From assembly GCA_964035545.1 (NCBI GenBank), contig OZ037769.1:2604001-2668000 (forward strand): a DNA stretch of 64,000 bases, written 5' to 3'. Below the pieces are notes generated by a model, which was not told where the DNA came from, did no database searches, and saw only the letters and a program-made list of their open reading frames with translations. The translations under genes and the position numbers were made by a program. The DNA comes from Bugula neritina. Taxonomy: Eukaryota > Animalia > Bryozoa. Positions 1 to 64,000 of this stretch are shown here, in pieces (within the stretch, counting starts at the first letter, position 1; the number at the start of each line of letters is the position of its first letter).

Positions 1-6
1 TTTTAG

Positions 7-3000
7 ATGCTGTCCATGACATTGGCAACAGCAATGTAACTCAGGTAAAAGATTCTTTAAATGAATAAAGATTACAAATAAAGTTTATTATCAATAGCCA
101 AATGAAATCTATTCTGATTACAATTTTTTTATATATTATATAATCTAATATATAATTTAGTTAATTGGGTTCTAAATAAATTCTTATTTACATAAAATAT
201 ATGAATATTTTACTTGTCAGCTCATTTTGTGTGTCCACTAAAACAGCTATACTAGGTTAGTGTTTTCATTTTCAGAGCTGTATATTGGGTTGTTCATGTT
301 TGTGTTTATTTATAGAATGGAGCAGATGAGCTTTCCTATAGCAGTTCTGTGCCAGTTGGAGCCGGTCTTTCAAGTGTTGGCGCTTTTGGAAGACATAATT
401 CCGTGTCCAACCCAGACGAAGTACTCGAGAATATACGTGCCCTTCGCAGGAATCTATTGGTGAGTATATCACTACGACCCCCCTGCTTTGTATTATGCGA
501 AGGGTATTTTTCATTCAATGCATGAAGGCAGTGTCAATCGAATCAAATCACAATCATAGGTTAATTCGGGTTTTCATTTGATGTAATCTGTACAAGTATC
601 CCATGCGTATTCATTCAATGCATTGAGACGTAGTGCAATAATAATAATCGAATAAAACCTGCGTCTGTGTCTATAGGCTGAGGAAAAGCACATGTCTAGA
701 CGAAATACTCAGACTTCCGAGAATGAAAGAGAGGCTCAGTCTCTTGTTGCATCAGACAACTCTGTGGCTCAGAGCAAGATTTCTCTCAGAAGAGAGGATA
801 ACCCCTCGTTACCTGCCTTGCAGTAAGAACTACTACTTCTTTGACACATAAGGCAGTTAATATACTGATTTCGTGGCAATATTTTAGTAAAATGTGTGAT
901 TGGGACATTGGCTACAGTTTTCTATGCTTTCTCTCGGTGCATGTAAACAGCTGAGCTGTGGTATACTTCCAATTGCCTGTATTACGTCGTTACGTATTGC
1001 ATATTTTGTCAAGTGTCGAGTTTTGCTGTTGCAGTGAAACTCCAAAGGCAGCTGCCGGGTATTTCCTCAGTTTCCCGTTCTCCCAGCACGAGGTATGCTT
1101 GCATAACATGCTGTTTGTTTAATTTCTCTTTCACTCTGGTTAATGCTTACACATCTATATTCTTACATGTGACTAACAGTTAATAGTGACCATATAATTA
1201 CTTTTATTTTCATTGTTGATTGATTCTTCTATAGATAGTAGTAGTTACTAAAATAGAGGCGATTTAATTACCAAACATTAGTTTTACTAACTAGTTGTAA
1301 CAGATTTGTGTTCGTATCTCAGTCTGTGTTATAGCTGATCATGTAGCAGCCGTTTTACTAACTAACTTAGTAATTAATTGTAACAGACAGATTTTTGTTT
1401 GTTTTTATAGCTGCATTTTTTATTTGATTCTGCAGATAGCAAATCGGGACTCCTTAGTGTCGGATAGCGGACTGATGGTGAACAAGGAGACAGCTATCGA
1501 CTTCAGTGATATAGTACAGCTGGAGAGACAGGTACGGGGAGACGATCTACACACACTAGACGACTACATGCAGCTGGCTGTAGAGATCTCTGTGGAAGAC
1601 ACTGTCAGAGTGCACCAGGTCACAGGATCTCTAGAGGTGAACAGTAGTCAACACTTCCCGCTCAGTCACACCGTCAGCTCAGGAGACATGGTAGACAACT
1701 CCTGTCAGTGTCACCTCACGCAGCGACTCAACCTCGCTGACGCCGAGCTGCCGGAGGTAAAACTGTTTGATGTTTTTTAGCAGTTTTAAACGTCTTTCAT
1801 AATGTAAAGGCTAGTAACTGAAAATCCTTGCGTAATGTTTTAGAGAACCAGTCTGGGAGATATTCAGGCGTATCGACGACGTTTCTCTCTCAGCTCTCCT
1901 CTCCCCGACTCCAACAGTTCTGCCAGTCTGCCGGGAGTCTTGGATAAGTTTGCTTCCAACTTCACTCGCAGATTGGCTAACCAAATGCATCTGCATTCTA
2001 GTCTAATAGGTATGTAATTGTCTTATCTCTGTCTTGCGTGTCTAATAGAAGGTGTGGTTGTCTTCTCCCTGTTCTATGTGCTTAGTGGATTTGTAGTTGC
2101 CTTCTTTCTGTTGTGTTATACCCAGGATAATAGTAATTACCATCAGTTGAATGTAAAACTTATTAGCTGTGATTTCTTTGTTTTAACAACTTCTTTGTTT
2201 CAACAACATATATGATACATGCAACATCTTGAAGTGATTAAAATTCATTTGTTTAGTCACAAAATGTATTCGAATGGCCACTTCGTATTAGAATGAGAGA
2301 ATTATTTTTACAAAATACTGCAATTATAAGAAAGTGATGTTATAGGCTCCCTCCACCTGCATATTATCAGTGCACTGAACAAACACCTGTCGAGAGTGTC
2401 AACTGTGGACAATGTTGACAAGACAGATCGGCTGATTGTGTACTGGATGAGGTCTGTTAGTTTCCTCACCAATGTGAACAAGATCTTACTTGACCTGATA
2501 ACAAACTGCATCAACACGTACAAGTCTCATCGGCGCATGTGAGTGACCTGCATTTCTACCCTTCTTCTGTTTCACAACACTTTGCTATCTCCTGCAAGAA
2601 GAGACTTTGCCAGAAGAGATAGTAAAGTGTTGATCAAGCACGCACACGATATGTCAGCTAGGGTTGGAAGCCAGTTGGTATCTTTTATAAAAAAGCTAGA
2701 AATATTTGCTATGACCTAGAGTTTACACGTCATTACTTAATACTTAGTAGTATTCGTTCTTTCCTATTAATCTATCAGCCAATCAGATAGCATTTCCTGT
2801 CAGATTCAGCGTGTGGCAGAATTTCATAAAATGGGTTTATGAAACGTACCAGGCTGTTACCTTGCCAACTAGTTCAATCCCTAATATTTGTCAAATACAC
2901 TTCAAACTTGCAATATTTGATGTATCATGTGACAATTTATTTTTTATTGATTGATATTTTATATAAAAGCAACCACATCTGAAAGGGTTTGACCGTCTAG

Positions 3001-3198
3001 GGTGTCCTTTGTAGGAGTAACGACAATGTACCCTACCCGGAGATATTCTCCAGAGTGACTCGAGCATCACAACCACAAGTCTACCGAGCTGTGACTTCTC
3101 TCTCTTTCTCTCAGGGTTTATCTACAAGAAATAGAAAACTACATTCTGTAAACCGACCTCAGTCTACTAAAACTGTAAGAGAATTGTCCTCACTCTAA
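7..3198 (+). CDS. 3' part of a multi-exon gene, uncharacterised protein (5' end upstream of window)
   Basis: Phase-consistent GT-AG exons 7-44, 316-459, 677-822, 1035-1092, 1436-1756, 1844-2009, 2346-2538, 3015-3198 give a stop-free frame (..AVHDIGNSNVTQ|NGADELSYSS..ENIRALRRNLL|AEEKHMSRR..|..IANRDSLVSD..|..TDRLIVYWMRSVSFL..|..VRELSSL*). No family recognised. Confidence 0.75.
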
Positions 3199-4564
3199 AT
3201 GTGAATTTCTAGTTCTCAGTGAGTTTTCCTGTAGACTATTTATAAATATACAAGCAGTGGTTACTATAAAACTAACAGGTTTTGTTGCATCAAAAACAAC
3301 ACAATACTGTGAGTTATCTTCACTTGTGGATCAGTGTTAAATATCGTAGCATCTTCTCTCAATCAATATTAATCAATACTCAATAGTAGACAATGTGTTT
3401 AGTTTGATTTTATTACATTGAAATATTAGCCCAAGTTGCTACATCTGCTACATGTTAGTTGAGTTGGGTTTAGCTTGTAATCTCCCGAAAGAGATTGTTG
3501 GATCAAAGTCTATTTGTCAATTTTACAATAATGTTGTCGGATCTACATGGTGTGATTCAATGTAGCTTCTTTAAATCTGTGTCAGCACAAACCAAGTCCG
3601 GCTGATTATTGAATGGAAACTGCAGCGTAATCTTTAATAGAATTTAATTGATTACATTACAATATGCCTTACAACAAAGTTTTATACAAAAACTGGCTCA
3701 CTCAACATGTAAAACTAATTGTAAATAAAAAACAAGTTCTGTAATAAATAAATGGAATTTGTGTTGAACAGATGCACTACTGAATATTAATTATTATATT
3801 TAGTGATAAAAATATTTTAAACTATCTGCCAATATTTCATCATGAATAGACATTTATTTTTTCTCCGAATTTGGAAATTTAGCCATCAGCTTTATTGAAC
3901 TGCTTCACCTTGCATGATGCAACACTATTATTGAAAAATCAAAAAATTCTAGTCCAACAACTGCAGTCTTTGTCTTGTGTTATTACTTAACACAGCTTTG
4001 TTTCCAATCTAGCAGACTGCCCTTCCTTTCATATATAGGCACTCCTTTATTAGCTGAATGATGTTCATTTCTTTGTTAGTTTTATATCACTAAATAAGTA
4101 CTATTATATCATACTTAACCACTCCTGTTGCAGCTGCACAAGGTGCAGCTTATAACACCTTCTTTGTTCTAGCAGATGTGTTATATCATTCATAAGCTTT
4201 TTATTGCACAAAGCTACTCAATGCTGGCATCAAACTGTGATAAACTATTTCAACATCATATTGTCAATATTTATAATGAGTTCCGTTTTGAAATTTATTT
4301 TACAAGCTATAATGAATTATTGTGCCATACATAATGAGTGCATACATTTCATTTGTATCAATATGTTTTTTCATGGAAATAGGCATTTTTTAAATATTCA
4401 TCACATTTTCCTAGAAATCAGATTTCTATCATATGTGTCGAAATGTCACTAAACATTTTTCCCATTTCCAAGACCTTTTAGTTAGCCCCAGATTATTGTT
4501 TGAAATCATGATGAGGTTGATCATACGGAACACTATAAGGTCTATATCTACATTGATGCAGTTT

Positions 4565-4590
4565 AGCCCCGCCCCCTCTCTCTGATTGGG
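4565..4590 (+). promoter_or_regulatory. GC box plus inverted CCAAT box, candidate promoter of the EF-hand gene
   Basis: gccccgccccc followed by gattgg about 40-60 nt upstream of the predicted ATG at 4629, in otherwise AT-rich DNA. Confidence 0.4.
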
Positions 4591-4628
4591 CAGTTTAAAC
4601 ACTCCATGGCTTACATATATATTAGCAG

Positions 4629-7600
4629 ATGGATTTACAAAATGTGCTATTAAATGCAGAAGTTTTTATTTGCAAAAACTCCTCGCTTCAATTGCTCTGT
4701 GTTTTTTTTTGTGATTGTGGTTTCAACACTGACCTGGTATGGCCGCATGTGAACAGACGACTCCCTATGGCTATCAAATTAAAATGAGATCTAGTGCTGT
4801 GGTACAGTTTTAGTTAGATATGTTAGAACTTGGCTAAACTTGAATGAACTGCATATGCCATTGAGATTAGCTGAGATTTGTTCTGATAGTGATGATATTA
4901 CAATAAACATCTATATGTAATGGACTTGAACTATTGAGTAATATGTGCGAAGGTTTTATAATGTGACTGACAACATGTAAACAGTTGGCTAATAGTAAAT
5001 AGTATTTCTGTAAACAAGATGCTTTTGACATGTCATAAAAAGGTCAATTGCCTTACATTACTTTATTAAAGTGTAGTAATCAGAAATTTCAATATAACCC
5101 AAGTTCTTCAATTTTCTAATGAGTTTTAGTTCGAGTTCTAATTAAAAATCTCATGAGAACACAACTTCTTTTACTACATTTCTCATGTAAAACACAGGCT
5201 TTTCCCTTATTACCTTTATTGTTCCTATACTATTAGTTAGTAAGCTTGAGAGTGCAGCTGTACTAGGATTTATCTGCCCTTCTTGACACTCTACTATATA
5301 TGCAGTACTCTCTCCCTATCTCACTAAGCTGTAGGGGGGGGGGGGGGGGGGGCCAAAACCTCAATCTGTGACACAATAGAATGTCAGGTCTAACTCACGG
5401 TTCCGTTAAATTCGGCCATTTTGTCCATATACACGCATGCATAAGCCATAAAACATGGGTCTAATGGGGATCTATGGGATTTCATGAGAAATGGAACTGC
5501 GAGATATGGAGAAAGCATTGTGTATAGAAATTACTTTAGTTTGACTTTTGTTCATTTAAGCTCTCTCTAATGGAGCAGGTACAACCCCACCCCTCCCCTA
5601 ATTTATACTTTCATTTTGTTTAGTTTTTACGTTATCTTTCATAGTTCAGGTGGTGTGACAAAAGAATTACTGTTTCATTCTGAATAATGTTCAGGTAATT
5701 TTATAAACTTAATTTACATTTTTAGAATTCGAGAAAACATACAAACTACAGTTCTAGATTTGACAGAAAGAGCAGTTCAAATTTTACCCGGGCTTCAACT
5801 GGAAGTGTAAGTGAGGATTTCTGGCTTTATTCAGACTATCTTTATTACTAAATAAAAAAACTCACTTTTGTTTTTCAATTCTCCATCTCTGTGAGAACCC
5901 CAGGTGGTAGGAGTGTATCTATTGTGGTACAGGATCCCTTTTTGACACCACCAGCAGTCCTTACCGCGGGACTCCAACCCATGACCCGACACTTACTTGG
6001 CCACTTTTCTAACCTTTTACTAAAATATAATTTTATAAGAAAAGACACAAATTTAAAATGTGTCCTTTCTCAACTTGGAGTATAACGTGTAACATGTATA
6101 CCCTAATACACTGATGGTATAATAATTATAGTACTTGCTGATGGTATAGTTATTATGATTTGATGTTACAGAGTTACTTTAGTTGGAGGAACTCAACAGC
6201 ACACAATTCTGATGTTAAGGTATTATTTTGTCCTTTAAACAATGTTTTATCACCAATAAGCAAGTTAAAAAACGATATTTTTTATGTAAATAATATTGGA
6301 ATAGCTTGCTGTGTATTGTTTTGAGGTGCAAGGCCTCTTTTTAAAGAGAAATTATCTGAATAACAGTGCTAGAGGCATTGTCAGGAAAATTAGTTTATGG
6401 TGGTTTTGGTACTTTGGAAAAACATACTTTTAAACAATTCTCCATTGATGTATACAGTAAATAGTTTAGGTGCAGCATGTAAGAGGTAGTTCCGGCGGCA
6501 TAAGAGGTTTTTTACTTGCATAAATAACCTAAGCAAACATCTACACTCCTACTACTCAACTTCATAGATAAAATATCAATGAAGTTGAGTAGTAGGAGTG
6601 GAGATGTTTGCCTAGATTATTTGTTGTTAGATAAAATATCAAACAACAAAGCAAATTACCCACTAATTACAGTAGATAAAAAAAGAGAAAAACAATAAAA
6701 AACAGAATAAACAAAATATAAATAGAATTGGAAATGTAAGCAATGCAAAATATTGTACTGTTGGAAGGATATTGAGTTTTTTTTAGTAATGTAATAAGTT
6801 ATTAAAATGTTAATTTTGAGTTTGTGTAAAGAGATAAAAATGCTTTATCATAGTTATTTGAGACTTCCACTTGTGATAGTTATTTTTTGTTCATTTTGTG
6901 TACTTTTCTACTTGCATGGCGCCAAAATTGTGTTTCCATAAGACATACCTTAAACTAATATTAGTGTAGAAAATAAGCCAGACCCAAACAAATGTTTTCC
7001 GGCACTTACAGTATACTGTTTACGTACCTATTTTCTTTAATTAAATTGTCTCAGATTTTTCTCTCTCATTGTTAAAACTTTATTTGACTAGAAATAACAG
7101 CTTTTTGTGTAGCCGTAATAGTTGTCTCAAATATATAATACATTGTCTGGTAGGTTTTCTAATAGTAAAATAAAATTGCAATAGATGATTGACTAGCATG
7201 TTTCTTGTTGACCTGGTTAGATTGAGATAGATGCAGTAGTGGAGAATTTGGGGAAAACCTGTTTTCTAGATATATTTCAACCCACACCCCAAACAAAAAT
7301 TCTCAGATAATTACTTTACTATAAAGATGTCTCACTATTACACCAGATCTTGGTTGTAGTTAGAGTAATAAATAGTATCAATACAAAAGTGACTGAAGAA
7401 CTTTCAGCACAACTTTATCATAGCAATCATGTCTGCCCAGCTACTCGTACTGTAGTGTCAATGACTTTTCTGGTCTTCTTTAGAAAACTTCAAACGAGAC
7501 TAAAATTGCTGGAAAGTTGGAGTTCTTAGATAAGTTGTACAAGACGCTGACTCACGATGAACAGCATCTGCTGCTGGCGGTAATGCACTCTGTTCTGTTT

Positions 7601-9536
7601 TTCCCTATATTATTATTATCACAAACTCAAGCTGCTAGCATTTTGCAAGGCTCGTGACTCCTAGGTGACCCCTAGAGTCACTTGGGGACGGAGCAATATT
7701 CCGAAGGTCCATTAGTCCGAAGGTCCATTAGTCCGAAGGTCCATTAGTCCGAAGGTCCATTAGTCCGAAAATTAGTAGACACATGATAGTAAAGAGCATC
7801 CTCACTGAGAATATCATTGATTTCACTCACAATCTAGTTTAAGTTCTTGTTATGTTAATGCTATGTGGATGGCATGCGTGTTGCCTACTTGTGATTGTTT
7901 AGCCTGAGATTACACTATGACCAGAAAACAGCTGCCTCAATTAGGGCTGCATCATTATGGCTGCTTTATAAAAAAAGTACACAGCAAGCTATTCACTACC
8001 CTGTTAGCTAGCAAGCCTGTAATTAGTATGTACACATCAGTATCTTCTCATCTCTAAGTGTTCACTGAAGCATGAAGTGCTGCGCAATGATGATAACTTA
8101 GGAAAAAAATTTACTAGCATTTAATTAGTATTACTTATTTTACAGCTAGTGTAAAAATGACAGGGGACTGCAATTCTATTCCAGCTACAGTCAGTCACCT
8201 TATATAGGCCATAAATGTTGACTATTTATAAACTGAGAAACTAAAGTAAAAACATGAAACCAGTAAAATTAAAGCCAAGCAAACATTTTGTGTCTACCGT
8301 ACTGTATTTATGACAAGCTTGGTAAAAATTTACCGGGCACCTCATAACTTATAAAAAAAAGGTTGCATTTGAAGTTAGCGTAAAAAAAAATGGTTTGTTT
8401 TAGAATTTTGCTATTGAATGTAATAGTAAATCTCTGGCTTGGTAGTTATTTATTTGGTATCGCATTCAAACTCTTTAATTATCTGTAAGCTGCTAAGCTG
8501 CATTATTATATTAATTAAATTATGCATATATCTATTTCAATTAAAAATATCTCTTTGTAATTAAAAATTTCTTTAATTAGGGATATCTGTAAAAATGCAT
8601 TGAAGACTAAAAATTATAAACATCCTGGACACTACTCTAAAATCAAATAAACAAAGCTGCACACCATAATATACCAAACCAAACAAATCCACAAGATACT
8701 CCGATAAGGGCAACCTTCTAGCTGTAACTGCCTGGCTGGGGCCACACTATTGGTATATAAGAATTCAGTCCAGCCAAATAAAACCTCACCTATAGAGGTG
8801 CTATAGAATCGAAATTTAAAAACCATGTTGTAGATCTTTCTGTTCCTCAAAGCAACTTTTTTGAAATTTTCAATAGCTTTTATAAATTTTCTATAAAATA
8901 TAAGTGATTTATACACTACAAATATGATTTTTTCCTAAGTTATCATCATTGGGCAGCACTTCATGCTTCAGTGAACACGTAGAGATGAAAAGATACTGAT
9001 GCGCACATACTAATTACAGGCTTGCTAGCTAACAGGCTAGTGAATAGCTTGCTGTGTACTTTGTTTATAAAGCAGCCATAATGGAATGTTGATAGATGAT
9101 GCAGCCCTAATTGAGGCAGCTGTTTTCTGGTCATAGTGTAATCTCAGGCTAAACAATCACAAGTAGGCAACACGCATGCCACCCACATAGCAATAACATA
9201 ACAAGAACTTAAACTAGATTGTGAGTGAAATCAATGATATCCTCAGTGAGGATGCTCTTTACTATCATGTGTCTACTAATTTTCGGACTAATGGACCTTC
9301 GGACTAATGGACCTTCGGACTAATGGGCCTTCGGACTAATGGGCCTTCGGACTAATGGGCCTTCGGAATATTGACTAGTCACCGAGTCACTTGAGCTCTC
9401 TGGCTTGAGTTTACACACCTTTTAAATATGCTTTAGTAGAAACATAAGTTTCTAGTATTGCGAAGGTGTGGGCCATGGTACTCTGTTCTGTGCTGATGAG
9501 GGGACAAACCCCGAAACAGCCGCTGTCCACAGATTG

Positions 9537-9606
<70 letters not shown>

Positions 9607-12600
9607 AAACTCACATAGCACTGCAAACTGAAAAAATCAAAATTCATCATGATTTTCAAATAGCTATTTCTCTTATTGCTAACTGTCAAATATTTCATTC
9701 AACATTATAAAAGTGATTTCATGTATTAGAAATTTATATTACAACAACTAGTTTGTATATGTGTTGAAACTCAACATCCTGGTGATTTTGTTGACAAAAT
9801 TCTGAAAAAATTAAAACAATCATAGTTCATTTCCTTAAAACAAATTGTATTGCTAAATGTCTGTACTTAGTTATATGACTTCTATATACTCTAAATCAGT
9901 GTATGTGTAATATAATACAACAGTGATCTTTTTGCATATCTTACTTGCAAATATTATGGGCTAAACCTAAATCTGTACTGAAAAGTGGAAATTGGAATCC
10001 AAAGTTCCAAGTAATATTTCACTTGTTGTCAATTATTCATTGGAAAACTCAATACATTCCAGTATTAGGTTATCACAGTGTTTAATGTTAGCTAATCAAA
10101 TATCAAAGTTGACTCGCAGTGATTCCTGGTAAAGTAGCAAATCATATAATTTCTTTCTCATTTTTCTTATTAAGCAACCCAGATCTTTCCACTTAAGTAA
10201 TATAACACACTTTCAGTGCACTATAACTAGGGATTATTATGACCCCCCCCCCATAGCGTAGATCACATGTTTATGCTGCTATGGTGGTGATGGGTCATCC
10301 ATTTCTGCTTCACCAAATCTTTTCTTCGGGATTAGAGCGTTGATGAATAATATAATAGAAAAGGTCTTCCATAGCATGATTTAAAAGCTGGAGGACTAAT
10401 AAATCAATTTAATATAATTGGTCACCTTTCACCGCTGCGCTCCTTCGAGAGTGGCGGGAAATCCACGCCCCCCCCCCCCCCCATCTCACATATCTCTAAA
10501 GAGAACATTGTTATAGACATCTCATTATATTCTATAAATATATTTGATATAATGATACTTTCATAAAAATTCCTCTCTTTAGAGATAGATATGTAAGATA
10601 GATGGGTGTCGAATGATCAAAGTAACTTTATTAAAGCATTTTTATGGACATATATTATATAAATCTATTTAATATAATGATACGTTCATAACAATTGCTC
10701 TCTTTAGAGATATGTAAGATGGAAGGGTGTCGATTGATTAAAGTATCTTGAGTTATATGATACCCTGCATACGATACAACATATTATGATATTAAAGCTG
10801 ATGTAAGGACACTCGTAAATCTATTTAGGTGCAGTGGTGGAGAAATTTAATAGCCCTGCTCTTGAGGAATTTTAGTTTGGGGAGCGTGTTGAAATTCCCA
10901 TGAGAACATGACTACATTTGCTACATTTCTAATCTAGAACACAGGCTTTTCTCAAGTTCTCTGTTACTGCACCTACATGGCGTAATGCAGTAAATGCTGT
11001 CTGTTTGTTTACTGGCTATATATTGAGTTTTATTAATTGTTCATCTCCAGAGATGATTGCATAAAAATAGGAGTTTTTGGCTAATAAAACCAAGAAGTCA
11101 TGTTTTCACATTATGTCTATTAATATTACTCCAGTTTTTTCCTCGTCCAATAATTTTCCTCCAACAATTTAGCAGACAGATGTCTAGGTTTGTAATTAAT
11201 GTTCCAGGTGGTTTTCTATTTCCAACTTTCTGAAACTTTCCTGGTTCCTATATATTTTATCAACTCTGCTTACTATTTATTAATTAAAGTTTTTTATGCA
11301 TAGATTCGAGCTTAACATATAATAAGATTCTAAGCTATATATTATAGTATATATTATAGTATATATTCTATTATATATTATAGTATATATTCTATTATAT
11401 ATTATGTACTATATATTATATTATATTATATATTCTATTATATATTATACTATATATTATATTTTATTATATATTATGCTACATATTATATTATATATTT
11501 AATCCTCGAAGTAAAGGTATGATGTTGTAGCTGTTTGCCGTTGCCAATGGGCATGCTCAGGAATCGGACGTCAGTGAGAAGGAGCTCCACTTGATCTTCT
11601 CCATCACCACAGGATATAACTTTACGTTAGCTCAGTGCAGGAAGTTCATAGCAGAGGTCGACGTGGACGACGATATGAGTCTCGGCTTGTATGACTTCTT
11701 GGCTGTGCTCTATCTTACCGAGTCTTACCTAATAGCCATCGCAGGTAATTCCTACACTGCTTCTGCAGGTAGTATTTATATTGCTGGCAGACTGTATACT
11801 TGGTATACTCTGTACTATGTACTCTGTGTACTCAGTGTACTCTTTACTATATACTCTGTATATTCTGTAATATGTACTGTATACTCTCTACAGTCTACTG
11901 TATACTATATACTCTACATACTATATACTATATACTCTACATACTATATACTATATTATACTCTACATACCATATACTATATACTCTACATACTATATAC
12001 TCTACTACATACTCTATATACTCTACATACTATATACTCTACATACTATATACTCTGTACTATGTACTGTAGGCGGCTTTCTAGACTCCAAACTCGCCCA
12101 GTTATCTCTCTCCTTCACCTCCACTCACGCCCTTCTCTTCACTGCCCTCTCTCAACTCTGTCTACTCCACCATCTCAAACTTCCTGAGGTGAGCTCAACG
12201 TCATCTCATATAAAACAGCCTCGTAGCACAATTAAACAAAGTATTAGAGGCAATCTGAAATGTTCTCTGTCCAATTTCAGCATAGAAATATCTTCCATCA
12301 CCTGACGAGTCCTCCTCCATTTCACGGCAGCGCTGCTGCCTTTGAACAGACGTTTGTCAGACCCAAACTCTTCTCTTTCTCTCTTCTGGGTCAACATAAT
12401 TCATACTTCGACTTGATTGGCTGGAAACTGATGAACTCCACTTTAGTGAGATTACCTCCCCTTGCCAGGTGTGTATACCTGCTTTCCACCCCTTACCAGG
12501 TGTGTATAAATGCTCTCCACCCCTTATCACCCTTTACCAGGTGTGTATACCTGCTCTCCACCCCTTGCTATTTGTGTATAACTACTTTCCACCCTTTGTC

Positions 12601-15600
12601 TTTTCAAGGCCTTCTTTCCTATAGAAACTTAAATTTAATTCATGCTTTTACATTGGGGACCTGACTACTTCACTTCCTGTAGTCGGACAATTGTTTAGGT
12701 TACATCACTTGAACCATTTGCTTTTTCAAGGCCATTCTAATAAACTAAGGTAAGTATGAAGATAGACTTAAGGCTACTCTGCACTTGGTAATATAGACAG
12801 CTGTTGAAACGACTCACTACCCAACTGGGTCATGCTGGGCAACTCTCTATACGGCAATCTGCAAGTAGAAGTTGTGCTACCAAAACCAAAGGTTTTCTGT
12901 CGCCTGTTGCTTTGCTTTGGGGTTCACATTTAAGTGCAGTGGTGGAGAAATTGAGATAGCCTAAGTTCTAAAGTCTTAATAGTTATCGGGAGAACATAGC
13001 TTTACCTGCTATGTTTTCTTTTCTGGAGGCTTTTCCGAATTTCTCCATTAATGCGCTTAACTCAGGATTTACATAATCCAGGCCGTGTGATGTTTTTACA
13101 CTGCATTAATATTTTATAAAGTTATTAATATTTTAAAAATTATCATATATGGAGGCAAAAAATGACATTTAGTTATAATTTAACTTCCCATAATATATTT
13201 GACCATCGCCCTTGTTTCACCCTTTCAATATGAATTGTCTTTCACACACATATCTTTCTGTCAGTTAATCTCATGACATGTAATGATATAAACAATTATT
13301 GGATGCCAAATACTTCCAATAGGGTTTCTGTCAAAGGTTTTACGCAGACAATTGGCTACTGGTATGTTGACGTCTTATATGTGGGCTGTAGTTTTTGAGG
13401 GGTTAAAGGTTCAGGGGTTCCACCCTTACATTACAGTAGAAATGCAGCTTACGCCTACTCTTTGTCACCATGACTCAAATTAAAGTTTTTATTTATTCAA
13501 ACTGAGGTATTGCTATCAGTTGTTCATATCACGATGTAATGCATCTTCTCGTATCATCTGACACCCTGTTGACCTATAGTCATCAATGTATTGGTTGGTG
13601 TCATACCCCCTATTCACACTTACCGTATCGGTAACAGCAAATATTAGCCATTTTTAATGTGTCCTTGCTGAAGGTTTCAAAGTCCGCTATTAGGTACGAT
13701 CTATGACACTTCATTGGACAATTATATCTAATGAATTAACGCAAAAGTTTTTCTGTCCAATAGGAGTCCGCCGCAACTTATTTGAATCAAGCAGTGCTTG
13801 ATCCTACCGTACCGCAACAGGAAGCTCAGACATTTGAAAAAATGGCTGATATTTGCTGTTACGGCGTACGATACGGTAAGTGTGAATAGGGGGATACAGT
13901 TGACTGGAACAGTTTTTTGTTACAGCTTTTTTGTATTTTGGCTTTTTTCCCTTTGGCGTTTGGCACTGAGGTTGGAATTATATGGAGGTTTCATTAACTA
14001 AACTTTCAGGATATCCTGCTATGCTAATGAATGGCCTTGTCAGTGGTCAATTAGCATTGATAGCCAGTCTCACATTGGTTTGCTGGTTGGTAGAGGTTGG
14101 GAAGGTCATATGACTCTGTTCAAGGTGATCTCTACACCATCAGTGCTGTTATAATCACACTATAAATGAGTGTAACTATTGCCTATATGCTTACATGCTT
14201 ACATACATGTAATAGAGATTATTTTCGTATTTTTATCCTCAAAACTGAATATGGAGTTGTGTGAATAAATTATCTAGGTCATGTATTAGTTACAGCTACT
14301 ACTCCATTCTTCAATTAAACAGTTAATGAAACATTTTTCACAAAAGTTTCCAACGATATTATTGATAAAAGTAGTTTATCTGGTTACCCTGGTTTCCTGT
14401 AGTTACTATGGTAACCCTTGTTTTCTGTAGTTACCATGGTAACCCTTGTTTAATGTAGTTGCCATGGTAACCCTTGTTTCCTGTAGTTACTGTGGTTATC
14501 TGCAAATATCAGGATGGTTATCTGATGCTGTTCATTATCTAGTGACTAATACATATTTTTGTGTAGGTTCTTATCTTATAGGTAGCTAATAAACAGTAAG
14601 TGAACACTTTTTTCTATTACAGACTAAGGCTGATAAATTTTTCTATGTATGTAAATAGGGTGGAAATAGCTACATGAATAACTTTTCACTATAAAAGTTT
14701 AAAGTTTCTACACCAACCAGATGATTGTAATATACTATATGGTTGTAATATACTATATGATTGTAATATACTATATGATTGTAATGTACTATATGATTGT
14801 AATATACTATATGATTGTAATGTACTATATAATTGTAATGTACTATATGATTGTAATATACTATATGATTGTAATATACTATATGATTGTAATATACTAT
14901 ATGATTGTAATGTACTATATTATTGTAATGGACTACATGTATATGATTGTAATATATATCTTTAGACTTGGAGGAGCTGAAGTAGATGTAAGAAAGAACA
15001 ATGCAGTGAGAGGTGAGGTGAAGCTGTTACATCATAACGAATAAATGTAGTACTGAGTGCAAATAGTTTCCATTGATAAAATACTTGGAATTCCATTCAT
15101 AAAGGATGTCTCATTCGTGAACAGGAAACTGGAGTGTTCCTGATAATATTTAGTTTCTTTATTTAAGGATAACTTTTCCATTATTCACACTACATTACTT
15201 TATCTGCTCTGCTATTTAAGGAATGTAAACTAAGTGACTGGTAAACTGTTAAGTATTTCATATGAATATATCAGTTCAGTGTAGGTGTGTATATCTAAGA
15301 TAACTTGTAGCCTATCAAATTTACTCACTCATCAACTATTCAAGGCCATCTGGTATTATACTCAGACACTCATTATACTATAACTTTTTTCTTGCAGTTC
15401 TGTGTTTGTGTTTTCTGTCCATCTTTTTGCCACTTACCAAATGTGTTATCTAGAGACTAAGATAGTTCAATAGTCTAGATATTTCAGTAACCCAAGTTCT
15501 TCAATTTTCTTAATATAATGTAGGTTTAAATTCGTATGAAAATATAATTACATTTCTCATCGAAAACACTGACTTCTCTCCAACACTGCCCTATATTTCA

Positions 15601-16096
15601 ACTGATGGTTGTTGTGTTGTTTAAAATATAAAAGATTGCATCTCTGTGTTGTAACCTAAGAAACAGTACATGCATTGAAAGGTTAACAAAACATGAATGA
15701 ATATAAACTTATCTTAGTTACACAGTTTTTATTATAGTTGCTGAACTCTATCCAAACAGCATAATATAATATGATTGGTTTATGTAAACAAACTTCATTC
15801 ATAAGTTATTGCGTCATTAGCAGCATTGTGTACAATAGTGAATAGCTTTTGTAGTGAGCAAAACATTTGAATAACACAATAAATACATTATTTGCTATCA
15901 CTAGGTGGGCAGTATATTGTTATTGCAATTGTTATACTATTATTTTATTATAATATATTAATAGACTAAGGTTCTATAAAATGGGGTGATGTCTTTCTGT
16001 ACTACATAGCCTAAAATCCTAAACATTACTAAATAATTTAAACTCTCCTTTGCTTTTATTATATACAAACCTTGAAACAACCTTGTACACAAATTG

Positions 16097-16131
<35 letters not shown>

Positions 16132-17979
16132 TATTATAATGATCAATTCTTACAGGCTCAAAAACAACACTGGATGCTCATTCTATATACAGTAACGCTG
16201 GAATAGAGACGTTCTACAGAAGCCATGCTACTCAGTTCGGTATTGAATCTAGAAGTTCTGGCCCTGCAAATCTCATAGCCCTGGTAACGCAGCTCTTTTC
16301 TTTATACTAATTACCTCTATCCATATCCCTATAGTTTAAGGGTGCATCTTCAAGTCTAAATAATAACAAGAGATCTGTGCTGGGTTTTCATGGCTGGAAA
16401 GTTTACAAAAAAAGTAATTCTTACAGCAAAAAAAACATCTGTGTTGATAATAAAGCAGCGTCAAAGTAGCATGTTTTCTTTTTTAAAACACTTCTGGACA
16501 AAATTAGATTTGTAAACAGGCTGGTGGTTCAGTTTATATCATCAGTTAAGACTTGTAAGTTTGAAAAAAACTTATTCATTAGACATTTCTAAAACTGTGC
16601 CTTTGCTAACAGAATATTCTGCTCTCCTATAATGCATTGTTAGTTATTAATCTATAGTCAGCAATATTAAGCATTGAATCAGGCCACTAAACAGGCCACA
16701 AATCAGGCCACATATCATACCACAATACTATAACACAATAATACTGTATTTATAGTGCGTCACTGCAGCTATGTAGATTTGTTTATAAATGTTTACGGAT
16801 AACCAGTGTTTAAACAAATGATTATGGTTTAGCCTCAAAGCCCAAATGATTATAACTATTCAAACATTGCTGAGTATAATAGTCGCTGTTTTAAAAATTT
16901 GCCTAATTTAAATATTAAATTAATTTACTTCTTTGAAATAGTATTAAAATTTATTGTTGGCTGAAAAACTGGTAAAATATTGTTTTCAGAGCTTTTAATT
17001 AGGATTTCACCGAATTCTATTCGAATATTTTTAACCTGGCCTTTATTTTACTGTGCTATATATAGGCCCCATCTGCTATGCACCTTAATAAAAAGATAAA
17101 TCCATTAAATGCTTAAACTTTAAAATTATAGTTTTTTTTAGAAATTTTGTTGTTGTAAATGAACTTTCTATGAATGTAGTTTCTATAGTGTAATTTGTTG
17201 CTATCAATCTCTACCACAGTTGTACGGTTTTCAATTACAATGCTTTGCTTAAATCCACATTATTTAATAATGTTAATATACCAAACTACAGGGGTGTAGT
17301 ATGAGTACAGGGGTGTAGTAGGAGTATACAAGGGGTGTAGTATGAGTACAGGGGGTGTAGAATCTTTGTAGAGCAAGCTTAGACACATGTCCAACAGACT
17401 TGTGAATATTCCACACTTGTTTATGGAGAGCTCCTTGTTCCATAGTAAAAAACACAGAGAAATAGGTTGGTTTATAATAATAATTACACTAGATGTATCA
17501 ATAATATTATTATTATTGATACATCTAGTATAATATTACTGTATATTATTCATGTTATTATTAATACTGCCAGAATTTAATAACCTTACCATGTGGTAAC
17601 ATGTGGTAGATTAATTTATTTGTTACATATCACAGACATAAAAACACGTTGCGAAATTCAGTGTAAATACTGGCTATAATAAGCAAACATAAGCAAAAAT
17701 AAAGAAAGAAAAAAAGTCAGAACTCTGTTGGATTATTTAAAATAAAACATCATTTAAAGTATTTACAAGGTGTTGTAAGAGCTATCTCTGGCCCATGCCC
17801 CTTTACATTTAGTAGTACCTTCGCTTTGAGTTTTACTTTATTTTAATATATCTTACCCACAATTCTCTGGTTCCTGAAATGTATTATAATTTTGTTTTAT
17901 TTTAGTTCAGGTGTTTAAAGGCAACCATTTGAAGATTTGGCAGTTCGACTTCTCAACTTCAAGCCATTCTATCGTGTGA
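4629..17979 (+). CDS. EF-hand calcium-binding domain protein with uncharacterised C-terminal region (about 424 aa, 13 exons)
   Basis: Phase-consistent exons 4629-4736 (least certain), 5726-5806, 6172-6219, 7484-7579, 11531-11744, 12073-12188, 12281-12468, 12699-12749, 14010-14124, 14582-14595, 14966-15012, 16156-16283, 17911-17979. Contains the helix-loop-helix pair LLLALFAVANGHAQESDVSEKELHLIF..QCRKFIAEVDVDDDMSLGLYDFLAVL with an EF loop DVDDDMSLGLYD. Confidence 0.7.
5928..6002 (-). mobile_element. Degenerate tRNA-derived SINE-like fragment
   Basis: caggatccctttttgacaccacc..gggactccaacccatgac resembles the fragment at 25447-25520; decayed B-box on the minus strand. Confidence 0.3.
6522..6622. 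repeat. Imperfect inverted repeat / hairpin (about 49-bp arms)
   Basis: gcaaacatctacactcctactactcaacttcat..atgaagttgagtagtaggagtggagatgtttgc. Confidence 0.85.
7684..9383. mobile_element. Non-autonomous Mutator/Foldback-like DNA transposon with about 430-bp TIRs
   Basis: 7684-~8110 is the reverse complement of ~8925-9383; both ends carry 16-bp tandem repeats (tccgaaggtccattag, 4 left and 5 right); perfect 9-bp TSD gagtcactt at 7675-7683 and 9384-9392; G-starting termini; no transposase ORF. Confidence 0.9.
9487..9533 (+). ncRNA. Minimal type I hammerhead ribozyme
   Basis: Stem I TCTGTG(9487-92)/CACAGA(9528-33); core CTGATGA(9493-99); stem II GGGG-acaaa-CCCC; GAA(9513-15); stem III ACAG-ccg-CTGT; cleavage triplet GTC (C9527). 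All catalytic core nucleotides are intact. Confidence 0.85.
9540..9603. repeat. (TA)n microsatellite
   Basis: About 32 TA units directly after the hammerhead. Confidence 0.98.
10826..10975. mobile_element. About 150-bp MITE (TA-flanked, TIR GGTGCAGT..ACTGCACC), multi-copy family
   Basis: taggtgcagtggtggagaa..ttctctgttactgcaccta; related copies near 5070, 7230, 12931, 15480, 20685, 33890, 35460, 35680 share gaaatt(g/t)a(a)tagcc(c)aagttct. Confidence 0.75.
11337..11500. repeat. AT-rich low-complexity minisatellite
   Basis: Repeats of tatatattatagta / tatattcta. Confidence 0.85.
11790..12070. repeat. Degenerate minisatellite (atactct/atactat) filling most of an intron
   Basis: Repeats run up to the acceptor at 12072; source of the spurious Y/I/L-rich ORFs. 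Confidence 0.9.
12457..12597 (+). repeat. Tandem repeat (about 30-40 bp) duplicating the exon end and splice donor ccag|gtgtgt
   Basis: ccaggtgtgtata recurs at 12465, 12495 and 12537. Confidence 0.85.
12931..13060. mobile_element. MITE copy (same family as 10826)
   Basis: taagtgcagtggtggagaaatt..aatttctccattaatgcgctta. Confidence 0.7.
13606..13893. mobile_element. 288-bp MITE, PIF/Harbinger-like (3-bp TSD)
   Basis: TIR ccccctattcacacttaccgtatcg / cgatacggtaagtgtgaataggggg, extending imperfectly to about 50 bp; ATA on both sides (13603-05, 13894-96). Confidence 0.85.
14382..14497. repeat. 28-bp minisatellite, about 4 copies
   Basis: ggtaacccttgtttcctgtagttaccat units. Confidence 0.9.
14721..14957. 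repeat. 18-bp minisatellite, about 13 copies, ending at a splice acceptor
   Basis: atgattgtaatatactat units; source of the spurious MIVIYY ORF. Confidence 0.95.
16065..16132 (+). repeat. Decayed 3' half of the 9487 hammerhead repeat plus (TA)n
   Basis: acaaaccttgaaacaaccttgtacacaaattga(ta)n aligns with acaaaccccgaaacagccgctgtccacagattgagg(ta)n at 9504-9560. Confidence 0.65.
17287..17360. repeat. 19-20-bp minisatellite, 4 copies
   Basis: tacaggggtgtagtatgag units. Confidence 0.9.
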
Positions 17980-19229
17980 GCCCAGACAATCCTGTAAAAT
18001 GTATAGTTATTGGCTATATCATACAAAGATTTCTATTGGTGGAAAGCCTCAAAAACATTTCTCTCAAATTTAAGAAGGAAACACTAGTAGTGCTTATTTT
18101 TATGGTGCTACTATGTGATGGTATTCTTCAATTCAATGCTCATCAGTTTGATAGATAATTGGTGTGATTTATTTATTTAGTAGCTTTTGCAAATCTATCT
18201 ATTTAATAAAACTCTTTCACAAGTGACCTTGGCTTTTACACCTTCCTGTTTGCAATAATATAACAAATAATAAAGTAACTATAACGAATGATATTATAGT
18301 AACTGAAAAAATATCTTTAAAAATCATTTCCTGGCTTCATGTTTTTATTTAAATACGTTCTCTATACAATCTTCATATATGTATGCTGTGAAGCTCTAGT
18401 TTACGATTTGAGGAGCAAACTTCATTAAACAGGAAAAAACATGAAGAAACCTTTTCTCTCATCAAGGTGTTATATTGTTATCTAAAATATTCTGCTAGTT
18501 GTGGTGCTCAACCATAAAACTGACATCACAATCAATGATTGGCTTTATTTACTGGTTACTTACAATATAAATAATACAGATTATGTTATAATTATGCTTA
18601 TTTATTATTGTTCTGATGTAAAACCTTTGTCTCAATTAGTGAACATAAGATCCATAAAAATTAATATTCAAACATGGGTGGTCCTAATAATGATCTCATC
18701 AGCTAGTTGTGAAGATGTAAGGATGTTCTATTAACCTACAATGTGAAAAATATGTTCAAGGTGATTGAATTGCACTAACCTTTGGTTGGATCAACACTCA
18801 AAATGTACAATATGCAAATAATGCACAATGCATGTTCTAAACTCTGAAGTCTATAAGCAGAGGTGTAAATGACCACATTTTATGTATTTTCGAAATTGCC
18901 TCTGATTTAATTTAATTTTCTACTTGGCAAACTTAAACATCAATAATTTGCCCAACAGTTATTTATTTAAAGTGTTGCACACCCAAAGTTCAAGGCAATT
19001 ATCTAAAGTTGTTCAATTTTGTCAGATTACCTAGCTTGTTACTCCGATACTGATGGTAATGGGCAGCGGGTAGGTTATTTATCCAAGGATGGGGCTCAGT
19101 TGTGAACCGTGCACATAACTAGTTTAGTTGGCAATCTTATTTTTACTCAAAAAATAGCTTTGGCCTTTGTAGATAGGTGGAGTAAATATTATATGCAATC
19201 AAATTTCTCACATGTAGCATTCACATAAG

Positions 19230-19593
19230 AGAAGGCAACTGCGCAAGATCAGAATACACGCGAAGAAGACCCTCCAATCACGGCCAAACGCCATTGAACT
19301 TATAGTTTTAGTTCATTGGCCACGCCTACTACTCAAACGCACGTTTGAGTAAACGCTAATAGTAATAGTAATACCAATTCATGTGATCGGCCACGTTTCA
19401 TCATTATGATTGTTTGAATCATCCATTGGCCATTGCTATTTTATTTTATAGCTACATGATGGAAAAATTGAGAATAACAACAATGATTTTTAAGCCTTGC
19501 TTTTTCTGTGAAGGGACATTCGCCGTCACTATTGATATTGTTCCCGTCGCTCTTTTTATAAAATTCTTTGTTCGGGGTGATTCCCAGACGAAG
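19230..19593 (+). promoter_or_regulatory. Candidate promoter and first (leader) exon of CREBRF-like paralogue 1
   Basis: Locally CpG-richer region with CCAAT/ATTGG boxes and two AT(T/C)GGCCACG motifs, followed by a strong donor aag|gtaagt at 19593. Confidence 0.55.
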
Positions 19594-19635
19594 GTAAGTC
19601 AATTTCATTGTGATTTATGACTATCACTATGTGAC

Positions 19636-19923
19636 ATATTATTTATATATTTTTTATTATCAACATTATATTTATTGTCAGTCATTCTCATTGTCATGGT
19701 CACTACCATTACCATAGTATGTCTATGGTAATTATCAAGTATAACGTTAACTACAGGACTATTAGTATAAGTAAAGTAAAAGTAGTATTTATAATTTAGA
19801 ATTAGTCTTGTATTAATATTAACTTTTTAACTTTCGGTCTCAATTGCAATGGTAGTGACCATGACAATGAGAATGACTGACAATAAATATAATGTTGATA
19901 ATAAAAAAATATATAAATAATAT
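19636..19923. repeat. Near-perfect inverted repeat, about 75-bp arms, 137-bp spacer
   Basis: 19636-19710 is the reverse complement of 19848-19923 apart from one indel in a homopolymer run. Confidence 0.92.
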
Positions 19924-20589
19924 TATTTAATATAAATATTAATACTAATAATAATATTCATACTAGACCTAGTACTTAATACTAATATTAAATGTAGTAC
20001 TGCTTGCTAGCAGTGATGCTGACAGTAATACTAATTCAGTAATTGGCAATTTGTAATACTAATATTTATATTGATAGTTATAGTGACCTAAATTTTAAAG
20101 ACAATGTTTGCTAATTATTAATTGAGTTTTACTATTAAGTTTCAATTAGGCATAAAATAAGATTATATATAATTTTTCATTTTTTTCAAGGCCAGTAGTA
20201 GTACTAGTACAGTGAGTAGTAGGATTAATAGTAGCCTATATCAAATGATAAATTTACATAGAAATAGTGTTTACTTATAAATAGTAGTATCATAATTCTA
20301 TCTGTATAAAAATTTTAATAGCCCGAGTTTTTATACTTGTAATTATAGTAATAAATAAGTTGGTAAACATTTACACTGACTGGTATTATGTAAAATGGAT
20401 CTCAAAGCATGATTAATTACAATTTAATTGTATTTACAGTAGTAAAGCCACATTAACTAACGCTAGTAGCAATACTAATAATACTAATAATAAATATCAA
20501 GAGTAATGTAATCATGGAATATTTTTGAATTTTAGGAGTGTATGTTATTGGAATTTTCTGTGTTTCCTTTCCAAGTTCATTAAAGCACG

Positions 20590-23500
20590 ATGCCATCTCC
20601 TCCACACTATTCACAGGTAATTGATTTAATCAAGATGTTCAATGTCAGTTCTAAAAGTCACTATTTTAAGAGTCACTCCATTTAAGAGCTGTAGCGAAAA
20701 AATTGAAATAGCCCAAGTTCTTTAATTTAACAAATGTTTAGTAAGGTATGCTTTGACATATAAAATGTGAATTCTAATTGGTTTAATTTATGGTTCATAT
20801 TTTGAAACCTTTTTTTTCAGTAAAAGCTCCAAACGCCAAAATTTAAGGGCTCCTTTCATTATTTTCCTATCTTTTTGAAGGAATATGTGATATATTTCTT
20901 TAATCAATTCATTATCTCACTTCTATGTTTTTTTCAGTTGGTTATTACTGATATATTTGCCATAGCTTGAGTAAATAGTTCCAGAATTGAGGAGATAACT
21001 CCTAAAGTAACAAATTTTACTTACCTATCTAATTTTTCTAATTATCATAATAAACATCTACCAATACTTTGTAGAACAACTTTATATAATATTCATGATT
21101 TCATAACATAATTGTTTGGTATTCAGTATTCACAGGTATTATCGCAGTTGTAATACAATCAATACCTCACTTGTGTATATGTAAATAATTTCACTGGTGA
21201 GAAAATATTATAGTAGGATGTTGGAGAAATTTTGCTGCATTATAATTCATACACCATTAACAAGTAGAAAGTAGTTGCAGTATTAAAACAAAATTAATTA
21301 TTTTAATAATTGCAATTTATAAATCTTGTTTTCAGTGAATCAATGCATAAACTCTCTGAGTTGTTTAAACTTGAAAAAAGTGTTTCAATTATTCATTTCA
21401 TAGTTTTAAATGTTTTAGCCCTTACCGCTGAATTAAATGCTGTGTGGAATAAAGCCAATTTTGCTTAGGCCGACTAGAGGCCAATGGCTACTAAATCTTT
21501 GTAAATCAACACCGTGCAGTTTGGCGAAGACTTAGTCATCTTTTGTCATGTTTTAGCTCTCATTTATTGCTTCTTCAAACGGACCAGTGAAGTGTGAGCA
21601 TGCTTCAACTAGATCAAACGGAGTGCTACACTCACACCACCTCGATATAGCACCGGATGAAGCGTTCGAGATGGTTGACGAAGTATTAGCTGCCAATTTC
21701 CCTGATGATCATGTTGTCCCTTTGAGTCTCCCGAATGGCGTCGTTAAGGAAGAGGCCCACGGGGCGGCCTCTTACACCACCCCGTGTTCAGTTTCTCCTC
21801 TTCATGTCTACACAAAGCCTAGTGACCTTATCAATTCGATTTCGTCTGAGGAGGAAGAGAACTTCCCTTTAGTGACCGCCCACTACGCCTCCGATTCTAA
21901 CCAACAGTCCGGTACGTTCCTTTCAAGCCAGTCTTTGAAATAGAAATTATATATCAACTTAATAATGTTCACATATTTGATTTTTTGTTTGAAGCCACAA
22001 ATCTTTGTTTAAGATCTTAAACCAGTAAAATTTGCACTTTTCTTTGATTAAACTTTGAATGACAAAAAGAAAAGCAATTGCCACATTGCTTTTTGCTTTG
22101 AAGTGAAGTGAACTTGCTCAAACAACCTGGTTGCTTTGGTTACTATACTCTCACTCAGTAAAATAATGGAGTAACTCTTTTTACTGTATGTATGATGTTT
22201 ACCCAGTTATATGATTACACCTATTTTATTTTATTGATATGATTATTAGTGAATGAATCACTATGATAATATACAGAGCATGTAATTGCTGTCATATAAT
22301 ACATAAAACGGTAAATTAGTATGTTTGATGCTGACACATCATCAAAAAATGTTGTGGGCTGTAAATACTCCAACATGTTTGATATTCTGGAGTGATTCAA
22401 ATAATTTATTAGCTTAAAGCAAATCACTAGTTTGATGACTCATATATGGTTACACCTGAATACAGATAGCGAAGACGAAGACACGGTATTATTGCCCGCA
22501 ACAATAGATTCCGACGATAACGAAATACCTGTCAACTCTACGGACCACAACAGTTTCTGGTTGTACAAGAAGCAGCAGAAAGGCCCTAAACCCCGTCACC
22601 ACTACAAGCTCAACGCATCTCATCCTACGCACGACCCTCACTCCCCCATCACGTTTAAGGACCCGGTATTTGATAAATCTCAAAAGTTGGATGTGCGTCA
22701 CTTTGGCAAAGCGAGACTAGGTGAAGCAAATGACGTCACACCTAATCCGGAGAAACTGTGTCGTTTGGGAAAAGATATTGAAAGGATACAGAGGGAGTTG
22801 TCAGATCTTACTGATGAAATGAGGAAAGAGAAAATGAAACTATCTTCAAGGTGTGGTAGTTGTCTTACCATCGTTATAACTAGTACAGTGTTGATACAAA
22901 TATTGTAATGAGCCAACAGTTTTATGGTCCAACTACATAACTCTGTAATATAATTTAGTTAGTAATATAATTTTGTAATATAATTTGATCAGTAATATGA
23001 CAACTAGCCAACTAAAAATAATATTGAAAATTATATCCTTACAACTTGCAAATTTGAATGCTTATGCAAAAAAATTATTGCTTTGTCATCATTTGCTTAA
23101 GAATTTTGTTATATCATATGATTAAAGTAATGTGACTATATTTAAGCTAGTCTAGAACATTCTAATTCTCTTGATTGAATGCTTTATTAACTTGATATAG
23201 AAGATTAATAATGTTATCAATGCTTCACTGCTTGGCATCATGTTTCATCATCTGATTACTTGGGTTTTCCCCACACAGTCGCTACTATAATGAATAGCAC
23301 GTGGCTTTGAATGAGTTGGAATTCTACTCATTGCATAAGCTTATGTCAACTTATAGTCCCTTTCAAATACAATCCATCGTAATAGTTACAATAGAATTTA
23401 ATCTAAAGATACTGTTGATACTGCCTTGGAATTTCTCAAAATTAGCTCCCAAAAGTAGTATATGTACTATTTGTGGTAATTTTATTAAGTTTTAATTTAG

Positions 23501-24619
23501 AAATGTCAAGTTCTGATTGCCTGGCTTATTGTAGGTTGTGCAGAATGAAGAGAAGTGCTAATCATGAAGCTAATAAAATAAAACTAGCTGGACTGGAGCA
23601 GGAAAGAGGTATGTTGAGTTCTGCATAATATATTCATGTTGTGAAAGAGTCCATATCCTCTAACTTTCTAAAAATATTAAGTAACCTGTGCTGTGTTGTG
23701 TTCATAACGGACGAGGGGAAACAACTCTTTCCTGAGCATGCTCTAAAGGAAATAATCGTGAATCATATATGCTATCTGTATAGGAAATAGGGAATAAATA
23801 TTATCTAAAGGAAATGGTGAATATCACCTTTCAATGCATTTATAGTGAACTTGTTTATGATAAGTGAATCAAGTAAGCAATTGCAATCTATGTGTTCAGT
23901 ATTGTCACATCTGTTATGTTTTCATCTTTCATGTATGTATTTTTCCATATGTTTTTATTTTACTCAAATATGTATTTATATATATATATATATATATATA
24001 TTATATTTAAACATGTATATTGTATTTTTTTATTTATATAGTTTGTTTATATCTATATTTATCTATATATTATTTATACATTTACATTATATGTATATAT
24101 TTTGATTACATTTATATGTTTGTATTACATCTATAGCCTATATTTCTCACTTATATATTTATATTATATGTATTATATTATTTTTAAATATTTATAATAT
24201 AGGTATCTATTTATATTTTATATAATAGTAATATAATATTCATATACTTGTATTATATTATGTATTGTAATATATTTATACCCGTACTCTATGTATATAT
24301 TTATAATATATGTATTATATTTGTATTATGTGTTTTATATTATATGTATTATATTTCTATTTCACCAGAAGAATTAAGCTCTGTCATCAGGTCGATACAG
24401 GAAATGAAATCTCAGAAATCAACTTCTTCCAGTTTACAGTTTCACGTGCAGCGACTCAGGAAGCAGATGCTGAAGACCAAGGTCGCCGGAAGGTCAAGCA
24501 CATACGTAAATGAAACCCTGGAGAATACAAACCTCGATTACTATAATCACTCTGACTATGACTGTAAGTTAGAGTTTATAGTCCTGAAATTAAAGTGGAA
24601 ATGTACGGTCTGTGTGTGA
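20590..24619 (+). CDS. CREBRF: CREB3 regulatory factor / REPTOR-like bZIP protein, paralogue 1 (about 363 aa)
   Basis: Exons 20590-20616, 21557-21911, 22466-22850, 23535-23608, 24369-24619. Family motifs: [89 protein letters not shown] (compare CREBRF [30 protein letters not shown] and VAGQTSEFVNQVLE, from memory). The last exon may splice again at 24563. Confidence 0.9.
23960..24360. repeat. (TA)n and AT-rich low-complexity intronic tract
   Basis: Visible TA run at about 23977-24000 and degenerate continuation. Confidence 0.85.
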
Positions 24620-25446
24620 TTTCCAAGCGATGATAAATTTTTGGTTCTAGTTATCTAACTCTGACTATGAATGTGATTTGACGTTGGTTAGTCAAGCTAT
24701 TCACTTTTCAACAGCTGTATCTTGTCTAAACTCATTAGCTACTGAAGACACAACAAGTTCACAAAAGTATGTTTTCCAGAAGCAGTTCTCATGCAAGAAG
24801 CCCAAATTCGTCTGAGAAATACAAACCAAACTTTACTGTTGAAATTTGATGTTACTGTTAAAGCAGAATAACAACCTTATCTGTTGAAACTCATTCAATT
24901 TTAAGCACATTTGAACTTTTGTTTTTGCATTTCGCTTTGAGTGCAAGCCAAATGTCTTCACGCTCTTTGATTTGCTTCCTGTCTTTGTCTAGGGGGCTAC
25001 AGACTAGCAGTCAGTATTTCAGTTTTTTATGAAGTTATTGTCTTTGTTTTATGCTTGATGAGTTGAAAGAATGTAGACACTTATATGTTGATTCATAAAA
25101 TTGAACTTGAAATGCACCTATATATTTTTATTAACACAAATGGCATGGCAAGACAATGATTTTATTCATGTTTTTTGCCAGTTTTCTGGTTATTAAATTA
25201 TATCCTATCATCATTATCTTGTTTTCAAATGGCTCCCATGGGTAGATGACTTCAACATTATATAAAACTGGATGCATAGAGAATCATCAGTCCTTGGGGG
25301 GACAATTTCTTCTACTCAGATAATGAATGAATATCCTAAATAAAACTCAATCTCTAAGCTGAGTGGTGCTACTAAAACTTAGCTTTCAGTTCTCCAGCTC
25401 AAGAGAAGTTGAAGGATTTATTCATATGTAGCATAGGAGCATATAC

Positions 25447-25520
25447 GACTGGATGCTCTTCCTAGCATCATCAATGGCCTTTACTGGGTATCGAACCCAT
25501 GACTTCGTGTTTACTAAGCC
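25447..25520 (-). mobile_element. tRNA-derived SINE-like fragment
   Basis: Minus strand reads ggcttagtaaacacgaagtcatgGGTTCGAtacccagta (B-box) followed by a ..aggaagagcatccagtc body; no full cloverleaf. Confidence 0.45.
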
Positions 25521-28500
25521 ATGAATATACAAATCCAAAGATATTCAAGATGATGAAATACAGCTTCTAGATCAATAATAAAACACGCACATGCATTTAA
25601 AGCCCCTATAAAGTATTTCTGTTATGTGAGCTAGTTATATTTTTTATGACTTACAGAGATCATAGATGGTAAGATGTTTGGAGCAGAGGCTGACATGGCA
25701 ATGAGTCAAACAGGATGTGAATAACAGGATACGCTGACTAATGTAAACAGAGATCTCTCATAATCAATGCCACTAACTGCTAATGGTGTAGTGTAGCCGT
25801 AGTGGTTGCACTTTGTTTTCTAGTAAATATGAATACATGTAGTGTTTTTTGCGCTTACATTTGCTCAACAGTTAACTGGTTACATTTTCAAAAATGAGTT
25901 TACAATTGATATTAAAACGTAATTTTTTAGTCAATAGTCCTTTAATCTGTTTTCACAAAAAAAGTAAACAGTGAACAAAATAAATTTTTATTTCCATGAA
26001 TTTTACCAAAACTTTCTACTTTCAAGTTGATTGGTTAGATCACAGTTTAGAATATGTTCTGTTGATGTTGTATGCATAAAGACTGTTTTATTGTTTTGGC
26101 AAATAATTTTATATTAAAAAGCTGTTGTCCGTCACACGTGTTCTACTATTATATTGTGTAGATAACTCCGAAGCTAGTATTGCAGGTCTTTGTATATTTA
26201 TCAATCATGTCACATCTATCACTTTTGATACCAATTCTCTCGGGATATATGTTAGTATTTATTGTGCAATAACTGGTCAAATTTAGCTCAAAATCAATTT
26301 TAAATAAGAGAATTTTAGTTATAATGTTGTATAACATAAGGAGTCCCGGTTTTTCTGGAAGTAAATTTTTGTGCTTCGACTGTCTTTGCTCATTTTTTAT
26401 TTTTGCACACTAATGTGCAAAGACACTAGCAAGAAGTGTTTTCAATTAAGGTAAATAACTCAGAAATACCTATGCATTGAAAATTCATAATCTTTATTCT
26501 ACGGCTCTACTTTTTTGGTAAAGTTAGATTATACTTGCAAACTTGATAGTTCTATATCCTAATTTATACTGCATGTCATTGTTCTACATTTTGCAACCCA
26601 ACGTTCTTGTATTACTAATATACTTGGTATACAATGCCCTCATTTGCTATCAGTAGTCACGTTCTCATATAAGCTATTTTTATTCCATTGTGTTTCTTTT
26701 TATCTATGATCTTTTGATTCATTTTTTATATTTTATTGTTGCGCCAACTCTGGATGTTTTGTATTTTACTGCCACTGTCTGCTACTGCCACTACCTCTCA
26801 AACTTTCAGATCTCCTAAACTCTCTGAATGTCCTTTCCTCTGTTTTACCATAGTAGGGGTCTGCACTGTTGAGATAAATAACCGTTTCCATTTCTCTCTG
26901 ATCACTGGGCGTCACTACGATCCTTTTCAACTTCAGTGCTCATGATTTCTCCAGACGCATATTGGCTTGTACTAACTTTACCAAGGTTTCCAAGAAATGT
27001 TGTAACTCTGTTTGGAGTTACAGATTTCAAACTGCTTAAAACTCCTGTCATTGATCCAATCTTTTCAGGGCTCTTTGTCCTGCTGACCCAATCCACTATG
27101 TGACAGCTTGATAATATTTTGTTTTGTTTGTTTTTGGATTCAGCCATTTCAACATGGTGTTTTTATTTGCATTTGAATAAAGAATCCTTAAAATAAAAAA
27201 AAATGCTTCAGTTCATTTGTTGTAATATATTCAAATTGTTCAAAATCAAGGAAAATTAATCAAGTTTTAAAAATTAGGTTACATAGTTGCTGGTGCAACT
27301 TCTACAACTCAATGTAGAACACAGGATGTGTGGCTAGTTATGGTGGTGGTTGTTTACTTTTCAGGACAATGGTCAATTCTGCAGCACCATAACTGGTCAC
27401 TAGATTAGCTGTTGCCCGGTGATACACAACTACAGCAACCAAAATAGCATCTAGCATACAAATATGCAATATTTATGAGAGGAAATGACTTCAGCAGTTG
27501 TTATACCTACGTGTAGAGTTTGCGTTTAACTTTGTAGTATCAAAAGTAAAAAAGCTAGCAGTGGTAGTAGTAATAATAGTAGCTATAGTATTAGTAGCAG
27601 CAGTATTAGTACTAGTAGCTATAGTATTAGTAGCAGCAGTAGTATAGTGGTAGTTGTAAGAATAACTATAGTACTTTTGCCATTTCTCAATAAAGCAACA
27701 TATAACAATAGTTAAGAGATGCAAGTGTCCCAATAGCTAAAGAAACATGAAACATGCATCACCCATTACTTGCAGTTCAGACAGTAATATCAATGTTGGA
27801 GATGAAAGTAACCAGTGGTTTCAATTTATGATTTAAAGAGGTTGGTTCTATCATGTACGTAATTGCAATTTTTGAATTAGTAATACACTTATTTTTAAAA
27901 TTTATTATCACACAAAGTCACTATGTAGAACTTCAGAAAATTTTGATAATACCAGCGCTTTTGCTCAAAACAATGAATCATAAAATCACATGTTGGAAAC
28001 TTTACTACAGCATATACCACAAGTTGAGTGATCATATTTATTTTTCAAGAAAGAAAACACTTACAAAATGCAAATAATGTGGATTAATAACCAGTTGAGA
28101 AAAGTTTTAGTTTATATTTTGTGGCTGTTACAAAATAACTAAGTGGTTATTTTGATTGATACTTTTGTAAATCATTGGTGGGTGAAACTTTGCAAATTAA
28201 TGCTGCAATTTGTTTTGTAAGCTGCGCCATGCTTTTAGTTTAATATAAAATGTATCTCTATGCTATTTGCATGTTGGATATTAGGCATTATAGGCAGGTT
28301 CTAAAGCTCAAAATAATATATCCATAAACTATTTATTTATACTTGAATACTTATACAGTACTTACCGCACGTATTATAAATATGTTCTGGCGACTTGCCA
28401 ACAACAAGCCTGCTCTCTACACATTCTACCAAGTACTGTTAGTCAACTAGGCTACTGCTGTAATGCTAGTTCACAAAGTATACTTGGTGAGCATTACCAT

Positions 28501-29984
28501 TATATTACTACTATAGTTTACTTGTTGGGCTTAACTTTCCATGTTTCTCATACATATTTAAGTATTGGTTTAGATTAGCTGCATACATAACTATAAGTGA
28601 AACCTTACTTTCATTCGTTTCTATTACTCTGCAACCAGTTTTTTCTCAAATAGTTGTTCTTAATATTTATCAAAATATAACTAGATGAAGTTAGGAGGAG
28701 TATCTCAGTAATGCAGTATATTTTCTCAAATTTTAAATGTTGTAGCTACTTCTAGAAGATTATGTTTATTATGTCTTTATATTTGAAATCTTTTACCTCA
28801 TTTTTACCATCCGTTTTCATAAAAATGCATAATGGTTACTTTCAGCTTCACTAGATATTACCTGAAATATTTTTCAAAGCCATCAAGCACCAACCCTTGT
28901 TTGAATTCATCTTCTGATTAAATATCCCTTTTAGCAAGATGTAAAACCGTTGTTTTGGCTAATATAATGCTAGTTTTCTAGAAACTTTTAAAAGTTTATA
29001 GTTATAAAATATCTCCAAACTGCATGGAATTCCACAATGAAAATTATGAACACAAACAAAACCCAGCCCAAAAAGATAAATTGTGCATTAGATACTTTGC
29101 CATGCAGATGACTCATACGGAGCTATTTGTGGAAAGGTAAATTTATGCTGCCAGTTCCGTTATTCCTGTGCTCTACAATACAGCAAGTGCTACTTTTTAT
29201 AATTTGCGTTTCCCAATATACATTTTAACACAGCTGAAGGCAATAATTCTCTAAAATCCCAATACTGATTTATTCAATAGAAGCTCACTTGTGCTCTCAA
29301 ATCATCTCAAGCCCCTAACCACTCAGTCCAACTTTGCAAATTAGTCATTTTACTCAAATGTGTTTCCTTGCTAGAAAAAGTTGGTAGCTACATATTCAAT
29401 AAAATTGTCAGTGAGCCATTGCTAGTCTTAGAGTGACAATGTTAGGATACAACAAACAGTCCCTAGAAAACTTGGAATTAATCAGTAAAAACAGGCTCAT
29501 CCATTTTTTCTAAATACAGTGACTGTCAGAATATCATGTGTAGCTTGTATGGATTCTATATAATATAAGCTGAAACCTCTCCAATACAATGATAGTGGAA
29601 ATACAGTAGTGCCAAGGGTGGAACCAGCTGCCTAGGGTTGTTACTAGAGTAAGACTTTGTGTTATACATAGTAATACAGTAATACATAGCATAGCATTGT
29701 ACAATAGGATATAGCATAGTATAGCATTGCACAGTATTACGTGACGTGGCATTAAGCATAGCATGCTGGTAATTCAACACGAAACAATTAAGCTTTCTAT
29801 GGGGTTATGGCTTGCAGTAGCCTTGTATAATTTATAACAATGATTAACGATGCATTGTCACAACACTGTGGTCACGGTGTTGTGACAATGTGGTCACAGT
29901 GTCTGAACAAGTGAGGGGTGCATGTGACCATCAACTTACTCAAAGTTTGCAATTGCTTAAAAACTAAGTCTACATGACTTGACT

Positions 29985-30089
29985 GTTTGACTTGACTATA
30001 ATACTTGACTATACTTGACTATGATACTTGACTATACTTGACTATGATACTTGACTATACTTGATTATACTTGACTATACTTGACTATA
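29985..30089. repeat. 10/13-bp minisatellite (cttgactata / cttgactatgata)
   Basis: Directly visible tandem units. Confidence 0.92.
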
Positions 30090-30643
30090 GGTGACACAAA
30101 GTGACAACTTTTTAATATTGCTACAAATCTATTATTATATTATTATTACTATATATATATTATATATATATATAATATTATCCATGAAAAATAAACAATG
30201 CAAATAAAAGAAAAAAAAATATATATATATAACAGTATGCAAATGAAAACTAACATAAATAAAAAAATTTTAGTACTGCATCAGTGAAGTGCGTCAGGGA
30301 TTCTTTAATCATGTTGCATATATTGATTTTGTTAGTTACGTAGGTGTATATATATTTCCATTAGGGGATGGTGTACTTCTATTACGTATTGGAAACTAAT
30401 TAGCTTGCGTAATACATACATAATATAGATTGGTATATATAGACACACCATGACGTACAAGTTTGAATACATCACTGTGAAATACTTAAAACACAATTTG
30501 TTTGCATACCAGTATATCTTTATACTATATTAAATTTATTATTGGGAAATAATGAAGTTTTCTTGTGAATTAGCTTTATTTAATATAGTATAGTGTGGAA
30601 GGTTAAGTTTCAACATAACAGGCTAAATGCAGGTATTTATAAG

Positions 30644-31551
30644 TAGGGGTAGGGGGGGGGGGGCACAACAGCCATAGGGGTACAAAAAGCCGTTCAAATT
30701 GTGAGAGAACTTATTTACTTAGAGTTGTGAATTTTTTTATTCAGCCATTGTTATAGTTTCAACACTTGCAGAGCATACATGTTAAAGTGGCGAGTCAAAA
30801 ACTGTTTTTACCTACTTTTTGTAAAGTTTTTAAGACGTCATTAAAGCTTTATAACTTTTTACACTCAAATGTAACAAGCCTAGTTTTTACTGATATTGTT
30901 GCCATTGCTTGTCTCTACATTGCTTAACTAGTATAATAGCAAACTCTAAAATAAATTTTCCTTGAGCCACATTCATTTTCAACTTGACCACACGGGACAG
31001 TTGGCCACTTACCTGACCATTGCATCCTGATCACTGTTATTAGTTTGTTTGCTCAAAAAGTTAGTTGAAATGTTAATAAAATCTATAGATATAGCCATTT
31101 CTGACCTTTTTGTAAAATATCAAAGACATCATGGTAAGACTACCAAACTACAAGGTTAAGCTGCCTTAATAATTACATCTGGTGAGGTTATAGCTTTGTG
31201 ATTTTATACAATATACAAAATACTCTGCTGTTGCTACTAATGGATAGTTAGGATATTCATAATGCAAATAACCATATTATTAATTGTCTTCTCTCTGTAC
31301 AAATGCTTTATTTCATTACCTACAATACTTTTTCTCGTTCTTTCTCTTCTTCTACATACGTAACATATAACAGTCTTGTCAAATACAACTCTACTTATTT
31401 TATCCTAATATTTAACACAAATAGGATGGCATCAGTCTCCAACTCAACGCTGGTGTAGCACTTAGACTAGAGATTATTGAACTAGTAACTTAAAAAACAG
31501 ACAAATGAGAGCAAAAAATTTAAATTTTGGCCCATTGTGCCCCCCTCCCTA
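30644..31551. mobile_element. Probable non-autonomous TA-flanked DNA transposon (about 0.9 kb)
   Basis: taggggtag(g)n-cacaacagcca at the left versus tggcccattgtgcccccctcccta at the right; imperfect TIRs. Confidence 0.45.
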
Positions 31552-32230
31552 TTATAAGTATAACGCAAGTAACTTTATAGTATTTTACAAAGCACAGTTG
31601 CCCTTTCCAAACCATATACATATGTTACTGCATCTAGCCATTTTACTTGTCATTTGCATGCGTCTGTATTATTATTGTATGTCAAGAAAATGTATAAGTC
31701 TTCCTTTTGAATTGGCAGTCAAATAAACAGAAGTCCCATCAGTTACTTTTTTGCCTAACTGGAACTTTCATTTTAGGATATAATGGGTTTCCTTTTGTTC
31801 ATCGCACGGCTATGTGTTTGGCTACTGCAGTAATTGTATGATAGTTGTGATTTTTTTAATCCACCTGTACTTACTCTGCTGAAAATACATATTTTTAAAA
31901 TTTAATACAAACATATATAACATAGTAATATTATATAAGAAATCCTATTCATATTGTTTGTGTATATTACAGTATTTTTAAAAATTTTGATAATTATGGA
32001 AAAGATACAATATTCTGCTCTATATAGTTCATAATTTATCAGTTAATACTACATTATATTTCAGTTTTATTTTGAAACCTTAACATTTTGTTCAAATTAT
32101 AATACATGTTTACACTAGTATAATTATTATTTTCCTAAAGAGTTATCCTACACCGTTTAGACAGGATTATAAATTTAGCAGACGTTGAGAATATTTTTCT
32201 ACCGGTGGTTGAAAGGAGTCATGCGTGCTG

Positions 32231-32380
32231 TTGTTCTAAAAGCAGCACCGAGTTGAGATTGACTGAGTGCAGTAGTTTGTAGTTCTCGAGTTTGGAGTCT
32301 CAATAAACCCCAACTCCAAACTTTAGAATCCTAAACTACTGCACTCATTCACCCCGACTTGGGGCTGTTTATAAAACAAT
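32231..32380. mobile_element. Imperfect palindromic MITE-like element
   Basis: gagtgcagtagttt..gagtttggagt / actccaaact..aaactactgcactc, with outer ttgttctaaaagcagc / gctgtttataaaacaa. Confidence 0.6.
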
Positions 32381-33354
32381 TCGTGACCAGCAGCTGCATT
32401 GGAATAATTGATAATATTTTAGAATATAATAATATTATATAGAATATAAAACCTTAACATGCTATTGCATTTATGATTGGGCATTGCGCAAAGTCTAATT
32501 ACTCAAACCCTGAATGTAATTTTAAATAGTAATAGTAATGCTAAGTCTGATGCACAAATTGAAATTGAAATACTATCACCTTGAAACTTCAAATTCAACT
32601 ATCGCTATGACCATCAGTATCAGTGTGACTATGACTATAAGTATTATAGTGATATTAAACTCATAAGTCGTAGTTAATAAGTTATAGTTTAAGTTGTATT
32701 AGATATAATATGTGATGTTAATTTTTATACTTATTATATTTATACCGGCCTAATACTAATACTAATAGTAATAGTAGCCTAAAAGTAAAAGTAATTTTAT
32801 AAGTTATATAACTATTGCAATTCTGTTAAATTTGATGATCTGCTTAAAGTTATAATTGTTAATTTTAATTGGTTTTCCCCTCACATTTATCATTATAAAT
32901 CAGGTGCATTGCTCTGTCATTGGATGATAATCATCATCACCATTTAAAGTCAATATTATTAGTATTATAATTGATTAATTCTTAGCTCTAAGATTGGCCT
33001 TAGGCCTATCTTAGTCCAATTTTTTGCATAATAATCGTTTTTTAATAATATAATATTTTTATTTAAATTAATATTGTAAACATTGTGCACATAGTATCAA
33101 GTAAATATATTTATTTTATTTTCAGTTTCTTTTACTTTACAAATATTGAAATAATTTGTATTTATTGTATTTGCTATACAATGGGCATTGTACTATCCTG
33201 CTTTGTGATTGGTTCAAATTCGCAAAGCTCATACAACGTGGTATTATTTGATAGGCTAACTAACTGTGTCTTTTCTTGGAAAAAAAACTCAGACACTAAA
33301 TCATAATTTTGATTGAACAGTCTTTAAGATAGTGTGTGTGCATGCAGGAATTCT

Positions 33355-36300
33355 ATGTCAGATGACACCAGCTCTACCAGCCAGTCACACAATGTAGGAG
33401 ATGAGTCAACTGCTGCCAATATTGAAGGCAGCGGACGGGTTTCTCGTGAAGCTCGTAGACTTCAAGTACAAGGCAATGTTGACGCTCGTGAGAACTTAGA
33501 AATATTACAAGAAATCCTCCCTGAGCACTATCTACAAAGTCACAGTGGTGGTTGGTCTGGTGACAGTGGTGGTGTTAGTTACTACTATCACTCAGAGCCT
33601 GGCACAAGCTCCAACCAACCATCTGGATCTCAGTTAGGTCAAGTGAAACAGGAGGAAAGTGAAGGTGACGCTGAGCATCCTACGACGCTGTTACTGCAGT
33701 CTTCAGATAGTTCAGCTGATGGCTTCCAGTCTGATGGTAATAAATAAACTATTGCTATTTCCAATATAGTTATATAAGTATTAGGTATGACTTAGTATCT
33801 GTATTATTTAGTATTACTATTAGTATTACTATTAGCATTAGGGAGAGATCTAACAGTAACTATAAGTATAATATTAATAATAAGGATTTAGGTGCAGTAG
33901 TTGGAAAAATTTAATAGCCATGTTCTTTCATTTTCTTGATAATTTTGTTTTGGCAGGAGGGAGGGTAGAATTTCTCTGGAAAATATAACTCTTTTTGCTA
34001 TATTTCTAATCTAGAACAAAGGCTTTTCTCTAATCCTGCCCCTACCTCTCCAAATAAGTTATCTGTCCTTTGAACCTGGTTTATTGTGTTTTCATTAAGT
34101 TGGGAGAAAAAAGTAGTTTGCTCTAAAGTCTGAAGATTGCCATCACAAGGAGGAATAACATCTAATTTGTATTGTGGTTAACCATTAACCAAACTCGTGT
34201 CTTGAGTTACCTTTTCAACAATGTTTACCTGCAGTCTCTTATCTTCATTGTGGTCTCCTTATGTTTGAATTTTTTATCTATCGGCTAGACTGGTGGTCAA
34301 CATAATAAAAATTAAGCAAAATAGGGGTGTCAGACTTATGTCCAAACCAGAATGCCAACTTAGAAGTTATAGACTTGGGCTAAACAAGGGTCTGCATCTC
34401 TTGACTCAGCAAACAGTTGGGGCCCCTGGATAAACTGGGTTTTTGTGATTTTTGTTGATACTTGTATAACTTTAGAGCTGCTTAGTTGCTGGTGCATATA
34501 GTATATTGTCTTAGGACTTAGAGTTTCATTCATTACCAGCTTTCATCATATCTTGGTTTAGAAATCTTTGCTTCAACAATGCCATGTTGATGGTATTTTC
34601 TGATAATGTGTTGTTTCATCTGAAATATCTTAGTGTAGTATATCTTAAATCTACTACTGTGAAAACCAAGCAAGATATTAGTGTAAGCTGTCAAGATACA
34701 TCTTAAGGGTGGGGTTGCCATTTGAATTAGTAATTACTTTGACAAATGATCCTTGATTAAGACACTTGAGACCTTAGGGGGAGACGGATGTATTAAACTG
34801 TCTATAGCTCATATACTACTTGTCTATATCTATTACTTGTCTATGTATACTACTTGTCTATGCATACTACATGTTTTCTATAAAAGATGATAACAAATCT
34901 TCTATAAAATATTGCAGAGGACAACCAACCCCTTATTCCTTCCACAGTAGAAATAGACGAGTCCAACAAACCTTTGAATTATAAAGAAAATACTGCCGAA
35001 GCGTTCAACTCTTTTTGGAAGTACAAGAAGTTTCCGAAAGGACCAAAAGTAAAGCAGAATTTTGAGTTGAAAGTAGTGACTCCTCAAGATCCGCACCAAC
35101 AGATAGTCTTCACGGATCCTGTGTTTGATAAATCTCAAGAAAATACAGTGAGGCACTTTGGCAAGGCTAGAATAGGAGAAGGAAATGACATCACACCAAA
35201 CCCCGAGAAGCTGTCGCAACTCGGTAAGCAGATGGAGAGCATCGGCCAGAGAATGTCGTCTCTGGGAGATTCTACGCAAGACAGGAAGGAGAAAATGAAA
35301 CTTTCTTCCCGGTTAGTTATCCCGTTGTGTGTGTGGAGTTATCCCAGTGTGTGTGGAGTTATCCCAGTGTGTGTGTGGAGTTATCCCGTTGTGTGTGGAG
35401 TTATCCCGTTGTGTGTGGAGTTATCCCAGTGTGTGTGGAGTTATCCCGGTATGTGGAAGTAGGTGCAGTAATGGAAAAATTGAAAAAAGCCTGTATGTTA
35501 GGTTAAAAATATGACGAAAGCAGTTACGTTCTCATGAAAATTTCTACCTGTGCTCCAAACCAAAATTTAACTAAAAATTTAAAGAATTTAGGCTATCTCA
35601 ATTTCTCCACTAAAGCTCCGAAATGTGTGCCTGCACTCCTAAATGTGTGCCTGCGAATGTTCTCAGTCTATTCCCATCAACATGCAGTTGTAAAGAAATT
35701 TTGATAGTCCAAGCTCTTAAGTTTTCATAAAACAATCTGGTTTGGGGGGAAACATGACACCCAGTATAAATAAAAATTCTCATATGTTTTTGTAGTCTTC
35801 ATAATACCCATCAGTTGCCGGAAAAGCTTAGGTCTGCTGTTTTTATCAAGCTACACTGATTTGTATATCAGTTCTATATATAATCAGAGATATATAACAT
35901 AATGTGGAAGTGCAGACATGCTGAAGATCCTGCCCTGTTCAAGTCATAACAAGTTAATGTACATTAGATTTATTTACCATCAACCATAATGGGAAATTCA
36001 TATCACCTGTTGTCAGTTGTCTACCAGCCATTCAGCTGTCAGTCACCACTAGAAAATATCCCAGGGTTCCTATGTGGCATCTCTGTTCCCATATTCCCTG
36101 GTCCAAAGTCTGAAACTACCTGCTATGTTCAGCTCTTTGCTGGGAAAGACATGAAAATAGGCACTCTCTGGCATGTTTATATTTCCAACATCTGTCTCTA
36201 TGAGTTATAAACACACCGATTTTTAGCATTGTGAAGTAAATGCATTTCTGAGCAATGGTTGAAATGGTTGCGGTGGTTTTATTCGATTGACACTGTCCCA

Positions 36301-37996
36301 TGCAGGGAATAAAAAATCATACTGTATAAAACCTTTCTCACTGTGTTTGTGTATTATTTGCTACAATACTACAAGTTTCTGTTGCAGTATCTGCAGAATC
36401 AAAAGAAGTGCTAATCATGAAGCTAATAAGATAAAGTTTGCTGGGTTGGAAAAGGAAAGGGGTGTGTATAGTTTATAGTATATTATATGTACTTTATAGA
36501 GTGTAGATAACGGTATATAGGGTATGATTGGAGTGTATAGTATGTTAGTATCTAGTTGATACTTGTAGTGCACAATAGGTAAATACTACAGAGTACAGTA
36601 TATCAGATCTGCCTGGCCCAGTACATTATCTTAAAACAAGCACATTTCTGCTTATTACTTTATGTCTCTTGGGTGGGTATGATGGAGGTGCTGCAAATTC
36701 GTTGACAACCAAACCTGCACCTAACTGCCACCCTTCCTGGAGATTTGGGATGGAGCTTTATGTTTAAAATTAGATGTAACTGTCTGAAATGGGAAGTCAT
36801 TAGTCTGGAAATGCTATTATCTACTGTAGTTAGTAGTCAGGTTGTTTTAACAGACTGCTATGTAATGGTAGTGTTATGTAATAATCCGGCACTCTGTTAT
36901 AACAGATGCAGTCTCTGCTTTATATCTATTATGTAATATGTTACATAACTTAACAATAGTCTATAGTATTACATTTATTTGAAGATTTTTAAAGATTCTA
37001 TCTATGCAATGAGAATAATGCTCAAGTGTTTGGAGTTTGTGTAGTTGGCAACTTGTTGGCGTCTTTCTGTAATTATTTCTTTAACCAGAATCAACTGCTT
37101 TATTTTAGTTTAACATTTTACAGAGTTGAATTATTGCCGCTTCATAAAGGAAAAGCTTGCATACAATTTTAATTCCAAGAGAGCATCTATTGTTTCCAGT
37201 GCAACCAAAATTGTTAGCCAAATGCACCTGGCCCCCCTAGTAACCACTTGTATGCCAACCACACTGGTTTTCCGTAATCTAGCATCTCCCCTCATGTGCA
37301 TTTCCTTTACAAAGACTAGTGCAAGATGCTTGTACCTTGTACCTTGTAATTAGCATTTTTCAACTTTAACTAATAAAATTACAAAGAAAATAGATGCAGG
37401 CTACCATGATAAATTGTCAATTTACATTGACAGCTGCTTTTTAGCATTGGATCATGAATTTTATAAGCACATGTTGCAAGTTAACGTAGTATCAACAGTT
37501 AAAACACAATACAAAACACACAGGATTATCACGTATTGAGAAGTCATAATATTAAAATGCCAGTACCCATACCTGTGTAAATGTAATTCAAACCAATTAT
37601 GATAGAAAACATTAACATAGAAAAATAAAATATAATAAAGCTTTAAATAAATTTATATCCTAAAATTATTAATAGTACAAAAAATTCATGCAATTTCTTA
37701 GAATTTCATATTGCTCCTGTCGGTTAGATTGCAGTAAAGCTCTAAAATCCTAAATTATATCTCTAACTTCATGTTGGTTGCTAATGAAACAGAGTTTGGT
37801 TGTAGAAGAGTTGTCCAAAGCCATCACAAAGCTGAGAGATGCTTTATCTCACCGTAAACCATTTGCTCGAGAGTTGGCCCAGGAGATATACCAGACGAAG
37901 GTTGCAGGTAGAACGAGTGAGTATGTAAACACTGTACTGGAGGAGAACAAGCTACTGCAACAGGCCAGACTAGATGACTTTGATTCCTCAGACTAA
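33355..37996 (+). CDS. CREBRF: CREBRF/REPTOR-like bZIP protein, paralogue 2 (about 346 aa)
   Basis: Exons 33355-33736, 34918-35311, 36388-36461, 37806-37996; same intron phases and 74-nt bZIP exon as paralogue 1; [80 protein letters not shown]. Confidence 0.9.
35316..35458 (+). repeat. 20-22-bp minisatellite starting at a splice donor
   Basis: gttatcccagtgtgtgtgga, about 7 copies, immediately after the donor at 35311. Confidence 0.92.
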
Positions 37997-40480
37997 AAGG
38001 ATTTGAACTAAAATTCTGCTTTTCAGTATTACTTAGTTTTGTCTTCCAATTGTCAAAACATCAGCCGAACATGGGCCAGTAACTCCTATTCTAAGTCAAC
38101 TAAATACCTACATTTCTTGTAATATTCTCACTCTCAACTTTGATCTCTTGTACACATCATTTTTATCTGTGTGACATCCCTTTATTGTGTGACTGAAATA
38201 AAACTATCCATTAATCTCATCTCTTGTAGTCTTAGTCTTGTGGAATGTACCAAATGCAGACATCATAAACCTCAGAATAAATAATTATTAGTTGTGGGTA
38301 ACCACTCTATGCGATTCCCACTGCGCTTAGATTAGTTGAATACTATACAGAACTCTCTAGAGTCTAGATAGCTACAAAGGTGCAGCTGGTATATTATTGT
38401 GCCTACATCCATTGCAAAGAAGGCCTTCCTTGGTCAGCTAACAATGCTCCAATATTAAATTAATTATGATATTTATCTTGCTATCAATCACCTTTTGCAC
38501 ACCTGAAATAACTAACAACTTGCTTTATAATATATTGCTGTAATGCTGAAGCTTTAGAAATTATTAGTCATATTCAACCCAATAACCCCCATGGAATTAC
38601 ACATGACATGCTTATAGTAATGCATTATGCACCTATTTATCATAGGTGCAGCTGTTGCACTACTTATACTTGAGAATAATACTAGAGGAATTCTAGTTTG
38701 CTAATGAAACTAAAGAGAGCATAACTCCTTTTGCATTCGGTCATTTTCTGTAAAAAACATGGTGCCTTCAATACTGAAGATTTTGAATAACAAGAATTCT
38801 TAGAATTTAAAACATTCCATTCTGCAGGCAGGTACAGTATGTGAGATTTGAAAGCCTGTGTTCTAAATGAACAGGTGCTACAAGCTGCATCGACTAGACA
38901 ACTCCCTCCTTTATGCAAGCATGATAATATTGAAAATATACACAACGAATGCATACACAAATAGGATTGCATTTATATCTAATATATATTCTCATGACAT
39001 AAACACTACTGCTGCTGATAATTTGATTATAATGTGCTGCTTTTTATGTTTGTATGATATGTGTGTGCGTGCTTCATGTGTAGGTGTGTGTATACTGTAT
39101 AATTCAACAACGTCTTTCACAAGGCTAGTATACTCTGTCCCAGAAAGCTGTATAAACTAACATGAATCTTGAAAGTAAAGTTCTCATATCTTTGGTGTCG
39201 TCATAGGTGGGGCATGTTTACATCAACAAGGATTTCCCCTTCTAGCTTGAGGTTTTCTTGGCCAACCATAGCATCGCTATTTAATTTGTAGTTGTCTTTT
39301 CTTGTCTTAAAATGGTTTCTCATAGCGTTATGCAATAAAAGAAGTTATGACTTCTCCTTACTAAAACAATATTATTTCCCACACACTATAAAATATTTTT
39401 CTCATAGAACTTCATACATGTATATTATTACAAAATGTTGAGCTATTGAGCTATTTATAGTTTTGATTAATAAAACTTGCATACCATGACCTGTTTTATA
39501 TTATATTATTACTATGTTATATTATATTATAAATTAAAAAGCCAGCCTCATTTTCTAGCTGAGGATTGAATTGAGTGTGCAAGTACAAAGTTCACGAATT
39601 AACCAACCTAACTTCCTCCAATCAGGCAAACTATGGAGAATTTATCTTAGTTTTTATCTTAGTCTAAATTAGTAGCCTAATCAACAGCTAAACAACTAAA
39701 TATGTATAACACTTATATACAAAGATAGTATTGATAACTTAGCTAAACGTAGGAATGATTGATAACAGCTTATATAGGGGTAATTACTAATTATTGATAT
39801 GAGCAAGTTAATGTGATTGTTACTCATGTTATAGAACACTACAACTTGTTTGTGACACCATATATGGTCACTAATACACGTATACAAGCTGATGGTGCAA
39901 TGTAATAATTATGGCATTGGTATGGTCTTTTCCTGAAAAGAAATTCCTCTTAAAAAACCCTATTGATCCTATTTATACATTGTATAGGCCTTTGAGTAGC
40001 ATTCATTGGATTCCTTTAATCAATGAAACAGTCGCTGCTTGCAGGTTAGATATATTACCAATCCTCCATTAAAGCTTTCACTAAAGCAGTATAATACATC
40101 TTCAATAGGAAATATTATTTGCTTTTAGTTCTCTTTTGCTTCTTTGCTAATCATTCTTAATATAAACTTTTGTAAAGAAAATAGGCTGAATACATTGTAT
40201 TATATAATATTTAATTTAAATGAAACTTTTGTTCACGCTATATTCTACTTATACAAAGATACTGCGTATAGACTTAAGTATTGCTTTTGCATTAGGAAGT
40301 ATGCATAGCTTAAATTGTGGCACTTCTCAACATGGTGGAACTATTGGGATGCATTACAGATAGCTTGACCATTCCTAAAGAGTTATATTTCAGTGGGCTC
40401 AACAGGTTTTTGGAACATTTAATGAATTACTTTGGTTACAAGATTACATGGGGCAAAATCTGCAGACAATAATATCTTTA

Positions 40481-40481
40481 A

Positions 40482-40571
<90 letters not shown>

Positions 40572-40573
40572 GG

Positions 40574-40616
<43 letters not shown>
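40481..40616. repeat. Interrupted (TA)n microsatellite
   Basis: Directly visible. Confidence 0.97.
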
Positions 40617-42471
40617 AAAGCGAAACAATCTACAGCGGAGGCAGTCGGCTGCGTTGGCTGCTCGAGTTTATATGCAGCAAGGAGGATATTGCATGTCACC
40701 GCTATATAGCTCCGCAATGATGATAGTATTGTACAATGACTCATAGATTTTCCATATTGGCACAATGCCAATAAGAAGTTTCCTTTATTCCACTCACTCA
40801 CTTGTTAGCTTGTTGATATGCAAATCGCACGTACACAGAACTGTCTCTCAGTGAAGCAAATTTCAAAATAAATGTTCAAAATTTGCAAAGATTTGAATGT
40901 TTAAAATACGTATATAACTTTTAATTACTGCATAGTTTCACGTTGGAAAGATTGTGCAGCTCAATGCATGTACCAGTATTAAGTGATCATTTCAGTTAAA
41001 CAGCACAGATTCTTATACTGATCATATATTGTTCATAGTATTGTAACACTACTTCCACGTTTCAAAGGTTTAGAAGCTGTTACATCTTTCTTGGATAATG
41101 GAATTTTATTTTTCTCAAACAACCTTCAAAGCTTCAAACTGCGTCTAGTAAGTATTTTTCAATGTTTTGTTGTTTAGAAAAGTACCTTATAGTTTAGCTT
41201 ACTTTTTGCTTCAACAAGAGTTTTTTTTCATATATATTAATATTTTTTTATGCTCTATAGATACTAGTTCTTATAGTAACATATGTCTAATTAGATTATG
41301 TTTTGTTGATAAAAATCTCCAGTAATCTGTAACTACCATATTATATGGACGTGTGCCCAATGAGTATTAAAGTTGTAGCCTACAATAGACACGAAGTATA
41401 CCTTCTAAAATGGCTACATATATATCAGATAATATAATATTCTTAGCAATTATTTAGACTATAGTTTTTAGAAGCACAATCTATATATATTATATGCAGA
41501 CATTCTCACATCCTGCATGGTAATTGGAATTTCCGTTTTCATACGTTCTATTGCATACAATTCATTGATATAACTTTGCATCAGCTAGCCTACATGGCAG
41601 AGCAATCTATATAGTAAAACATTTATAGGTCATATTTCGAAAAGGTTATGTAAGCTTTGATGCTTATATAAGAATTTTTCGACCAATTGTAACCAAGATG
41701 ACTGAAAATAATGATTGATTATTGTTTCCATGACAATGATAGCTAGATTGCATAGTTATTACCCTGATTCATGAAAATATGCTTTTGAAATCCCAATTTT
41801 TCAGATAGCAACTATTTATGTTACAAGTTTCTTAGGAGTTCCAAATTTTCACCAAACAAATTACTCCCAGAGACTCAGTGATAATGTTGATATTAATTTG
41901 GCTACGTGTCAAATAGCATTCTTATTTTGAATACAAGCCAAACGAAACCAGTTTGGCTGTTGATTTTCATAATTTTTACTTTAGCATTTCATAATTTTTT
42001 TTAGAGGTATAATCATAATGATAGAATTTCAGTGTAGGTTTTAAGCACATTAAATAATTATTTTTAACCCCTATAAGCAATGCCTGGCCTAACATTTGTA
42101 AAACAAGTGCTAAAGGTTCGGCCACATAGAATGGGGTTCGGTAGCAAAGCCTTATGCTTTGAAAATTCACTAGAAGAATTACCTGCCGCACGCTATACGC
42201 TGCGAGTGACCAATACCATTCACTTTCCATATTATAAAATATTTCATTTTAGAGTTTCTCAATAATGTACAAGTATTTGTAATAAAAACATGAAACTGAA
42301 AATGCAAGAAGTGCACTTAGACCTAAATTCAGAACATTTTCCATGATGTTTGGTTGATTGACTTTAAATTTGAATTATGTCTTCTGTCAAAAGTGCAGTT
42401 ATCTCAGTAGCTAAAGCAACTACTGGTAACCACAGTATTTGGTCAAATAGTTGAGTTAAGGTGTGAGTTAA

Positions 42472-43239
42472 AGGATTGCTCTATCTTGTCTAATAAATGG
42501 CCATTTAGGTCAAACACACATAATATTGTGTTTTTCTAAGCATGCATTGACAAAAAGCATTTGACCAAAGGTAGAAAAAGTTAGTTGAAGTTGAGGGTGT
42601 AGATTGGTAACAGCCAAAACACCGATTTTGAAATGAGCTGGGAAATGTGACGTAACAGCGCCAGCATTCCTGCTGGTCACGTGACTATACAAATGAATAA
42701 CTATAGAAATATGGCTGTGAGATGTGATCTTTCAGCTCATAATTTGTATATTTATAGAAGTGCAAATGTGAATTATCTCAATCTATAGTTTTTTGACATG
42801 TTTAATAACATGTATGTGATAACATTAGGCTATATTTTGCTTGTAAACATAGAAAAAAGCATTGCAAAAACATGCATTCTTTAGGATGAATGCCTGCGAT
42901 CGATCTAAACTAGGTCAGATTGTGCAATATTACGGGCACACCAAAGCTGACCTATATAGCGCACTGTAACTGCTTGAGCGTTATTGGTTGATGTTGCGCT
43001 CAGCAACCTTGAATACTAGCGTTATAGTTAGCACGTGCAGCATAGTTACTGGCGTTCACACGTCACGTATTAGGCTATTCTTTTTCATGGCTGAAAATTT
43101 TACCTCCCTCAAAATTGGAATTTTGAAAAGCTGTTTTCTAGGCATATATCCCTTTGCAAAGTCACAATTGTTTGCATACACATTAGATTATAGTTCATAA
43201 TTATAATGTGATTGTAATAAACTAAGATAGAGCAATCCT
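42472..43239. mobile_element. Non-autonomous Kolobok-like DNA transposon (768 bp)
   Basis: TIR aggattgctctatctt / aagatagagcaatcct, TTAA on both sides (42468-71, 43240-43), AG termini; no ORF. Confidence 0.8.
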
Positions 43240-43695
43240 TTAAACCAGCCATAGGATACTACATGTCTTTATATTTCACCTACTATTTTTATGTAATTTC
43301 ATATCTTTTCACTGGAAAGCAGCTGAAATGTTTGTGTGCATCTGATTGGCCCGTGCAAAAGATCATGCAAGTGAAAAAAGTAGAAATGCTATATCATCAA
43401 ACAAAATCACATTAGAATACAACATCATGTCTATTTCATTGAGTTTATTCACCAGCTGTAATGAAGAATGTATTTGGTTTCTATACGCTTTTTATCTCTT
43501 CAAAGCTTACATCATATATGATAACAGCAGTAAATAATATTGCATAACTAACAAACTAATTCAACTAAAACATTTACTAGGCAGTTCATGTTCTTTACTT
43601 ATAATTTTAGAGAGTTTCTGGAACTAGCAAACTTTTAACAGGATAATTGATGTAGCCCACGAGAGAGCAGATAACTCTAATAACATTATGCAGCC

Positions 43696-46534
43696 ATGAT
43701 GTCGGGCAGCTATGCCGAGGTGGATTTACATATACTAGAAGAGATATGTGCTGGTCAGTACATAGATTCAACATTAGATGTGAAATATCCAGTGTTGGGT
43801 GTCACCGGGTCGAGTGAGTCAGCACCTGACATCATAGAGTCAGCGTTGAGGTTCGCTGAGGGGACATCTGATGCGGATGTGGCTTTACCAACTGTGCTAG
43901 GCAGCAATTTACAAGAGAGTGAAGGTATACATTTATTATATTCATGAGAAGATAACTGCTGAAGCCTACTTTCCCTAATGTTAGAGTGAGAGCTAGTAGA
44001 TTAGATAGTCAAACTAGAATAAGTCAGTTTAATATATAGTAGGACTAATATGTTATCATTGTAATTTAAAACTTAGGCAGTAGTTTGCTATATTATCAGT
44101 TAAGAGATAATATGACCTGACGGCAGCAACCCTTGGCTGCAGCACTAGTACTACATTTCTATGCTATGTTATTACTTAATATACTCTGTATAACTGCTAG
44201 TCATGATTTCTGTTTTATTTCTTTTAAGAAATATTATTATTCTATGTTACTTTTTATATTTGTTATGTAACTACTAGTTTCAGTTTTAGTTTTGTTTTGC
44301 CAATAGGCTATTCAGATGAATCCCGTGGGAATGATGAAGGTGAAACAAGTATTTTACCAACGACAATAGACGACTCCAAACTTTTAGAGGAAAGCAGTGT
44401 ATTTCAGAGTTTCTGGGTCTATAAAAGGTTTCCGAGGGGACCTAAAAGTCGGTCACTAGAGCTTACTGTCAAGACACCCACCAATCCTCATCGACCGATA
44501 AAGTTTGTAGATCCCGTATTCAGTGAAACCATCAACCGTAGACAGTCTATTGTCTCATCCGGTGCCATGAGACTCGGCGAAGGCAATGATATTTCCCCGA
44601 GTCCTGGAAAAATGCTGAGGCTTCAAAAAGAAATCTTGGAAACAACAGGAAAACTTTCGACGAATAAATCTGGCTCGTCGGGTAAACGTGGAAAACTGTC
44701 ATCAAGGTAAAACTAATGAAAGTGAAATCAATAAAAAATATTTGTGCACAAATCTATAGCAGTAAATGTTTGTAATACATAAGTTTCTAGCTGAGTGTAT
44801 TTTTATATAAGTTGTACAACGATACTACTCTTGCATGATGACCGCAGCACAATTGGTTTGTTAATCAGTGCTTGGAACTTCTTTAATCAGTGGGTAAACA
44901 AAGTCCTCTGTCACAACTTCATAAACAAGAAAAATGTTTGTATTAATTTTTTATTAAAATTAGAACTACAATTTTTACCAAATGCAAGCTTTCTGCTTCA
45001 CATAATATTATAGTTGTTAACATGCTGGAATAGTTTTACATAAAATTATTATTTAAAGAAAAAGTGTCTATAATAAACATTTCAAATCCTCAAAGAGTAA
45101 AAATGATGATAGATTAGTTATTTTGTCTTGAAGGCTTGCATTTACCACAGCATAACTCAAATAACACATTATTGTTTATTATACATGTGCTATACTATAT
45201 CACGTATACTGTTTACTGTGCTCCTGGTTTGAAATATCTTATTTCTAGGCTGTCACGACTCAAAAGATCAGCCAATCATGAAGCTAATAAAATCATTTTT
45301 CACGGACTTGAAGAAGAAAAAGGTGTATATCAAATATTAGTATAAACTTCTCAGTCTACTGGGGTATTTCACTGACTTTATGCAGGTCTTTTTTAAAGAG
45401 TTGTCTTATCATTGTGACTTAGTTTCTAACTGATAAACTGAAGAGTATGGCATCAGCGCTATATGCTAAAGTCCTTATCTATAATATTTATATGAAGTAT
45501 GAGCTGCTGCAGCTTATCTTATTCTAACTGTTCAAATTAGATAAAAACAAAATATATAATTATTTGAAATATAAAATTTTTACATGACTCATGACTCACT
45601 TATACTATATATAAATGTTGATGCATAACATTGAATGTAGACTGCTAATACACTGCTACAAATATATAATATACATAATTGTCTTAAATAGATTGAGATT
45701 AAATTATATTCTATAGCTCGCTGTTTATTAAATTTCATAAAATTATTGTGCATTAATATATTCAAAAATTTTGTTTAATGAAAGTGGCCAGCTAAAGTTA
45801 AATATTACATAAGCTATATTTAATTATAAACTACCTCACTGTCTTGATTTGTAACTAAATAATCAATGAGCGCATACATAATGCTGCTTAAACTTATATA
45901 TAACAAACATAAAAACAATTACCAGATATTTAAACTGCTATCAACCATTCATATTATGTATGTGAGTGACTGTACTTGCTTATATAATAATAAAAGTAAT
46001 AATAATAATAACGATAATGAATAATTTACTTCAACTTGAAAAATTAAGATTTTATTAATTTTTCAACTTAGAAAAAAATAATATGCATTAAATAATGTTC
46101 AGTTATATGAATTATTGCTATTATATGAGTGCATACTTACTTTTACTGTTTTAACCAAATTTGCAACACCAATCAGTGCATTTGAATAGAAGTTATTTTC
46201 TCTCGAGTTTACATAAAATTAATTATAACTCCTAATTACATAATAAATGACATTATTGTAACCACTGTTGCCAATGGTTTCCGGCTTTTTTACTGCATAC
46301 ATTATGTTAACAATTTTGCATTTTACAGATCAGCTGAGTGGAATTGTTAATTCAATCAAAAAGGTTCTTAGAAACTTGAATCTTCCCACCAGTTGCAAAA
46401 CTTTCCACCAATTTTTCTGCCAGCACCTAAAACTGCACACAACTAAAGTAGCTGGGAGACGAGGTGCCTATGTTGATGAGATTCTAAGTATGGAACAAGA
46501 AGTCATACTATATAAGCAGTCTGAAGATGATTAA
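43696..46534 (+). CDS. CREBRF: CREBRF/REPTOR-like bZIP protein, paralogue 3 (most diverged, about 302 aa)
   Basis: Exons 43696-43924, 44307-44706, 45249-45322, 46329-46534; same phases; SFWVYKRFPRGPK, RLGEGNDISPSPGKM, GKRGKLSSRLSRLKRSANHEANKIIFHGLEEE, TKVAGRRGAYVDEIL. Frame open throughout. Confidence 0.85.
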
Positions 46535-48139
46535 TATGATAACATCTGTGCTCAGAGCTGTTGTAAAGTCACACACCACTAATCACGCCATGCAACTAAT
46601 ATATATTTTATAAATTGTTAATACTTGATATTATACTATACTGTTATAATCTTATATTTTACAGATAAGCATTATCACAGTTTAGCAATGCATGTATTCA
46701 TAAACGATATTTTGCTTTTCAGGTACAACTTCTTTTATATCAAACTTCAACATACATTATGTAATACTATTTTTTAAAATTTATTTTTGAGTATTTTACC
46801 AAACTGACACACACAGCTTAAACCATATTTATATACACATTTTTCATCAAAGCTAATTTAATTTTTTTTCATATCCTAATAAGTTTACAATAATAAAACT
46901 TAAATTAGTTATTTTCATATTTGAATAATATAATATTTTATTGTACTAAATGTTGCCTAAATAGCATATTATCTTCTCATCATAATTGAAACTTCGAATT
47001 TCTTTTAAAATTCAGCCCACATTGATCACTTGCTGACTATGATAAAGGCTGGCACAGTTAGTCATGGCTCAAGGTCCTTTCAACATCTGTTATTGACATT
47101 GGAAAATATTATGTGAAACTTGTTTCAGTTATAAGTTGCATGATTTCAAAGGTGACACTACATTCCTGGAAGAATATGGCATTTCAGTATTTAAGTCTTT
47201 TATTGTTCTAATACCTTCAGACGTCTAATATTATGCTGTAATCAATGCAAGAAGCAGTTTTGTTTTCAATTAGTGCTATTTATTAATTGCATCTGTTTTT
47301 TGCACCAAATGAAACAGTATATATCTCGTTTATTATTACCTAAAAATGCCATATTATTAAGACTCTGCATTTCACTCACATGTAACTTCACTTACCTAAT
47401 ATTTCAATGTTGTGAAAGAAAAGATCAAAAATATTGCGTATAATTTTCATGCAAAAAAAACAAACTGTAAAATTAAATCATCAATTAAAAATAGATTAAT
47501 AGCATGAACATATTTTTAAAAAGTCGTTGATGAGGTAGTAGAAATCTAGAGCAATAAAAAACAAAGCATTGTATAAATTTTGACCACTAAAATAAAATCA
47601 TAATATATATCATCATGATTTGACAATGAATACAAAATAGCTTAGGGAATTATAGCTAAACATTGTAAAAGTGCTTGATTAGTGGTATAAATGTTGTTAT
47701 TAAAAATATTTTTAACTTTCACAGAAAATAGTTTTTCATAGGAATCTTTATTTTTAAAATTTGTGAAACGAATTAAATACTGGATTGTTGTTAGGTAAGA
47801 GCATTTATTTGAAACATCAGTTTAAAATAGGTATATGAAATATGTTTTAGTTAATTCTTGAAATTAGATTGGTGAAATGTAAAAATGTCTGCAGTAGGTG
47901 TCGGATGCTTTTTGTAGTTTGAGCTAAGATTGAATTAAAAAAATTCAGTTTTCTTACTACAAGAGGCATTAGGAGCTCAAAAACACATTTGATAGTTGCA
48001 GCTGCATATTTTATGTGTTTTAGTTTGAGTGATATTTGCCTACACTACTGGCGACAATAATATTGGTATTATAATATGGCTTGGGAATTTTGTGGTGAGA
48101 CTTGGATTTCCAGTGTTGGGACAGGGAATTTCCAGTCAC

Positions 48140-48410
48140 CTAAACCAATCGATTTAGGAACATTCGCAACTATCGCTCAATTACGATCCGAAAGCTGGAG
48201 ACGCGAAAAAGCCTTAATATCCTCTTTTTGATTGGCTTGTTTTGAGTCACGTTTAATGTAAACAATAATTTTTACTGGATAAGGTTTCACATAAGTTGGT
48301 ACGGGAAAGATTTCACGATACAAACTTCTTCACAGCAGCGAGCAGAAATTTGGCGTAGATATCTACACACCCATAAACAAAAAACAAAAACTATCGACTT
48401 TTCAAGGTAG
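48140..48410 (+). promoter_or_regulatory. Candidate promoter and non-coding first exon of the ZIP gene
   Basis: CpG-richer patch with ccaatc (48145) and gattgg (48230), then donor aag|gtaggtaagt at 48406; the next coding exon at 57126 starts with an acceptor just upstream of its ATG. Confidence 0.5.
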
Positions 48411-51400
48411 GTAAGTTTAAGTTTTATATATTAACTTGGATATTATCTAACTCGATTAATAATTGATAAATGCGTAATCAATATCATGAAGTCTACAATA
48501 AGAAATAAAGTGTAAACAATCACAATGACAATGTTTATTAATATTATGAAATAAAAGTATTAAATAAAAATTAAATATTATTTTGAAGTTTATATATAAA
48601 TTAAAATTTATAATAATAATAATTATCATTGTATTCATAGTAATGACTATCACTATGAGATGGAGTTGAAATAATCGAGTGTAATCATAATAGTAATTAA
48701 TGATAATTGTTTGGTTAAAATAAATCGTAATCATAATGATCTTGGATCAGTATCACTATCACTATGAGTATGTCTATGTTCATTGGCATTATCACTGTCA
48801 GTGTCATTATGGTTGCTATTAGGCATTATGATTATCATTATGATATTGAATCTGACTATGATAAGGATATTATTAGCTGATTAGTGATACTCATACTGAT
48901 TAGTGATTATCATTATGGTTTAAGAATATTCATATTGATAATTGATTATCGTGACTGTATTACAAATATTTACGATTATCATTATTATTTTAGTCCTACT
49001 CTCTATTGAAATGAAAATGGCGATTCTTAGTTAATCTTTTTTCACGGTAATCACAATCACTAAGTCTAATCTATTAGTCATAATGTTAATTATAATGACA
49101 ACATTAATTTAAATTATAATTATAGTTATAGTACCACGACTAGCACTAGTGGTAGTAATGCTGCTAATGCTTATTATATATAGTTATTAGTTGTTGCTAA
49201 TAAATTATTTAATTTAATAATTCAAATTGAAATACTTAATGGTAGTTTTTGAGTTATACAGCATACAGTAAAACTAAGAGTTTACCAAATTAAAATAATG
49301 ATTGTAAAATTGAATAGTTTTAAAATCATATTCATTCCATATTTCATTTTACATTTATACTTGTTAAATTTACTGTTTTAATTCATAATGATGGTTTTTA
49401 TTAATTTTATAATTTTTATAATACTACCAATATGATATTGATAATAGTTAATGTTGATGCTCATATTTACTTAATCATAATGATTATAATGATCTTAATG
49501 AATTGCTATTTTAAAATATTTAATCCTTGAGCGTTTACTGAGACAGTTGTCACAACTTTAAATTATATTTTAATTTAAAGTTAAACTGTATTAAAAGTTG
49601 AAATGAGTGTAAATTGCAAATTCACTAGTTACATAAATTTATTTTAAATATTTTTTACAGTTGACGTTGAGGTAATTTTAAATAAAGTTAGACTATTTGT
49701 TGCCATAGCTGTAGTACTTACTTATTTTTATATTACAAATCAATATATTTAATCATGAATTATTATCGTTTAGAATGTACATTTTATCGGCCCACTACAT
49801 ATTAAATACAGTCTGTCAAATAACCAAATGAGCAAATAGAGTAGTCAACTGACACATTGACTGTAAGCTAATTGTAAATATTTTGCTGCCAAAGAGGCAG
49901 TAAACAGAGCAGCTGAATAAGTAGTGCAAGAGTAAAAGTTAATAGCTAATTTGCATTGTATTGCAAAGTTATTGATGCTCGCTGAAGCATGATTTAGCAA
50001 GCTCACAAGATCAGGGTTAGTCTTTGTTAAAAATCATAGTAATTTCAACAGTGTCAAAATGTATGACTTTCAACCTTGTTTTATGGCTTGTCAATATCTG
50101 CAACTGTGGGTAATAGGTAGTCTGAAAATAGCCTATGAGACTTGGGCTATATTTGAATGAAAGAGGAGCTACACCCATCATAACTTTTTTGGGCATGAAT
50201 GAATTTTCTCTAAATGAAACATGTGTTTTATTCCTTGTATGTCTTAAAATGCCAACATTAATGAAATTATTACCACTCTGGTAGCTCTCTACTGAAAATA
50301 AATGCCTGTTATATGATTGTAATGGCCAATAACATGAATTCAAATAGTTCAAGTTATATACATGTGGTAATGATATTAATTTCGCATTCCTGCTTAATGG
50401 GTAAACGCAGGAAACACCTACTGCCAGTGTAATCCAAGTCATGTTTTGTTTATAGTCTACTGGTAAATTGAGGAGGGGTTTAACTAATAGCCCTGTCTGA
50501 TGACATAATCACCTGTCAACTTGAGACCAATCGCTATCCAGTAAGCCAAATACAAGGCAGCACCTCTACCTGATCAATAAATAGCTGTAGAGATAAGTTG
50601 AAATTAACTACTAAATACTCTTTGAAACAGCTACTTAGTTGTCTAAATGGGAATCCAGTTTGGTGTGACACAATTTTTTTCTCAGCAAAAGCCGCGACTT
50701 GATTTTTTGCTTCAACTCCAAGTGTTATTCAATTCGGCTTTGAAGTAGTCCTGATATTGAATGGGTATTCGTCTAGTGGCTTTGATGATTGCTGCTCCCT
50801 CATTATCTTCAGGCAGCAGTATGGAATACCGTTATTCTCAGCTGTTATGCAATACTATTGTTTTAAAGCTAAGCCAGACAGGAGCAAAGTACGGTCTTTT
50901 ATATAATAGACATGCTACAAAGTACACTGCGTATTTCTATATGTACACATCCACTTATGGTATACTAATTAGACCATTTCGCTTTGGCCCACTACTAATA
51001 ATAAGATGAATTACGTAGTGTTATCCTTAGTAGTATTATCCGTAGAATGAATACATAAAGTAGTGAATGATTCTCTATGTTAGATATTGAGCAGGTTGCG
51101 TTACATACATATAGCTTGTTGACCACCACTTTTATAAATTATATTGTATTTGAAATCACAAAAAGATTACACTAATCTATGATTTTTTTGAAAGTTATAT
51201 TACAAAAATTTATATGGTCACCTTTCACCACGGTGGTCCTGCGTGGGTGGCGGACAAAAATTTATATACAGTGTAAAAACATACTCTTCTGATGGTAATT
51301 TGACAATTTATAAAGGAATAGATTGAATCGCTGGCATTGGAACATAGTTCTTACACGAGATAGCCGCTACTATTGGCTAGGGTACTGGATGGAAATAGTA

Positions 51401-51782
51401 TCAGCAGGCTTGGAAAGCTAGCTCGGTGCATTTCTAAGAATAACTATAACTAAGTTTGGACTGTTTTAGTTGAAGTTGGTTGGTGGTATTAATCAAGTAC
51501 ATGGAGCACTTAAATTAACCTTCAGCTCACACGCATGGCCAATAAATGACAATTGTCAAACACTCCTGACATAAAAGAAGGTGGGTGGTTTTTTGACAAT
51601 TCAAAGGTTAATCAAAATCTTTAGCATTCAGATGAACAAAGAGAACACAATACATGGGATAAGTGTGTCTTATGTTTTGAAACGTCTATAGATTGGAACA
51701 GCTCAACGAGTTTTAGGTGTGAAAATGTTAGAAGAGAGTTAATTAGGAGTAAAATATGTTATACTTGGGTTAGCATATCCCC

Positions 51783-51920
51783 TACTACTGCTACTGCTAC
51801 TACTACTGCTGCTACTGCTACTACTGCTGCTACTAACTACTACTAGTACTACTAGTGTCTACTGCTGCTGCTGCTGCTGCTGCTGCTACCCTCTACTACT
51901 AAGACTACTACTGATACTGC
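51783..51920. repeat. (CTA/CTG)n trinucleotide repeat
   Basis: Directly visible. Confidence 0.92.
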
Positions 51921-54900
51921 TATCTATTCATTGCTACAGGGGTCCACTAAGAGATCATGGAATACTCTTCAATGTAGCCATTTTCAGTGCAGATAATTTC
52001 AACCAATGCAACTAACAACCAAGCAAAGTAAATACCACTTAATGCGTTATTGATTAATTCATTTCCTAATGATGATAACAGACATGAGATTGGCTTGCTT
52101 TCAAGTTTCACATAACGTTCACATTTCATCACTCTACGCCTGACTGCAATGTGAAACTCTACCACAATTAAGTCAGGTAGATTAACAGTGTAGACTGTAG
52201 AACAATATAACTCTAATATGCCCCCCTCCATTCACATGAGTAAATCAACAACTCTATGAAAATTAAACCCAGCAAAGTTTGTACACTTGAAAAACTTATA
52301 GTGGTATTGGTTTAGTCTTGTACTTTCTGTTAGTATGATAATTGCATGTGCATCGGAAACCCCCATGAGTCGTGAAGGTTTGCATTGTATGCTAAACACT
52401 GTGGAGACTGGAGAGATGCCTCTAGAGATATCAGGAGATATTTTTAGAGCTAGAGGATTTGAGCAAACAGGTTGTTAATGCACTCTTACCAGATGGGAAT
52501 CTCTATGAAAATTACAATTACTCACAATAGTCGTATTCACAATAGTTTAATCACAATTTGTTGTTTTCCCATTATGAAAAGTTCTAATATATACCGAGTT
52601 AGCTCATTTGCTCATTGATACTCTAACTTCCGGTACACATAATAAACTTTATCTGTGTTTTTGACTGTCCAAGTGGCTCTTGAATTTCTAGCCCATCCCT
52701 AATCGTCTCTTGATAGGGTCACCTGTCCATTTAGTTTGGTTTACGTACACATGGCTATGTTTATTCAACCTAGAAACTTAAATATTGCATAATAAAATCC
52801 TATTTAATTAAAGTATCTTACCCTTTGGCTCTCGTTGATACCTAACTAATAAGGAATCAAAAGCATTCACAAGATTATATAAGTAAATTCAGTCTGATAA
52901 AAAACACCACCTAATGCTAATCGTCTTTTTGAATTGTTCATATTTGATCAGGGAACATGGTTTTTCGTTCACTGTTCATTTTGTGACCTCAGTCAGTTGA
53001 ACTGTGATTCAATTTGAAAAAAACTTAGCCAACTGTAGATAATAACGTTATTTTTATAGCTAGACAGCTTATCTACAAGCCGAGGTGCCCTAAAAAAAGG
53101 TGGGTTAAGCAAATGCTCCGTTATTAAGCACATTTTAGCGTGCTACCCACAATCCCTTAGAACGTTTACTGCGCTAAATCAGTTTAACTGCTCTTTGCTC
53201 AAGTGCCTTGATAGGCACTCTTGTTCTAGCAATAATGTAACTTTACAACTGCAATAGTGTAAAGCACTATAATAATACGCTAAAACAAATATCTTTACAA
53301 TTGCATTATATAAATCACTATATTATGCTAAAACACATATTGTCTTTACAAATGGAATAATAATATGTGCCAACACAAAAATCTTTACATACTTGATTTA
53401 CTAAAATTCGCTGTTCTTGGTATAAGATGCTGTTTTATGTTCTTTTTCCATCTTTTGACGTGAAGACATGAAAAGGCAATATTTTATATTTGCTTTTATA
53501 CTTATTCTAAGTTGCTCGTGTAATTTTATATTATAATCAATCTATTAAGCTTACCTAAATCAAGCAACAGCAGAGAAAAAGAGAAAGTTTAGCAGCTGAA
53601 ATGTTTGTCATTAACTCACCACATGAATGGTTCTTACATAATATTCGCATCTGCTTTTAATTTAATTTTCTTGCATGTGATGCTATTGTATAATTATACT
53701 GCTTTACCCTACATATTATAACTAAAGAAGTTGTACCAGTTTCAGTGTTTTACAATAAACTACATTTCACCAAGTACAGCAAATCTAAAGCTGGTTGTTT
53801 GTATGGTCATTTACAGACCAATGGAAACTACTAAATGTACTCTAACCTTAACACCGAGTCATAGAAATAGTCTTGAGATGAAGTATGCATCTATATACTT
53901 TGTGTTTATTCTTAATTGGTGAAAACTATATGAACTGTTGACTATTTAGGAAAACCAGAAGTAAAAATCCCTAAACTTTGGAACTTAATATTATTTGCGT
54001 TTTATTTTACCATTTCTTCTTTTTGGAAAATTTACTCGGTAAAATTTCTGGTTGGAAAATTCTGGGTTGGTTTGTATGACTGATGAAGCCTACAAATCAA
54101 TAATTTACATTGTTTCTGATAATCAGTTCAATCAGTTCAATAGCTAAGACTAAGAATACACACATTGGCTATTATATATATTCATTTTCCGCTTGATTGT
54201 GGTAAACAATAGTCTACTTTCCATAATGCAGTTGCTGAAAATATTTTCTTTGTTTTGTATTCAAAATATCAACAACTAACAATCATACAACTAGTATAGC
54301 TTTGATTTTCAGGGGCTGATAACTTCAAAAACTGTTTATTGAGCCACTAAATAATAAGCCAACTAAAATTTGTTAGATGAAGCTGCTATACAGATTTAAA
54401 ACTTATATGTCTGTCCCCAAAATATATGAGTGCTGTTGTTTCTATAAAATTAATTACTTTTAGCAGCTGTTGAAGGTTGTGCTAAAGTTAATAAATTTAT
54501 TATTTACAGTTGAAATTTTCGCCAGTAGAACACTAGTATAGTTGTTAATTAGAAAACAAGGTTCATCTATGAAATTTAAACACCTTTTTTTGTAAAATAC
54601 AATCATTTATTATTTAATGTCTGTTTATTTTATTAATTCTTTATAGATTAGTTATTATTTTCGATGACTGGTTGAGGATATTGAAGTAAAATATTTGACA
54701 CTTTGTTTTCTATGATCATAAACTTGAAATTATTATGGTCTAGGAATCAATGATGAGCTAAGAAATCATGTTGTCTCTTATTTTAAATATTAGTTATTTT
54801 TAGTTAGTTTTATGCAGGTATGCAATATAATTCAGTCTGAGGGACAATAGAATCTGAATTAATGATTTTTTTCTTTAGTTTAGTTTAGATGACCAAACAT

Positions 54901-56700
54901 GTGATCACCATGAATTAAGAATTGTCTTGACATAAAATGTATGTAGTATTGTGAGCACATGGGTATAGTGTTGTGAACACATGTGCTGCAACATGTTTTA
55001 GCACCAGAGACGTCAACATGCTTTTAATATTTTAAAATTAATGTTATTAAATGCACGCAATTAGTTTACATAAAAATAATATATTAAAAGATACGGTTTT
55101 CTTATGAACTTTGTGCTGACATTATTATCTCATTTTTGGCATTCCATGACGTAAGACACTGAAATGACAGACTTTTAGTCTAGTAATAAATCATAAGGTT
55201 GACCATGGCACTCATATACTCGTAGTTGATTATGGCACGGCATTCATATTTTTTGTCATTACAAAATGTGTTGGTACAATTTTGTTTCTGATTATTCCTC
55301 CTATTGTCTGCCAGAAATATTATTATGCTGACAATCTGTTTGTAGAACTCCCCTTGGTAAAAAATGTTGAGAAATTGACTTTTTATGGTACATAGTCCAG
55401 TGTTGTTGGCTTCTTTTGTTTTAAATTTGTGTTACTTTGAGTGTCTGCCAAATTATATTAAATATAAATACTTAATTTGGATCTGACAGAAATATTTTGT
55501 ATTATGATTAATTGGCAAAATATTCAGGGTAGAGGCATGTTGCATTTTCTAAATGATTGATCTTTTTTACTTATTTATTACCCTATTCAATTTTTTGTTT
55601 TGATTTTCTCTATTCCGTTTGCAATACTTCAGCTCAGGTTGATCAAGTTTGTGTTAAATTTCATTAATAAGGGAAGGGGGGTTCTCTTCAATAGTGGAAG
55701 GGGAGGAGGGTCCTTTGAACAGTGGGAAGGATCTACTTTTTGTGTCATTTAATAAACATGCAACTAATCAATCTACAGCTTGCTGAGGTGTGACAACTCC
55801 AAATTCTCATGTGTAACCATCGGCTTGAAGTTTGGTTTTAACTACCGGGCTGACAACTTTCTATTTTCACATTCCTGATCTCTTTTGAACTTTTTCTAAA
55901 ATAGCTAGACTTCTCATCTACCCAAATAACAAAGTTTTAGCTGAGAATTGAACATATTAATTCTATAAGATGTGAACTCTGCCATGGTTGCCTTCCATCT
56001 TATTGTTTGCAGCTGTCTCTTATAGTTACCCAGTAACCTTTAGTAACACTTGGTGCACGCGCACCAGCATGGCCTGATCACGTGGTCTACCACAATAATA
56101 TATAACCAGTGGTGAAATTCATTGACACTTCAGTACATGCTTTCATTTCAATCATACTTCAAAATATTCTTCATAGGGTGAGTGTTGCATCTAAGGGTTT
56201 TAATTTTTTTTTTCAAGCAAAATATATTCTTTGCTTTGGGTTTATTTAAAAAATTGTGTTGGTTACCTTTATTTCGGTGTTTGACACTGCGAAGCCCCAG
56301 AGAACAAGTGCACCTGTTGGACTCATTCATGAGATGATTACTACTAGCTTCTATGAATTGAAATATTAAAGTTGTTAGTAACGGATAATTTAATTGAATA
56401 TTGTTGATACACACCATTTAAATAATACATTAATATGTGCTGGTAATTCATTCATGCTTTATATTTCATCTAATATATTATTTGTGTGGGCTGAGGCATA
56501 ATATAGATATGTTGGTCATTGACTAGTGCTACCCTTAGCAACATTGAAAGTTAAATTTGTTCAACCAACTTTCAAGTGCAATTTCAATATTTTCAATATT
56601 AATTTATTAGTAAGTGAAACTCTTCTTTGGAGTTATTATAAACTGTAGGCCCCTACTTACAGTTACTGGACCTACAGTTACTCTATTTACAGTTACAGTG

Positions 56701-56935
56701 CTTACTATACTTACTATACTTACTATACTTACTATACTTACTATACTTACTATACTTACTATACTTACTATACTTACTATACTTACTATACTTACTATAC
56801 TTACTATACTTACTATACTTACTATACTTACTATACTTACTATACTTACTATACTTACTATACTTACTATACTTACTATACTTACTATACTTACTATACT
56901 TACTATACTTACTATACTTACTATACTTACTATAC
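56701..56935. repeat. (CTTACTATA)n, about 26 copies
   Basis: Perfect 9-bp tandem repeat; source of the spurious LTI ORF. Confidence 0.98.
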
Positions 56936-57136
56936 TATACTGTATCTGTTGAAACTTAGAGAAAAAAATTAGGTTACTTTTTGCTTTGTCTTTTTTAAAT
57001 GATCGTTAAAAAATTGTGTGCCCAAAAGTAGAAAAGTTTAATAATGCTGAAAATATTGCTGAACGTTCTACTTAAATTGTGAATGCAATAAATGGATAAT
57101 AAGCACAATTGTATTTTTTATGCAGGTTCCCTATTC

Positions 57137-60100
57137 ATGATGTCTAGAAACGCATTGCTGTGTGTTCTGATTATGACTGCGGCAGCAGGAGTGACTGCGG
57201 CAGCAGGGGTGAAGGCAGCCAACCAGACTCTCTCCTCACAAAACCTGTGCATCTTCAAACACATGATAAAAGCTCACACAGGAAATGAAGATTTAACTCT
57301 TGCAAATGTCGCCATGTTGTTTAACTCGGTTACCATTAGTTACCACGAGAAAGCACCTGCACATGCCAGTCTAGTTGACATGACAGTAAGTAACCATTTC
57401 TCTTCTCTAGCCATCTTGGGTAGTGTCTCGGTATGTCTGCAGGGTATAGTGGGTAGCAAAGTCACGTAAAAGTAGCAATATTTGTAAAATGAAACAGAAA
57501 ATTGCATATACAAGTATTTACAGTGAGTGCTAGTTGATGTATAAACTACATACATAGTGCTAAGACAATTCTGCAAGTAACAATATGATGGCATAAACAG
57601 ATGTATTTTCATAGAACAAGTTTGGCTAAAATTATAAAAAAAGTTTGCTGAAATAAAACTAACTGGTATAGTGTTTTAATATAATTATATTCTATCATAA
57701 GAACTGAATTAAATTGAAAGGAATTCGATGCTACAATTAACTTAAACTATTTAAAGTATTGGATTAATTGATACAAATCTGTCCATCATGGAGGGTCATA
57801 TTTCAGTGTTAGATCGACTAGACCTAATTATATCTATATGCACTCTATAGTAATAATATCACAATACGTCCTGGCAACGCACTCAGAAATATCAGCTAAA
57901 ACCACTGCAAATTTTTACCATGAATTAAATACAAGTTAATTGATTAGTGCACGAAGCTAAGATACTATAAAATATTGATATGTTGACAATACTGACATGT
58001 GCTTGATATAGACCCCACAGACAGATGACAGCGAGCTGCAAGTGCACGCAGGTGGCAGACTCAAAAGGGCTCTTCATCTCCTGAACGTGGGACAGGAAGT
58101 TAACGAGAATCCTGCGGATTTGTGTGAAGTTGAGATTGAAAGTGACTTACACAAGGTATACACTTACCTAGTATGTGTGTGCGCGTTAGTGCGTGAATGT
58201 GTGTGAAGTGACTTACACAAGGTATACCTAATGTGTGTGAAGTGACTTACACAAGGTATACCTAATGTGTGTGAAGTGACTTACACAAGGTATACCTAAT
58301 GTGTGTGAAGTGACTTACACAAGGTATACCTAATGTGTGTGAAGTGACTTACACAAGGTATACCTAATGTGTGTGAAGTGACTTACACAAGGTATACCTA
58401 ATGTGTGTGAAGTGAGGTAAAATATCTCTAAGCTTTAATGTCTAGTTTAGATAATTTTGTTTCCATTTTTACAACAATTTTACGTTTTGTGTTTCTTCAA
58501 GGCTGTAAAAACTTTTTTAAAGTTACTTTGGTGTAGTAATTCTCACAACTGTAATTATTTTTGTTTCTTAATTCTAAAAATAGAGAGTTTTCACAAAAAC
58601 TCAGGGTGGGGAATAAATTAAAGAATAGATTTAACAAAATGATAGTCAGCCTATTGGATTGCATAATATAGTGCTGTTCCATTTGCTATTTTTAGTGTAT
58701 AATTGAGTTATTTTCGAAGAAAAATATTTTGTATTCGGTGAATGATTTATTGAGCTGTCAAGGGCAGACGACTCATTGTGTTGTCACATGGCCAGTGATT
58801 TATTGCTTTGTCTTCATTTGCTGGCTAACAAGTGTCAAAAAATCCCAAACAAAATAAATACATTTTTTCATCACATTATTTTCATAGCAAAGCGAAAATG
58901 TTAATGAATCAAAATCATATTAATCAAACAATCATTTACTTTCTCTGGCTCCATAGATTTTTTGTATTCAGCTCAAAATGCGAATTTAATTTCAAGTCAA
59001 TCGCAACGGTAACGAGGCATTGAAATGAGTTCAGTGCTGACATCACAGGTCTTCTAGAATGAATCCGGGAGGAATGCCTGGGCAGGAGGAAAATGTGTTT
59101 TTATATTTTGCCCAAAGGCTGTATATTTTCTATTTTGCCTGAGGTTTTTAATTTTGCTCAGTATTTTATATGGTGTGTTTTGTGACCCTCCCTTTATGAT
59201 GTGGCTGAGGTGGCACCTCCCATGCTAAAACTTGTTACGTAATAAAATTAATTCTAAATTAGTGCCAGGATGAGACAATGAACTTCATGTGTCACATCTC
59301 CATGACCTAAACATGACACTTGAAATGTCTGAGATCAATTTTCATAAAATTATAAATCATATTAGCTAGGCAAACACTCCAGTTGCATTTTATCAGTTAT
59401 TAACTATTAATGGAGCTTTTGAGATTTTACAGCCCTGCCTGAAGGAAGTATCAACAATGTTATTGTAGTAAACTCTTCCATGGAGATTATCAAATATAAA
59501 GTAATAAATTAGCTCAAGATATTCTGTGAAACAGTCAACACTTTGTTTATATAAATGTCAAAATACACAGTTCCAATTTAGCACCTAGTTTTTGCTACTG
59601 CAGCTGTTGGATATGTCAGAAGTATGAAAGATGACCGAATCATTTAGTTTTAGGTGTTCATACCCAAAGAATCGGTTAAACTGATCCAAAAGTTTATAAA
59701 ATCATAAAAATTGAAATAAAATAAAACTTACAATTGAAAAAAGTATTTTTTATCAAAAGTTATGGAATGGCGTAAAGTTAAAACTTTGATGTGTAAGGAT
59801 AAAAATGCTGACTATCAAATATGCTGACTTGACTAGCCATTACTTCGAGTTGACGTCAGCGCTCTCATTAAACTCTAATAAACTGCTGCTCAATCCCCTT
59901 TCATTCCTTGCTAAAGTAGAAGACATGTTTGTGTAGCAATAATTTCACATAGCAACACTTGCTGTCTTCACGTTTTCTCAAAACTTTGTTGACTTTACAA
60001 TCTTATTGGCAGCAGAAAATGAAGGTTACAAAGTGCAGCATTCCACCATTGTTATTTTACTACTTGTGCATAAATACGTGCCTTGGCATGTGGTTTTTTT

Positions 60101-61768
60101 GGTTTTTTGATGCCACACTGTAGCGGTTTTTTGTAAATGTGATGTAGACTTTTAGAGGCTGTTGAACTGTAGAGACTGTTGCAATTCACTACAAAAACAA
60201 CAACATATTTATGCAAAACAAGTTTATTTCTTTTTTATCCAAGTACAGAGCAAAGGAGTACTTTAAAGTGTCTAAGCTTTATAGAGAATATAATTTAGTT
60301 TGCCTCTAATATCTAGTTTTCTGTTTGAGCTGGAGCTATGAATGCTATGAGCTCAAAGCCACCTGTAACAGGGGAGGACAATTGCTATGCATATCAAATG
60401 CTTCTTGTGGCTTTAGTGCTTGTCTGGCGAAGAACTGTTAAAACAGAAGGGGTTCACCGACACCCTAAACGATACAGGAGCTAGTCGAGAACTTAGTATA
60501 AGGGAATTAGAGCTGCTCAGCCCCTCACTTCTCTTTCAACTCACAATGACACCGTGCATTCAGCACCAGCATTCATTCCTTATAGAAAAGACAACTCCTG
60601 CCCCTGTCAGTGCTACCCATGCACGCCCTTACCTAGGTATGTATCTCAATTCTCATTGGTTGATTCAATAGAATATCTCAATTCTCATTGGTTGATGAAT
60701 TAGCATTTTCTAGGATATATTGCTAGCCCACGTTTACTTTCTGCCAAGCTTGAAGTCAATTTTTCAGACTACACAAAGCTTTAGAACAGTTCAAATATTT
60801 ACTTCAAGAAACATATAAGAATCTAGTAAATTCGGTCCGGAAATAATATTTTTAGTATATGACCGAGATTTTAGTCTTTAGTCAAGTTTAGAAAAGCTTT
60901 TGTATTAAATAATATTATTGTGAGACCTTTGACCCTATTTGATACCTGTATAGATGTGTATCTTTATTCATACCGTGTTTAGTATTTGTATATGTATAAT
61001 ATATAATACGTATATATGATACTTGTTGTATAGGCCTACCAATGGGTAAGATACTGCTAAACATTTGCATTGTTCGTGTGGCTGTCTTTGCAACTCCTAT
61101 CATATTTCTAGCCTGTTTTCCAGCCTGTGTAGTGATAATGTTATTTTATATGTTTGTAAGAGTACCTATGGGCTGGTCACTAGAGCTATGTTTGTAATAA
61201 GAATCACTATATATAAGAGTTAGTATATACTATATATTAGTATATACTATATATTAGTATATACTATATATTAGTATGTACTATATATTAGCGTATACTA
61301 TATATTAGTATTTCGTATACGTTAGTGTAGCTGTGTTGTCACTAGTATTTCTTAGACTGAGCTCTTTGCACTGTTGGACCGTTGCTATGCTTCATGTATT
61401 TGGGTTGTAGTTTTGTTACCAGATGTCGTATTGTTTTACCGCAGCTTTCCTGCTGAGTGTGTTACCCTGTTTCTACTCTTACTATAGAGCTAGCCTACCT
61501 CCTTTTATTATGGAATATTTAATGTGAAGTGAGATATGTACAACTCCATTGAAAAGCTATTGTATATAAACCATGACAATAGTGATATTCAAGATGACTT
61601 GATTTAGTAATTCTCCATCGGCTGTCTACACATTGTAGTTTATTTAGATTTCCCAGTGGCTTTTCCTCAGCTTTACATACCTACACTGTGTTTGATTTGT
61701 TTGGCTGTAGTTATTTTTCTGCTGTACACAGAGAACAATTCCCTGCATTCATATATGTATATATGTAT

Positions 61769-61811
<43 letters not shown>

Positions 61812-62066
61812 AGGAAAAGAGCAATTTAATTATATAGATGTTGTTTTATTGTACTAATAATAGTTTCATGCCTCTTTGGCACTCCTCAGGCACAATATAT
61901 TGTGCCTGAGGAGTGCCAAAGAGGCATGAAACTATTATTAGTACAATAAAACAACATCTATATAATTAAATTGCTCTTTTCCTCAATAATATAATTGCTC
62001 ATTATTATACACATAATAATTTGAGCACTTTTTTATCCGCTGTTTTTAAAAATCTCACGATACAAT

Positions 62067-62104
<38 letters not shown>

Positions 62105-63474
62105 CAATTAAGAGACTCATTTCTTTATAAAATTATGAATTATTTCTCAATACTCAAGTTAATAATGTGTTGGGGATGGTTTGTAGCACACATTCGTTTT
62201 ACAGCCTGGATCGGGGCCATAAGCTCTGTGGTTATCATCAGCGTTGCTGGCATAGCTGTTATATCCATCATCCCTCTGATTAAGAAGTCCTTCTACAAGC
62301 AGGCTATACAGTTCCTAGTAGCCTTAGCAGTTGGCACATTGGTTGGGGACGCCTTACTACACCTCCTACCTCATGTAAGAATTTTAGTCTATGTATCATT
62401 TCCTTTCTCTTTGAGTTATTCACTGCAACAGATTTGTTTGCCTGCTTTTAAAAACCGTCTGATGAGTATAACATTGCTGCTGTATCTTGTTTAAGAAGTT
62501 TTCAAAGAAGACACAACTCTAAGCTATCACCTTGTAGCAGATTTCCTGTAATAGAAGTTTTCTCTTTGTTGCTAAGCAACAAAGAGGAAAGATACTGTGT
62601 TGCTAGGTAACGCAGTGTCTTACTCATTTCTAAGAACGAAAGAAATTTCAACTAAAGAATTTCGTTTACTTTGTTTACCAGAAAAAAAATTAATTTTTAC
62701 AGTAAAATTTTGCCCGGCCTGTAAGTTAGCTCAAGTTGGTTCCTTCCCTCCCCGTCTTATCACCAGCTGTTTGTTGCAGGCGTTGAGTGAGCACGAGGAG
62801 GTGGAGTCAGATCTGCGCTCCTCCAGTCACCACGTATGGAGGGCTAGTGTAGCCCTTCTCGGTATCTACATATTCTTCAATGCCGAGAGAGTCGTGGGAG
62901 CCATTACCAGTACAAAGCGTAGGAAGAAGGCCCTCGCTAAACACCAAGCAGTGAGTTTTGACTCTCAGTCTAACTCTAAAATGTAGCCTCAGGGAACGTA
63001 ACGTAATATTTCCACTTGTGAAATTATTATCAGTTTTTTAAACATATTTCATATGTCTTGTACTTTTTTGTAATTGTCTCAGTGACAGCATTGAAATAAC
63101 TGACTTTACAGTTCAAATAACTGACTTTACAGTTCAAATAACTGACTTTACAGTTCAAATAACTGACTTTACAGTTCAAATAACTGACTTTACAGTTCAA
63201 ATAACTGACTTTACAGTTCAAATAGCTGACTTTACAGTTCAAATAGCTGACTTTACAGTTCAAATAACTGACTTTACAATCCTTATAGTGTGATGTTGCT
63301 ACAAGTTGTCGTTTGTTATCACAGAGTGGTGTGTATTATGTAATGTTGAGTTGAAATGTTTCTCTTGACTGTTTTCACAGGATGGATCTGGTGAAAGTAC
63401 TAAAGATAAATCGGACATAGTCTCCTGTGGGTCTTGTGCAGAAGTTCCGTTTGTTAGTGGCCACAGTAGTAAAG
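57137..63474 (+). CDS. SLC39A10: LIV-1 subfamily ZIP zinc transporter (ZIP10/ZIP6/foi-like), 5' part; continues beyond window
   Basis: Exons 57137-57385 (signal peptide), 58021(or 58012)-58155 (RLKR), 60417-60636 (CLS..LSPSLLFQL..PC, PAL-like motif), 62205-62374 (AWIGAISSVVIISVAG..QFLVALAVGTLVGDALLHLLPH), 62780-62950 (VWRASVALLGIYIFFNAE), 63381-63474. A further exon near 63843-63907 is likely but its frame is unresolved. Exact orthologue (ZIP10 vs ZIP6) not determinable. Confidence 0.9.
58141..58415 (+). repeat. 34-bp minisatellite duplicating exon end and splice donor
   Basis: agtgacttacacaag|gtatacctaatgtgtgtga, about 7 copies; the first copy overlaps the real donor at 58155. Confidence 0.95.
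61802..61993. repeat. Perfect 192-bp palindrome next to (TA)n, each arm holding a hammerhead-like motif
   Basis: Centre at 61897/61898, 96-bp arms, no spacer. Confidence 0.95.
61898..61948 (+). ncRNA. Type I hammerhead-like motif (mirror copy on minus strand, 61847-61897)
   Basis: Stem I tattgtgc/gtacaata; core CTGAGGA(61906-12); stem II GTGCC-aaaga-GGCAT; GAAA(61928-31); stem III ACTA-t-TATT has a C-T mismatch next to the core, so it is probably impaired. Confidence 0.65.
63095..63279 (+). repeat. 21-bp minisatellite, about 9 copies
   Basis: aaataactgactttacagttc units. Confidence 0.96.
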
Positions 63475-63742
63475 GTTAGTTACTAGTGACTAGTGAGAGT
63501 AGTAAAGGTTAGTTACTAGTGACTAGTGAGAGTAGTAAAGGTTAGTTATTAGTAGTGAGAGTAGTAAAGGTTAGTTATTAGTGAGTAGTGAGAATAGTAA
63601 AGGTTAGTTATTAGTGAGAGTAGTAAAGGTTAGTTATTAGTAGTGAGAGTAGTAAAGGTTAGTTATTAGTGAGTAGTGAGAGTAGTAAAGGTTAGTTATT
63701 AGTGAGTAGTGAGAGTAGTAAAGGTTAGTGAGTAGTGAGTAG
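63465..63742 (+). repeat. 23-33-bp minisatellite duplicating exon end and splice donor
   Basis: agtagtaaag|gttagtta.., about 10 copies; the first copy overlaps the donor at 63474. Confidence 0.95.
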
Positions 63743-64000
63743 TCATTCATGAATGAATACTCACTAAAAAGTTGTTTTCAAGCATTAACTTTATTTTATT
63801 TATTACAATTTTGAGTATGTTAAAATTTCAACATATTTATAGAAGATGCCAGGTGTTATGCTGGTATGGTGATTCGAATGTGTCCTTGCATCATCATAAT
63901 AATGAAGGTATCAAAACAATAACAAACCCTAGCTTTAGATCTCTGCCAGCTTAGACTCAGTTCATATATCTAGTCTAAGTTGTGGTTAGCTTACTACCAG

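Follow-up and report, generated by a model that had tools for sequence, protein, structure and literature searches.

Hammerhead motifs are ordinary in invertebrate genomes, and retrozymes, as well as their link with Penelope-like elements (PLEs), have already been published. Metazoan non-LTR retrozymes have been described in two papers (Cervera and de la Pena 2020, PMC7229834; de la Pena and Cervera 2017, PMC5680766) and in a preprint (10.64898/2026.07.22.740005), the monomeric repeat of a coral retrozyme self-cleaving efficiently in vitro and that of a mussel more slowly (PMC7229834). Three further systems have to be considered: the minimal hammerheads of PLE pLTRs (Cervera and de la Pena 2014, PMC4209133), the PLEs of the Hydra clade, which combine a CxCx5C motif and a length below 3 kb with canonical hammerheads and insertion into (TA)n (Craig et al. 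2021, PMC8557442, section 11), and the conserved intronic hammerheads, which are of type I, lie on the sense strand of introns and are single-copy and ultraconserved.

The window, by which we mean the whole 64,000-nt stretch of Bugula neritina DNA that was analysed, holds one copy of a 272-nt element that we take, with a probability of roughly 0.85, to be a young non-coding metazoan non-LTR retrozyme, the hammerhead in the window being the 3' end of one 5'-truncated monomer. Like the metazoan non-LTR retrozymes already described, the element is non-coding, has no LTR, has a GC content below 50% (46% for the unit), is dispersed and has a strongly paired predicted monomer, the circular fold of the unit being predicted at -103.5 kcal/mol (z = -8.3 against mononucleotide shuffles) with 71% of the bases paired. 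Its type I hammerhead lies in tandem repeats of 272 bp in arrays of up to 5 units, in agreement with the repeats of about 150-450 bp, from dimers upward, that characterise the class, and the dispersed copies (481 cores) carry the marks of retrotransposition, namely a fixed 3' end and variable 5' truncation. It is strictly tied to (TA)n and ends at a fixed point 12 nt past the cleavage site, a trait that we did not find stated in PMC7229834 and PMC5680766; expression of the family as linear and circular RNA of unit length is a prediction, supported by the strongly structured circular fold.

The hammerhead itself occupies positions 9481-9538 on the + strand, with the core stretch at 9487-9533. 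Helix I is formed by 6 bp between 9487-9492 (UCUGUG) and 9528-9533 (CACAGA), and is followed by the CUGAUGA core box (9493-9499), by a helix II of 4 bp (GGGG at 9500-9503, CCCC at 9509-9512, loop ACAAA), by the GAAA core box (9513-9516) and by helix III (ACAG at 9516-9519, CUGU at 9523-9526, loop CCG), which has 4 bp if A15.1-U16.1 is counted. The cleavage triplet GUC lies at 9525-9527, so that the cut is predicted between C9527 and C9528. Beyond helix I, GU 9485-9486 stands opposite UU 9534-9535 in a 2x2-nt internal loop and U9484 opposite G9539, and outside this loop the distal CUC 9481-9483 faces GAG 9536-9538. With CUGANGA, GAAA and an N-U-H triplet present, an open end on helix I and loops capping helices II and III, the motif is confirmed, at the level of sequence, as a complete type I hammerhead for which self-cleavage is predicted after C9527.

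The first-pass annotation had described a complete type I core, a 6-bp stem I that could be extended past an internal loop and a short, near-palindromic stem III, and every one of these elements is present. Its term "minimal" was less apt, the layout (helix I of 6 bp, helix II of 4 bp, a short helix III) being that of metazoan retrozymes and of the canonical metazoan type I hammerheads of PMC4209133. The window hammerhead does resemble the minimal hammerheads of PLE pLTRs in its short, near-palindromic helix III, which can pair between copies, but the minimal variants differ from it in having, in this genome, a helix II of 5-6 bp, an unpaired base at the foot and a helix I of 4 bp; hammerheads 2-4 of this genome, all of them carried by PLEs, fit the minimal variant, whereas the window hammerhead does not.

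A strict descriptor, which requires the core together with a minimum of 4 bp in helix I and of 3 bp in each of helices II and III, finds a single site in the 64,000-nt window, and a looser, helix-free pattern matches twice against 0.19 matches expected. In the comparison with hammerhead models that had been proposed as a check, all matches lay below the gathering thresholds, at which the Rfam scan returned no hammerhead. On 9470-9542 the highest-scoring models were RAGATH-1-hammerhead with 15 bits (gathering threshold 56.3) and Hammerhead_3 with 12.9 bits (48.5). When the segment 9380-9620 was scanned, the TA tract produced spurious low-complexity matches only.

For the isolated stretch, the nearest-neighbour minimum-energy fold is not the catalytic one (-18.7 against -16.3 kcal/mol for the catalytic fold), and the ensemble predicted for the window transcript contains helix III in only about 1% of its structures. 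A hammerhead dimer is predicted at -40.1 kcal/mol, compared with 2 x -17.3 kcal/mol as two monomers, and the modelled thermodynamics thus favours the dimer over the monomer for the window hammerhead.

The search for further copies and tandem arrays, likewise proposed earlier, was productive. The 35-nt core has 481 matches with at most 2 mismatches in the 216-Mb genome, against 0 for the reversed control, and BLAST gives 821 candidates for the element at 99-100% identity in the genome, the copies being dispersed over hundreds of sites on at least 9 large contigs. The period of 272 bp is seen in an array of 5.1 units with 99% identity and (TA)n at both sides; units are joined head-to-tail without terminal repeats, and the longest arrays have 5 units. 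No ORF of 60 aa or more was found in or between units, and contact with PLEs is confined to two chimeric loci. An ARAGORN search for a tRNA-like part of the unit gave no match, and an origin from a tRNA-derived SINE was dropped on that result.

Copies of the family are 98-100% identical to one another, and there is therefore no covariation within the family. Recurrent variants, in a sample chosen on the motif, lie in a loop or give G-U pairs. A comparison of substitutions in the core with those in the rest of the unit was rejected, as loci had been picked by core matches and the core was intact by ascertainment; for the same reason, conservation of the core among copies is unusable as evidence of selection.

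Hammerhead-bearing PLEs are abundant in the same genome. At least three PLE families end in (TA)n, each with its own hammerhead, their 3' ends reading ...CAGTACCAAA(TA)n in family A, ...CTACATTA(TA)n in family B and ...CCTCAATAA(TA)n in family C. The PLE protein contains YRDD and CNCKQPSNC (the CxCx5C linker), followed by VIYQ...YIG; open frames reach 740 aa, and there are 942 candidates in the genome. Homologues of the protein number about 4,100, with lengths near 700 aa, and include one from the coral Oculina patagonica; HTH_animal, GIY-YIG and RVT_1 occur in the nearest Atlas clusters. A Pfam search of the PLE frames gave no match; over the genome, the Pfam GIY-YIG model picked out one unrelated gene and was useless for locating these PLEs. 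Like the Hydra clade (PMC8557442), the candidate mobilisers have CxCx5C before a C-terminal GIY-YIG, a single short ORF of at most about 740 aa, terminal hammerheads, inverted 5'-truncated partners and insertion into (TA)n, and families A, B and C can thus be called Hydra-clade-like, an assignment made by motifs alone.

The 272-nt element, in contrast with these PLEs, codes for nothing; no sequence in common with families A, B and C could be detected in it, and neither its hammerhead nor its 3' end is theirs. The four hammerhead families (that of the retrozyme and those of PLE A, B and C) have only the core in common, and all their helices differ while still pairing, a pattern that would speak for compensatory change only if the four families were homologous. 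MAFFT aligned the core of the four and left the 3' strands out of register, and a structure-aware parse was used instead. PLE and retrozyme sequences meet at two loci: in L006 the 3' sequence of PLE-A is fused to retrozyme position 79, and in L001 that of PLE-C is fused to position 58 via 5 nt of microhomology, with no TA repeats between the two parts at either junction. Such junctions are the pattern that template switching within one reverse-transcription event would give. The two chimeras and the common (TA)n ends suggest that the retrozyme is probably mobilised by PLEs of the same genome.

These observations bear on a very improbable alternative, according to which the feature is a solo pLTR left behind by an autonomous PLE after its coding part was lost or truncated. 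The abundance of hammerhead-bearing PLEs that likewise end in (TA)n and the presence of PLE sequence directly upstream of the unit at two loci are in keeping with it; but the 272-nt unit assembles into head-to-tail arrays of its own that contain no ORF, a BLAST comparison with all fetched PLE loci revealed nothing similar to it, and its hammerhead is unlike those of PLE A, B and C in every helix. The two PLE-retrozyme junctions, moreover, fall at differing internal positions of both partners, as in chimeras and not as in a fixed structure. A pLTR is a repeat that flanks an RT and GIY-YIG ORF of the same element, and the 272-nt unit does not do so in the loci fetched. The suggestion in the first-pass annotation of a solo retroelement end therefore stands as regards a solo copy, but not as regards the end of a Penelope pLTR: the copy is, on our reading, a 5'-truncated copy of a separate 272-nt non-LTR retrozyme without an ORF.

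Turning to the locus in the window and reading this copy as a retrozyme insertion, a putative upstream exon of the host gene lies at 7484-7579 on the + strand (open frame ...LEFLDKLYKTLTHDEQHLLLA, then a 5' splice site GTAATG at 7580), for which a Pfam search gave no match. A 17-nt patch, ATGCACTCTGTTCTGTT, follows at 7585-7601 (+), with 15 of its 17 bases matching the retrozyme unit at about 221-237, which corresponds to the 5' flank of the hammerhead in the unit; small element patches of this kind are also seen upstream of the 5' junctions at L004, L027, L059 and L071. The degenerate TA-rich 5' flank at 7602-7618 (…CCCTATATTATTATTAT), as read from the sequence, is probably a remnant of the target microsatellite.

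The retrozyme copy itself begins at 7619, 39 nt downstream of the putative 5' splice site and in sense orientation. Its 5' part (7619-7684, +) covers unit positions 73-138 and is identical at 66/66 bases, by BLAST and direct comparison, to the array unit, the reference being a unit taken from the L012 array. Its 3' part (9384-9539, +) covers unit positions 129-272 plus 12 nt (CACAGATTGAGG) past the cleavage site and has two differences from the array unit: C200G, which is private, and T266C, which is a subfamily variant in loop 3. Through these 12 bases the hammerhead is joined to a (TA)32 microsatellite at 9540-9603, which adjoins the end of the copy and forms both its 3' flank and the insertion target. 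The two parts are apart because a 1.7-kb TIR transposon landed inside the copy. This nested element, a 1,699-bp non-autonomous TIR/foldback-like DNA transposon (7685-9383), carries two arms of about 420 bp in inverted orientation, 96% identical and with a 16-bp subrepeat inside them; for its end there are at least 199 candidate copies genome-wide, frequently paired in inverted orientation at a distance of about 1.6 kb. It is flanked by a 10-bp target duplication, GAGTCACTTG, at 7675-7684 and 9384-9393, the duplicated bases being retrozyme sequence (unit positions 129-138) on both sides. On this arrangement the transposon is the later arrival, apparently splitting the retrozyme copy and leaving the ribozyme untouched, and the copy is best read as a 5'-truncated monomer comprising unit positions 73-272 and 12 nt more (212/272 nt, plus 12). 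The feature accordingly extends beyond the limits of 9478-9603 first proposed for it, its 5' part lying at 7619-7684.

A putative downstream exon, EF-hand-like (…FIAEVDVDDDMSLGLYDFLAV…), lies at 11531-11744 on the + strand with an AG acceptor before it and GTAAT after it. The Pfam family EF-hand_7 matches it weakly (E = 0.0018, 19 bits, under the 30-bit cut-off). The placement of the ribozyme on the sense strand of an intron in an EF-hand gene thus holds under a gene model inferred from the sequence (exons 7484-7579 and 11531-11744), while the EF-hand identity itself rests below the cut-off. It is plausible under this model that the ribozyme would cut the host pre-mRNA after C9527, though with a weak helix III cleavage by a lone copy may be slow.

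Such cutting might even have been put to use, the ribozyme being domesticated and regulating the EF-hand-like gene through its pre-mRNA, as has been proposed for conserved amniote intronic hammerheads, an alternative that is compatible with a transposon origin and that we consider very improbable. The sense orientation 39 nt from the putative splice site would suit such a role, as would the intact state of the ribozyme part despite the later disruption of the copy and the in vitro cleavage of monomeric coral and, more slowly, mussel repeats (PMC7229834). Against this, a single private base in comparison with hundreds of copies marks the insertion as young and leaves no time for selection, nothing indicates conservation at the window locus, the prediction for a lone copy is a weak helix III, and such elements are depleted from introns in frogs (10.64898/2026.07.22.740005). 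Conserved intronic hammerheads share with the window copy their type and strand, but the latter is a fresh transposon copy without evidence of conservation.

Insertion sites were compared in 48 insertions from 41 loci, which were chosen for containing the hammerhead, copies without the 3' part being invisible in such a sample. Exactly CACAGATTGAGG, followed by at least 4 TA repeats, ends 39 of the 48, and if 3' variants are allowed, 44/48 run into (TA)n of at least 5 repeats; the 5' junction has (TA)n in 31/48. The association of ribozyme-bearing copies with (TA)n that the annotation had proposed is thus borne out at both ends. Sampled insertions continue for 9-12 nt past the cleavage site before (TA)n begins (12 nt in 39/48), and none of the 48 ends at the cleavage site itself, from which it follows that the template had an intact junction and was not a cleaved linear monomer. 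The 5' ends, on the other hand, are spread over unit positions 1-246; more than half of the insertions (27/48) are under one unit long, the longest comprises 5 units, and the lengths cluster at whole numbers of units. The combination of a near-invariant 3' end and a variable 5' end points to RNA as the template from which the copies were made into (TA)n microsatellites.

It is exceedingly improbable that the family spread without passing through RNA, as a minisatellite or satellite multiplied at the level of DNA by unequal exchange or by rolling-circle DNA, in which case the hammerhead would be incidental. Tandem arrays of 99% identical units would be expected of a satellite, and microsatellite flanks can promote recombination, but the family is scattered at hundreds of sites over at least 9 large contigs, its 3' end is fixed while its 5' ends vary, copies of less than one unit are in the majority, and chimeras with the 3' parts of PLE transcripts occur. 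That the hammerhead-like motif is a chance occurrence has a negligible probability and was already refuted by the shuffle and genome counts, since, although no Rfam match reaches curated thresholds, the descriptor matches in 0/300 dinucleotide-preserving shuffles, 481 genomic copies stand against 0 in the control, and four element families share a catalytic core with different yet pairing helices.

For a retrozyme, a mobilisation cycle can be proposed in which tandem arrays would be transcribed and the hammerheads would cut the transcript into 272-nt monomers able to circularise. An RNA with an intact cleavage junction, either a circle or an uncleaved multimer, would then serve as template and be reverse-transcribed at a nicked (TA)n, priming being achieved by pairing of the TA repeat with the UAUUAU that comes after GAGG in this RNA. 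Reverse transcription that stopped early would give 5'-truncated copies such as the one in the window, and arrays would arise where copying continued round a circle or through a multimer. The enzyme would most likely be the RT/GIY-YIG protein of the Hydra-clade-like PLEs that end in the same microsatellites. The window copy would have landed in a TA tract inside the putative intron and been split afterwards by the TIR transposon. The full conjunction of a re-ligated circle, rolling-circle reverse transcription primed by TA pairing, a template-switching Hydra-clade PLE enzyme and a window copy that acts as a working pre-mRNA ribozyme is put forward tentatively and is, in our estimation, rather doubtful; if it is true, the anatomy of the junctions is a genomic footprint of how animal retrozymes move.

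Several hundred nearly identical and very young copies constitute an unusually clean data set for insertion rules, the readable ones being the choice of (TA)n as target, the fixed 3' end past the cleavage site, the 5' truncation, the whole-unit classes and the PLE chimeras. Such a data set could help to settle the form of the template RNA and the identity of the copying enzyme, and the window copy, with its ribozyme on the sense strand of a putative intron, provides a natural test case. Locus L009 also holds an old and decayed relative of the unit, its core dead, next to TA/TG repeats.

Judged by sequence comparison, the hammerhead of the window is part of a retrozyme monomer that is truncated at the 5' end and measures 212 nt plus 12; the element is non-coding, with a unit of 272 nt, here numbered from the cleavage site. 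The motif described in the first-pass annotation, a complete core with its helices joined to a (TA)n tract, could be read in all its parts on the forward strand of 9478-9603: helix I (UCUGUG 9487-9492 with CACAGA 9528-9533), the core box CUGAUGA (9493-9499), helix II GGGG/CCCC with the loop ACAAA (9500-9512), the core box GAAA (9513-9516), helix III ACAG/CUGU with the loop CCG (9516-9526) and the cleavage triplet GUC, with the cut predicted after C9527. A distal CUC/GAG pairing (9481-9483/9536-9538) lies past a small internal loop, and (TA)32 follows at 9540-9603. A descriptor comprising the core and all three helices has its single match in the 64-kb window at 9487-9533, and no match in 300 dinucleotide-preserving shuffles. 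Covariance models, which had been proposed as a check, stayed below threshold: the Rfam hammerhead models gave nothing at gathering scores, and their top scores on the isolated stretch were 15 and 12.9 bits. The nearest-neighbour minimum-energy fold of that stretch (-18.7 kcal/mol) is not the catalytic one (-16.3 kcal/mol); in published searches animal hammerheads were located by descriptors, not covariance models (PMC4209133, PMC7229834).

When the 141 bases at 9400-9540 were compared by BLAST with the same genome (216 Mb, 321 contigs), both the copies and the tandem arrays looked for were obtained: 821 candidates at 99-100% identity, several of them spaced by 272 bp, and, at the sampled locus L012, an array in which 5.1 units of 272 bp, 99% identical, follow one another head-to-tail between two (TA)n tracts. 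A 35-nt core occurs 481 times in the genome at no more than two mismatches, its reversed control not at all. The unit has a GC content of 46%, no ORF of at least 60 aa and no tRNA-like part were found in it, and its predicted circular fold (-103.5 kcal/mol, z=-8.3 vs mononucleotide shuffles) pairs 71% of the bases; it matches the literature description of a metazoan non-LTR retrozyme (PMC7229834, PMC5680766), a kind already known. At another sampled locus (L009 2100-2420, minus strand) lies an old, decayed relative that shows 76% identity along 88 nt, has lost its functional core (CTGACAA) and adjoins TA/TG repeats, and the family or a forerunner of it has thus long been present in this genome.

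BLAST and direct comparison divide the window copy into a 5' part at 7619-7684 (unit 73-138, 66/66 bases identical), a 3' part at 9384-9527 (unit 129-272) and 12 terminal bases at 9528-9539. The 3' part has two differences from the unit, C200G, which is private, and T266C in loop 3, a subfamily variant present in 17/75 sampled copies. Since unit 129-138 (GAGTCACTTG) is found on either side of 7685-9383, the copy was later invaded by a non-autonomous TIR transposon with a 10-bp duplication. The inverted arms of this nested element of 1,699 bp are each about 420 bp long, are 96% identical and contain a 16-bp subrepeat (TTCGGACTAATGGGCC). At least 199 candidate places for its ends exist genome-wide, many of them paired in inverted orientation at a spacing of about 1.6 kb, and in character the element is similar to Mutator-like or foldback transposons. 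The solo retroelement end proposed earlier is indeed a lone copy at (TA)n, but the span then recognized is its 3' piece only.

How such copies arise can be approached through 48 insertions in 41 loci mapped onto the unit. The 3' end lies exactly 12 bases past the cleavage site (CACAGATTGAGG) and is followed by at least four TA repeats in 39 of the 48, in a sample picked via the hammerhead, to which copies lacking the 3' part are invisible; if slightly shorter 3' variants are counted, 44/48 end in (TA)n, which is also found at the 5' junction of 31/48. The 5' ends are scattered across unit positions 1-246, and the insertions measure less than one unit (27/48), about 1.0-1.3 units (10/48) or more, up to 5 units (11/48). 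Such a constant 3' end, combined with 5' ends truncated to differing extents, is the hallmark of target-primed reverse transcription. None of the 48 sampled insertions stops at the cleavage site itself, and the junction in the template was therefore intact; the template RNA would be either a circle closed by re-ligation or a multimer that had stayed uncleaved. The unit has TATTAT directly after GAGG; this stretch can pair with a nicked TA repeat and would so determine where copying starts. One cluster of 5' ends occupies unit positions 1-16 (13/48, binomial p about 3e-6), although 4 of these 13 are actually further upstream; this cluster, which yields near-whole unit numbers, is compatible with TA microhomology at the second junction. 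Another cluster lies at positions 220-246 (13/48, p about 6e-4).

Penelope-like elements (PLEs) are the probable mobilisers, and the search for linked reverse transcriptase and GIY-YIG frames was productive, as PLEs adjoin some retrozyme copies and the translated frames of one PLE family (A) contain YRDD, a CNCKQPSNC stretch and VIYQ...YIG. Its 3' region has at least 345 candidates; genome-wide, 942 candidate PLE matches include stop-free frames up to 740 aa and further families at 46-52% identity. Pfam gave no match on the PLE frames; a word search with the PLE protein brought up about 4,100 homologues with lengths near 700 aa, the coral Oculina patagonica being the source of one, and the nearest Atlas clusters carry HTH_animal, GIY-YIG and RVT_1. 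The four traits by which Craig et al. define the Hydra clade (PMC8557442), namely a CxCx5C linker, a size below 3 kb, readily detected hammerheads and, in almost all families of the clade, (TA)n insertion, are all seen in the PLEs of this genome. The terminal sequence is ...CCAAA(TA)n in family A, ...CATTA(TA)n in family B and ...AATAA(TA)n in family C, each family having its own hammerhead (helix I 4-8 bp, helix II 5-6 bp, often with an unpaired base at the foot of helix II in family A) of the minimal PLE style (PMC4209133), unlike the retrozyme hammerhead with its canonical 6/4 layout.

Two fusions bear on the link. At L006 (1700-1760, minus strand) family A 3' sequence is joined to unit position 79 with 1 nt of microhomology, and at L001 (minus strand, about 1100-1140 in reverse-complement numbering) family C 3' sequence continues at unit position 58 across 5 nt of microhomology, in both cases with no TA repeats between the PLE and the internally truncated retrozyme. 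We read these chimeras as template switches within one reverse-transcription event, in which PLE RNA and retrozyme RNA would have been copied together. The small number of chimeras and the lack of detectable shared sequence between the unit and the PLE loci examined speak against the link. PLE copies also occur head-to-head as inverted 5'-truncated pairs (L051 2936-3697, minus, with 3745-5208, plus; L004 about 1890-2010), a complex insertion form typical of PLEs, and a 667-aa open frame with no Pfam match lies upstream of a decayed PLE copy (L048 33-2036, plus). A retrozyme-PLE link has already been proposed (preprint 10.64898/2026.07.22.740005).

The placement of the ribozyme on the sense strand of an EF-hand gene intron holds for the strand, because exon-like open frames on the plus strand flank the copy, one at 7484-7579 ending at a GTAATG donor, 39 nt from the 5' junction of the copy, the other at 11531-11744, preceded by an AG acceptor and joining in phase; the gene model is inferred, however, and the second frame, the two putative exons being searched one by one, has a weak EF-hand_7 match (E=0.0018, 19 bits) under the 30-bit cut-off. 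Whether a lone copy would cut the pre-mRNA depends on helix III, whose shortness had been taken to favour dimers. Predicted energies agree, with -0.5 kcal/mol for the hairpin vs -14 kcal/mol for the two-copy duplex and -40.1 kcal/mol for two hammerheads as a dimer vs 2 x -17.3, and helix III is formed in about 1% of the predicted ensemble of the window transcript. The weak hairpin and the dimer preference favour weak activity of a lone copy, as has been argued for short helices III (PMC4209133), but a monomeric retrozyme repeat of a coral cleaved at about 0.8 per min and a mussel repeat at about 0.1 per min (PMC7229834). Energy models also leave loop-loop contacts out of account. We would give appreciable cleavage by the window copy a chance of about one half.

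Directly after the inferred 5' splice site, at 7585-7601, a 17-nt patch matches the 5' flank of the retrozyme hammerhead at 15/17 bases (12 consecutive), with TA-rich sequence between it and the copy; it could be an older or aborted insertion or a template jump. Comparable stray patches lie upstream of insertions at L004, L027, L059 and L071. Elsewhere in the window, three long exons that are paralogous to each other and spaced by about 10-12 kb (22432-22908, 34974-35462 and 44297-44710, plus strand) share FW.YKK..KGPK ... DPVFDKSQ ... RHFGKARLGE.ND.TPNPEKL, have no significant Pfam match and look like a tandem gene family, and 62021-62494 (plus strand) holds a ZIP zinc transporter exon (Pfam Zip, E=4e-12).
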